Shown: piece after piece, positions 1 to 64,000 of the stretch
How the letters are laid out: each line of letters opens with the position of its first letter
Position numbering within the stretch: the first letter of the stretch is position 1
Source of the DNA: Octopus vulgaris
Lineage: Eukaryota
Assembly: GCA_951406725.2 (NCBI GenBank)
Contig: OX597819.1
Coordinates: 22,816,001-22,880,000 of the forward strand
Direction of reading: 5' to 3'
Length of the DNA stretch: 64,000 nucleotides
Made by a program: the position numbers and the translations under genes
Notes under the pieces: model-generated
Databases searched by the model: none
What the model was told of the DNA's origin: nothing
The model's input: the letters and a program-made list of their open reading frames with translations, nothing else

Positions 1-421
1 TGCTTCTTACGCTTTATTTATACCCGAAGTGAAAATGTTTTGATTTTGTCGAGTTATATCGAAAGAATGCCAGTTCAATTATTTTTGAAAAAGAAATATT
101 TGAGCGACCGTTGGTGGAATGCTATTGTGTGTGCTTATTTTGTAACGTGTTCTACGGTATGGCTTTTGTGGGTAATTTGACGTCCGGAGCAAGCCGCAGA
201 GATCGAAAGTGAAAGGATCTTATATTTCAGCAGGGGAAATTCAATTAACAAATCATGTGTGTGTCTGTGTGTGTGTGTGTGTGTGTGTGCCTTCGAAATT
301 GCTCTTAAATGTGGTTTTTGTCGTTTTGACTGCATCTTTTAGCATGTAAAACTACATGATAAAGGTAGTTTCTCTTATGTTTAAATGTACACTATTTTAT
401 ATTGAGTATATATATATATAT

Positions 422-1285
422 GTAAATGGTGGGGGTGCGTGGGGTTCGCACAATTAGGTTGGATGTGGAGATGAGGTCGTGGACAGTAGAGGATACCGTC
501 TGTTGGTAGCTACGTGTGGGGTTAGAGGACAGAGGGGAGTAGAAGGAGGTGTCATTGAGTTGGCGGAGAGCCTCGGCCCTGTAGAGGTCCGCGCGCCACA
601 CCACTACAGCCCCACCCTTGTCAGCCGGTTTGATGATAATGTCAGCGCGCCGTTGGAGGGAATGAAGAGCCGAGAGCTCGGCCGGGGAGATGTTGAGGCG
701 GCGGTGGTGCCTGGAGAAGTTGAACCGCTCCAACGCACGCTGACAGGCGCCCGCGAAAAGATCAACTGCTAGGAACTGGCCGGGGGCAGGCGTCCACGGG
801 GATGGTCGGTGGCCCAGGTCAGTGAAGCAGTCCTCATCGTTGGATGCGGGTGGTGAGTCGCGGAAAAACGCACCCAATCGGACGCAGCGCACAAAGCTGT
901 GGACATCAGCTCGCGTCTGGAATTCCTTACAGGATGGAGTGAGGGGGATGAAACGCAGAACCCTACTAAGGACGGAGCGTTCCGCCGCAGAGAGGGGAAG
1001 ATCAGGGGGAATGGTAACAACAGACGGAAGTGGAGTTGGGTGGAATAGAAGTACAAGGGGTGGATGGAATGGGAGTAGGAGTAGGAGGGGTGGTAGGGCT
1101 GGTGGAGGTGTGAGGGGGAGGGATTGGGGAGGTGTGTGGGGGGTTGTTGGGAGGGACAGTGGGGTTAGGTGTGGGTGGGTGGAGCCTATCAGGAGGGGAG
1201 AAGGGTAGTGGGGTCGGGTGTGGTGGAATAGAGGAGTGATTGGAGTTTACGAAGTTTGGTATTGGAAAGAAATTGATGGAAGAGG
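422..1285 (-). mobile_element. Penelope-like retroelement, N-terminal ORF fragment (frameshifted)
   Basis: ORFs 392..892 and 769..1056 give ...RADIIIKPADKGGAVVVWRADLYRAEALRQLNDTSFY..., the KPADKG motif that precedes PLE RT. The C-rich coding strand resembles the PLE at 52819. Bounded by (TA)n and (GTAT)n. Confidence 0.8.
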
Positions 1286-1491
1286 TATGTATGTATGTAT
1301 GTATGTATGCATGTATGTATGTATGAATGTATGCATATATATACGCACACACACACGCACAACATATACATGAGCACATGCACATTCGTACACAAGGTTT
1401 TCACGGTAATGTTTACATAAATATCCAGGAGTTGCTTCCCTTGTGGCGGTATTTCCCTTTTACGTTTCTAATTTTTAGTGTGCATTTGTGA

Positions 1492-1537
<46 letters not shown>

Positions 1538-1621
1538 GCACGCACACACACACACACACACGTACATACATATAAATATATAAACATTCATGCATACATA
1601 CAGACAAATACACACGTACAA

Positions 1622-1653
<32 letters not shown>

Positions 1654-1749
1654 TGAGAGACAGAGATTAAGATAAATACATATATATAGATATATATATA
1701 TGCATATATATAGAGATATTTAGATAGAGAGATAGATCGATAGATAGAC

Positions 1750-1826
<77 letters not shown>

Positions 1827-1898
1827 TACATATATATGGTATGGCCGTTGGTATGGTCGTGAAATAGTATTATAACTTAAATAACTTAGATTGTGTTG

Positions 1899-1994
1899 TG
1901 TCTGGGGAGAGTCATTTTCTTTTTGTTCCTTATATTTTACCTGTGAGTGTGTTAAATTATAAGGCACATAAAAGAAAATGACTCTCCCCAGACA
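1899..1994. repeat. Short fold-back / MITE-like inverted repeat
   Basis: tgtctggggagagtcattttctttt...aaaagaaaatgactctccccagaca are reverse complements around a short spacer. Confidence 0.75.
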
Positions 1995-2108
1995 TATAAA
2001 GAATCTTGCAAACCGAATCTAAAAACGAAATATAATAAACTTAGATCGGTTTCGACTATTATCGTCTCGAGCCATGACTAACCCAATAGCACCACCTGGA
2101 AATGTCTT

Positions 2109-2800
2109 TTAGTTCATTATATTATTCCGGGACACCATAGACCACTCAAGCAAAGTGTTGTTATTGGTTGAGACGTATCCAGGTGTAGGTGGTTTATCCG
2201 GTATTTCTTGGAGGAAGTTGTCCAGGTACCGTTTGAAAGTTGTAGGCTCTTTTTCTACTTTAATTTCTTTCGGGAATAACATCGAAAAGTGCAGGACCAT
2301 TTGCAGTGAAGGAATTGTGTCGCAATGTTCTTATGTGATGTGATCTCGACCTTTGTAGGGGACGCATTGCACGGGAACCTAGTTTTCGGTGAATTGTAAA
2401 CATAATACCGATATCATTTGAATAATATTGGGGGAATATTTTCCACATGGTGCAAATAATGTATCGCTCACAGCGGCGTTGCAGAGAATAGAGCTTCAGC
2501 GAGCCCAATAATCAAGTCCCATCATGCCATTTCTTTCTTTCTTTCTTTCTTTATTTATTTATTTATTTATTTCTTTCTTTATTTATTTATCTATTTATTT
2601 TTGTGACTGATCTTTGTGGCGCTTCGGTCCTTATTATTTCTTAATATTTGTAGGTAGATCACAAAATGGGCAGCAGTATTCGAGGTGGAGGCCTAGCGAA
2701 TGTGGAGAAGAGAAGGATGATAGTTTCATGATCCCTAGATTGAAAAGTTCTGAGAACCCATGAGCACATTCTGTGAGCAACATCGATATTTTTGTTGATG
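2109..2800 (-). mobile_element. CR1/L2-like LINE 3' fragment (decayed RT C-terminus)
   Basis: Translations LKLYSLQRRCERY..., RHNSFTANGPALF, FKRYLDNFLQEIPD and HLEYCCP resemble CR1-group ORF2 C-termini. Frameshifted and interrupted by TTTA/TTTC repeats. Confidence 0.7.
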
Positions 2801-2930
2801 TACACACATTTGTTTTCGTATTTCATGTTGTTTACTATTGGTGACGTTCTGTAATTCGAAGGCTAAAACAATGCGAAAACATTGTGACCAGCGATATGTA
2901 ACAACATCTGATAGTCTGGTCGGTCACGTG

Positions 2931-2988
<58 letters not shown>

Positions 2989-3117
2989 GTGTTTAGTAGC
3001 AGATTAATCGTAAGCACACCCTCAATCAATAACTCTGGTGTAGTCCCTGTATCGTTCTCCGATGTGTTATGGCTCATTTTCTAATATTCTTTGTTGCCAT
3101 CGCAACGATGATGAGGA

Positions 3118-3453
3118 GGTGACCCCTTCGGTCATGAATGACCATGGGATTGCGCCTAGAAAGTTCCCCTCCCAGGCACAAGTCTGGGCAAGTTTGTTTA
3201 TGGAAGACCAGCAGTCGCCCATGCATACCGGCCTCCCCTCTCCACGCCACAAGTGTTATCCAAGGGAAAGGCAAAGTCCGATACAGCTTGGCACCAGTGA
3301 TGTTGCAACTCATTTCTACAGCTGAATGAACTGGAGCAACGTGAAATAAAGTGCCTTGCTCAAGAACACAACACGCAGCCCGGTCCGCAAATCGAACTCT
3401 CAACCTCACAATCGTAAGCTCGACGCTCTAACCACTGAGCCATGCACTTTCAC
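3118..3453 (-). mobile_element. tRNA-derived SINE (CORE-like body)
   Basis: Minus strand has A box tggctcagtggttaga, B box gagttcgattt and CORE-like gttcttgagcaaggcactt. Confidence 0.7.
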
Positions 3454-3845
3454 AACGCTAATGAGCTATTAGCTTACTATCTTGTCTTACTTACCTCTTA
3501 AAGATAGTTACCTTGGTATATTAAAAACAGACAATACTTTTGGGTGGTGGGAGTCACTGTATGTTTTTTCTAGGTTTTATGGCTAAAATATGCAATGTGA
3601 TACACCGTTTCGTAATACCTGTATATTCTAAAAAATGAGAAAGACGCAGTCATTGTTTCATTTTTCAGATACATACATAAATAATTTTACGTAGAGTCGG
3701 TTTTCACAGTCCTGTTAAGACCAAAAACACAACTTCCTAACTTCATTCCTTGCCGTGATATCGCATTCTGAGAGTTGCAAATCTTTGACTGCGCTTTTCT
3801 CGTTTTTCAAGTTGTGGTGCTTACGGCAGTCTGCCACTAAACGCC

Positions 3846-3878
<33 letters not shown>

Positions 3879-3897
3879 AATCAGTAACCTATAATCA

Positions 3898-4127
3898 GCA
3901 GCGAGCTGGCAGAAACGTTAGAACGCCGGGCGAAATGCGTAGCCGTATTTCGTCTGCCGTTACGTTCTGAGTTCAAATTCCGCCGAGGTCGACGTTGCCT
4001 GTCATCGTTTCTGGGTCGATAAATAAAGTACCAGTTTCACACTGGGGTCTATGTAATCGACTTAATCCCTTTGTCTGTCCTTGTTTGTCCCCTCTATGTT
4101 TAGCCCCTTGTGGGTAGTAAAGAAATA
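3898..4127 (+). mobile_element. SINE family A (tRNA-like head, gcctttcatcctttcggggtcg body, ...gtaaagaaata tail)
   Basis: More than 15 homologous copies in the window (approx. 4265, 9075, 9490, 9893, 10130, 13970, 16432, 18370, 19905, 26465, 28390, 36005, 44030, 45015, 52550, 58708). B-box-like gagttcaaattcc. Confidence 0.85.
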
Positions 4128-4264
4128 TATAATCAGCGCATTAGCAAAGAATCATAAGTTATCGCAAAATATAAATCTGTTTTGAATGCTTCTACCCCAG
4201 ATGGCACTACTACAGGGATCTTGGAATAATACCCACGGAAAGATTAAAATCGAGAGATATAGCT

Positions 4265-4478
4265 TATTTCTTTATTGCCCACAAGGGGCTAAACATAGAG
4301 AGGACAAACAAGGACAGACAAATGGATTAAGTCGATTATATTGACCCCAGTGCGTAACTGGTACTTAATTTATCGATCCCGAAAGGATGAAAGGCAAAGT
4401 CGACCACGGCGGAATTTGAACTCAGAACGTATCGGCAGACGAAATACGGCTACGCATTTCGCCCGGCGCGCTAACGTA
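4265..4478 (-). mobile_element. SINE family A copy, inverted relative to 3898-4127
   Basis: Near reverse complement of the preceding copy, about 140 bp away. Confidence 0.85.
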
Positions 4479-4619
4479 TCTCGAACAGTCGCTACCCACA
4501 AATTTATTTAGAACAGACCCTACAGCCGCTGTGACTACAACCACAAGTCAATTTGAGGACACTTGACTATTAAAGCAAATTTCGCGAACAGCCTTTACTT
4601 CTGGGTTATACCACTCCCG

Positions 4620-4738
4620 TCTTTTTCTTCTTCTTCTTCTTCTTTTTCTTCTTCTTCTTCTTCTTCTTCTTCTTCTTCTTCTTCTTCTTCTTCTTCTTCT
4701 TCTTCTTCTTCTTCTTCTTCTTCTTCTTCTTCTTCTTC
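4620..4738. repeat. (TTC)n microsatellite
   Basis: Direct reading. Confidence 0.95.
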
Positions 4739-5160
4739 CCTCTCACTCCCTCCTTTTTCGGCTGCTGCTGCTTAAACCATCAAACTTCAGAACCAAATAT
4801 ACCTATGTACACATAAGCGCAATTTTTCAGATCTGTTACTACCTACCCACCTTATGAACCTTCACAAAAGAAAAAAGAAAAAAAGGAAAAGAGAGAGAGG
4901 GGGGGGCAGACTACAGAAACATTTGCAAAACATTTCATTTAATTTTTTCTTCAATTTAATTGTTTTTCTTCTTTATTAATATCTACCTGTATTTTATTGT
5001 TAGTTGAAAAAGTCGAAAAAATCTGATATATATATATATATATATATTGGTAAAAACGGTAAGATAACAACAGGAAGAAAGAGTCTTCAATATTATGTAA
5101 ATAGAGGAAATTTATCTATAAAATAATATGTGACAATCATTCAGTCACATATTATTTTAC

Positions 5161-5636
<476 letters not shown>

Positions 5637-5794
5637 GGGAATATGATTCCAAACTTACAAGGATAAATTCAATTTAGTAATACTAAATCAAATTTCACAA
5701 TATACAATATTTAATTTTTTTCTATATGGTATAATTTAATTATTTCATTGTTGAATTGCTACATTGTGGTTCTTCTCTAATTTATATACATAAT

Positions 5795-5902
<108 letters not shown>

Positions 5903-6163
5903 CACTTCCGCACACACATCTGACCACTGGTGTTTTTCAAACGTCCTGAAGAAGGGGTCTTCACCCGAAATATACAATGTAAAACTGCAATTTTGTTCTG
6001 TTTCCTTTTCCTTTTGCAGATTACTTTGTACCTTCTCGCATTGCTCCAGCTTTACACACCAACATTCGTTACGTTTATGAACGTATTTTGCAAGATTCTT
6101 GATGTGAAATCGTGTGTTGAAACAGATATTGTTGTATTTCGGGGTACTCATTTTTTTTTCTTT

Positions 6164-6483
6164 GCTAAATAAACACATACACAATATATTCGTTCGTCAC
6201 TCGCTGATTATTTTTTGGTATTTTATCTGATGTTCATTCTCTGGAAAATTTTCGTCACACATCTGTGACCTCTTCAGCGACACTTTACATCCACGTGTAT
6301 CCTCCTGCTCTGTCAAGTCTATTCTGTCAGAATGGACTACGCGGAACAGGCGGATACACGTGGATGGAAAGTGTCGCTGAAAAGGTCATAGATGTATGAC
6401 GAAAGATTTCCAGGGAATGGACATCAGGTAAAATGATAAAAAATAATAAACGAGAGAAGAACGAATATATATGTTTATTTGGC
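6164..6483. mobile_element. Fold-back element with HHR-like core in each arm (PLE-terminus derived)
   Basis: Arms approx. 6164-6312 and 6343-6483 are diverged reverse complements. The minus arm reads CTGAAGA-g-GTCACA-gatg-TGTGAC-GAAA. Stems I and III are poorly formed. Confidence 0.55.
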
Positions 6484-6586
6484 GAGAAAAGCAAAACAGA
6501 AAATAATTCAAACGATATTGCAAAACCGAACGGATTCTTTAACAAGCCAGCAAAATAGGAACAAACTTGAAGAGGCAGCGAAACAT

Positions 6587-6809
6587 ACTCTGTCTCTTTT
6601 TACTCTTTTACTTGTTTCAGTATTTTGACTGTGGCCATGCTGGAGCACCGCCTTTAGTCGAGCAAATCGACCCCGGGACTTATTCTTTGTAAGACTAGTA
6701 CTTATTCTATCGGTCTCTATTGCCGAACCGCTAAGTTACGGGGACGTAAACACACCAGCATCGGTTGTCAAGCGATGTTGGGGGGACAAACACAGACACA
6801 CAAACACAC

Positions 6810-6860
<51 letters not shown>

Positions 6861-7020
6861 TACGACAGGCTTCTTTCAGTTTCCGTCTACCAAATCCACT
6901 CACAAGGCTTTGGTCGGCCCGGGACTATAGCAGAAGACACTTGCCCAAGGTGCCACGCAGTGGGACTGAACCCGGAACCATGTGGTTGGTTAGTAAGTTA
7001 CTTACCACACAGCCACTCCA
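6587..7020 (-). mobile_element. SINE family B (tRNA-like head, CORE-like caccttgggcaagt, internal microsatellite, (aaaagagt)n tail)
   Basis: Homologous to copies at approx. 17260, 30150, 58298, 59080, 62845 and 63685. Confidence 0.85.
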
Positions 7021-7177
7021 TGCATACATCTACTCAACTGCACGCATGCTCGTGCCCGCACACAAGCTCATACACATGCACACACACACACACACACATA
7101 CACAAGCACACACATAAAATTGCAAATCTGTGGTGAATCTTCTTAAACATTTCCTCTATGTTGTTTTCTAGCAACAG

Positions 7178-7319
7178 GAATGGTATCCGACTGAGGCCTC
7201 TCAGTATGCAAATCAAAACTGCACGTCGCCATTCAAAGACATTTATTGAAGATTGTCAGAAATCTAAATCCGGCAGTCAGTCATTACAGAACCTCAAGTC
7301 CTTGAAGCCTGCAAAATCT
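7178..7319 (+). CDS. Probable upstream exon of the LRR gene (possible start ATG at 7206: MQIKTARRHSKTFIEDCQKSKSGSQSLQNLKSLKPAKS)
   Basis: Pyrimidine tract, then tandem acceptors tag (7171) and cag (7177); open frame; strong donor gtaagt at 7320 in phase 0, compatible with the phase-0 exon at 18932. No LRR motif, so linkage is inferred. Confidence 0.55.
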
Positions 7320-7476
7320 GTAAGTGATTTTAACTTTTCAATTTTGTTTCCTCTTTTACTTGTTTCAATCATTTTTTTTTTACTGTGGCCATGTTGGAGC
7401 ACAATCTTTTAGTCGAAGAAATCCATAAGTCCTTTAGAAGATTTATGAATTTCTATCCAAAAGTCCTTGTTATTAC

Positions 7477-7529
<53 letters not shown>

Positions 7530-10500
7530 TGTATCTGTGTTTGTCCCCCCAACGTCGTTTGATAACAGATGCTGGTGTGTTTACGTCCCCGTAACTTAGC
7601 GGTTCGGCAAAAGAGACCGAAAAAATACGTACTAGCCTTACAAAGAATAAGTCCTTTTTGCTCTACTAAATGCGGTGCTCCAGCATGGCTACAATCAAAT
7701 GACTGAAACAAATAAAAGTATATATATATACACGACGGTATTCCACACAGTTTCTGTCTACTAAAATAACTCAGAGACATTGATCTTCTATACTACAAGA
7801 CCCTAGCTCAAGCTGGCGTACAGTGGGATCGACCATGAGAGCAAGAGGCTGCAAAGCGAATTCCTTAACTGCACAGCTATTTATTTATTTATTTATTGAC
7901 TTGTGCCGAGTCTATCTTGTTGCAAGATGCAAGCATTTGAGCCAGGTCTTTGGTGTGTCGGTAACTTCATAATTTTCATTAAATAAGTCACAATTGCTGC
8001 ATTTTCTCCTCTTTGCAAAATCGTTAAGCAGCCATTTTGTTTTGTTGTTTAAAATATAGATTTACAAAATTATATTTCAAACAATAAATTTTTATTACAG
8101 CGAATCACACAATCAATCGCTTTAAAGTATTTACCGACGTCTCTATACGTTTCTGAATCCTGCTGGTGTTGATGACTTTGTTTTCCGTGCACCCTGGTTA
8201 AACCAGTTAAATATAGGTTTTGATTTTATTGACTATACCCCACCCTACACATTTGTGACCTTCTCTTTGTGTTGAAAATCTTTATTATAACGCCTAAACA
8301 TGAGTAATATTTAGTTTAACTTATTTGATCTCCTAGATGTGAGTCAACATTTAATATGATATTAATTAATGAATCCTGAGCAACTTATGATACATCAAAC
8401 TTTAAAAAAATATTATTTCAGATTATATAGATCAATAATTTATAGTAGTAAATCAATGAGAATTATTGCTTACTTCAAAGTTTCAATTTATTTCATTTGT
8501 GTTGTAATATCGAGGTCAAGGCATCATCGATAATCGATCAATCATACCTTCGATTATAAAAACACAAAACGAAATGAGAAAAATGTTTGATTTCAAGCAT
8601 TTTCTATTTTCTCCACCTTCTATTATATAATAAATGTTTTTTTTGGCGTTCGTGGATGTTGATATGGTTTTTTTTCATATTGTTTTAAGTAAATATGACA
8701 AACGGTAAATAATAATTTGAACAATATATTACGATTTCAAAGGGACAACAAATTAGTTCTATAAATACATGCCATCTGCTGTATAAATATAAGAAAGGTA
8801 AAATGAATAAATACAGAATTGGTAGTCAGGTTCCACACCTGGACGGAAATCTAAAGGTATTTATGTTCTCACGAAGGTCAATGACTCCATGCACGTCATA
8901 CATCATTTTCTGATATCTAAATAGTAGTAGCAGTAACCGTGAATTATGATGAGTTCAACCTTTAAGATCTTCTTTATGTGTACGTATTTGATATCCTAAG
9001 CAACAGAAAGGAATCTGACAGACTTCAAAATCACACCTGTTGATACATTTACATTTATCTCTGGAATGTAATAAACCTTTCTACTAAAGGCACAAGGCCT
9101 GGATTTGTGGGGAGGGGGGAGGGAAATCGATCACATCGACCCCAGTACTTGACTGCTACTTATTTATCGACGATGAACAGGAAAAGTCGACCTCGGCGGA
9201 ATTTGAACTCAGAACATAGCGACGGACGAAATACTTATTTCTTTACTACCCACAAGGGGCTATACACAGAGGGGACAAACAAGGACAGACAAACGGATTA
9301 AGTCGATTATATCGACCCCACTGCGTAACTGGTACTTAATTTATCGACCCCGAAAGGATGAAGGGCAAAGACGACCTCGGCGGAATTTGAACTCAGAACG
9401 TAACGGCAGACGAAATACCGCTAAGCATTTCGCCCGGCATGCTAACGATTCTGCCAGCTCGCCGACTTTCTTTGGAATGTAATAATAATCCTTTGTACTA
9501 TAGGCACAAGGCGAGGGATAAAGAAATAGGTATTTCGTCTGCCGCTACGTTCCGAGTTCAAATTCCGCCGAGGTCGACGTTGCCTTTCATCCTTTCGGGG
9601 TCGATTAAATAAGTACCAGTTACGCACTGGGGTCGATATAATCGACTTAATCCGTTTGTCTGTCCTTGTTGGTCCTCTCTGTGTTTCGCTCCTTGAGGGT
9701 AGTAAAGAAATAGAAATAGGTATTTCGTCTGTCATTACTTTCTGAGTACTAATTCCGCTGAGGTCGACTTTGCCTTTCATCCTTTCGGAGTCGATAAATT
9801 AAGCACCAGTTGCGTACTGGGTCGATCTAATAGACTGACTACTTCCCCAATAATTTCGGGCCTTATACCTAGCGTAGAGAAGAATACGTATAAAGCGGTG
9901 AGCTGGCAGAGACGTTAGCACTCCGTTCAAAAATGCTTCTCAGTATTTTGTTTGTCTTCATGTTCTGAGTTCAAGTTCCAGCGACGTCGATTCTACTCTT
10001 CATTCTTTTTATTTTGGTCAATAAAATAAATACCAGTTGAACACTAGAATCGATGTAGTCGACTTATCCACTCCTCGAAATAATTGGCTTTGTGCCGAAA
10101 TTTGAAATCAGTATTATGAAAATGAATAAGGCGGCGAGCCGCCAGAATCGTTTGTGCTCCGGTCAAAAGGCTTAGCGGCATTTTGTTCATTTTCTGAGTT
10201 CAGATTCCGCTGAGGTCAACGTTGCCGTTCATCCTTTCGAGGTCAATAAACTAAATACCAGCTGAGCAGTAAAGTCGATGTCATCGACTCACCTTCTCCC
10301 CTGAATTTGCTGGCCTTGTACCAAAATTTGAAACCAAAATTATAAATATGAATATAAAGTTTGTAATTGTGCCAAGATGGAATGAGAAAATCAGAATATC
10401 TTTAAATCCACTAATTTAAGTAAGAATGTAGAAGCTGAAATGGAAAGGGAGAAATGTAAAATTTCAGAGAAGTAAGATGATAATCTGTACGAATCAGAAA

Positions 10501-11474
10501 ATGGATTAGGAAGAATTCTGGCAAGATAGGTATTGTATTCCTCATTATGAGCAGGAAGCAGTTGAATTTTGAGATTTTTCTAGTTATGTGAAAGACATTT
10601 CAGATGTACTGTCGTCCCTTGTAGCTAATGTTTGTAACCATTTAAGAGTGCAGTTCTGCTTTGGTATTCTTGCTTAAAAGATTGAAAAAGGAATTCTTCG
10701 ATAGTAAAAAAAACAAAATCTCAGATTTGAGAAACCCACAGAGAAATCTAACGAACATATTTCGAAATAATAAAAGAAAGATTAATCAGAAATTTGAAAA
10801 TAAAATAATTAGAAATGCTATCTTGTTTAACACAAAGATCGCAGATTAGAAATTCTTGAGAAATTCATAAGAGACGAAAATACATAAATTAAAAGATTGA
10901 AGACAAAGTGGGCCACAAGAATGAATGAGTGTCACAGGAGAAGATTAAACTCTGCATATACCTGGAATATTGCACGGGAACACCATCAGAAAGAGATAAT
11001 ATCCATAACGTACACATACGGTTCATAAAAGTTTCATAAAATATTCCAGCATTTTAAATACAGCAATGTTCAATACATATAATTAATTTAAAGAAAAAAT
11101 ATCTCAGAAAGAAAAAATGAAACACTGAATATGTATAAATATGAACATTGTGTAGTCATTTCAACGCATTAGCAGATCATAAAATTATAAACAAGAAAAA
11201 TGATTAACTAACAACTGAAAAAAAAAATAAATGAACGCCTGCCAAAAGAACTTAAAGGTTACAGAAATAGGTCACGCATTTTTAAAACCCACCTAAAATA
11301 AATCAATATTTGTAAACGGTGTGTTCAGAAAGAAAACGGAATTTAATATTGCTTGTATTATACCAAGAAAATACTCGTGATCCTGTCCACCATTTAGGGA
11401 CTTTGAATTGGCAAGGGATTTTAAACTATTATCTCTGTTTATGAGATAATAGAATAAAATAACTAAATGAGAGA

Positions 11475-11564
<90 letters not shown>

Positions 11565-11963
11565 ATATGTATGTATGTATGCATGTGTGTATGTACGTAT
11601 GTGTGTATGTATTTAAGCATGCAAAATAAACTAGCATCGTCTATAAAATTATTTTCAAGTAAAATTCAACATCCACACAACTACTCTGTGTCTTACACTT
11701 CTCTTTTTTAGGTGATAAAATTCATGTCAATATTGCATATGATAAGTTATAATAAACTTGAACTGGTTGTTGTTGTTGTTGATTCTCTTTCTTCCCACCT
11801 CTTGCCCTCTCTCTCTTCTCTGTATATATATATATATATGCGTTTGTGTGTGTGTGTGTATTCATGTATGCAGTGGATTTAGTAGACGGAAGTTGAAAGA
11901 AGCTCGACGTGTATATGTGCCTGTGTGTAGTGTGTGTGTGTGTATCTATTTATCTATCTATCA

Positions 11964-11997
<34 letters not shown>

Positions 11998-11999
11998 AA

Positions 12000-12163
12000 A
12001 TAAGCAACAGGATATAGAGGTGATGCAGTATGACCGTTTCAAGCAGATCCATTTAACTGAACAATGCAATCATTACACCAATGCAGGTAATGTTTGCATT
12101 CTTCAATTAAATGAACTTACTTGAAACGGTCGTACTGCATCACTTCTGGATATCCTGTTGCTT

Positions 12164-12165
<2 letters not shown>
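12000..12165. repeat. Palindromic fold-back element in a (TA)n tract, with the 3' half of an HHR (GAAACGGTCGTA)
   Basis: ataagcaacaggatat...gaccgtttcaag / cttgaaacggtc...atatcctgttgcttat are reverse complements. Confidence 0.7.
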
Positions 12166-12219
<54 letters not shown>

Positions 12220-12246
12220 CATATATATAAATGTGTGTGTGTGGTT

Positions 12247-12307
<61 letters not shown>

Positions 12308-12482
12308 TGAAAATATATATATATATATATGGGAAAAAATGCTAAAACAATTTTTTAAAAAACATTTCAGTACCGGTTTCTGCCATTGAGACATTTTCAT
12401 CTTTAAGTATGGAAAAGAATTACATTTAGAAAATTTTTTTTAAAAAGAATATTTGCATTCTTTGGTGAGCAACCATTGTTGC

Positions 12483-13030
12483 TCACCTTTCTTTTTCTTT
12501 TTGTAGAGGCAACTTCCTCCACGACTTCCACCGTCTCCCCCTCCAATGAGTGGGCGACGGGCACTTTTTCCTTTTTATGCTCCAGGGCCTTACCGTGGCC
12601 CTGGGGGCATTTCTTCTTGATATGGCCAGGCTCCAGGCACAGGTGACACTTGGGGGGGGGGGGCGTCCCTCAAGAATCACCGGATACCTAGGCCCGGCCA
12701 TTCTTAAAAAGTCTGGAAATACCACACTTTCGGCTGACTGGGTCCATAGGATCAAAACATCTTTCGACCCCTCCCAGTCAACCGCAGGCAGAATATTCAC
12801 ACCGAGAAGCTTGGTGCTACTACCACCCAGACCCCGGCGGATAGTCTCCTCTATCCTCTCGTGCTCAATTCCGGGAGGCAGCCCACACACCCAAGCTCTC
12901 GTTAATTTCCGCCCACCGTAGGTGGGGAGAAGCAAAATCTTCTCCCCTCCCATCGGCTGGCACGCAAACCCTTTTACCTCCGCAGGGGTGTCAAAGAGAA
13001 CACACACAGTTCCGTACTTTACACCCATGC
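12483..13030 (-). mobile_element. Tx1/L1-type LINE ORF1 fragment with CCHC zinc knuckle
   Basis: ORF ...RAWVCGLPPGI...YPVILEGRPP. After a frameshift in the poly-C run it reads KCHLCLEPGHIKKKCP (CX2CX4HX4C gag knuckle). Confidence 0.7.
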
Positions 13031-16000
13031 GAATGAATCGAAAAGTTGGCAGGTCTTTGCCAACTCTTCGTCAATGTCCGACTGAGAGAACTCAGCGATG
13101 GCTTCAAGAACCCCAGAGTAGGTCCTTAACACCACCGTTCTCTCAGTATAATTCTTTAGCCAATCTTTGGGGGCCACAATTTACCACTCCAAAGCGGTAT
13201 TTTTTGTTGCCATATCCAAAAATGAAATAAAAATAAAATGTTCCAAAAAAAGTCCAAAAATGTTCAAATAGAAAGTCAACAATGTAACACAAAGAAAAAC
13301 GGAAAGACAGACGTGAGAAAAAGGAATGAAGGAAGACATTTCAACTGGCAACACAATTCTGTTTCTCAGGTAATCCACAAGTTCGCAGCACAAAAATTAA
13401 ATTCTCCGCCGTCCTAGTACTCCTTGCCTGAATGGTAAATCCAAAGGTACGAACATAGCAAAAAACAGGCAAAAAATTTTCCTGCCGGGAATACGCCTCC
13501 CAAAAACACTATTCTTACTAGAAAGTGAGTCCTTTGGCAGAACCTCAGGCAGGCAAACGTCTGGGACAGAGGGGACTCAATTACTCAACAAAAATTATTA
13601 ATTGCAGAACAATAAACTCCACTAATCCCCCCAAAATAAAACAAACGCCTACCTGTAGTCCTGCTTCAAAATGTTTAATTTTCACGTTGCAAAACGTGAC
13701 TTCTAAGCTGCATGAAAAATGCGAACTCTTCAGTCAATGAGGTAAGCAAGCTACTTACCACACAGCCTAACAATGAAAAAATACATTTGATTCATTAGAG
13801 AACTCCCGACTCTTTTTAATACTTCTAGATTAGTCTATAGGTCTTGGTTCATCAAATAACACAAATCATTTTTAACCTTGGAACTGATAAGATCGGTTAC
13901 TCGGTTAACCATAGAGTATAAATGACTGAGGTTACAAAATTCCACCTGAATGGGACCCCGCTCCGTTCAGTGCCAGAAACTTTGAAGGGAGGAAACGAGC
14001 TGATTACACCGATCTCAGTATTTGGCTGGTACTTTATTTTATCGACCTTGAAGAGATGAAAGGCAAAGTTGACCACGGCGGTATTTGAACTCAAAATGTA
14101 AAGAACCGAAAGAAATACCTTCCAGTATTTTATCCTACGCTCTAACCAATCAGCTAGCTAGCTCGCTGTCTTCCTGGTTAATTCACATTATGCTAATTAA
14201 ATCATATAATTATCACGGTTCTTTATATTGTCCATTGTTTATTATATGGGATGTGAGTTCAATATTACTCCTGGATAAGTTACAAAATATAAACCAGATA
14301 AATTTTGGCGTAACAATGAGAGAAGATTCCAACGTATTCGAATTGTTTTCCAAACAGCCTTCCATTAAAAAAATTATTATTACGTAATATCAAACTTATG
14401 AATTAACTTAATATATTCTACACACTCACACACACACACACACGCACACCAAATTTAAATCTCCACTTCAATATCTCAATTATGAAATGTCAAGTATAAA
14501 TTTTATTTATTTGTCTGTTTATTTATTTATTTATTTGCTCATTATAGAACATAGCAAATGATATGGAACTAATTGAAGTTCTATTATTATATTTTAAATC
14601 GATTTTTTTAAGGCTCAAATATGAAACTAATCATTTCTCCATCGCTTCACACATGAACAAAAGCATTTCACATGTAATGAAGGACATAGAGTATAATTGG
14701 GGAGTGTTGACTTCGAAGATGCTTAGCAATAACAATGGTTCGTGCAGTCCCAAATTGATTACAGAATGCAGATCGAGCTAAAGGTCATCTGAAAGATTTA
14801 AATTTATGATAACTGCCCAAACTCGAAATATAACTCAGAAAAATAAAATAATATTTGATAGTTTGAATTAAATTCATTTTAATCTTCAATTCATTTAAAT
14901 ATATATATGTATTATGTGATGGCCCTGTAAAATATTTTACTAAAAAGAGGAACTCTTACACACACCAGTTCAATATAGGTAGCACTACCGTATCCGGTCC
15001 GCAATAGGCAAACAAAATTATCTTAAATGCAAAAACTCAGCCTCAATGTTAACGTTAACTTTCGTGGCGCAACATCCCGTAGTTATTCAGTTTATGTCCT
15101 TCATCACCTGTTTACAGTGGAGTGACTTTTATCGTGTGCAGTGATTAAGAACTGATTAGTTGCATATTTGAATCTTGTACTTCTAAGCAGAACTTACAAA
15201 TCGATTTTGAAATATAAAATAATTAAAACTCTTGCTTGAGTTATAATTCTGAACGTTCGATAACGAGCGAGAAAAAGAAAAAAAAAATTGTGTTATCAAT
15301 ATTTTTAATTGACAGAAGATTCTAATATCGAAGTAGAGATTTAAAAGGGAGAGCAGCTTACTAATTAAAATAGATAAAGTTATGAATCACACTTCGTAAT
15401 CTTCGTAAATAGTCTCTGTCCATAATAATTGTATTTGAATGCTGATGTATGCGTGATTTGCATAAGTGTTGGGATGGACGAGTGGTTAGGAATTCCGTTT
15501 CATAATCACGATGTTCCGGGTACGATCTGACTGCGAAGCATCTTGGGTAAATATCTCCTGCTTTAATCTCAGGCCAAAATATGTCTTGTGAGTGAAAGTG
15601 AATCGATGGAAACTGTGAGGAAGCCTGATGGATGGACTCCATCTTTGTTACAATGGGCCTGTTTTGTCACGTGATATGTCGCATTGATTCTTCCTTACGC
15701 TTGCAGTAAAAGCAAGCGTCGCTGTCGAAGACTCGACCCCTTACACGCTAATATAAGAAACAAATTGATAAAGTGATCGAGAAACTACTAGAATATTGAA
15801 CGTTGAAAGAGAGATGAGACTATTTCCTGTGCGTGTGAGGATCATCAAACGAGATTAATCATTTGGTAGGAATTAAGTGGAATGATCGGATCGTTCGCAT
15901 CCAGATCGTGCTGAGTCTCTTGTTAATATTTATTTATATCACTTACTTCAAAAAGTGCTTTAATTACAAAATATCAATCGATAATCTTTGCACATTGGTT

Positions 16001-18931
16001 GTTTTAGATGAGTTCGTCATCATCGCCGGACTCGGAAAATATAATAGATTTACATGGAAAAAACTTGCAGAAAATTGAGAAAATCACCACGGTAATACAT
16101 TTAATAAAATATTCTTATTATAAAGTTCTTTATTCACTGTATAACGTTTAAATAATTATATAGGCCCTTGTCTATTACAGAGTACTTTTAGGTCTGTTTC
16201 CGTACTTGTGAACACGCAGAGTGTATAGTAACCGAGAAACCACTATAACTAGGCGCCTAGTTATAACAGCGAGCAGCATTATTTGGGTGCAGTGTTATTC
16301 ATAGATAAGGGAGCTGGAAGATATACGTGTACTAGTTCCAGGTACTAGATATTTTGGATTTAAGGCAAGTGGTTCGGGTCCTTATTTGTATAAATTAATC
16401 TTTAATATCATTTTACGAAAACATTGATATTCATTTCTTTACTGCCCATAAGGGGTTATACACAAAGGGGACAAACAAGGACGGACAAACAGATTAAGTC
16501 GATTATATCGACCCCAGTGCGTAACTGGCACTTATTTAATCGATCACGAAAGGATGAAAGGCAAAGTCGACCTCGGCGGAATTTGAACTCAGAACGTAAA
16601 GACAGAGGGAATACTGCTAAGCATTTTGTCCGGCGTGCTAACGTTTCTGCCAGCTCGCTGCCTTCCTAAAATAACTATTTCTTTACTACCCACAAGGGGC
16701 TAAACATAAAGTGGACAAACAAGGACAGACAAAGGGATTAAGTCGATTACATCGACCCCAGCGCGCAACTGGTACTTAATTTATCGACTCAGAAAGGATG
16801 AAAGGCAAAGTCGACCTCGGCGGAATTTGAACGCACAACGCAACGGCAGACGAAAAACCGCGAAGCATTTCGCACGGCGTGCTTAACGTTTCTGCCAGCT
16901 CGCCGCCTTCAAATATTGATATTCCTTAATGTAAGGGAAATAGCGTTCCAATAAATTCGCTCATCAGGAAACCTGAAAGAAGTAACGACTGACAAATAGA
17001 CAAACTGAACGAGAGACAGACTGACAGACTGACACAGACACTGTTGTAGCATCGTGACCTGGTCTCAAGTCTAAATATATTATACTGTACTACTTTCTGT
17101 TGTTCCATTCTAAGAGATGTAGATTCTTTCCTTTCCTCTGTCAATTTCAGAGGCCATGTAATATGCCATGGGCATTCCCTTTCTTCCTCTGACTAAGCCA
17201 GTTACAAACAGATTAACCGAGTAATAAAGCCCAGAGTAATTAACCAGATATATTGTTCTCTTGTGAGTGGATTTGGTAGACGGAAACTGAAAGAAGCCCG
17301 TCGTATATATGTATATATATGTGTGTGTTTGTCCCCCTAGCATTGTTTGACAACCGATGCTGGTGTGTTTATGTCCCCGTTACTTAGCGGTTCGGCAAAA
17401 GAGACCGATAGAATAAGTACTGGGCTTACAAAAGAATAAGTCCCGGGGTCGAGTTGCTCGATTAAAGGCGGTGCTCCAGCATGGCCGCAGTCAAAATGAC
17501 TGAAACAAGGAAAAAGAAAAAAGAAAAAGAAAAAAAAAGAAAAAGAACCCAATAAAGAAAGAAAAACAAGACATAATTAAGCTACAGTGTTATTTGTTAT
17601 ATGACAGGTAACTTTGGAAGTATAATTTTGCCACCATGGGTAACAACAGGAAATATGGAATACATACAGTAATTATAATTTAACTTTTGTCAAATATCTT
17701 GGTGCTTATACAGAAAAACAAGGATGAAATGAATACATATCGTCGAAAATAAAATATTTCCTAATTGTATAACTCCTCCCCCCCCCCCCAAGCCTCCTTC
17801 TGTCAACAAGCCAAGTATGTGCACTCATCTTGTATCTTGTACCTCTTATGTTAACTCTTTCTGTATCTTCCTTTTATTCTCTCTGTATACAATGAGAGCG
17901 TAACTGGAGAAATCAACCTACTACATGAAACTTCGTTTATCGCTGATTCCTTCACCACTGATCCGGAAGAACACAGTACGCTCAACTGTGAACCATGTTA
18001 TGATTATCACGGATTGTTCTTTTATAACAAGTGTTGTGTGGACTGTCGAAGATTCTGCCCATACCATATAAACGCACCTTAGTGACATCCTCCTCCACCC
18101 ACCACACACACATATACACAATCCTCAGCTAACAAGAAATCACCGACTATCGCTTGTGCTTACATGAACGTGTAGCGAGTCTGCGTATTTCTTTATATAG
18201 ACTTTCGCACTCGTACCTATTAACATCGGACCAGTGAATAGAGAAGCTATGAAGATGCCTCATCCACACAAGTGACTCAGACGAGTATATTTTGATCAAA
18301 AAGATACGTGACGGTGGGTGCTTTGCAGCTTTAGGAATTGAGTTTGCTGTCGATAAATCAACCATTAAACGTTAGCACGTATTTCGTCTGTCTTCGCGTT
18401 CTGAGTTCAAATTCCGTCCTGGTCGAATTTGCTTTTCATCGTTTCGGGGTTGATAAATTAAGTACCTATTTCTTTATTACCCACAAGGGGCTAAACGCAG
18501 AGGGGACAAACAAGGACAGACATAGGTATTAAGTCGATTACATCGATTCCAGTGCGTAACTGGTACTTAATTTATCGACCCCGAAAGGATGAAAGGCAAA
18601 GTCGACCTCGGCGGAATTTGAACTCAGAACGTAACGCAGACGAAATACCGCTAAGCATTTCACCCGGCATGCTAACGCCTTAATTAAGTACCAGTTGCAT
18701 GCTGGGGTTGATCTAATCAGCTGGCCCCCTCTCCCTAAATTTCGGGCCTTGTACTTAGAGTAGAAAAGAAAAGAATAAACCAACCATTTATTCCATTTAA
18801 AAATGTATGTGGTGATTCACGTATCACTGTTTTTATTATAATTTTACCTACGCATCGTGATAAACGAGGACAGATGTATTATTATATACAGATACTGATA
18901 ATTGATATTGTTAAATTAATATTTTCTACAG

Positions 18932-19003
18932 GAGCAGCGCCCCAGCGTACTAGATCTATCGTGTAACAACATAGAGAAAATGGAAAACTTGAAAAATCTG
19001 GAA
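18932..19003 (+). CDS. LRR protein exon (EQRPSVLDLSCNNIEKMENLKNLE), phase 0-0
   Basis: ttttctacag acceptor, gtaagt donor, SDS22-like LRR LxLxxNxIxxMENL. Confidence 0.9.
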
Positions 19004-19375
19004 GTAAGTATATGTGTAGTTAGCATTTAACTATTCAGTAACAAAAGTTCTTAAAAACGCATTGAAGGGCGTAATATTATTTTTTTACTTTGATAAGAAC
19101 AAATGACTACTAACCATTATGATGCTTTATTAAACTAAAGGTACAACGATTCTTAATAATGCGGGAGGAGTTTGCGAAAGATATATGTATGTATGTGTAT
19201 ATATTTATTGAGCGCGCGCACACATATTACACACATAAACCCACTCACACGTACGCACACACATACACACGTACGCACACACACACGTATTTATATGCAA
19301 GTGAGTGGACAGACGAAAGAAAGAGGCACCACCCAACTCATTTAATAAGAGTGACATATATAATATATATATATT

Positions 19376-19595
19376 TACGAAAGGATGCTGAACATTTCCT
19401 GGCTTTGGGTAAAAGAAAATACAGGAGTATCAGTTAATTAGGATTTTATTCAACATACTTCCCTTTCAAATTCACACACTTATTGTAGCAGTCTTTCGGT
19501 TTATGTAAGCCCTGTAAAAGAACTTGGATGTTTGGGCCTCTAACCAGGCCTTTCAGGTTATCCATAAAGCCAGGAATTTTTCAGTACCCTTCGTA
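19376..19595. mobile_element. Mariner-derived MITE
   Basis: TIRs tacgaaaggatgctgaacatttcctggcttt / aaagccaggaatttttcagtacccttcgta with TA ends. A related decayed copy lies at approx. 36562-36751. Confidence 0.65.
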
Positions 19596-20830
19596 TTTAA
19601 AATAGTTTGATTCAGCACCATGCACCTTAAAATTTTTTAGGCATTTTTATAGAAACCTAGCTCGTAGGATACAGCAGCCAAATTGAGAGGTTCAAGAAGT
19701 CTAAGGTGGCTACCGGGAAATAGTATGCTATTGGTTAAGATAGGTCATGCGGTGTTATCAGAAATGGAATTGAAATTTCAGCGACATCAAATCCATTTAA
19801 GAAGAGATCCCAATATAAATTTCATGAACCTGGTGGCGTCTCGTTGCCTAGCTGGTCTTCGAAGGGACTTGAGCAACATCGACGCGGCGGGGCAGTTTGT
19901 ATGTGGCGAGCTGATAGAATCGTTAGTACGTCGGGCGAAGTGCTTAGTAGTATTTCGTCTGCGGTTACGTTCTGAGTTCAAATTCCGCCGAGGTCGACTT
20001 TGCCTTTCATCCTTTCGGGGTCGATTAAATAAGTACCAGTTACGATTACATCGACTGGGGTCGATGTAATCGACTTAATACCTATGTCTGTCCTTGTTTG
20101 TCCCCTCTACGTTTAGCCCCTTGTGGGTAATAAAGAAATAGGTACTTAATTTATCAACCCCGAAACGATGAAAAGCAAATTCGACCAGGACGGAATTTGA
20201 ACTCAGAACATGAAGATAGACGAAATACGTGCTAACGTTTAATGGTTGATTTATTGACAGCAAACTCAATTCCTAAATCTGCGAAGCACCCACCGTCACG
20301 TATCTTTTTGATCAAAATATACTCGTCTGAGTCACTTGTGTGGATGAGGCACCTTCATAGCTTCTCTATTCACCTAATCCGTGTGTCCCCCTCTGTGTTT
20401 AGCTCCTTGTGGGTAGTAAATAAATAGTAAACATATATAAGGAGATTTTAGGACTATCATTTTTACTTGTTGCAAAATCTGCGACTGTGTGTTCGTTTGA
20501 AATTTATATATTTCGAGCAGTAGCGAGTTACAGCCATCTCTAGCAGACGATATGTCCAATACTGAGGAATGGCAGAAATAGCACGAAACCAGAACTGGCC
20601 TACTGGTCATGTCGCTAGAAGGTGGTAGGGGTTCGCTCCCCTGCAAGCAATTCATCGGATGCAGCTGTGCATTGTTAACCAGGTATTGGAGATGTTCTCT
20701 TGGAGTTAAAAATTCGCAGTAGAGTCTGTTCGAACGAACAACCATGTTAAAGTAGCTACGAATATTACTTGTCAGTACAACTGCTGCGTTGGTCGCTTAA
20801 GGAGACTTTAAAACTAGCATTTTTGCTTAG

Positions 20831-20868
<38 letters not shown>

Positions 20869-20909
20869 GTATGTATGTATGTATATATATGTATGTATGT
20901 GTATATATA

Positions 20910-21560
20910 TAAGCCAAAACAACTCTTTTATGGAGAGTTAGCTAAAGGAGAACGACCTCCACGTAAACCAAAAGAGAGATATAAGGACTTGCTGAAGGCT
21001 TCCTTAAGAGATGCTTGCATCTCTCCTGACACATGGGAAGGCATAGCTATTGATCGTAGCAGGTGGAGAAGGATTGTGCATGAGGGGACAGCCACGTTTG
21101 AGAAATCTCGAGTTGCACATGAGAAAGAAAGGAGGGCTGTCAGGAAGGGCATCGCTGTTACACTTCCAGAAGGGAAGGGTCTTCCTTTGATTCTCACATG
21201 CAATGTCTGTGCAAGACCCTGCCTCAGTAAAGCTGGACTCATGAGTCATCTTCGTAGTCATAAAACGAGACAGATAAGTGACAACCTGGCCACTGGTGGT
21301 AGTGTAACACACCATACTAATCATATCTGTCGGGCATGTGGAAGAGAGTGTAATTCGGCAGGAGGACTTAAACGACATGCAAAGGTACATGAAGCCCAGC
21401 TACAACTACAGCCGGCTATTACCAGTAAAGGTCTTAGTTGCCAATTTTGTACAAGACATTGTAGATCTTTAGCTGGGCTAAAAAGTCACATTCGATCACA
21501 GTGCCAGTAATAGTTAAGCTTCGTGCAATGGCCATACTCGATAACGAGGGGGCAGCCATA
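20910..21560 (+). mobile_element. RTE-clade LINE 3' end with three tandem C2H2-type zinc fingers
   Basis: PKQLFYGEL..G.RP..KPKERYKD..K..L....I....WE..A.DRSRWR is the RTE C-terminal signature, followed by CNVC..H..H, CRAC..H..H and CQFC..H..Q. 5'-truncated in a (TA)n-rich tract. Confidence 0.8.
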
Positions 21561-21607
21561 ATATATATGTATGTATGTGTATATATATATGCATATATAT
21601 ATATATG

Positions 21608-21638
<31 letters not shown>

Positions 21639-21804
21639 ATGTGTGTGTGTGTGTATGTGTGTGTATGTAGCTTGAGGAAAACCTTTTTCATGGCCATAGA
21701 TTCCCACAAGAGTTGTGAGAGAATTTAGATAGAAGTAAATTCTTAGGACGTCCACCCATCAACGCTTGCGTTCGAGTTCTCTAAATGGTAAGCTAAATCC
21801 AGTT

Positions 21805-21863
<59 letters not shown>

Positions 21864-22264
21864 TGCATACATACAAACATACATGCATATATATGCATGC
21901 ATACATAATATATACATACATACACACATACATACATGCATACATACATACATTACATACATAGATACATACATACATACATACATAGATTACATACATA
22001 CATACACACATACACACATACATACATACATACATACATACATACATACATACATACACACATACATACACACATACATACACACATACACACATACATA
22101 CATACATACATACATACATACATACATACATACATACATACATACATACATACATACATACATACATACATACATACATACATACATTGCTGTGGTATAA
22201 ATGGGAGGCGTTTCTCTAAGTTTTATTTTCTTTAACAATAATTATATTTTCTTTGATTTTCCAG

Positions 22265-22323
22265 AGCATCAAAGAGCTGAAACTTTATGGAAACAAAATA
22301 TTAGTTGTGGAAAATTTGGACAA
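22265..22323 (+). CDS. LRR protein exon (SIKELKLYGNKILVVENLD[K]), phase 0-2
   Basis: ttttccag acceptor, gtaaga donor, LRR motif; phases match both neighbours. Confidence 0.9.
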
Positions 22324-23870
22324 GTAAGAGAAATTATTATAACACTCTAAAAATTGATAATGTCTTCTTAGCAGCGCATTAATGCCCATTAAAATATGTT
22401 CGATTTTTTCAACTCTAAGTTCCACCATAATTGACTAGCATACGACATAAATAGCCTCTTCGTGAACATTCAACCAGCAAGAAGTTATAGTTACATCTTA
22501 AATCGCACCTCACTACCTTAAAGATAGAACACATTGAAAAATGAAATCCATGTATACTTTTTCCAGGAAAACCCAATGAGTTCGCCATTATCTGTATAAC
22601 TTTGGCCATAGGCCTACTCTATTAGGTCCGCCTTAGTGTTAACAGCAACTATAAGAGAGATAGAAGCGAAACGTCCTGTGAGCTGAAACTGAAATTTAGC
22701 CTGTATTCTCAGTCGAAAACAAATTCACTTCATTTTTAACACTAATATGTTGAGAAAAGGCATGAACATCACAAACACTCAAAAATAATTCTGAAAATCT
22801 TATGGCACATCAAAAAAGTTACGAAGAAGTTGGTGAATTTTGTGGAAAAATCCTAACGATGCAAAAGCCAGTCTTAATTCGTTTACACTACTATGTAACG
22901 ATTTGAGAGTACTATTCCTTCTACTCTGTTGGAAACCATTCTTAAATATCTAGACATATCTGCACTATTCTAACACGACTTTAAGACAATATCCTTTATA
23001 TTCACTCCATAACCTGCTTAAGTCAAATTTACTTTTCATCTGTAGACAAACTCGGCCTCTAGGTATGTCTAAAGGTTTTTGAAAAATACCTATAACTAAT
23101 TAATCAAATTCTTTGGAAAATTGAAACGTTTCTGATAGAAGAGAATTTTGTCTTTACTGTTTTCTGAGTAAGTAATGGGTATGTTTCAGCATTATGAGAG
23201 CTCTTCAGTGAAGCACTTTCTTGAGTAGAAGAAACGTAGTGAGGCTGATTTTCTATATCAATAATAGCGCTTAAATAAAATAAAGGCAAGCCTTTTACAT
23301 TGTGAAAACATATACGGTAGGATCTCACGTAATACGTAATAGAGTGAGTCGAAATAGAATTCATTAACCGATATTATCAATTCACTTAATACACAAAAAT
23401 TCACTTAGTACACAAACAAAAATTTCTTGAAAATTAGAACTAACAATCAAGGGAGATAACTCCGACAAAATCATCTAATTAATGCCGATATGAAAAAATT
23501 TATTTTGTCTTGAAAGCCATCTGGCGTATGCAAAGGATATGTTTCGGCTTTATTTGGTCTCTTCAGCAAAGTATAACACCTTAGAAGCTTATACTGTCCC
23601 ATAGAATATGATGCAGCGATGCAGCATCGTGGAACAATATACAGAGTCATATAACACCAGAGTATAGAGAATAGTATACAACCTCATATCGAGTGATAGG
23701 GCACCATACAATACCATAAAGTACCAAGCATTATATAGCACTACGCAGGCTTATAGAATACATTATACGCCATAATATTACCACACTCACGCACCATACA
23801 ATATCACACGACATTACATTAACATATCACAATATAGTGAGCCATGCAACATACAGAAAGAGAGAGATAG

Positions 23871-23945
<75 letters not shown>

Positions 23946-23948
23946 GAG

Positions 23949-24009
<61 letters not shown>

Positions 24010-24562
24010 TATACATATATACATGCATGCAGGTGCTATCACACACAGACACTTATACACACATACACACGTACACACCCACATGCTCACTTATACCAGG
24101 TTTCAATGCAGAAACGGCATCCATCTGATCAGCAAGCATTTTTCTTCAACTCTGCAACGTTATGAAACAGCAGCAGATGCCTCTCACTGTGTCCCTTACA
24201 CAGTTTGATCTAAATATATTGAAGACTGTCACCAAATTCAAACTTAGTTGCATACCATCCTCCATCTCTTTCGCAATCCCTGTTGTGGCTCAGATACTGA
24301 CGTCATGCGATATATTTTTCACCAGTATCTTTCATTTCTAATCTTTGAAAGTCCTTCCTTCCATCCGCTCGATTTGTTATCCTACTTTTAACATTAAAGA
24401 GTTCTGATTTAACATTAGCTGCTGTAGCCAATCTCAGCTACTGCATGCTCAATGCTTAAGGAACGATAAGCTTACAGTTAGCAGTCCATCTTCTGCTTTT
24501 CAGACGAGTAATCAAAAGGTCTGACAGGGAACAAACATTGTTAATGTTAGTGAATGTCTGTA

Positions 24563-24609
<47 letters not shown>

Positions 24610-24634
24610 CATATATATATACATATATACATAT

Positions 24635-24689
<55 letters not shown>

Positions 24690-24760
24690 TATATACACAT
24701 ATATATATATGTATATATATATACGCATATATATATACACACATATATAGATAGATATAC

Positions 24761-24795
<35 letters not shown>

Positions 24796-25043
24796 CGTAT
24801 ACATGTTTATGTCTCTCTCTCTTCATATACATATATACATATGCGTATGCGTGTGTGTGTGTGAAGCAGAGTTTACTCTTAAGCGATATATGTATAAATA
24901 TACGCATGTATGTATGTATATATATATATACATACATACATAAATACATACATACATATTTATACATATATACATATATATATATACATATATACATATA
25001 TGCATGTATATATTTATATCTATATATATATATGTATATATCT

Positions 25044-25145
<102 letters not shown>

Positions 25146-25322
25146 GTATATATATGTATATATCTTTGGGCCCGTATGTATACGTGTGTGTGAATGCATG
25201 CAAGAGTGTGCGTGCTCGCGTGAGCAAACACACATGTGAGCGCGAGCGTGTATTTTGTGTTGGTGGCAGCGAAATACGGGTTTTGTTTGGGAGCAGAACA
25301 GCCTGTATGTGTGTGTTTGTGT

Positions 25323-25356
<34 letters not shown>

Positions 25357-25810
25357 TTAATAGAGCATCCACTTAACGAGAATCATCGTGCGTATGTATG
25401 TGGACAAGCACGATCATATATGTTCACTGTTTTGCACTTGTATGCAAGGAGGAAAGAGCAGATTTGTGTGCAGTGGTGGGTGGATGTAAGACGTTATTTC
25501 AAGTTCTTTCATTATAAATAATGTAATGCCGTTAACAAGTAAATAAAAATAACAATAAGAACAGGAGACGACAAAGAAGAGTTAGATAACAATTGCCAAC
25601 ATGGTCAATGTTATCTGCGCTTTCTTTGTTGCCAAGCTCCTTTTAATAGACCTACATTTATCTAATTCTCCTTTTCAATTTATACAACGTTAATGTATTA
25701 CGCAAACACACGTCCACACAACATATCTGCTCACATATTCAAGGACGTATACAATCACATATTCGCGCACAAGCACAATCACACACACACACACACACAA
25801 ATACACGCAT

Positions 25811-25850
<40 letters not shown>

Positions 25851-27974
25851 TCGCAAACGAATATGAAACTTCTCTTCAAGTAATAATGCACATCAAGTTA
25901 AAGTACCATGAGTGGCCAGAACTTTAGTCGGAATTTCAAATCTTCTGGTACGGTATTATGTTTGAAATGCTATCATTATATTTTGTCGATATATTGAGAA
26001 AGAGAAAGAGAAAGAGAAAGAGAGAGAGGGGGGAGAGATAGATTGAGATGAATATAGTTTAGTTAATCATTTCTTCCCTTGCCATGACTGTTGAATACAG
26101 GTCTTGTTGTATCTCTCCATACTTCCAGCTTTCTGTGTCTGCTTCTCCGAATTTCGTAATAATCCAAGTTCTCTCTCATTGGCGGATGTTGGTGATTATA
26201 TTTGGTTGACGAACAGAATAGTAGGCCTTGTAACGTTAATCCATAATGTTTAGGGCTTTGCTCGAATCTTGCTTTAATCCTTCTGATCCAACAAGAACGT
26301 TCTTTTAAAGTTATTCTATATTTAATTTTTTAGGCGCAATAAGTAGGAGATTGCAATTCTACTGTATTATGGTGGCTCATTATACATCAGTAAAGATCGA
26401 TAAATGATTAAATCGATTGGTATTTTATTTTATCGATCCGTGACCAACAAATAGTAATATTAGTTTTAAATTTTGGTATAAAGCCAGAAAGTTTTGGGGG
26501 AAGGGTTTAGTTGATTACATCGACCCAAGTGCTCAACTGGTACTTATTTTAGATGCTCCGAAATGATGAAAGGTAAAGTTGGTCTCGGCAGAATTTGATA
26601 TCAGGACGTAAAGGCGGACGAAATGCCGCTAGGTATTTTAAGATACTTATTTCTTTACTATCCACAAGGGGCCACACACAGAGAGGACAAACAAGGAGAA
26701 GACAAACAGATTAAGTCAATTATATCGACCCCAGTGCGTAACTGGTACTTATTTAATCGACCCCGAAAGGATGAAAGGCAAAGTCAATCTCGGCGGAATT
26801 TGAACTCAGAACGTAGCAGCAGACGAAATACCGCTAAGCATTTCGCCTGGCATGCTATCATTTCTGCCAGCTCTCCGCCTTTACAACAAATGGTAATATT
26901 GCCATGTGATTTAAAGAGAAAACGTATACGGTGAACACTTGGGTAGTGAGGGTAGTGCTGTGCCCCCTCTACCCATTCAGTCGGTAAATCCCATTCCGTC
27001 GCAACCCCAGACTTCTCTGAGGTTCTTCACCGATGTAGGTGACAAAAATCACACAAAACAGCATCACGAGTATGCTGTTGTCACCCAGGAATATATGTTT
27101 CTATCCTCCTCAATGCTAATTCTAGCTGCACCACTCATACTCTCGCGTGAGCTCAATCTAATATAAATTGCTTTCTCAGCGGCTTCTAACAATTTTCAGC
27201 AACTTTTTTCCTCTCCTTCGTAGCTACTCCAAAACTCCTTCTCATTGAGTGAACCCAGGTTCCAACAAATCTCCTAACACTTATCTCTATAGGAAGACAT
27301 TTCTTTCACAGATTTCAACTATTTCACTGTAATTTCTGTCTTTCTTGATGAAAGCGTTTTTGAAAAAGTCAAAAGATCACAAGGGTATTTTGTTCGACGC
27401 TCTGCTGATTCTCACAAACCACAACTTTTCTGAGCTTGATACATTTCCCTTCATTACATAATTGTACAAATTATTCACACTAATTATGAAATTTTAAGCT
27501 GATAGAGGGTGCGGCAAAAAAATCTTCCATATGGCTATGTTTGGAGTGCTAGTAAGGTTCGACAGATCATGATGGTATCTACACATAACGGTATATTGTT
27601 TTTCTCTTTTTATCAGTTACCACTATGGATAGTACTAGTGTGATATACATTGTATCTTTGCCGTTAAAAAGTTTATCAAGAGAGGTGAACCCGGGAGATG
27701 CTTTTCTCTCACCCTGTTCAGTCGAATTATTTCGCCACAGATGCCTGCGCCATTATAATTATTACTTTCTATTAATGTACCTAGAATCTTGCAAAGACTT
27801 CATTATTATATCAAACATTATACATTTATAATGCTGAGACAGTAATGGGATTTAGAAAAGCCATCAGTTCTTGTATGACAGATCGTTTTTAGAGATGTGT
27901 GTACAACTAGAAAGAGAAGAGCAATAATATGATATAGAAGGTGAAGTGGGATAAAGAAAGTTAGTTGTTGCTGG

Positions 27975-28270
27975 TTGTTCCTTCTTGAAGCTATGCCTGG
28001 CTCATAAGGGCCGGTTTCCCAGTTTCCTTGACGTATAGGTTCCCCACCTGGACGGGATGCCGGTCCATCGCAGGTGAGCTGCAAGATGCAGGAGGAAAGA
28101 ATGAGAGTAAGTTGTGGCGAAAGAGTCAGCAGAAGTTTGCCGTTACCTTCTGCCGGAGCCGCATGGAGCTTAGGTGTTTCATAAACACACACATCGCCCG
28201 GTCTGAGATTCGAACCCGCGATTCCTCGACTGCGAGCCCACTGCTCTAACCACTAGGCCATGTGCCTCCA
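27975..28270 (-). mobile_element. tRNA-derived SINE family C (tail variant 1)
   Basis: Head tggcctagtggttagagcag...gggttcgaatc. Shares head and 5' body with 35617-35910 but has a different 3' half. Confidence 0.75.
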
Positions 28271-29244
28271 CAAAGAATGTTAGTATGACTCTCTAAATCG
28301 CACATATTCTACTACAGCATACTGTAATGCATGAATAAAAACAAGTGTGTGTATTTATTCGGTAAACAGTCAATATTAAGTAACAAACAAGGTGGCAAGC
28401 TGGCGAAGTTGTTAGCACGCCGGAAAAATGCTTAGCGGCATTTCGTCCGTTTTTACGTTCTGAGTTCAAATTCCTCCGAGGTAGACTTACCCTTTCACTA
28501 TTTCAAGGTCAATAAAATAAGTGCCAGAGGAATACTGGAGTTGATGTAATCGACTTACCCCCTCCGATGTACTTGTTGGCCTTGTGCGAAAATTTGAAAT
28601 CAGTATTAATTTACGAACAATATATTTTAAAACTCATTTCAAAATAGAATTGCCGGCTAAATAGGAAGTTGTCAGGGAAATTAGTTGTTTTTTTCTTATA
28701 TATATATTTTAATCCTTTCCAATTTCTGAGATATTTGAACTAACACGAAAATTATTTTTATCCTAATGTTTTATGATTTGTTTTGTAACTCTATTCTTTC
28801 GCTACAACTTACGTTTATTTTTCTCTTAAATTTTTATACATTTTACGTGTTCTAACACCTGACCCAAAAGAATGAGGCTGGGGGGCGAACTAATTTATCT
28901 GACAACTCAACATATCACGGAATATTTTTTTGTTTGTTCTTCAGATATCATACATAACCATAGATTTCATTTCCATTAGTTTTCAAGCTACCTTCCTATA
29001 CTGGTTTCAAATTTTGGCACAAGGTCAGCCAACTCCGAAAGGATGAAAGGCAAAGTCGATCCGGGCGGCGTTCGAACTCAAAGCATAAAGATGGACTGTC
29101 CTCATCTATCGAAGTCATGCTTATATCTCTGTATTTTACAATCGAGCTTTTGAATTAATAATGTCTCAATTAACCAACTATTTTCACAAATAGTAATTTT
29201 TCATTTCTATATTTAAGAGATGAGGAATTACGTGCATTATTTAC

Positions 29245-29572
29245 ATTATTTACATTGGACGGATATTTGTCCTGATCTTGTTTGCTGTTAACACAACGTT
29301 TCGGCTGATATACCCTCCAGCATTCATCAGGTGTCTTGGGAGAAATTTCGGACCTGGGTTCTTATTCCTAAGGTATTTTTCGATGTTATTAATGTTATTA
29401 TTATTCAGGTCACTGCGTGGAATCGAACTCGGAATCCTGGGGTTAGTAGCGCGCTCCTAACCACTACACCATATTCCCCAAGATACCTGATGAATCCTAG
29501 AGAATATATCAGCCGAAACGTTGTGCTAACAACAAAGAAGACGAGGATAAATATCCGTCAAATGTAAATAAT
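29245..29572 (-). mobile_element. tRNA-headed SINE with hammerhead tail and 5' inverted duplicate of its 3' end
   Basis: tRNA-like head 29472->29405 (tggtgtagtggttagg...gagttcgattcc); HHR at 29335->29290; arm 29476-29572 is the reverse complement of 29245-29341. Confidence 0.75.
29290..29335 (-). ncRNA. Minimal type I hammerhead ribozyme
   Basis: gacac-CTGATGA-at-GCTG-gagggtatat-CAGC-c-GAAAC-GTT|gtgtt: stem I gacac/gtgtt, palindromic stem III ACGT. One mismatch at the base of stem II. Confidence 0.7.
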
Positions 29573-29606
29573 AGTAATTTTTCGTTTACATTTTTTCATA
29601 TTCAAG

Positions 29607-29659
29607 GTTACGTGAGTTACAGTACCTAAAGCTACAGCATAACCAACTCAAGTCATTTG
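29607..29659 (+). CDS. LRR protein exon (LRELQYLKLQHNQLKSF[G]), phase 2-1
   Basis: Pyrimidine tract with aag acceptor, gtaagt donor, LRR motif; phases match. Confidence 0.9.
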
Positions 29660-31664
29660 GTAAGTTTAAGTAGAATATCTAATTTTTCTTTCATTTTCAT
29701 ATGATTCTTTGCCTAAGTTTATGTTGCACAACGCTTTGCTGATACAAAGCGTTGTACAGACGTATAACATACAGGGAATCAGTTGAATGGCTAAGTGTAA
29801 TCTACAGATGCATGCTTTCAGATGCGCTATATCTACGTTGCAGAAGTATGCTGCATGGACTTTGCAACTTAATAAGTAGATTGCTGTTTATCGTTCTCTG
29901 TTGGTCTTAACTGTAGAAGTGCAGAGCAGGGCTAAGCGGAATCTTATAGTTAGAATAATGCAAGTTAGTGGATGTTGCATAAATCATTATTTTTACTACA
30001 TCTAAGTTATATAAGAACTGGAATGTTTGAGTTGAGAAGTCCGAACCTGTAAGCAAATTAATGAGTTATAGTAGACGTAATAAGGATGAGGTTTTCTAAA
30101 CGTTTGAATAGCAAACACGCGAAGACGGACGTCTGAGTGAGGTGCTTCTATTTTACTTGTTTCAGTCATTGGACTGCGGCCATGATGGGGCACGACATTG
30201 AAGTGTTTAGTCGAACAGACTAACTCAGTACTTACTTTAAATTCTAGTACTTATTCTAACGGATCTCTTTTGCCGAACCACTAAGTCATTAAGTTACCGA
30301 GGCGTAAACAAGCCAATACCAATTGTCAAACGGTGAGAGAAACAAACACCAACACAAATACACTCGCATATACACACGGCGAGCTTCATACACACTTTGC
30401 GTCTACGAAATCTATTCGACTCTGGACCATAGCAGAAAACACTTTCTCAAGGTACTGTGCACAGGGACATGAGTTAAAGCAAACTTCTTAAACATACAGT
30501 TATATGTGCACCATTACAATTTAAAAACCGATTAATGTAGAAATAAGAACATGGAAGTAGTGATGAAAAGATATTGCCAGGATGAAAGCTTGGGGTTACT
30601 GGAAGGGAGTCTCGTAGTGAAAGTATAAAATGATGGTCATAGCGTTGACCTGCACTTTGAGAATTGCAAACCGACTTGGATAAAGAAGCATCAAAATTTA
30701 GGAGCAAACATGATAAGCAGATTGATTCGGGTGGAACGTGGCGCCCTATTTTTGTATCTTCACTGCTATATAACATAAGAATAGAACACTAAGCAAAATG
30801 GTACACAAGCTACTTTTAAAGGGATACATCGGTCTATGATGGGTTAAATATTTTCTTAATGTAGTTATCCAACATTTTTGAATAACGCTCTCAGTATGAT
30901 TGCAATTGAATATCGCAATCAATATCACACAATAGTGGAGATATGTTGCTATGTCTGCGTTCTTCTATGGAATATACACATGCTAAACATTATTGGAATT
31001 ATTTTGATGGTACGAATACAATGTTTTATTGAACAATGATTAGTAATTTCACAATTGTGCACGTCATGTGGTTGCTTGATGCCAATACCAATACGTTAGG
31101 CTGGAGCAATCTGCAATCGAATATTCATATGTGGAACAAACGATTGGCGCAACGATTTCAACCGACACATTAGACGAAATACAAGCTTTCAAAGACCGGG
31201 TATTCAAATACATCTTACTCTCATATATGAGACAATGGAGTGAAGACTGATTTACTGGTCTAAAACCAGAGACCTAAAGATCCTGCAATATTTATGAATG
31301 CATAACAAAAACGATGTAGACAAAGATAAAAATCATTAGTATATTATACGTATTGTTCTGTTTTCATAAAGAATAGTCTGTAAAAATAAGATTACGAGAA
31401 TATTTTTAATGCAACATACGAACATGGACACAATCTTTCTACATCATAAACCTTTAGAGAATTATACATAGATATACACACACTTTTATATATGTATGCA
31501 TGCGTATGTATGCATATGTATACATATGTATGTATTTATACATACATATGACTTTATATCTATCTACATATATAACTATATGTAGATAGATATATGTGAC
31601 CGCGTGTGTACCGTTGACGATTTTTTCCTCTGTCTTCCCTTCTCTGGATCTTTCCTTCTCCTAT

Positions 31665-31699
31665 GTTTCCGACGACGAGCTCCGCTCGAAACGTTAAAC
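31665..31699 (+). ncRNA. Minimal HHR (U4C variant) in a PLE-terminus remnant (approx. 31590-31800)
   Basis: gttt-CCGACGA-c-GAGC-tcc-GCTC-GAAAC-GTT|aaac. Same family as 42352-42386 and 54767-54804. An inverted truncated remnant lies at 33386-33490. Confidence 0.65.
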
Positions 31700-32150
31700 C
31701 CTCCTTCTTCCCTTCCTTCCTGAGCGTCCAATAATACTATATTTGTTCCACGTCCTCGCGTTGTTGTGTTTTCTCTTTGTGTTTTCATGTTTGGATTAAC
31801 TTTATAACTATATATACATACATGTATGTGTGTGTGTACATTTGTGTGACCTATGTATGTATGTATGTATCTATCTATCTATCTAGCTAGCTAGCTAGTT
31901 ATATCTGTATATGCAAATATATGTTATATATATACATGAATATATTTATATATATGCAGCGATAAAATATATACATGTATAGATATAGTAAGAGAGAGGG
32001 AGAGAGAGGAAGAGAGAGAGAGAAATCTGGTATTTTGGGAAGGTGATCTTACTATGACTCTGGGCCGGCTAAAACACAGTAAATGGATTCGGTCGACGGG
32101 ATGCTGGAAGGTAGGTTGCCACGTACGCATGGATTTATCCATTTATATGT

Positions 32151-32201
<51 letters not shown>

Positions 32202-32884
32202 GGAAATCCAGAGATGCTTAATATAGAATACACGTAATAGTGCTCAGTTGATTTGAGCATACACTACGAAGTCTTTATCGTTGACTAAGTGGGGGGGGGG
32301 GGTCGGGTTAAGATTGGCTATAAAAGGAATCCAGTTGAGCTTACATGTAGTTAGTGATGCAAATAAGTACGACGGGACTTGATATGTAAAATAAACATCC
32401 ATGCATAGATGTAGAGAGAAAGCAATTAAATAATTATATATCTAGAGAATAGATTTACATGGAGTACAAAAAGAACAGATACAGAAAACTAAGAGAGGGT
32501 ATAGAATTTTAGGTCCAACAGCTGTTTCTAGGATCTCAGAATTACGTAATTGTCGTAGTTTGCAAATTGGTGTAGTTTGCAAACAGTCAAGGGTGTGCAA
32601 CAAGTAGTGGATGCATACAAACATTTCTGTAAGTGCGGCCTCCGTTTTTAGGATGGAGAGATTAGCATCTAACATTTCATATCATAATTCAGGGAATTTA
32701 AACGGGTGAAGAAGAACGCAAATAGAAATGGGTGGAAGGAGGAAGTAAGCGGTTCGGAGGTGGGCGGAGTGTTGCAACAGCGGAAGGTTAAGAAGAGGTA
32801 GGAAACACAGAGCAGGAAGAGGGAGAAGGTAAGTGAAGTCGAAGGGTGAATCGAAAATGGGTAGTATTATGTAGGCAATATTTC

Positions 32885-33200
32885 CCTTTTCTCTTCGAGA
32901 TTTCAGTATTCATGCGTCGGCGCATATTCACTGCGTGCCCTAAGTAGACGTACTCCTATACTTCCTCGATTTCATTGGTTTCCATCACTATTCGACCATG
33001 CGCAACATATTCGCACCCCTTTTTTAAATTTGTGTTCATGTGGCTCATTTTAAGGCTTCCTACCGGGATATGGGTGTCTCGCTCTGTCAGCAAGGTCTGC
33101 AATTGATTTATATTTTGGCAATGTGTAGGTTGTCATTTGTGAATCTGTGGTGTCTTAGTAGCTCGCCGTTGATGTTCACGCCACCTATCCGGTCAAGAAG
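32885..33200 (-). pseudogene. RTE-clade LINE RT fragment (decayed)
   Basis: Manual translation gives GGVNINGELLRHHRFTND...NEIEEV*EYVYLGHAV, matching decayed RTE LRFADD / EYVYLG motifs. Confidence 0.6.
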
Positions 33201-33335
33201 AGTGCAGTTGAAGGAGTAAGCATGTTACCGTAAAGTTTCTATAAGAACTACAATACGATGGATTACATATTTATTCTGGGAAGGATGGCAAATACATCAT
33301 CCCTCCATAGCTCTTCATCACATGCCTAGAAATGA

Positions 33336-33389
<54 letters not shown>

Positions 33390-33634
33390 ATCCAAACAAG
33401 AAAACAGAAAAAAAGAGAAAAAAAAACACAGCAACGCAGGACGTGGAACAATTAAAGTATTATTGACGCTCAGGAAAGAAGGGAAGGAATATATATATAT
33501 AGATATAGATATATGTATATATATATGTATATATATATAGTGTACTCTTCCGTGATGGTAAGACCAACCAAAGAAAAAGTATTCCATCAGGTGAGAGATA
33601 AATATGACTTAATAAGCACAATATATGTGTTTAT

Positions 33635-33714
33635 GTGCTAATATTAGTTTCATGTACTGAGAGCACGCCAGATATTTTTAACACGTCTGGTGTCCTAGTA
33701 CAATCATCAGGCAC
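33635..33714 (-). ncRNA. Putative HHR with extended stem II
   Basis: gtgc-CTGATGA-t-TGTACT..CCAGA..TCTGG..AGTACA-t-GAAACTAATATTA|gcac. Stem III is irregular. Confidence 0.5.
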
Positions 33715-35616
33715 TACTCACATGGCATAACGAGCTAAAATTGAACGATAGGATGAGCAAAAAGTGAAAATAAGCTACAAAGTTGTAGATATAAAAAGTA
33801 AAAGGCTGAAAAACCGGAAAACGAAAAAGAAAACAGGAAGAAGTAAACGTGGGGAATTAATAATCTGTTTCAAGCTGATTTTTTAGGTGCTTCCCTAGAC
33901 CCGATCTCCCCGTCTTATAAAGTTTATCATAAGCCTAACGAGAAACTCTCCTATATACATAAAGTGTCTTGTCTCCCCTACCTCGTAGTATTTAAAAACC
34001 TGATAACTAACATTAGTAATAGAGTTTCTAACCTCTCTCCATATATACTTATTAGCCTGCGAAGCACTGTGCAGTAATTCAGGTTATTGTTAATTTCTAC
34101 GAGTATTTGTCTCAATGCCTTTAACAACGGTTACTGGTCCCTAAGAAAGAATACCAAAGCTATCAGAAAGTTCCTATAACTGATGTTAGTTTTCCAGCTG
34201 TAGAGATTATTAATAACACCATTCATCATGTTAATACGTTAACAAGTGTTTCGATTCTTGTCTGATTCAGCAGTTTGAGGCGCCTCTGGCTGGTGAGACA
34301 CAGCGATGGCAGAACACAAGGTTCCCAGCCCAGGATACCTCTCGATAATGAATCGAGTGTGTTATGACAGTACATTCGTCGTGAAGGCGATACTCTGTGA
34401 CGAAACACAAAAGTGGTTAGCTTATTCACAATCGAATCTACTGGAGCATATTAAGAATAAATTTGCAAGCCGTTGTTTCCATTGTCGCTGTTCACCGTGA
34501 TTATAAAGATTTATGAAATATATCAGTAACTGACAATCACCACTGATCCAACTGAAAGAGATTTGCAAAAAGAAAATCAGAAAGCGAAGTTACATACACA
34601 AGCAATTGGACACATACCTCCATACACAGATGCGCAGACGTATATATAGAGAGAAGGATAGAGATTGGGACAGAGAGAGAGAGAGAGATTCCATAAATTA
34701 TAGACTGGATATAAATATAGACGATTTCACTTCAAGCATCAAAGCACAAACTATTATCCACGCATTAGAGTGTTGAAAACTGCTATTGAAATGAAGCGAA
34801 TTAAACATAGTGTATTCCTCTCCGAATTCTTGTAAATGATACAATTTATGGTTATATTATTTTACAGAAATTATGTCTTTACTTATATATAAATGTAAGA
34901 CCATTAAGAAAAGAGGAAAATACGTGAATAACACTTGCAATGGCCATTATCGTCTTCCGGCTATTCAAAATATATAGCTAGTGGGGATTGGAGACATAGA
35001 AATCAGCTGATAATGGTAATGATACGCCTGTTTATGTGGTCGAGGTAATATTAGTCTATGTTGATGCATGTGATGTATTTAGCAGAATTTTAAAAACTAG
35101 GGTAATAGTGTTGATTTGATTTTCTTTTCTCATTGGCATCATTTGTTTATGGTTGTCCTTCAGCTAAAATCAATAATCACATTGTCTTTTTCCGAAATAA
35201 CCTTTTCGTTTATATTCTTTCTACAGAAGCGGGATAAACTTCAGCTCATTTCATTGAAACACTTCTTTAGGCTTTTTACGCATCTTCTTTGGTCGGACGA
35301 TGAGTTTTGTTTTCATTCATGTTTACCGCAATGACTACTTACGATTATCTCTTTACCATTATCAGCATCATTGCTTTAGCGAGCAACATTTACATTCTTG
35401 CATGGTTCAGACGGAGTTTATTAAGGCAGAATTTGTGCAGCTGGGTGCCCCTTTCTGTTGCCAACTATCACATGTTTCCCTATGGCCAGATATTTTCTGG
35501 CAAAAAAATATTTAAAACGCTTCCCATTTATTTACAGCAATCACGGAATGTCAAGACAACTTGTCGAACAATCCTACTCACCCACTCACATATGCACAAA
35601 CCTACATACAGATATG

Positions 35617-35910
35617 TGGAGGCGCAATGGCCTAGTGGTTAGGGCAGTGGACTCGCGGTCGCAGGATCGCGGTTTCCATTCCCAGACCGGGCGTTGTGTG
35701 TGTTTATTGAGCGAAAACACCTAAAAAGCTCCACGAGGCTCCGGCAGGGGGTGGTGATCCCTGCTGTACCCTTTCACCACTCTTTCTTCTGTTGGCCTGC
35801 TCGCTTAGCCAGCGGGGTGGCGTCATTCGAAGGCTAAAACAATGCGAACGCATTGTGACCAGCGATGTGTAACAACGTCTGATGGTCTGGTCGATCACGT
35901 GATCACGTGA
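35617..35910 (+). mobile_element. tRNA-derived SINE family C (tail variant 2)
   Basis: tggcctagtggttagggcagtggactcgcggtc head. The tail aaggctaaaacaatgcg...cacgtgat also occurs at approx. 2855-2932. Confidence 0.75.
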
Positions 35911-36831
35911 CATACAGATATATGTGCGTATATGCGTATATGTATAGTGTGTGCGTGTGCGTGTGCGCGCACGTGTATGTGTGTGAGTGTCTACAGTTAT
36001 ATGTTTATTTCTTAATTTCCCACAGGGGGCTAACCATAGAGGCAACAAACAAGTACAGACAAAGGGGTTAAGTCGATTACATCTACCCCCAGCGCGTAAC
36101 TGGTACTCATTTAATGGACCCCGAAAGGATGGCAAATGAACAACTATATACACGGCTACTTCTATAAGATTAGAACTGCACGTAGATTTTATTATCCAAT
36201 CAGCTACCAGTAGTTAAGTCAGCCACTTCAAAATTAGTAGAGTTCATAAATTTGATATACAGAGCATAGGTAGGAGAAAAATTAAGATGAACACAAATAT
36301 AAATGTTTAGTTTCTACGTACGTTTCACCGTTGTATATTTGGAACACAACATTGGTTGCTCCAAGTACATATCGATGCTTAACCGTAGTGGATCATCAAA
36401 GGAAGACTTCATAGCGATCTGCTACAGAGATCTAACACCTGAAATCAGACGCATAGTGCGGTAATTTATAAGTATTTAGAGAAGGATCGGGAAAGGATGC
36501 ATATGTATCAGTAAAAGCAGCAGAATTTAAGGACTTACATAGACATATGTGCATAATATATATGCGAGCGGTGGCCAAAAAGGCTTGGCTAGAAAACTAG
36601 ATTTCCGAGTACTTTTACAGAGTCCAGAAAACTGAAGAACCGCTGCAATGTGTGCATTTGAGAGGGAAATATATAGAATAAAAACACAATAAACAGATCC
36701 TTCTGTATTTTCTATTATGCAAAACCATGAACTATTCTGCACACCCTCATATACACAGGTACACATCTATGCAATTATATATGTTGTATATACGCTCTAT
36801 ATGTTGTATATAGACAGGAAGACGATGAAAT

Positions 36832-36878
<47 letters not shown>

Positions 36879-36983
36879 TTGAATGGACTCTCCCGTCGTT
36901 AGATGACGTTTGAGGGTTCGACAATGTCTTAGCGAACAACGACACAGATGTATGTTTATAATGATCAAATGTGATCAAATGTT

Positions 36984-37063
<80 letters not shown>

Positions 37064-37068
37064 TATAT

Positions 37069-37119
<51 letters not shown>

Positions 37120-37714
37120 CGTGTGTGTATGTCAGTGTGTGTGACTACATGTATTATGTATATATATATATATTTGCACATATACACACATATAAACACA
37201 TACTCTTTCTCATAGTCATAAGTAAACATTTGTATGCAATGAGTTATTTGAAAAGCATCTTGTAAATTTTATTTCTTTTAATGTATTTATAATATATTAT
37301 TTTTCTATAGAACGGTATTTCGCCGAATTTACCATTTTCAGAGTTCCGATAAATTATGGACCTTGAGAGGCTCACTTGAAATTCTGCCTTAATCTCCCAA
37401 TTTTGAATTCCCCACTTTCTCGTATAATTTGTACATTACGGTCAAGTTTACGACCTGACTTTAAACTGATTTGTGGGCGGATTTGGCAGACAGGAACTCT
37501 TAGGAAATTTGTCAAAAAATATCAACCACGCACCCGCGCGCGCACACACGTACACACGCAACATACTCATTCACATGCATATATATATATAAATATATAA
37601 ATATATAAATATATATGTAGGCATATATTTATTAATATGTGTGTATATATGTAGATAATATGTGTATATATATATGCATATATATATATATGTATATATA
37701 TATATATGTATGCA

Positions 37715-37759
<45 letters not shown>

Positions 37760-38215
37760 ATATATGTATATATATACGTGTGTATATATATATATGTTTA
37801 TATATATCTATATATATATGTATATATAATTGTATATATATATATATACATACATATATATATATCTATATATATATATATATATGTATATATATCTACA
37901 AATATATATATATGTGTATGTATGTATGTATGTATCTATCTGTCTATCTATCTATGTATGTAACTAATGAAGGATAACATTTTTTTTTTCCTTTTCGGGA
38001 AAAAAAATTTATCAATGGCCAGCATATCAAAAAATACCTTTAAAGGTTAAATTTATAAATAATTTACAAGATAAGGGCAAAAGAAAAATTCTAATGCCAA
38101 ATATGTGCCGAAAAGTTTTCTATTTTGGATATATTTGGGGTACTTAGTTCTGCTCGGGACTTAGTGCTTGCTTTTTCCATGGGTGTGAGTAAGTATTTCA
38201 CTTATATCTCTCGTA

Positions 38216-38278
38216 TTTGCCGCTGAAGAGGGGAAAATTTCTTACGAATTAACCCCGAAATTGGACCAATACGGTAAG
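38216..38278 (+). ncRNA. Type I hammerhead ribozyme in a fold-back element (38060-38409)
   Basis: tttgccg-CTGAAGA-GGGG-(19 nt)-CCCC-GAAA-TTGG-a-CCAA-TA|cggtaag. All core residues and three stems are present. The element ends are inverted repeats (38060-38113 vs approx. 38353-38409). Confidence 0.8.
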
Positions 38279-39603
38279 AACAAATTTTTTAGAGATTTCT
38301 ATCGGTTTGTTTCGAGACGCATTAATTATAATGGTTTATTGACAATTATTGTCTTTTTTTCGGCATATTTGGCATTAGAACTTTTCTTTTGCCCTTATCT
38401 TGTAAATTATCTATGTATATATATATATATATATATATATGAATAACGTTGGCTAGAACAAAATGCGTGCACTATTGTGTGAGTGTGTGTTTGTGAATGC
38501 GTACAGGTGCTTATGCGTGTATGTGTGCGCATGTTTGTGTGTGTGTGTATGTGCGCGTGTGTGCGACTTATTCTCTTCCCTGTTGATTACCGTTGTTAGC
38601 ATGATCTCTTTACGTGACTGAGCGACTCGTCGAAAGAAAAAAGGTACCACACCTAAAAACCTTGTGCTGTTTTTATTTGACGTGATTGGCGAAACGCTTC
38701 AAGTGTTGGTGTAGTCCAATGATTGACACCGGTACATGCGTACATGCATGGCATATTTATAGACATATATACCTGCATAAATATACATATACACATATTT
38801 ATATATACGCATATATATATGTGTGCGTGTGTGTGTGTGTGTTCAGGAAAGTAAAACGAAACCAGGCATGAATGTATAATCTCATGACAATTCGAAATTT
38901 GCAGTTAAGAAAGAAATTATAATAAAAAGATACGAAAACCACGGAGCGCACATAAAGATTTAACCATTGTGTATGATAATCTGATCTCAATGCAAGCTTG
39001 AAAGGCTCTGAGTGATACGAGAAGACATTAAGTGGAAGTAAATTTGATTTGCATCAACAATATGGTTAAGAGAAAACACCTCGGTGTCCGCTGTGCACAC
39101 CTAAATAAAAAAATAAATAGATACGGTACAGTTCTATATATGCAATATAGTGAGTTGAAAAACTTCGAGTAACTTAGTTTAATCATGTAATTAGTACACA
39201 AAACCTTACTCTAGCAAAGAAGATTGCTAGAGAGAACCAGGATAAAAACTCAATTACATTCTATCCGGCAAATCAGAGATCTATGAATAACTGCGGTTAC
39301 AAATCTAGATTGGATTGTGCACCTGAAAAATATAATTGAGATCGCTAAGATGAAGTTTCTGAATACATATTTCAAATCTTCAGATAAAATATCATTGTTT
39401 TGAAGTTTACCAAGAAAAGTCGAATATTTAATCACGCTTTTGTTACTCGATACGAGAAGTGACATAATATAACCGGAAAAATTCTATGCATAGCGTATCA
39501 TGGCAAAAACCTGATGATATGGTTGTGTTTAATGTTTTAAGTAAAGTGTAATACATATATACATACAGACAGGCATCCATACACAATATATGTATACATA
39601 CAC

Positions 39604-39662
<59 letters not shown>

Positions 39663-39779
39663 AATCAAGGAACGGCCATAATAGGCCATTCACCCACTAG
39701 AAATAACAGCCAAAGCTTCAACCGCAAAATAACATTAATTCCGTAAACCAGGAGAAAATTAAAAAACATTTACCCTGTA

Positions 39780-39886
39780 ATTTCTTATACGATGCACCGT
39801 TTCATCTACTGTTTAATGGTAAACTAACCTGATTAAATTAAATCAAGCCAATCTTCCATAGGCCCTTAGATTCCTCAGTAAGAAAT
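39780..39886 (-). ncRNA. Type I hammerhead ribozyme, array unit 1
   Basis: atttctta-CTGAGGA-ATCTA-(approx. 58 nt)-TAGAT-GAAA-CGGTGCATCG-TA|taagaaat. Predicted cleavage after GUA, between 39788 and 39787. Confidence 0.85.
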
Positions 39887-40267
39887 AGCCAGAACGGAAC
39901 AGATATTTTCACGAGGCATTTCTGTCCCTGCCTCGGCAATATCTGACCTGAAATTTTCAAATCATCGCACTCGCGCCAAATTTATCGGCAGCAAATAAAT
40001 ATAAGCCGCCGATTCCATTACGGAATCAACCAGAAAATTCATAATTAATCAATATAGGGTGGCAAAAAAATTTTGTAGAATTTTTTTGCCACCAGCGGCC
40101 TAGTGGGAAAAAATTAAATAGTCATAGACCATTTATAAGTTCAACATCACAATCAAGGAACGGCCATAATAGGCCATTCACCCACTAGAAATAACAGCCA
40201 AAGCTTCAACCGCAAAATAACATTAATTCCGTAAACCAGGAGAAAATTAAAAAACATTTACCCTGTA

Positions 40268-40374
40268 ATTTCTTATACGATGCACCGTTTCATCTACTGT
40301 TTAATGGTAAACTAACCTGATTAAATTAAATCAAGCCAATCTTCCATAGGCCCTTAGATTCCTCAGTAAGAAAT
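40268..40374 (-). ncRNA. Type I hammerhead ribozyme, array unit 2
   Basis: Same sequence as unit 1, 488 bp away; predicted cleavage at 40276/40275. Confidence 0.85.
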
Positions 40375-40756
40375 AGCCAGAACGGAACAGATATTTTCAC
40401 GAGGCATTTCTGTCCCTGCCTCGGCAATATCTGACCTAAAATTTTCAAATCATCGCACTCGCGCCAAATTTATCGGCAGCAAATAAATATAAGCCGCCGA
40501 TTCCATTACGGAATCAACCAGAAAATTCATAATTAAACAATATTGGGTGGCAAAAAAAATTTTGTAGAATGTTTTTGCCACCAGCGGCCTAGTGGGAAAA
40601 AATTAAATAGTCATAGACCATTTATAAGTTCAACATCACAATCAAGGAACGGCCATAATAGGCCATTCACCCACTAGAAATAACAGCCAAAGCTTCAACC
40701 GCAAAATAACATTAATTCCGTAAACCAGGAGAAAATTAAAAAACATTAACCCTGTA

Positions 40757-40863
40757 ATTTCTTATACGATGCACCGTTTCATCTACTGTTTAATGGTAAA
40801 CTAACCTGATTAAATTAAATCAAGCCAATCTTCCATAGGCCCTTAGATTCCTCAGTAAGAAAT
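40757..40863 (-). ncRNA. Type I hammerhead ribozyme, array unit 3
   Basis: Same sequence as unit 1, 489 bp from unit 2; predicted cleavage at 40765/40764. Confidence 0.85.
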
Positions 40864-41087
40864 AGCCAGAACGGAACAGATATTTTCACGAGGCATTTCT
40901 GTCCCAGCCAAAGCTTCAACCGCAAAATAACATTAATTCCGTAAACCAGGAGAAAATTAAAAAAACATTTACCCTGTAATTTCTTATACGATGCACCGTT
41001 TCATCTACTGTTTAATGGTAAACTAACCTGATTAAATATATTGATTAAATATATATATATATATATATATTGATTAAATATATATAT

Positions 41088-41120
<33 letters not shown>

Positions 41121-41124
41121 TGAT

Positions 41125-41283
<159 letters not shown>

Positions 41284-41642
41284 TGATTGATTGATAGATT
41301 CAGTAGGGTTTTTAATACCACTTGCTAAAATCAGTGGCAACGCTCCAAAACCTCCAGAAACTCACCAGAAAGATACACACGAGCAATGCAAAGAACTTAT
41401 GAGAAATAGGCTTACCTTTGCGTTGAATACATCAGTAAGTAGTGTATTTAAATACTAATTGATTTCATCCTCTGTACGACCAACATACTCTGAGATCTTC
41501 AGTTGAAAATAACATTTTAACATCTATTTGTAAAATATTCATTAAATTAGCTCGTAGTGAATCTCAATTTAAATTATATCGTGCCTGTAAAAGTGTGAAT
41601 TTGCTAGCCACAGTAACAGTAATAATACGTCTTTATTGAAAG

Positions 41643-41756
<114 letters not shown>

Positions 41757-41956
41757 TTATGTATGCATGTATGTATGTATGTATGTATGTATGTATGTAT
41801 GTATGTATGTATGTATCTTCAACAGGATAGGTTAAAAATAAAAATGGTTTGTAGCGTTACATTAAATAGTAATGTTCTAAAATTCAAACAGAATCACAAG
41901 AAATGAATAAATGGAAAATTGATACACAAAGCGACCTGCTTACAGGTTCATTCCCA

Positions 41957-42002
<46 letters not shown>

Positions 42003-42351
42003 GTCTATCTATCTATCTGTCTGTCTGTCTGCTTCTATCTGTCTATCTATCTATGTTTCTGTCTGTCTGTCTGCTTCTATCTGTCTCTATCTATTTAGTT
42101 TTTGTAAGTTTTCTTAAACGACATTTAAGAAACAGAGATTTGCCATTTTCTTTCCATTTTGTAATAAGCATATATTTTTCTGAAGAAGCGTAGCCTTTAA
42201 AGACCATGTTAATATATATGTGTATGTTAGTGTACATACATATATACACGCATGCGTAGTCAATTCGAATAAACGGATGAAAGAAGAAAAGCAAGGAACG
42301 TGAGGGTGTGCGCCAGAAGTATATTTGCGTGACGCTCGGTGATAGGAGAGA

Positions 42352-42386
42352 GTTTAACGTTTCGAGCATTCCTCTTCGTCAGAGAG
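42352..42386 (-). ncRNA. Minimal HHR, intact core, weakened stem I (PLE-terminus remnant)
   Basis: ctct-CTGACGA-a-GAG-gaatg-CTC-GAAAC-GTT|aaac. Confidence 0.6.
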
Positions 42387-42529
42387 GAGAAAGTGAAAAG
42401 TTCAAAGAAGAAAACGAAATCGACAACGGATCACGTGTAGTTACATACATTAATACATGCATACATAAATACATACATACATACATACATACACACATAC
42501 ATACGTACATACATACTTATATACAAACA

Positions 42530-42563
<34 letters not shown>

Positions 42564-42572
42564 CATACATAT

Positions 42573-42603
<31 letters not shown>

Positions 42604-42934
42604 CATACATAGATACATACATCCATACATACATACATACATAATGCATACACACATACATACTTATATACAAACATACATACATACATACATACATACA
42701 TACATACATACATACATACATACATACATACATACATACATACATACATACATACATACATACATACATACATACATACATGGTGGAAGTCAGGTGGTGA
42801 TCGAATAAGACCCCTTCATAAATAAAGTTCATGCAAATGGTCCGAGATTTCAAGAAGTTCCTGGACGTGAATTTGTTTTGAATGGATAAAATGCTGCACA
42901 GCATTGAACCCGCTTTTCATCTCAATCAGCTATA

Positions 42935-43325
42935 ACAGCGGTGACCAAACATATATTGAGACGACTAGAAACCAACGGCATTTCAGGTCCTTTGCCCCTA
43001 CTGGTATACACAACATCATAAGCGGAAAGTGTAACCTCTCGAGAGAGCTGTTCTTCACTTCTGCTCCAGAGCGTCGGCTGCGGGGTCATTCCGAAAAGCT
43101 CTATCTGCGACGATTTCATCTCAATCGAAGAAGAGGGGCTTTCTCCGTCCAGGTTGCGGATCCGTGGAATAAGCTGCCGGACGAGATGGTGAAGATGCCG
43201 ACGACCGCTCGGTTCAAAGTCTCCCTTGACCACAAGTGGCCTGAACTCTTTACCTGAACACCACCCTGTACATAACTCCATGTCCCCCTACATGGTCTTG
43301 CTTTTTGCTTTTTGAGCCAAAGAAT

Positions 43326-43357
<32 letters not shown>
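42935..43357 (+). mobile_element. CR1-like LINE 3' end with (TAAC)n tail, inside a (CATA)n tract
   Basis: RLRGHSEKL...RRGAFSVQVADPWNKLPDEMV...FKVSLD resembles the CR1 ORF2 C-terminus; tail aactaactaact. Confidence 0.75.
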
Positions 43358-43494
43358 ACACTAGGTAACACATAGCTGCGACCCTAACAAGCACAACTAC
43401 AACAGGTCATAGTAGGCCTGGTAATGATAATGGATAAGAGGTGGTTCCACACTTCTCGGAACTGCGGAACTCACGTACCAAGGCCCCACTACTA

Positions 43495-43716
<222 letters not shown>

Positions 43717-43837
43717 TTAAAGGTGGCAGTTATTTGCTAAAGAATTCTAAATAAAATTATATCATGTATTGAACCAAAATATGCAACAATATATCCTCTA
43801 ATCAGGCCTGTTTCTATTTTGCATTTCTTTAATTCAG

Positions 43838-43977
43838 GATCAGGATTAAATTGCCCGAGTCTTCACACTCTACGAGTTGATTATAACAATTTGACTGAAA
43901 TTAAAAGTTCTCAGTTGGCTGGCTGTCCAAATTTACGCTCCTTAAACGTTTCCAGCAATAATTTGAAAATTTTGTCG
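43838..43977 (+). CDS. LRR protein exon (SGLNCPSLHTLRVDYNNLTEIKSSQLAGCPNLRSLNVSSNNLKILS), phase 1-0
   Basis: ttcag acceptor, gtgagt donor, two LRRs; phases match. Confidence 0.92.
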
Positions 43978-45014
43978 GTGAGTCAATTAGAATTTAAAAA
44001 AAAATTATAACTGATAGAATCGTTTGAGCGTCAATTATAATATGAATACCTTGCAGTAATTGTTACATCTCTCTTTACACTGAATTCAAATACCACCGAG
44101 GTCAGCTTTGCCTTTCATCCTTTAGAGCTTCATAAAATAAAGTGAAGTTCAAATACCGAGTCGATATTATTGACTGACACCTCTCCCCATATCTTTTGCA
44201 CTTGTGTCTACGTTAAAAACTATTTTAATTGATTAATAGAAATCGCTTGAGCATCGAATAGAATGCCCTAAAATATTTGATCCTGCTTTCTCTCCTCTTT
44301 GAGTTCGAATATCAATGAGATTAGTTTCGCCTTTCATCATTTCCAGATCAACAAGTAAGTTACCATCCAGTAATAGATTCGATTTTTTTGTCTGTTTTTC
44401 TTTTCTTTTTTTTTTTTTTGTTGAAATCTGATATGTAGCTGTCACACTGAGTCAAGCTGAGAATTGTGTTATAGGTAGATAATTTTTGTTGCATCTCAGA
44501 ATATCTTGTATCTGTGAAATTTTTGTTGCATCTCAGGAAGGCCAATACCCCAACAATAAACGCTATGCAATGATTCTGTTTCACTACTGCTTTATTTATT
44601 TATCAATTTCTTAAGTATTTAACCAATAATCTAATCGATTACTTAAGCAATCGCTCCATTAATCAATCAATGACAAATCTAACTGACTGAATTATTAATT
44701 AAACAATCAATTGGTTAATTGGCAAAATAGTTAGCTAAATCACACATAACTAATGAAAATGTGAAATAGACCCAGTGAGTGGGTTTCTCATAATGACCCC
44801 CAAAATACTACAAAAGGTGTTTCAACAGACGAGTTCACATCAAGAATGTTGCTAATACGAAAATGAAAAATGTCCATATATACTTCACAAGTATAAATTT
44901 ATGTTTAAACAAATGAATACTCATCGTGGAGACCGACTGAGAACCAAATCTAGTTCCCAGCATCAAATTTCTGGTGCCAGATTGTCATATGAAATTAAAA
45001 TATAAACAAAATGT

Positions 45015-45580
45015 TCTTTTCTACTCTAGGCACAAGGCCCGAAATGTTTGGGGAGGAGAGCCCAGTCGATTAGATCGACCCCAGTGCGTAACTAGTACTT
45101 AATTTATTGACACCAAAAGGATGAAAGGCAAAGTCGACCTCGGCGGAATTTGAACTTAGAACGTAACGGCAGTCGAAATACCTATTTCTTTACTACCCAC
45201 AAGGGGCTAAACACAGAAAGGACAAACAAGGACAGACAAACGGATTAAGTCGATTATATCGACCCCAGTGCGTAACTGGTACTTATTTAATCGACGCCGA
45301 AAGGATGAAAGGCAAAGTTGACCCCGAAAGGATGAAAGGCAAAGTCGACCTCGGCGGAATTTGAACTCCGAACCTAGCGGCAGTCGAAATACCTATTTCT
45401 TTACCACCTACAAGGGGCTAAACACAGAGAGAACAAACAAGGACAGACAAACGGATTAAGTCGATTATATCGACCCCAGTGCGTAACTGGTACTTATTTA
45501 ATCGACCCCGAAAGGATGAAAGGCAAAGCCGACCTCGGCGGAATTTGAACTGAGAACGTAACCGCAGACGAAATACCGCT
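45015..45580 (-). mobile_element. Tandem trimer of SINE family A
   Basis: Three head-to-tail units joined at ...aaagaaatag|gtatttcg. Confidence 0.8.
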
Positions 45581-45910
45581 TCGTTGACCGGGTTGAGAAA
45601 AAGGTACCTTTGTGTTCACTCAAGTTGCTAGAAATAGCAATCGTATCTCCCTGAATATAAAACACAAATTAGTTGATATAGTCTAGGGATGCTATTCATG
45701 AAGAGATGGTCACACTATAAATGTCTTTGGTTATAAATTATATCAATCTGAACCGATCTTACACTAACAAACTACAACACTTTCAGTATACAAAGAAAAA
45801 AATTCTTTATTTTACTTTTGTATTTACTTAAAGAAACTCTTATGTAGGATAAATCAGTGATACATATATATTCAATATTTTCTTTGGCGATGATATTTTT
45901 TTACCTACAG

Positions 45911-46069
45911 TTTGTAAAGGTTTTACCGGATTTAGAAGAACTTGCAGCTTCCGGCAATCAGCTATCAAATCTTTCTGATATTTCAACTTGTCTATGTTTG
46001 CGAGAACTTGATATTAGTGACAATCGACTGAGCGATATATCTGGCATAAGCGACTTGGCATCTTTACAG
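45911..46069 (+). CDS. LRR protein exon (FVKVLPDLEELAASGNQLSNLSDISTCLCLRELDISDNRLSDISGISDLASLQ), phase 0-0
   Basis: ttacctacag acceptor, gtaaat donor, two LRRs. Confidence 0.92.
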
Positions 46070-46819
46070 GTAAATTCATTTACATTGCTAATTATACTTA
46101 CTACAGCAACCTGTGTATCATACTTCATGTAAATATATCACTGGCTGCAGTATTCATCTGGAGATGAAACCTTTTATGGACGTACTCTGTTAAACAACGC
46201 AAAAATATATCAGTAACACACGTAAATCGTCGTCCAACGCATTTCTACCAACTGGATCTTTGTCAGCAGCATTTGCCTACTGACATGCTATGTAAAATCC
46301 TTTTCTAATCTAATACTGCTTCTTTTACACATAACAAATTAATATTTACAACTTTTATGTATCAGAAAATTTCAAGAATTCATTCTTTTTTCTCCCCATA
46401 CAATTCTTTTCTTTTTCTTTTTTCGTTTTTTTCATTTCTTTGATTTTCTTGCTTTCTCTTCTACTTACGGCAGAATCAGTACAGTAACAAAGTGTCTTGG
46501 GACATTTAACTTTTATTTCTATCAATCTACAGTCCACACTGTAAAGTGGCTGGCATTTGGAAGGGCACTTAACTGTAAAAATCATGCCAAAACTAACCTC
46601 GCTTGTGCTAGTGCCACGTAAAAAGCACTGAGTCCACCTGCAGACTGGTTGGTGACAAGAAGGGCATCCAGCCGTAAAAACCCGCCAAAACAGATACAGT
46701 AGCTGGCGGTAGTCATCTACCTGGCTTCCCCCTCTCAACCGTCCTACCCCTGTATGTATGGAAGACGGGCGTTAAATGATGATGTTGAGGAGGAGGAGGA
46801 GGGGGAGGAGGAGGAGGTC

Positions 46820-46866
<47 letters not shown>

Positions 46867-47975
46867 CGGCGGTGGCAGTGGCGGTGGCGGCGGCGGTGGT
46901 GGTGGTAGTGGTGATGATATATGCTTGGTTACAAGGGGTTAACGGTGTAAGATAAAGTATTAAGAAAAATGGGTTGCGATTATACTTTCATCAATATTTA
47001 TATGTAAAACTTACAATTGAAATTATTGATTATAATTACAAATTTTAAAAATGCAATAAGTGGCTGATAGAATTCACGTCACGTATACCATAATGTTCGG
47101 ACTGGAAGTTGCTGTTCATTATATTAAAATAAGGTTTCATTTAATTAGTAACCAAACTAATCTTCTCTTCAATTATATAGAAGTAGTTCTTATGAAAATG
47201 TTTATAACTATTGTATTCCAGCTACACTCGTAAGTATCTCATTGCTATAATTTTAAGCCAGGTTTTAAAATGTTCCTTATTGGAATGTCTTATTCTTATG
47301 TGTGAAAGTTCTTTGAAAAAACTGTAATGTGAAAAACAGTGTCATACGCATTTATGGTATTCACAGCTTTTTCCCCTTTCCGTGTAATGTAAGTGAAGTA
47401 TCAATATGTTTGACTTCTAAATTGTAAAGAACGATGCAAAGCAGCTATAGTGGCCGTGACGCTGAAATATCACCTGCCGAGAAAAGTTTGCTAGCCAAAG
47501 AAAAGAATATTGCTAATCGAAAATTCTTCGGAGAATTCAGCCCCGCTGTGAATACCAAGAAACAAGACAACGAATAATTAGAAGAAATATTCCATATTCA
47601 GCAATCTTTAGGAGGGGGGGTTCCAGAGACAACAAACAATGATAACAACGACAAAATGTGTTGAGAAAAGACAAAAATATTTTTTAAAAAAACAGCAACA
47701 ACGGTATTATTACCAATGTTTGCTCCAACATTTCCCACCACTTTGCCACTACGACAAAAAATCAATACGTTTTTCACTTCTTCCACTGCCACACTTAGAA
47801 TGACCTTCACAATCACACGCAGCAAAACACAGCCGCTACGAAAGAAGCTGTGTCAACTGATCTACAAATGCCATCGTCTTTTCCAGGATCGGCAAAAATT
47901 TAAACAAATATTTCTGAAGGAACAAACGAATTAAAATGCACTAGAACAAAAAATACATTAGCAATTTACTACTAC

Positions 47976-48017
<42 letters not shown>

Positions 48018-48064
48018 AAATAATAATAATAATAATAATAACAACAATAATAATAATAATAATA

Positions 48065-48124
<60 letters not shown>

Positions 48125-48583
48125 TGGCATAAAAGATGGCCTACATTAAATATTCTAATCAATACCACAGATTTGCTTGTCAGTTGTTTGACCTTAACCG
48201 GTTGATGATGTCCCTCAGTGGCTGACGATATGTATATCTCTGATCACGGGTAGAAGTAGTGGGGGAGCATCATAGCCATGTGTTGAGAGGAATTCTTTGG
48301 GGTTTGGATAATTCACCTCAGGAAACATGGGTGTTTTGTTCAACATCCTTAAACAACTTTTATTCAGGGACCCTTTGAGCGGGATGGGCTACATGACCTG
48401 AAGAAAATTCTAACTGTGCCCTACCTGCAAGGTCATGTGATGTTTATCTTAATATGAGACTACAATGTCGTGCACCTATGGTTGTGATACATGTGCCTGG
48501 TGTACCCTTATCAGACAGGTAGTCATGATGGGTATACTGGGCTTCGTATATTCACTTTGATGGCATGCACTGATCTCACATTC
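48125..48583 (+). mobile_element. Non-coding element embedded in (TAA)n, copy 1 (truncated at its left end)
   Basis: Homologous to 48641-49186; bounded by (TAA)n on both sides. Strand is assumed. Confidence 0.7.
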
Positions 48584-48640
<57 letters not shown>

Positions 48641-48641
<1 letters not shown>

Positions 48642-49185
48642 CTGTACCAGGCAGTGGCTCTCGTGGCTTCTGATCTTAACTGATTGGAAGTCTTATCATG
48701 TATATTGTTTTGTCTTGGTATAAAAGATGGGCTACAGCAAATATTCTGCTCAATAAACATATTTGATTGTCAGTTGTTTGACCTTAACCAGTTGGGCATG
48801 TCCCTCAGTGGCTGACGATATGTGCATCTCTGATCACGAGCAGATGTAGTGGGGGAGCATCATAGCCATGTGTTGAGAGGGATTCTTTGAGGTTTGAATA
48901 ATTCACCTCTGGAAACATGGGTGTTTCGTTGAACATCCTTAAACAATCCTTATTCAGGGACCTTTCGAGCAGGATGGGTTATTCGACCAGAAAAAAAATT
49001 CCAATCGGGACCTACCTGCAAGGTCATGCGCTGTTTATCTTGATATGAGATCACCATGTCGCGCACATATGGTTGAGATGCATGTGCCAAGTGTACCCTT
49101 ATCAGACGGGTAGTCATGATGGGTATATTGGGCTTCGTATATTTTACCCCGTGTGTCACTTTGATGGCATGCACTGCTCTGTCAC

Positions 49186-49186
<1 letters not shown>
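48641..49186 (+). mobile_element. Non-coding element embedded in (TAA)n, copy 2
   Basis: Approx. 545 bp, diverged copy of 48125-48583, (TAA)n flanks. Strand is assumed. Confidence 0.7.
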
Positions 49187-49253
<67 letters not shown>

Positions 49254-49822
49254 GCGGCGCTATGAGCAATGCTTACATGTAGTGAACCCTAAACTGACAG
49301 ATCCATCTCCTAATATAAGAATGGATGCTCGTCATGCTTCAAGGTCAACAAATCAAACAATAAACCGCATTGGTCATTGCGCGGATTACAAAAGACCACG
49401 TACCCGAAAATTGAACCAAATCCCGATTGAAAAATCAGTTACTGGATCAAATCTTCCCAACACACAGGAGCTGGACGAACCCCACAACCGGAATATTCCA
49501 ACAGATGGCCATCCATGCTCATCACCAAATAATCAAAAGAAAAAGAAAGAAAAATGGTCTAGGGAAGATAATAAAGAAGTTCTTGAGGCCTTCTACCATG
49601 CCATATATTTCCCCACAGATAAGTCTAGCACTGTACAAGCATAAAAAAAAAAATAAAAAAAACTTTTTTTTTTAGACATTCATTAATACAACATCCCCAC
49701 CCCCCAAATATATGGCACACTAGGCATAACAACAACATGAACTTCCAACCCTGTTGTCTCTTGAGGTCTCTGGGTGAGACTTGGAGCCAACTTGTACAAA
49801 TATAAAGCAAAAGTCAAACATA

Positions 49823-49870
<48 letters not shown>

Positions 49871-50847
49871 ATGAAGAGAGCAAATGGAGAAAGGGCACTG
49901 ATAAATGTGGAAGACTGTGTGAATATCGAATGCGAGAGCTATATGAGATACCTGACCCAAAGTAAGGAAACCTTGCTAGTGACAGTTAGAGACGAGGGAG
50001 CATTGAGAGCAGAGGAAAAAAGGAAAAAAAAAAAAGAAGAAGTACAGAAGGGACATGAAGAAGGGACTATACAATCAATTCCATGTAGCCACAACAGAAG
50101 TTTCTGAAGAAATAGGTGGAATTGGCTGATGAAAGTATTCCAAAAAAAGAGACCGAGAGCACTATACTGGCCGCGCAAGACCAAGCTTTGATCACGAACT
50201 GCAGGGTCCACCTTGGGAATGAGCAAGTGACTCCGTTGTGCGGTATCTGCAGTAGAATGGATGAAAGCATTGCCCATATCACGAACGAATGCCCTAGACT
50301 TGCCCATAACCACTACAAGTTGTGGCGACACGACCAGTTAACGAAAGTGCTACAGTAGAAACAGAGCGAAAATCACAGAGTGTAAGAGTTGGAGACTAAG
50401 CAAAATCCTCTGGGATTTCCCAATGCAAACAGATCAGATGGTAGAGCATAACAGACCGGACCTAACAGTGGTGGACAAGGTGCACCACATATGCTATAGA
50501 GTTAACGTTGCATGTCTCTTTCATCCACGAATAACCAAGAAGTGAGGTGAAAAGGTAGATAGACAGAGAGACAGACAGACATTCACAACCCTCTTATGTA
50601 CGAAATAGCCCGGCTATGGAAAATGAACAAGATGAAGATAGTGCCAATTATTGCTGGGAAGAGTATCAGAAGGCATCAAGTGGAATATAAAGGAAATTGG
50701 AACAGGGTGCCGAGTAGAAATATTAAAATAAGGTTTGCCTCCTTGGCACAGCCAGAATAATCAGGAAAGCATTAGCTGAAAAGAACGAATGCATGTAGTA
50801 AGTCCGCTACGCATGCAAGACCCCCAACAAAACCTACGAGAAAGAGA

Positions 50848-50848
<1 letters not shown>
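49254..50848 (+). mobile_element. Dong/R4-clade (restriction-like endonuclease) LINE fragments in (TAA)n
   Basis: N-terminal KWSREDNKEVLEAFY; C-terminal KETESTILAAQDQAL..CGIC....ESIAHITNECP.LA...Y..RHD (CCHC + RHD) and ILWDFPMQTD....HNRPDLTVVDK (PD nuclease motif). A further 3' end LQKTELLGTAQILR lies at approx. 50911-51095. Confidence 0.8.
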
Positions 50849-50911
<63 letters not shown>

Positions 50912-51094
50912 TGTTAGTACATGGAACAAATAGGGGTTGTAATAAGGGTGAAGCACTTACAGAAAACAGAACTGCTTGGAACCGCACAAATACTCCGGAT
51001 GGTGCTCCAAAAATATGGGGTGTTACCTTAGTTCACTGGCAGTGAACAGCTGGCACCGTAGTACATCTCCAGCGTTAGAAGCTGTGCAAAGACA

Positions 51095-51333
<239 letters not shown>

Positions 51334-51414
51334 CGCTACTACTACAACTTCTGCTGCTATACTTTTCCTGAAGAATGCTTCATTGATTAATCTCCACTGG
51401 AATCTATTTCACAG

Positions 51415-51470
51415 ACTTTAAATTTATCTGGGAATAGTTTGAAAGACATCAAGAATGCAGGAAAACATCC
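51415..51470 (+). CDS. LRR protein exon (TLNLSGNSLKDIKNAGKH[P]), phase 0-2
   Basis: tttcacag acceptor, gtaagt donor, LRR motif; phases match. Confidence 0.9.
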
Positions 51471-51634
51471 GTAAGTACGATGCTTTCAGTTTTCAAACTT
51501 GGTGAAGCTAGGATCGCAGTTTTCACTTTTACATTCTTTCTTCATTGTAACAACTTATGAGTGCAAATGCGCTCATGAAGTTTAAGATGAGTGATATATG
51601 TATGCATGTATGTGTATATATGTGATACATCAAC

Positions 51635-51685
<51 letters not shown>

Positions 51686-51792
51686 TGTGTGTGTGTGTGT
51701 AGAGGGTTGAAAAGGAACACACGAGTTGATATATATGGAAAAAAGAGTCAAGGTAGAAAATGCTGAAATAATTTTATAAAAAAAAAACGTTT

Positions 51793-51828
51793 CAGTACCG
51801 GTTTCAGTCATTCAGACTTTTTCAACTG
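51793..51828 (-). ncRNA. Minimal HHR with U3-A8 core variant, in fold-back element 51751-51950
   Basis: cag-TTGAAAA-AGTC-tgaat-GACT-GAAA-CCGG-TA|ctg. The opposite arm has a damaged copy (TTCAAAA). A relative lies at approx. 12300-12480. Confidence 0.6.
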
Positions 51829-51962
51829 TAAGTATGGAAAACAATTTTTCGAAAATTTAATTGTTTTCCATATTTAGAGTTCAAAATGTCTCAATGACTG
51901 AAACCGGTACTGAAATGATTTTTATAAAACTGTTTTAGCATTTTCTACCTCCACTCAGTTTT

Positions 51963-52048
<86 letters not shown>

Positions 52049-52503
52049 TTAGAGACAAAACCACTATTATGCAAATCAAACAAAGAAAGACTTAATCCAA
52101 TACATAAAAAATTTTATATAAATTAAATAAAATTAATATTATATAATATTTTACTATAAAATTGGATTCAATCCTAAACCTGATTTTTCCCTGTAAATTT
52201 GGATTTATTCCCTAATATTTATTATTATATATATATATATTTGCTTTAAAATAGGATAAAATCTTTATAAGACTTTATCAAGTAGTTAGCGTGAAAACCT
52301 CATAAGGGGAAAATTTATAATTATTCTCTTTAAATACATATATTTATATTAAGGGCATACACGTAAATGTCTCACGCTATTAGGAACTCTTCAAGTCAAA
52401 ACAATACCATAATAAATACACAGTGTGCCGAACGCGAGGGAATGCAACCTTTGGAGCCAACCCTTAAATAATATATATATATATATATATATATAATTTT
52501 AAA

Positions 52504-52551
<48 letters not shown>

Positions 52552-52771
52552 TTTCAAATTTTAGTAAAATGCCAGAAATTTCAAAGGAGCGTGTAAAGCG
52601 ATTACACTGACCTCAGTGCTCAACATAAATGTATTGTTTCGACCCCGAAGGGATGAAAAGCAAAGTAGACCTCGGTGAAATTTCAACTCAGTCCGTAAAG
52701 AGGGATTAAATGCTGCTAAGTATTTTTCCCAGCATGCTAACGATTCTGCCAGCTCGTCGCCTTATATATAG

Positions 52772-52818
<47 letters not shown>

Positions 52819-52821
<3 letters not shown>

Positions 52822-54899
52822 GGAGTGGCCATGGGAACGCGAATGGGCCCCAACTATGCGAACATGTTCGTTGGCTACGTTGAGGCCCAAATATTCTCTA
52901 GTTTCACTGGTCCCACTCCCGAACTATACGGTCGTTACATTGACGACATTATCGGTGCCACCTCACTCACCCGCGAACATCTAGACTCCTTCCTCTCTTT
53001 CGTTCAATCCTTCCATCCTGCCCTCCACTTCACCTGCACTACCTCCAACACCTCTGTCTCCTTCCTCGACATTTCGGTCAGCATTCATCACTCTACTCTT
53101 ACCACCTCCATTCACTACAAACACACAGACTCACACTCATACCTAAACTTCTCTTCCTCCCACCCCAAACACACCAAGCTTTCCATCCCCTATTCCCAAT
53201 TCCTCTGTCTACGTAGACTCTGTAGTGACGACCATGACTTTGAGACTCAGTCTCAACTCATGGCTCGCCACTTCATCCTACGTGGATACCCCCTCACCAC
53301 TATCCACACCGCCCTTGCCAGAGCACGTTCCGTAGACCGTGCATCTGCTCTCTACCCCGAACCCGCCCTAAAGTATCCCGCCTCCCTTTTCACCTCACTT
53401 ACCACCCTACCTTACCAACGCACCTTTCTTCGACCTTTCCGGCATCTCCAGTCCGACCCGTCCACTTCAAACCTCTTCCCTAACCGACCCCTCCCCTCCT
53501 TCAAACGAGCCCATAACCTACGAGACCTCTTGGTCTACAGCTTCTTCCCTGACCCTACCTCCCAGCCTGGCTCGTTCCCCTGCTCCCGCTCACGTTGCCG
53601 TACTTGCCCTTACCTCTCCAAACCACCCTCCTCACCGGTACCCATCACCGACCCTATCGCATCATCGACTCCTTCACCTGCACCTCCAACAATATCATCT
53701 ATTGCATCTCCTGCTCTCTCTGCCATTCCCTGTACATCGGACAAACGGGGCGCCGCTTGGCTGACCGGTTCGCGGAACACCTCCGAGACATCCGACGCGC
53801 CAATGACACCAGTCTCATGCCATTTCTGCTCCACCGATCACTCCTTGCAACCCCTGTCTGTGTTCGGATTGTCCTTGCACAGAAGCCATCCGGATTCCCG
53901 CTTGCGCCGTGAATAGAGATTAATCTTCTCTCTTTGCTCTTTTACGCCTTTTGGCTCAACTCTCCCCCCTTTTCATCTAACCTCCACCCGACTCCTACTT
54001 CTCTTCAGTCCTTCATCTTTTCACCCCTACTCTCTTTCCCTTCTTCCCTTCTTTCCCTCCTTCCCCTTCTTCCCTCTTCTTTCTTCTTTCCTCTTCCCTC
54101 TTCCCCTTCTCTCTTTCTCTCTGCTCCCTCACTCCTCTTCTCTCCCCCTCACCTCCTCCTCCTCTCCCTACCACCCCTCCTTTCCCCCTTCTCCTCCTCT
54201 CCACCTCCTTCTCCTCCTTCCTCCTCCTCTCCTTTCTCCTCTCCTTCCTCCTCCTCCTCTCTCCCCTCACCCCTCATCTCCTCTCTCCCCTCCCCTCCTC
54301 TCTCGTCTCCCCCTCTCACTGTCCCCACATCTTCCATGCTACCCCAACCCCCATCCGAACCCACAACCCACATGGCTTTCCCCACTCTCGCCCCACCTCC
54401 CCACAACATCACACCACACTACACTACACCATACGACTTTACACATCACATCACAACACACCACCCACAGCACACCGCCCACATTACACATCACATCACA
54501 ACACACCACCCACACATACATACATACACACGTCCAGACCACCAGCCCTCTTTCACACGCACATACATACTCTCTTATACACACACGCACCTTCGTGTTG
54601 GGGCCACCTTCGTTTTGGGAGTCATTTGACCCTGTTATCTCCCCTACTATCCCTCTAGCGTCTAACGTCTGACCTCTGACCTCTGACTTCTGCCTGAAGT
54701 CAGAACGCCATGATAGACCGTTAGCTCCTACAGGCATTTTTTCCTTCCTTGTTTCTTTTCTGTGTATCTTTCTGTCCAAGAGCGTAGGCTCGAAACGTAA
54801 AAGACTTGTTCTATTTCTATTCCTGAGCGCCATACTAATACATTTGTTTTTTTTGTACTCCACCTGCCTTCGTCTTTGTTTATTTTCCTAATCCTTCCC

Positions 54900-54900
<1 letters not shown>
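52819..54900 (+). mobile_element. 5'-truncated Penelope-like retroelement (RT + GIY-YIG endonuclease, 3' HHR-type terminus)
   Basis: GVAMGTRMGPNYAN..., RYIDD and VSFLD RT motifs; CSRSRCRTC; frameshifted IIYCISCSLCHSLYIGQTGRRLADRFAEH (GIY-YIG). Flanked by (TA)n. Confidence 0.9.
54767..54804 (+). ncRNA. HHR-like motif at the PLE 3' end (core degenerate, CTGTCCA)
   Basis: tcttt-CTGTCCA-a-GAGC-gtag-GCTC-GAAAC-GTA|aaaga. Stems intact; A6 and G8 altered. Confidence 0.55.
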
Positions 54901-54937
<37 letters not shown>

Positions 54938-55290
54938 CCTTCGAAACGTAGAGTAGATGAAACCTTAGTGACTGAAGAAGGGTTTTTTTCTTTGTGTTAA
55001 TTGTCCTGTACTCCATTTTTTTTGTTGTTTTTAAAAAAATGTCCAGTTCCTTTGGTTTGTGTCTATGTTTTCGTTTCTCTTTGTGTTCGACGTCCCTTTG
55101 GTGTCCTGTACTCATATTGTACTCATATATGCGTGTATATGTACATGTAGAGGTAGGTACGTACATATATGTTTAAGTCGTTGTCTAGATATAATAATTT
55201 TTTATTAATATATATATATATATATATATAATTTGCCGTATCTTGTAGTTTTAGCTTTCGAACTCTTCACCAATAGAATAGGAGTTAGTA

Positions 55291-55450
55291 TATACGAAGG
55301 TGTTCAATAAAGATTTATCCTGACCCACTTCCAAACGAAACTTGGTATAATTATTAGCTATTCTCTACATAGCCACCACCAATGGTGACATACTTTTCCC
55401 ATCACTTTATGCATCTGTGAAGACCTCGTCTCTAGAAGTCGGTAGGTTGC
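55291..55450 (-). mobile_element. Mariner 3' end remnant
   Basis: Minus-strand translation WEKYVTIGGGYVE resembles a mariner transposase C-terminus, followed by a TIR-like end. Confidence 0.5.
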
Positions 55451-55806
55451 GTCTGCATCTACGTAGGCTGCGTCTGTGTCTTCAAAACGGAACTAGACCT
55501 CTTACTGTCAAGTGTCCCAGATGAACGAACTTCACGGCATGAAATGCAGCGGCATCAAACTCCCTCATGAAACAAACGTCAATTTCTAAAAAAGGACAGT
55601 GAAGTAAAATTATGTAGCAACATCAAATGGCAGTGCCCTAGTATGGCCACAGCTCATGAGCTGAAACTAGATCAAATCAAATCAAATCAAACATATATAT
55701 ATATGGAATAAAAATCAGTAACTAAGATATACAAGTGTCAATTCATCTTCACATAGCTGGTTTACGTTGCCTGTACACACGGCAGGAATATCAAGTACAA
55801 AAACCC

Positions 55807-56991
<1,185 letters not shown>

Positions 56992-57010
56992 TATATATAT
57001 ATATAAACAC

Positions 57011-57311
57011 CAGAAACTTTCTTAACTCAAAAAGTCTCCTAGTTTTGTTAGCAACCGACTTGAACTTTCTCAAGAACTTAAATTAATCTCAAAGAAAAAT
57101 CATACATATGTATAGTTTATTTTCTATGTATATAGAGAAATTATTATATCTAGACAACGACTTAAATTACATTAGTGTCCAGATATTGGACGATGATGGC
57201 AATCACAATATTCGAATACAGGTGATTCTAAAATTCAAATTCATAAGTTTTCTATCAGGTTAACCGATTGCTAACAAAACAAGGAAACTTTTTGAGTTAA
57301 GAGAGTTTCTG
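57011..57311. repeat. Element with approx. 47-bp inverted termini in (TA)n
   Basis: cagaaactttcttaactcaaaaag...ttgttagcaaccg / cgattgctaacaa...ctttttgagttaagagagtttctg. Confidence 0.6.
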
Positions 57312-58297
57312 ATTGATATATATATATATACGTACGTACGTATGTATGTGTGTATGTATGTATGTATGTGTGTATGTATGTATGTATGTATGTATGTATA
57401 ACACAATAACAATTTTTTACTCAGGATTCGTATGGGAAAATTGGCAATGGCAGGAACCCGTTACAGAATCAATAAGTCTGTTGCTCTGTCGTGATTGCTA
57501 TGCAGACGGCAACATTAATTCGTTTATTTAGACTTGTTATGTTGGCAAGACTATTTCGTTAGGTTTAAGTAATTTTGTCGTTCCGACATGTTTTAGATAT
57601 TTTAAAACACTTTTCTCATGAAACTAAGCTAAAATTGTTTTCTTCTTGTCATGCTAAAAACAATGATAATATGGTTCAGTCATCATATTTAATTCAGAAG
57701 GATTTGGTTAACTTGATTTTTATCTCAAGACACCGGTCCTAAGGAATCATACGTTTCTCAACTAAGCGCCTAATCGTAATGAAATCTTTATACGTTAGAA
57801 TCGAGGCTGTAAGAATGATATGTTTCACAACTACGTAACTAATTCTAATAGAATCTTTCTGCATTAGTGTCAAAGCTGTTTGTTAAATATACGTCTGTTA
57901 TTGATTGGAATTTTTATAATGAATATTATTATTGAAGGTGTGGCAATACCAAACTTCATGAATTAGTTAATGGTTGATATTGACAGAAGGCCGGTGTAAT
58001 TATATTATTGATTTCTTTTTCAACTGCCTTGTTGGTGTCAATGATCATGTTTTCTATAAATATGCATGGAAACGATATTGGTGTTGGTTACAATGGTAGG
58101 GTGCCGTTCTTTTCAAAATATACAATACGTAATCAGAGCCAGTCATCAACGAAGTAACTTTCCCGCCACACAGGACTGGGATTTTGTTTTTCGGTTTGAC
58201 GTATTCATGTTAGCCATGATCGAAATTGCTTATAATCAAGCGTTGTCCAGTTACATCTAGCTCATCATTTGGTATAATTTTTCTTTATGTATGTATA

Positions 58298-58700
58298 GGC
58301 GCAGGAGTGGCTGTGTGGTAAGTAGCTTGTTTACCAACCACATGGTTCTGGGTTCAGTCCCACTGCGTGGCACCTTGGTCAAGTGTCTTCTACTATAGCC
58401 TCGGGCCGACCAAAGCCTTGTGAGTGGATTTGGTAGACGGAAACTGAAAGAAGCCCGTCGTATACATGTATATATATATATATATGCGTGTGTGTATTTG
58501 TGTGTGTCCCCCTAGCATTGCTTAACAACCGATGGTGGTGTGTTTATGTCCCCGTTACATAGCGGTTCGGCAAAAGAGACCGATAGAATAAGTACTGGGC
58601 TTACAAAAGAATAAGTCCCGGGGTCGAGTTGCTCGATTAAAGGCGGTGCTCCAGCATGGCCGCAGTCAAATGACTGAAACAAGTAAAAGAGTAAAAGAGT
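58298..58700 (+). mobile_element. SINE family B, full-length copy
   Basis: ggcgcaggagtggctgtgtggtaag head, gggttcagtccc B-box-like motif, gtaaaagagtaaaagagt tail. Confidence 0.85.
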
Positions 58701-59325
58701 ATCATCTAAGACGGTGATCTGGCAGAATTGGTGGGGAATTGGACAAAATGCTTTGCCGTATTTCTTCCAGCCCTTTATGCTCGGAGTTCAAATCCCGCCG
58801 CGATCAACCATGACGTTCATCCCTTCCGGTTCACTAAAATAAAGTACCGGTCAAGTACAAAGTACGATGTAATCGATTTGTCCCCTCCCCACAGAATTCC
58901 CGGACTTGAACCTGCTACAGAGCGGCGTCCTGTTTAAGGGAACGCTTTGACCTCGGTCACCACTATGCCTTGGAAACCGCTTAACCACCCTTAGAAATAC
59001 GGTTCAAGAAAAGTTGAAGGAATGAACCTTTTAGCTTTAGTTTTCGAATTTCTCACCAGTGTAATAGAGACCGGCATATACTCTTTACTCTCTACTCTTT
59101 TACTTGTTTCAGTCATTTGACTGCGGCCATGCTGGAGCACCGCCTTTTAGTCGAGGAAATCGACCCCAGGACTTATTCTTTGTAAGCCTAGTACTTATTC
59201 TATCGGTCTCTTTTGCCGAACTAATAAGTTACGGGGACGTAAACACACCACCAGCGGTTGTCAAGAACAATCTTACTTAGAAATGGATGCGTGCATTCCG
59301 TCATATAATAAATTAATAAATAAAT

Positions 59326-59403
<78 letters not shown>

Positions 59404-60666
59404 TGTATAAGCATATGTGTATTATATATATGTATATATCTGTGTTCGTGTGACTTTCTGTTTGTGTTTGGGCACCATCACCGCTTGACAACCGGTGTTG
59501 GTATGCTTGTGTTTCTGCATGTTAGCTATTCGGCAAAAGATTCCGATAGAATAAGTGCCAGGCTTTACAAAATAAGTACTGGGCCCGACTTGTTAGACAA
59601 AGCCGTGAACATGGTGCTGCAGCAAACAGACTATGCCAATGATTGGAACAAGGAGCGGAAGCAAATGAAATATGTAGCATGTATGTATAATTGTATGTAC
59701 GAATGTGTGCTGCGTACGTATGTTTGAACATCGGTGAAGGTGCGTGGCTATGTGCTTAGGGTATTCAGTTCAGGATCGTAAGGTCGTGTGTTCGATACCT
59801 TGCGGCGTTATCTTCCTCGAGGAAGATAACGTTATTTCATGTATCTCCAGTCAGCTTAGCCGCCAAGAATTAGTTGTACTTCTATCTCTGAGGGCCAGCC
59901 TTGTCACATTCTATGTTACTGTGAATCTCTCTGAGAACCACATTGAGGTTATGCGTGTTTGTGGAGTACTCAGCCACTTGTATGTTAATTTCGTTGCTCG
60001 GTTCAGCTGGAACACTCGAAGCAGACGGAGAATTAATGAACTGAGCATTGATGAATTGTATAAACATCGGTGAGAAAATTGCTGACATACTGGTGTGTCG
60101 AACCAAAATAGCTTGCAATATTTATTACCCCAGCCTCTTGTAGCTCTCGCCTTCGGCAATGTACTGAGCCACTGATTAATCCGTCCTAGAATTAACAAAC
60201 TGTTTTGCTAAAAAAAATGCATGATATAGAATAAAATTAATTAAAACAAATTCTTTATACGTTTTGTATATTTTCGCGTTGGTGTGTATGTCTGTGTGTT
60301 TGTGTGTGTATGTATGTGTGTATGTGTGCGTGTGTTAATGTAAAATTACACATGCTTACATTGCATGAGAGCAAATTGTAATTATTGTCAATTAGTAGAA
60401 AAATTCCTTTCTTGCTTTTGTCATATTTGTACGATTAATTAACTCTTAAGGAAATTAATATCCTAATTAACTGATAGCTCAATTAACATGAAATTAGTAT
60501 AATTAACAACTGATTATTCACTAAATATTTAATTAGCACATGAAAAGTATTATTGAGCTTTAAAAATAATTACATTTAGATTGACTTGTTTAAAAGATGA
60601 TATCCACGCTCATATGCTCCTTCCTAAATATTATTCTTCTAATCCATTTACTAACGTTATTTTCAG

Positions 60667-60790
60667 AAAGTTAACAGATTTACAGATACAAGGAAATAAA
60701 TTAACTGAAACAGAAGACATATGTGTGCAGTTTCCTAATTTAGAAGTCCTGAATATATCATTTAATCTGCTTGATTCGTGGACAGAAGTG
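60667..60790 (+). CDS. LRR protein exon (KLTDLQIQGNKLTETEDICVQFPNLEVLNISFNLLDSWTEV), phase 2-0; gene continues beyond window
   Basis: ttttcag acceptor, gtaaga donor, two LRRs; phase matches the exon at 51415. Confidence 0.92.
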
Positions 60791-60913
60791 GTAAGACCAA
60801 CAACATAAAAAATTCCTTTCATAGAATATTAGCGCAAATGCTACATCATTTTTTTAAATCTACAAGGAACATTCCTGAATGTTATTTTTTAAAGGTCACT
60901 GAGAGAAGGCTGT

Positions 60914-60952
<39 letters not shown>

Positions 60953-61063
60953 GTAACAGAAAAGAGGAATTTCGATTATCCCCACGTGGTGAGTTGTAAT
61001 GCATATAAGAAATAAAAAAAAAGAAAATACGCACACTTATATAGTTTTAATATAATTTTTAAT

Positions 61064-61098
61064 ACATCGACCGGTTTCGCTATCGCTATTCATGATAC
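61064..61098 (-). ncRNA. Minimal HHR, A3-U8 variant (left pLTR)
   Basis: gtatc-ATGAATA-GC-gata-GC-GAAA-CCGG-TC|gatgt. Confidence 0.6.
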
Positions 61099-62602
61099 TA
61101 TGTTTTACTTATTTGAATATATATTTATTCTTAAGAAGAAATTTGGTCCATGTTGTGTGTGATGAAATTCACGAGTGAATGACTAATATGGGTAACCATA
61201 TTTCAGAAATATGGTTACCCATTTTACCTCTACATAAGAGAAAATTGGAAGCGATACCTGGATTACTGCTTTATCATCTGGAAGAACATCGACAAACTTT
61301 TGGATTTCAAAACAACACTAAATGACATAAATAGTAACATTCAATTCACAATTGAATATAACAAAGAACAACTTTCATTTTTAGACATCATAATAAAAAA
61401 AGTTAACAATGAAATTATAACTGACTTTTATTATAAACAATATCTTCAAAACAATATCTACTTTTTAATTCATGCCACCCGAAACACATAAAAATAAACA
61501 TCCCTTTCAACTTAGGAAAAGGGATCTGCACAATAGTGTCTGATAGAACAACTCGGGACCTTCGTCTTCAAGACCTCAAAACAACACTTATTGAAAGACA
61601 ATATCCACACTCTCTTATCGACGAGGGAATTAAACGTGCTAAACAATTAGGCACAAAAATACTAAGAAAAAAATAAACATAGCACCACACCTCAAACCAA
61701 AACATTACTATTTATATCAACACAAAACCCCAGAAACAGTGAGGCATTCAACACTATTGTGCAAACTCTTCCTTTACTAACTAGATATCCAAAAATGAAC
61801 TACATCCTGAAAACACACAAACTCATCAAATGCAAAAAAAAACAAGACAAATCGCTAATGAGACTACTAACAAATGCGAAGCTTTACAAAACAACCACGA
61901 AACCAGCAGTTGAAAAATGTGGACGCCCAAACTGTGGAACCTGCCCCAACCTACTTGAAGGCTCGGATTTCCTTTTCAAACAAGGACAGAGGTTCACAAT
62001 TAAAACTAGTTTCATTTGTGCCTCTGAGAACCTAATTTATGTAATAACTTGCTTGGGTTGCGGACACTACTATATTGGACAAACGAGTATGACCTTGAGA
62101 AAGAGAACATAAGGAGCAAATCCGTTTCCCGCAATACAGACAAATTCCTCTCACTGAACATGTAGAAAAATGTGCAGGTAACATCAAACCAAATTTCACA
62201 ATCTTCCATTTCTACCAAGTGCAAAGACGCAATCTCTCAACTAGAACGTTTAAATAAAGAAATTTTTTTCATTGAAAAATACAAAACACGTCTTAATATG
62301 CACTTATAAACAACGTTTATCTTTTTACATATTTCAATTCACGATTACATCACTGTACATAAATCCCCTACTAAATAAGGTTTTTAAAACTTGTCTCTGT
62401 CTGTACACATAAATAATCTCCACCCATTACCGAAAGCTGAACAGTTATCTCCCTTACCCACAACAATAACAACAATAACGACAACCAATTACCTCCCTTT
62501 ATTTATCTACTTGTGAAGTCATTCACTCGTGAATTTCATCACACACAACATGGACCAAATTTCTTCTTAAGAAAAAATATATATTCAAATAAGTAAAGCA
62601 TA

Positions 62603-62637
62603 ATATCATGAATAGCGATAGCGAAACCGGTCGATAT
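62603..62637 (+). ncRNA. Minimal HHR, A3-U8 variant (right pLTR)
   Basis: atatc-ATGAATA-GC-gata-GC-GAAA-CCGG-TC|gatat; GUC cleavage triplet at 62630-62632. Confidence 0.65.
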
Positions 62638-63380
62638 ATTAAAAATTATATTAAAACTATGTAAAGTGTGCGTATTTTCCCTTTTTTAATTCCTTATATA
62701 TATATATATATATTGAGACTGAATGCTACAAAATATAGCAAATTATCTGATAGTTTAATATAGTTTATCGGTATATTAGCGCTAAAACTCAAAAGATGTT
62801 TTCACAGTAGCGTGTTTTATACAGTAATAATTTATATATACTGTGGCGTGTGGAGTGGCTGTGTGGTAAGTAGCTTGCTTACCAACCACATGGTTCCGTG
62901 TTCAGTTCCACTGCGTGGCACCTTGGGCAAAGTGTCTTCTACTATAACCTCGGGCCGACCAAAGTCTTGTGAGTGGATTTGGTAGACGGAAATTGAATGA
63001 AGCCCGTCGTATATATGTATATGTGCGTGTATGTTTGTGTGTCTGTGTTTGTCCCCCTAACATAGCTTCACAACCGATGGTGGTGTGTTTACGTCCCCGT
63101 AACTTATTGGTTCGGTAAAAGAGACCGGTAGAATAAGTACTGGGCTTACAAAGAATAAGTCCCGGGGTCGACTGAAACAAGTAAAAGAGTAAGAGATACA
63201 TATACACATACATATACATACATATACATATATATATACATATATATACATATACATATATATATATATATACATTATATACATACACATACATATGTAA
63301 ATATATATATATATTTATTTATATGGTATATATGTATGCATGTATATATATTTATGTATGTATATGTATATATATGTGTA

Positions 63381-63445
<65 letters not shown>

Positions 63446-63839
63446 GGTCGTGCGTGCATGTACGTGTGCGTAGGTATGCCTGTCTTTGTGCATGTGTTGT
63501 TGGTGTGTTTACATCCCTGTAATTACACGGAAGTAACCGCTAGAATAAGAACCAGACGTTAAAAAGTAAGTACTGGGGTTGATCCGACCGACTAAAATTC
63601 TCCAAGGGGGTGCCCCAGCATGGCCGCAAAATAATGACTGAAACAAATAAGAGAGAAGATAATATCCGTTAATCTATCACGTAGGACTGGCTGTGTGGTA
63701 AGTAGCTTGCTTACCAACCACATGGTTGCGGGTTCAGTCCCACTGCGTGGAACCTTGGGCAAGTGTCTTCTACTATAGCCGCGAGCCGACCAAAGCCTTG
63801 TGAGTGGATTTGGTAGACAGAAACTGCAAGAAGCCCATC

Positions 63840-63986
<147 letters not shown>

Positions 63987-64000
63987 TGTATGTATGTATG

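Follow-up and report, generated by a model that had tools for sequence, protein, structure and literature searches.

A young, dispersed hammerhead retrozyme family in an octopus genome, with two-armed insertions suggestive of a Penelope-like enzyme

Results

A two-armed insertion within an AT microsatellite

The window analysed here is a 64-kb stretch of Octopus vulgaris DNA. Within it, an array of short tandem units lies between an (AT)n microsatellite at 39586..39659 and a run of (AT)n followed by (ATAG)n at 41049..41299, which represent the left and right halves of the target. Monomer positions are given as q, where q1 is the first base past the predicted hammerhead cut. The units are 488 or 489 nt long, have a GC content of about 36%, begin head to tail at 39660, 40148 and 40637 (spacings of 488 and 489) and are about 99% identical. 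Both strands of the entire 64 kb were scanned with a descriptor, which returned four hammerheads in total: three belong to the array and lie on the minus strand, and one belongs to an unrelated repeat (38216-38278). The three in the array are complete, which bears out the original prediction of nearly identical 488/489-nt tandem units with minus-strand type I hammerheads. They occupy 39780..39886, 40268..40374 (where the stem II extension of 58 nt was noted) and 40757..40863, with predicted cuts between 39788 and 39787, 40276 and 40275, and 40765 and 40764, respectively. Cleavage after minus-strand positions 40765, 40276 and 39788 would release exactly the monomers that had been proposed, one of 489 nt (40764-40276, full unit 2 at 40276..40764) and one of 488 nt (40275-39788, full unit 1 at 39788..40275), the former resting on the descriptor scan and the latter also on folding.

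The remaining parts of the array are incomplete. Its outer end on the minus strand is a terminal partial unit (q1-130, 39658..39787), and the last positions of this unit, 39658-39660, form fixed end site 1, at which this arm would have been primed. At the opposite end, a 5'-truncated partial unit (q344-488, 40765..40909) is followed by a rearranged 133-nt piece on the same strand (40905..41037) combining q438-488 with q1-81, which we infer to be the product of a template jump. Of the span 39658..41037, originally described as hammerhead units throughout, 2.56 units stand as such, but the 133-nt piece lacks the catalytic core and so provides no fourth ribozyme. A 16-nt inverted second arm then lies on the plus strand (41037..41052, q220-235) and ends at fixed end site 2 in (AT)n, making this insertion two-armed and in agreement with the one-of-each rule described below; part of this arm is present two further times within the microsatellite. 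Site 2 (q235) also occurs within full unit 1 at 40041, following a 15-bp hairpin (40058-40093; together 40041..40093, minus strand), and here the window arm reads through it. An internal copy of site 1 (q130, at 40146) follows a hairpin formed by q97-118 (40146..40179, minus strand), and both end sites fall inside a predicted domain with a long-range stem pairing q41-53 with q247-259 (40017..40235, minus strand). Genome-wide, 408 exact site-1 ends and 813 exact site-2 ends were found, with none for the reversed controls. Target-site duplications are unreadable, since both flanks are microsatellite. As predicted, there is no long open reading frame, the longest ATG frame being 34 aa, and neither a tRNA gene nor an LTR structure was found in the element; the loci that we mapped have no unique body between terminal repeats.

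Elsewhere in the window, where the array had been proposed to lie antisense to a putative host intron, the sole host-like exon among 30 open frames scanned (111 listed) is a C2H2 zinc-finger at 20818-21510 (plus strand). There is also a mariner-type transposase fragment at 56449-56844 (plus strand; PF01359, E 6e-17), and two-copy tandem repeats of 244 and 211 nt at 16433-16910 and 45107-45528 share sequence that we take to be SINE-like.

The hammerhead fold and selection on its core

Each ribozyme comprises an 8-bp stem I, CUGAGGA, a 5-bp stem II closing a 58-nt insert, GAAA, stem III and a GUA site. When the ribozyme region was folded in isolation, the lowest-energy structure contained stems I and II, with stem III shortened (z -4.0). 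Folding the monomer in circular mode gave a z of -7.9 relative to shuffles (-6.7 when linear), in keeping with the highly structured unit that had been described. In the circular fold the structure with the ribozyme formed lies 1.5 kcal/mol above the minimum, and the pairing probability of stem I is only about 0.1. Stem III is calculated at -0.2 kcal/mol when folded as a hairpin but at -17.5 when paired as a self-duplex; such a weak hairpin and strong self-duplex fit the double hammerhead described in PMC4209133, and on these calculated energies the ribozyme would probably cut best as a dimer. Covariance search with Rfam models, which had been proposed as a check, did not recover the ribozyme: neither Hammerhead_1 nor the other hammerhead models matched in 36000-45000 at E up to 1, and all that the Rfam scan returned were sub-threshold miRNA matches driven by microsatellite. 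A likely cause of this miss is the long stem II insert.

In a comparison of 139 loci, the pattern caught 106 locus-level cores, every one of which is CUGANGA, with N7 taking every base (C 36, G 33, U 25, A 12); in an earlier set, CUGANGA was present in 237 of 240 junction instances and 3 deviated. The cleavage base is A or C and differs by subfamily; in 11 loci an A-U pair of stem II has become G-C, and in 7 loci the central GC of stem III has given way to AU with the palindrome kept. In an alignment of 15 haplotypes, 99.1% of cells are paired and two pairs carry double changes; helix covariation is therefore present, as the original prediction required, at a level of two pairs and three cells, which are few events among related sequences. 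Outside the ribozyme, the comparison of inherited variation at paired and unpaired positions was borderline (p 0.048, 15 breaking changes), and so we do not claim covariation across the whole monomer. Judged from these patterns of substitution, the catalytic core is shown to be under selection.

A dispersed family of insertions

Searching the animal's own genome (2.8 Gb) with the unit produced 1329 first-look candidates, 40 of which were scored to give 247 matches; full-length matches among those listed were 97-100% identical, and subfamilies reach down to about 91% identity. The exact ribozyme 26-mer occurs 716 times genome-wide (0 for the reversed-pattern control) and is absent from viral contigs. 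The longest array, L141, has 14 junctions. The element has the sequence features of metazoan non-LTR retrozymes, namely a hammerhead in each full unit (3/3 in the window), short low-GC tandem units and dispersal; the hammerhead is of type I and there is no LTR, as opposed to the type III hammerheads within LTRs that mark plant LTR retrozymes. If one were to regard the array as plain satellite DNA, or as an assembly duplication, containing a hammerhead by chance, the missing Rfam match would be in line with this, but hundreds of dispersed loci with fixed ends, along with an invariant core in which N7 alone is free, leave this reading scarcely credible. The window array is instead confirmed as one insertion of a young, protein-free, dispersed retrozyme family.

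The ends of these insertions were studied in two overlapping sets of loci. Set 1 comprised 79 loci picked by the ribozyme 26-mer or as top matches, and set 2 comprised 79 of 92 loci on contig C1 picked by exact end pattern, which cover 92 of 93 C1 pattern entries. The 3' ends of the ribozyme strand lie at q130 or q235, that is 130 and 235 nt past the predicted cut (a 105-nt tail), and are joined to (AT)n, with variable 5' ends; 5' ends seemingly at q1 in the first mapping were rejected as BLAST truncations. Outer flanks are (AT)n in 143 of 158 cases, and no clear helper chimera was found at the 15 non-AT flanks. In set 2, 62 of the 79 C1 loci are two-armed, the arms being arranged head to head (one locus, L039, is two insertions and was scored by its outer arms). 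Each end site is used once in all 46 classifiable cases among 52 two-armed insertions of set 1 and in all 54 among the 62 of set 2, as well as in 22/22 outward-facing pairs obtained from pattern-list coordinates alone. The outer ends remain the same two whatever the length of the array, either site may bear the longer arm (31 vs 19), and the arms meet over a 1-3 nt overlap in 25 of 50 junctions.

These properties recall Penelope-like elements (PLEs), described as leaving inverted 5'-truncated copies, commonly tailed by 30-40 bp at just one end, with a preference for (TA)n (PMC8557442), and of which a purified protein, acting on AT-rich DNA, cuts both strands and extends them, with two internal RNA start sites (PMC11167929). 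Given the one-of-each rule, the inverted 5'-truncated arms and the (AT)n target, we infer by analogy that a PLE enzyme made these insertions. A different route to two arms would be a single priming event, with the inverted arm arising as a fold-back copy of the first cDNA that is then trimmed at the other site. The tail of PLEs has been ascribed to endonuclease-mediated resolution (PMC8557442), and in 15 of 54 pairs both inner ends fall near one shared monomer position, within 10 nt, to give near-perfect palindromes (e.g. L184, L189, L228), as this would predict. However, the arms of 7 out of 11 short insertions do not contain one another, the longer arm may be at either site, and the purified PLE protein extends both strands from two starts, all of which makes fold-back copying unlikely. 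The 15 near-palindromic pairs may reflect a shared RNA break or palindrome trimming.

A shared haplotype in the two arms of an insertion

Substitution distances are 0.57% within arms, 0.81% between the arms of one locus and 2.5% between loci. Variants fixed in one arm were also present in the partner arm in 176 of 179 cases, those carried by a minority of units were found in the partner arm in 9 of 75, and equivalent units of the two arms share 2 of 96 minority variants. At the level of sequence, both arms are thereby shown to share one haplotype. Variants in 56 loci were predominantly singletons (252, against 38 intermediate), and arrays consequently look as if they were born at once; no A-to-G excess was seen among the singletons. 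Li et al. 2026 have proposed for vertebrate retrozymes that arrays grow locally, and so we considered whether a PLE here delivers short insertions that lengthen afterwards by unequal crossover. Some long arrays (L141, L142, L143) do share intermediate variants within the array, and period-2 and adjacent shared variants in L141, L145 and L151 are what such growth would leave. But the excess of singletons, the same two outer ends at every array length and the finding that, of 31 two-armed C1/C2 insertions, 12 have more than a unit in each arm all point the other way, such that growth by crossover is an improbable source of the arrays as a whole. Later local duplication, conversion or exchange nevertheless also occurs, as the variants of L141-L143 and L145 indicate.

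A pile-up of arm ends at the predicted cut

If the hammerhead cuts the template, copies made from linear RNA should run out near q1. Read-through of the junction seemed near-universal in set 1 (121/137 arms), but this was an ascertainment artefact of picking loci by their ribozyme, and in the end-selected set 2 the junction is crossed by 80 of 137 arms. First-pass stops in the q1-45 bin of set 2 number 32, which exceeds the rate elsewhere by a factor of 4.0 (p 2e-9), compared with 7 later-pass stops in the same bin (ratio 1.6, p 0.16). The difference between passes is modest when expressed as the fraction of arms stopping in q1-30 (29/109 on the first pass vs 6/56 later, p 0.026). Of 54 pairs, 11 stop and 25 cross in both arms, and 3 are discordant (p 5e-7), with an earlier stop in the other 15. 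Stopping loci are interspersed among the subfamilies, their nearest neighbour being a crossing locus for 12 of 13, with enrichment in one subfamily. As the q1-45 bin was set once 20 of the 79 C1 loci had been seen, the same bin was re-run on a second, unrelated family (family B).

Family B, represented in the window at 37960-38415 (hammerhead at 38216-38278, plus strand), has a 469-470-nt unit and is two-armed, again in an AT microsatellite. The two families have no significant similarity (best E 0.095), yet family B shares the layout of family A (the family of the window array), its ends lying about 135 and 226 nt past its own predicted cut. It is also numerous, with 2913 first-look candidates and 264 exact site-2 ends in the genome. 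We studied 40 loci taken by end pattern as the first 40 entries of the list, plus one picked as a possible exception, and widened the first-site bin because BLAST had run into the microsatellite. Different sites are used in 19 of 20 classifiable pairs, one insertion using the same site twice. There were 17 first-pass stops in the bin (ratio 3.2, p 2e-4), with three arms ending at q1 itself. The concordance of arms was not replicated in family B (4 pairs both stopping, 4 discordant, 3 both crossing).

In our reading, some templates would end 5' at the ribozyme cut, so that cleavage in the germ line is likely, and the pile-up would then be a fossil of in vivo cleavage, with the remaining templates likely endless. 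One may ask whether the stops instead mark a promoter near q1 or a structural stall, in which case the hammerhead would be a passenger. The spread of stops over q1-45 rather than at q1, together with a hairpin at about q11-39, is compatible with this. However, a stall should return on each pass, an unrelated family has a pile-up at its own cut too, only the free position of the core varies, and Pol III box patterns gave no match; we consider a promoter or stall to be a little less probable still than fold-back copying or growth by crossover. Returning to cleavage of the template, the endless form could most simply be a circle, which we favour somewhat, and the main rival to the circle is an uncut multimer. 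In its full form, this alternative retains the same element and helper but has read-through occur on uncut or partly cut linear multimers, with circles absent or a side product. The weakness of stem III as a monomer hairpin is in its favour, the seven later-pass stops in q1-45 fit the presence of some linear multimers, and a very young and homogeneous source array would also give identical units. On the other hand, a partly cut multimer should stop polymerisation equally at later junctions (6/56 vs 29/109 observed), minority variants are not inherited at the equivalent units of the partner arm (2/96), and multimers are just where dimer cleavage should be favoured. A linear multimer as the endless template is thus possible, though the less likely account.

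Contigs from four sequencing runs cover the unit, whereas the flanking control is uncovered in the three runs that we guess to be RNA and nearly so in the fourth. As a separate observation, a subfamily with an AU-centred stem III (window 39729-39812) dominates the contigs of runs X1 and X3, which are guessed to be RNA, and is rare in X16; it is also enriched among insertions stopping at the cut, and this may reflect differences between individuals or species.

Candidate helper elements

A genome search for the GIY-YIG domain returned 6136 candidates, of which 150 were scored. These include an intact PLE family with a 765-aa frame encoding reverse transcriptase and GIY-YIG endonuclease, a 781-codon open frame being present in 16 of 20 loci fetched. 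The linker of this 765-aa protein bears a CX4CXXC motif, which by the description in PMC8557442 points to Neptune or Nematis; no relative with a solved structure was found for it. This putatively active Neptune-like family (L091-L107, e.g. L094 807-2204) has many intact 765-aa frames. There are two sites, separated by about 45 nt, at which its copies end in (AT)n, and the two-armed copy L096 has one of each. An upstream 466-aa frame in these elements has no clear Pfam family and overlaps the open stretch of the reverse transcriptase frame. In 12 of 42 PLE 3' regions, a minimal hammerhead-like motif whose core is U3-A8 or A3-U8 was found 62-111 nt upstream of (AT)n, as against any motif in 3 of 42 on the opposite strands. 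The U3-A8 core, a form described in PMC4209133, is carried by L079, L082 and L036, among others, and a putative A3-U8 copy lies in the window at about 62600-62640 (plus strand). The window also holds decayed Penelope-like reverse transcriptase/endonuclease fragments at 52819-53804 and 61159-62297 (plus strand), 27-51% identical to the intact family.

No DNA similarity was found between the unit and 20 PLE loci, and the intact family is consequently only a candidate for the helper. A further 20 GIY-YIG loci yielded one separate short family fragment, and in these 40 GIY-YIG loci of the 6136 candidates there was no pseudo-LTR or 3'-end homology to an autonomous partner. No PLE frame lay beside 20 further site-2 loci. 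In two family A insertions, L040 and L070, the arms abut PLE fragments without a microsatellite spacer, and these could be later insertions or chimeras.

Discussion

The element described here is a new family among the known animal non-LTR retrozymes and is otherwise ordinary. The original reading of the array as a retrozyme, mobilised by a Penelope-type enzyme, is supported by copy number, by selection on the core and by the insertion footprint. Taken as a whole, the explanation that we consider probable is that of a non-LTR retrozyme copied and pasted into AT microsatellites by a Penelope-like enzyme. In this scheme tandem transcripts would very probably cut themselves, most plausibly as double hammerheads. 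Quite probably, a helper GIY-YIG endonuclease would then cut (AT)n on both strands, and reverse transcription of the same RNA would be primed by each resulting 3' end, one at q130 and one at q235. On a cut linear RNA both copies would run off near q1, leaving a short inverted insertion, and on an RNA ligated into a circle by a host ligase both would roll past the junction and make tandem arms at once, after which the two copy ends would be joined head to head, often over an overlap of 1-3 nt. In the most specific version of this proposal, the insertion ends would preserve a record of the joint cycle of retrozyme and Penelope. Both ends of one double-strand cut would be primed by a dimeric enzyme on one and the same RNA, at two fixed sites; copying would run off at the 5' end left by the ribozyme if that RNA is linear and would become twin rolling-circle reverse transcription if it is circular, the hammerhead making the endless template and arrays being born in one step. 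We regard the prospects of this version as evenly balanced.

Whether PLEs mobilise retrozymes, whether circles act as template and what the hammerhead contributes are treated as open questions in PMC7229834, PMC7761336, PMC11167929 and a 2026 preprint. This young family brings together, in a single genome, exact start sites and a target with two classes of template and with candidate helpers that are intact. Compared with the metazoan non-LTR retrozymes of PMC7229834, the octopus element is alike in its short tandem units of low GC that all contain a type I hammerhead, and in lacking LTR and protein. It differs in its 488-nt unit with a 58-nt stem II extension, set against RNAs of 170-400 nt there (Cervera and de la Pena 2020), and in that cleavage and circles were shown in that work and are predicted from sequence here. 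That paper puts forward, both as hypotheses, that PLEs are the likely helper and that tandem cDNA is copied from circles; its text did not yield fixed internal ends, a two-arm rule or a microsatellite target, and 'octopus' is absent from its main text. In the literature searched we found no description of a cephalopod or octopus retrozyme, the supplements of the 2020 paper and of the bioRxiv preprint being places where cephalopod units may be listed.

Li, Clavereau and Pollet (2026; bioRxiv 10.64898/2026.07.22.740005) present vertebrate retrozymes as non-autonomous PLE derivatives on the basis of pLTR homology and co-occurrence, suggest local amplification of arrays and have no cephalopod in their main text. 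Common to both studies are the link to PLEs, arrays of mostly few units, and unit length: at 488 nt, the octopus monomer falls inside their range of 51-972 bp and is not, therefore, the unusually long one that was originally supposed. Unlike in their account, no pLTR homology was found here, the insertion footprint is direct and arrays seem to be born at once. Another parallel is offered by PAc, a Poseidon element from Anolis (Frangieh et al. 2024, PMC11167929), which has two internal reverse transcription starts downstream of a hammerhead, an AT-rich target of which both strands are cut and extended, and a predicted dimer. PAc is autonomous, however, and its start sites are adjacent; in the account given, cleavage is unneeded in vitro and no reads end at the cut, whereas about a quarter of the octopus arms that reach q30 stop just short of it.

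The hammerheads reported in PLEs (Cervera and de la Pena 2014, PMC4209133) are likewise of type I with a weak palindromic stem III that favours dimers, although those are minimal ribozymes and in that of family A the core is the canonical C3-G8, stem I measures 8 bp and stem II has a long arm. Finally, the endonuclease-bearing (EN+) PLEs and non-autonomous elements of Chlamys such as MRC1 (Craig et al. 2021, PMC8557442) show the same tandem and inverted 5'-truncated copies, one-end tail, (TA)n target and multicopy head-to-tail arrangement. The tail is described there as 30-40 nt long compared with 105 nt here, and those non-autonomous elements usually share 3'-end similarity with a partner, of which we found none for the octopus unit. 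Twin rolling-circle reverse transcription, if true, would also explain the tail and the inverted arms of Penelope insertions.
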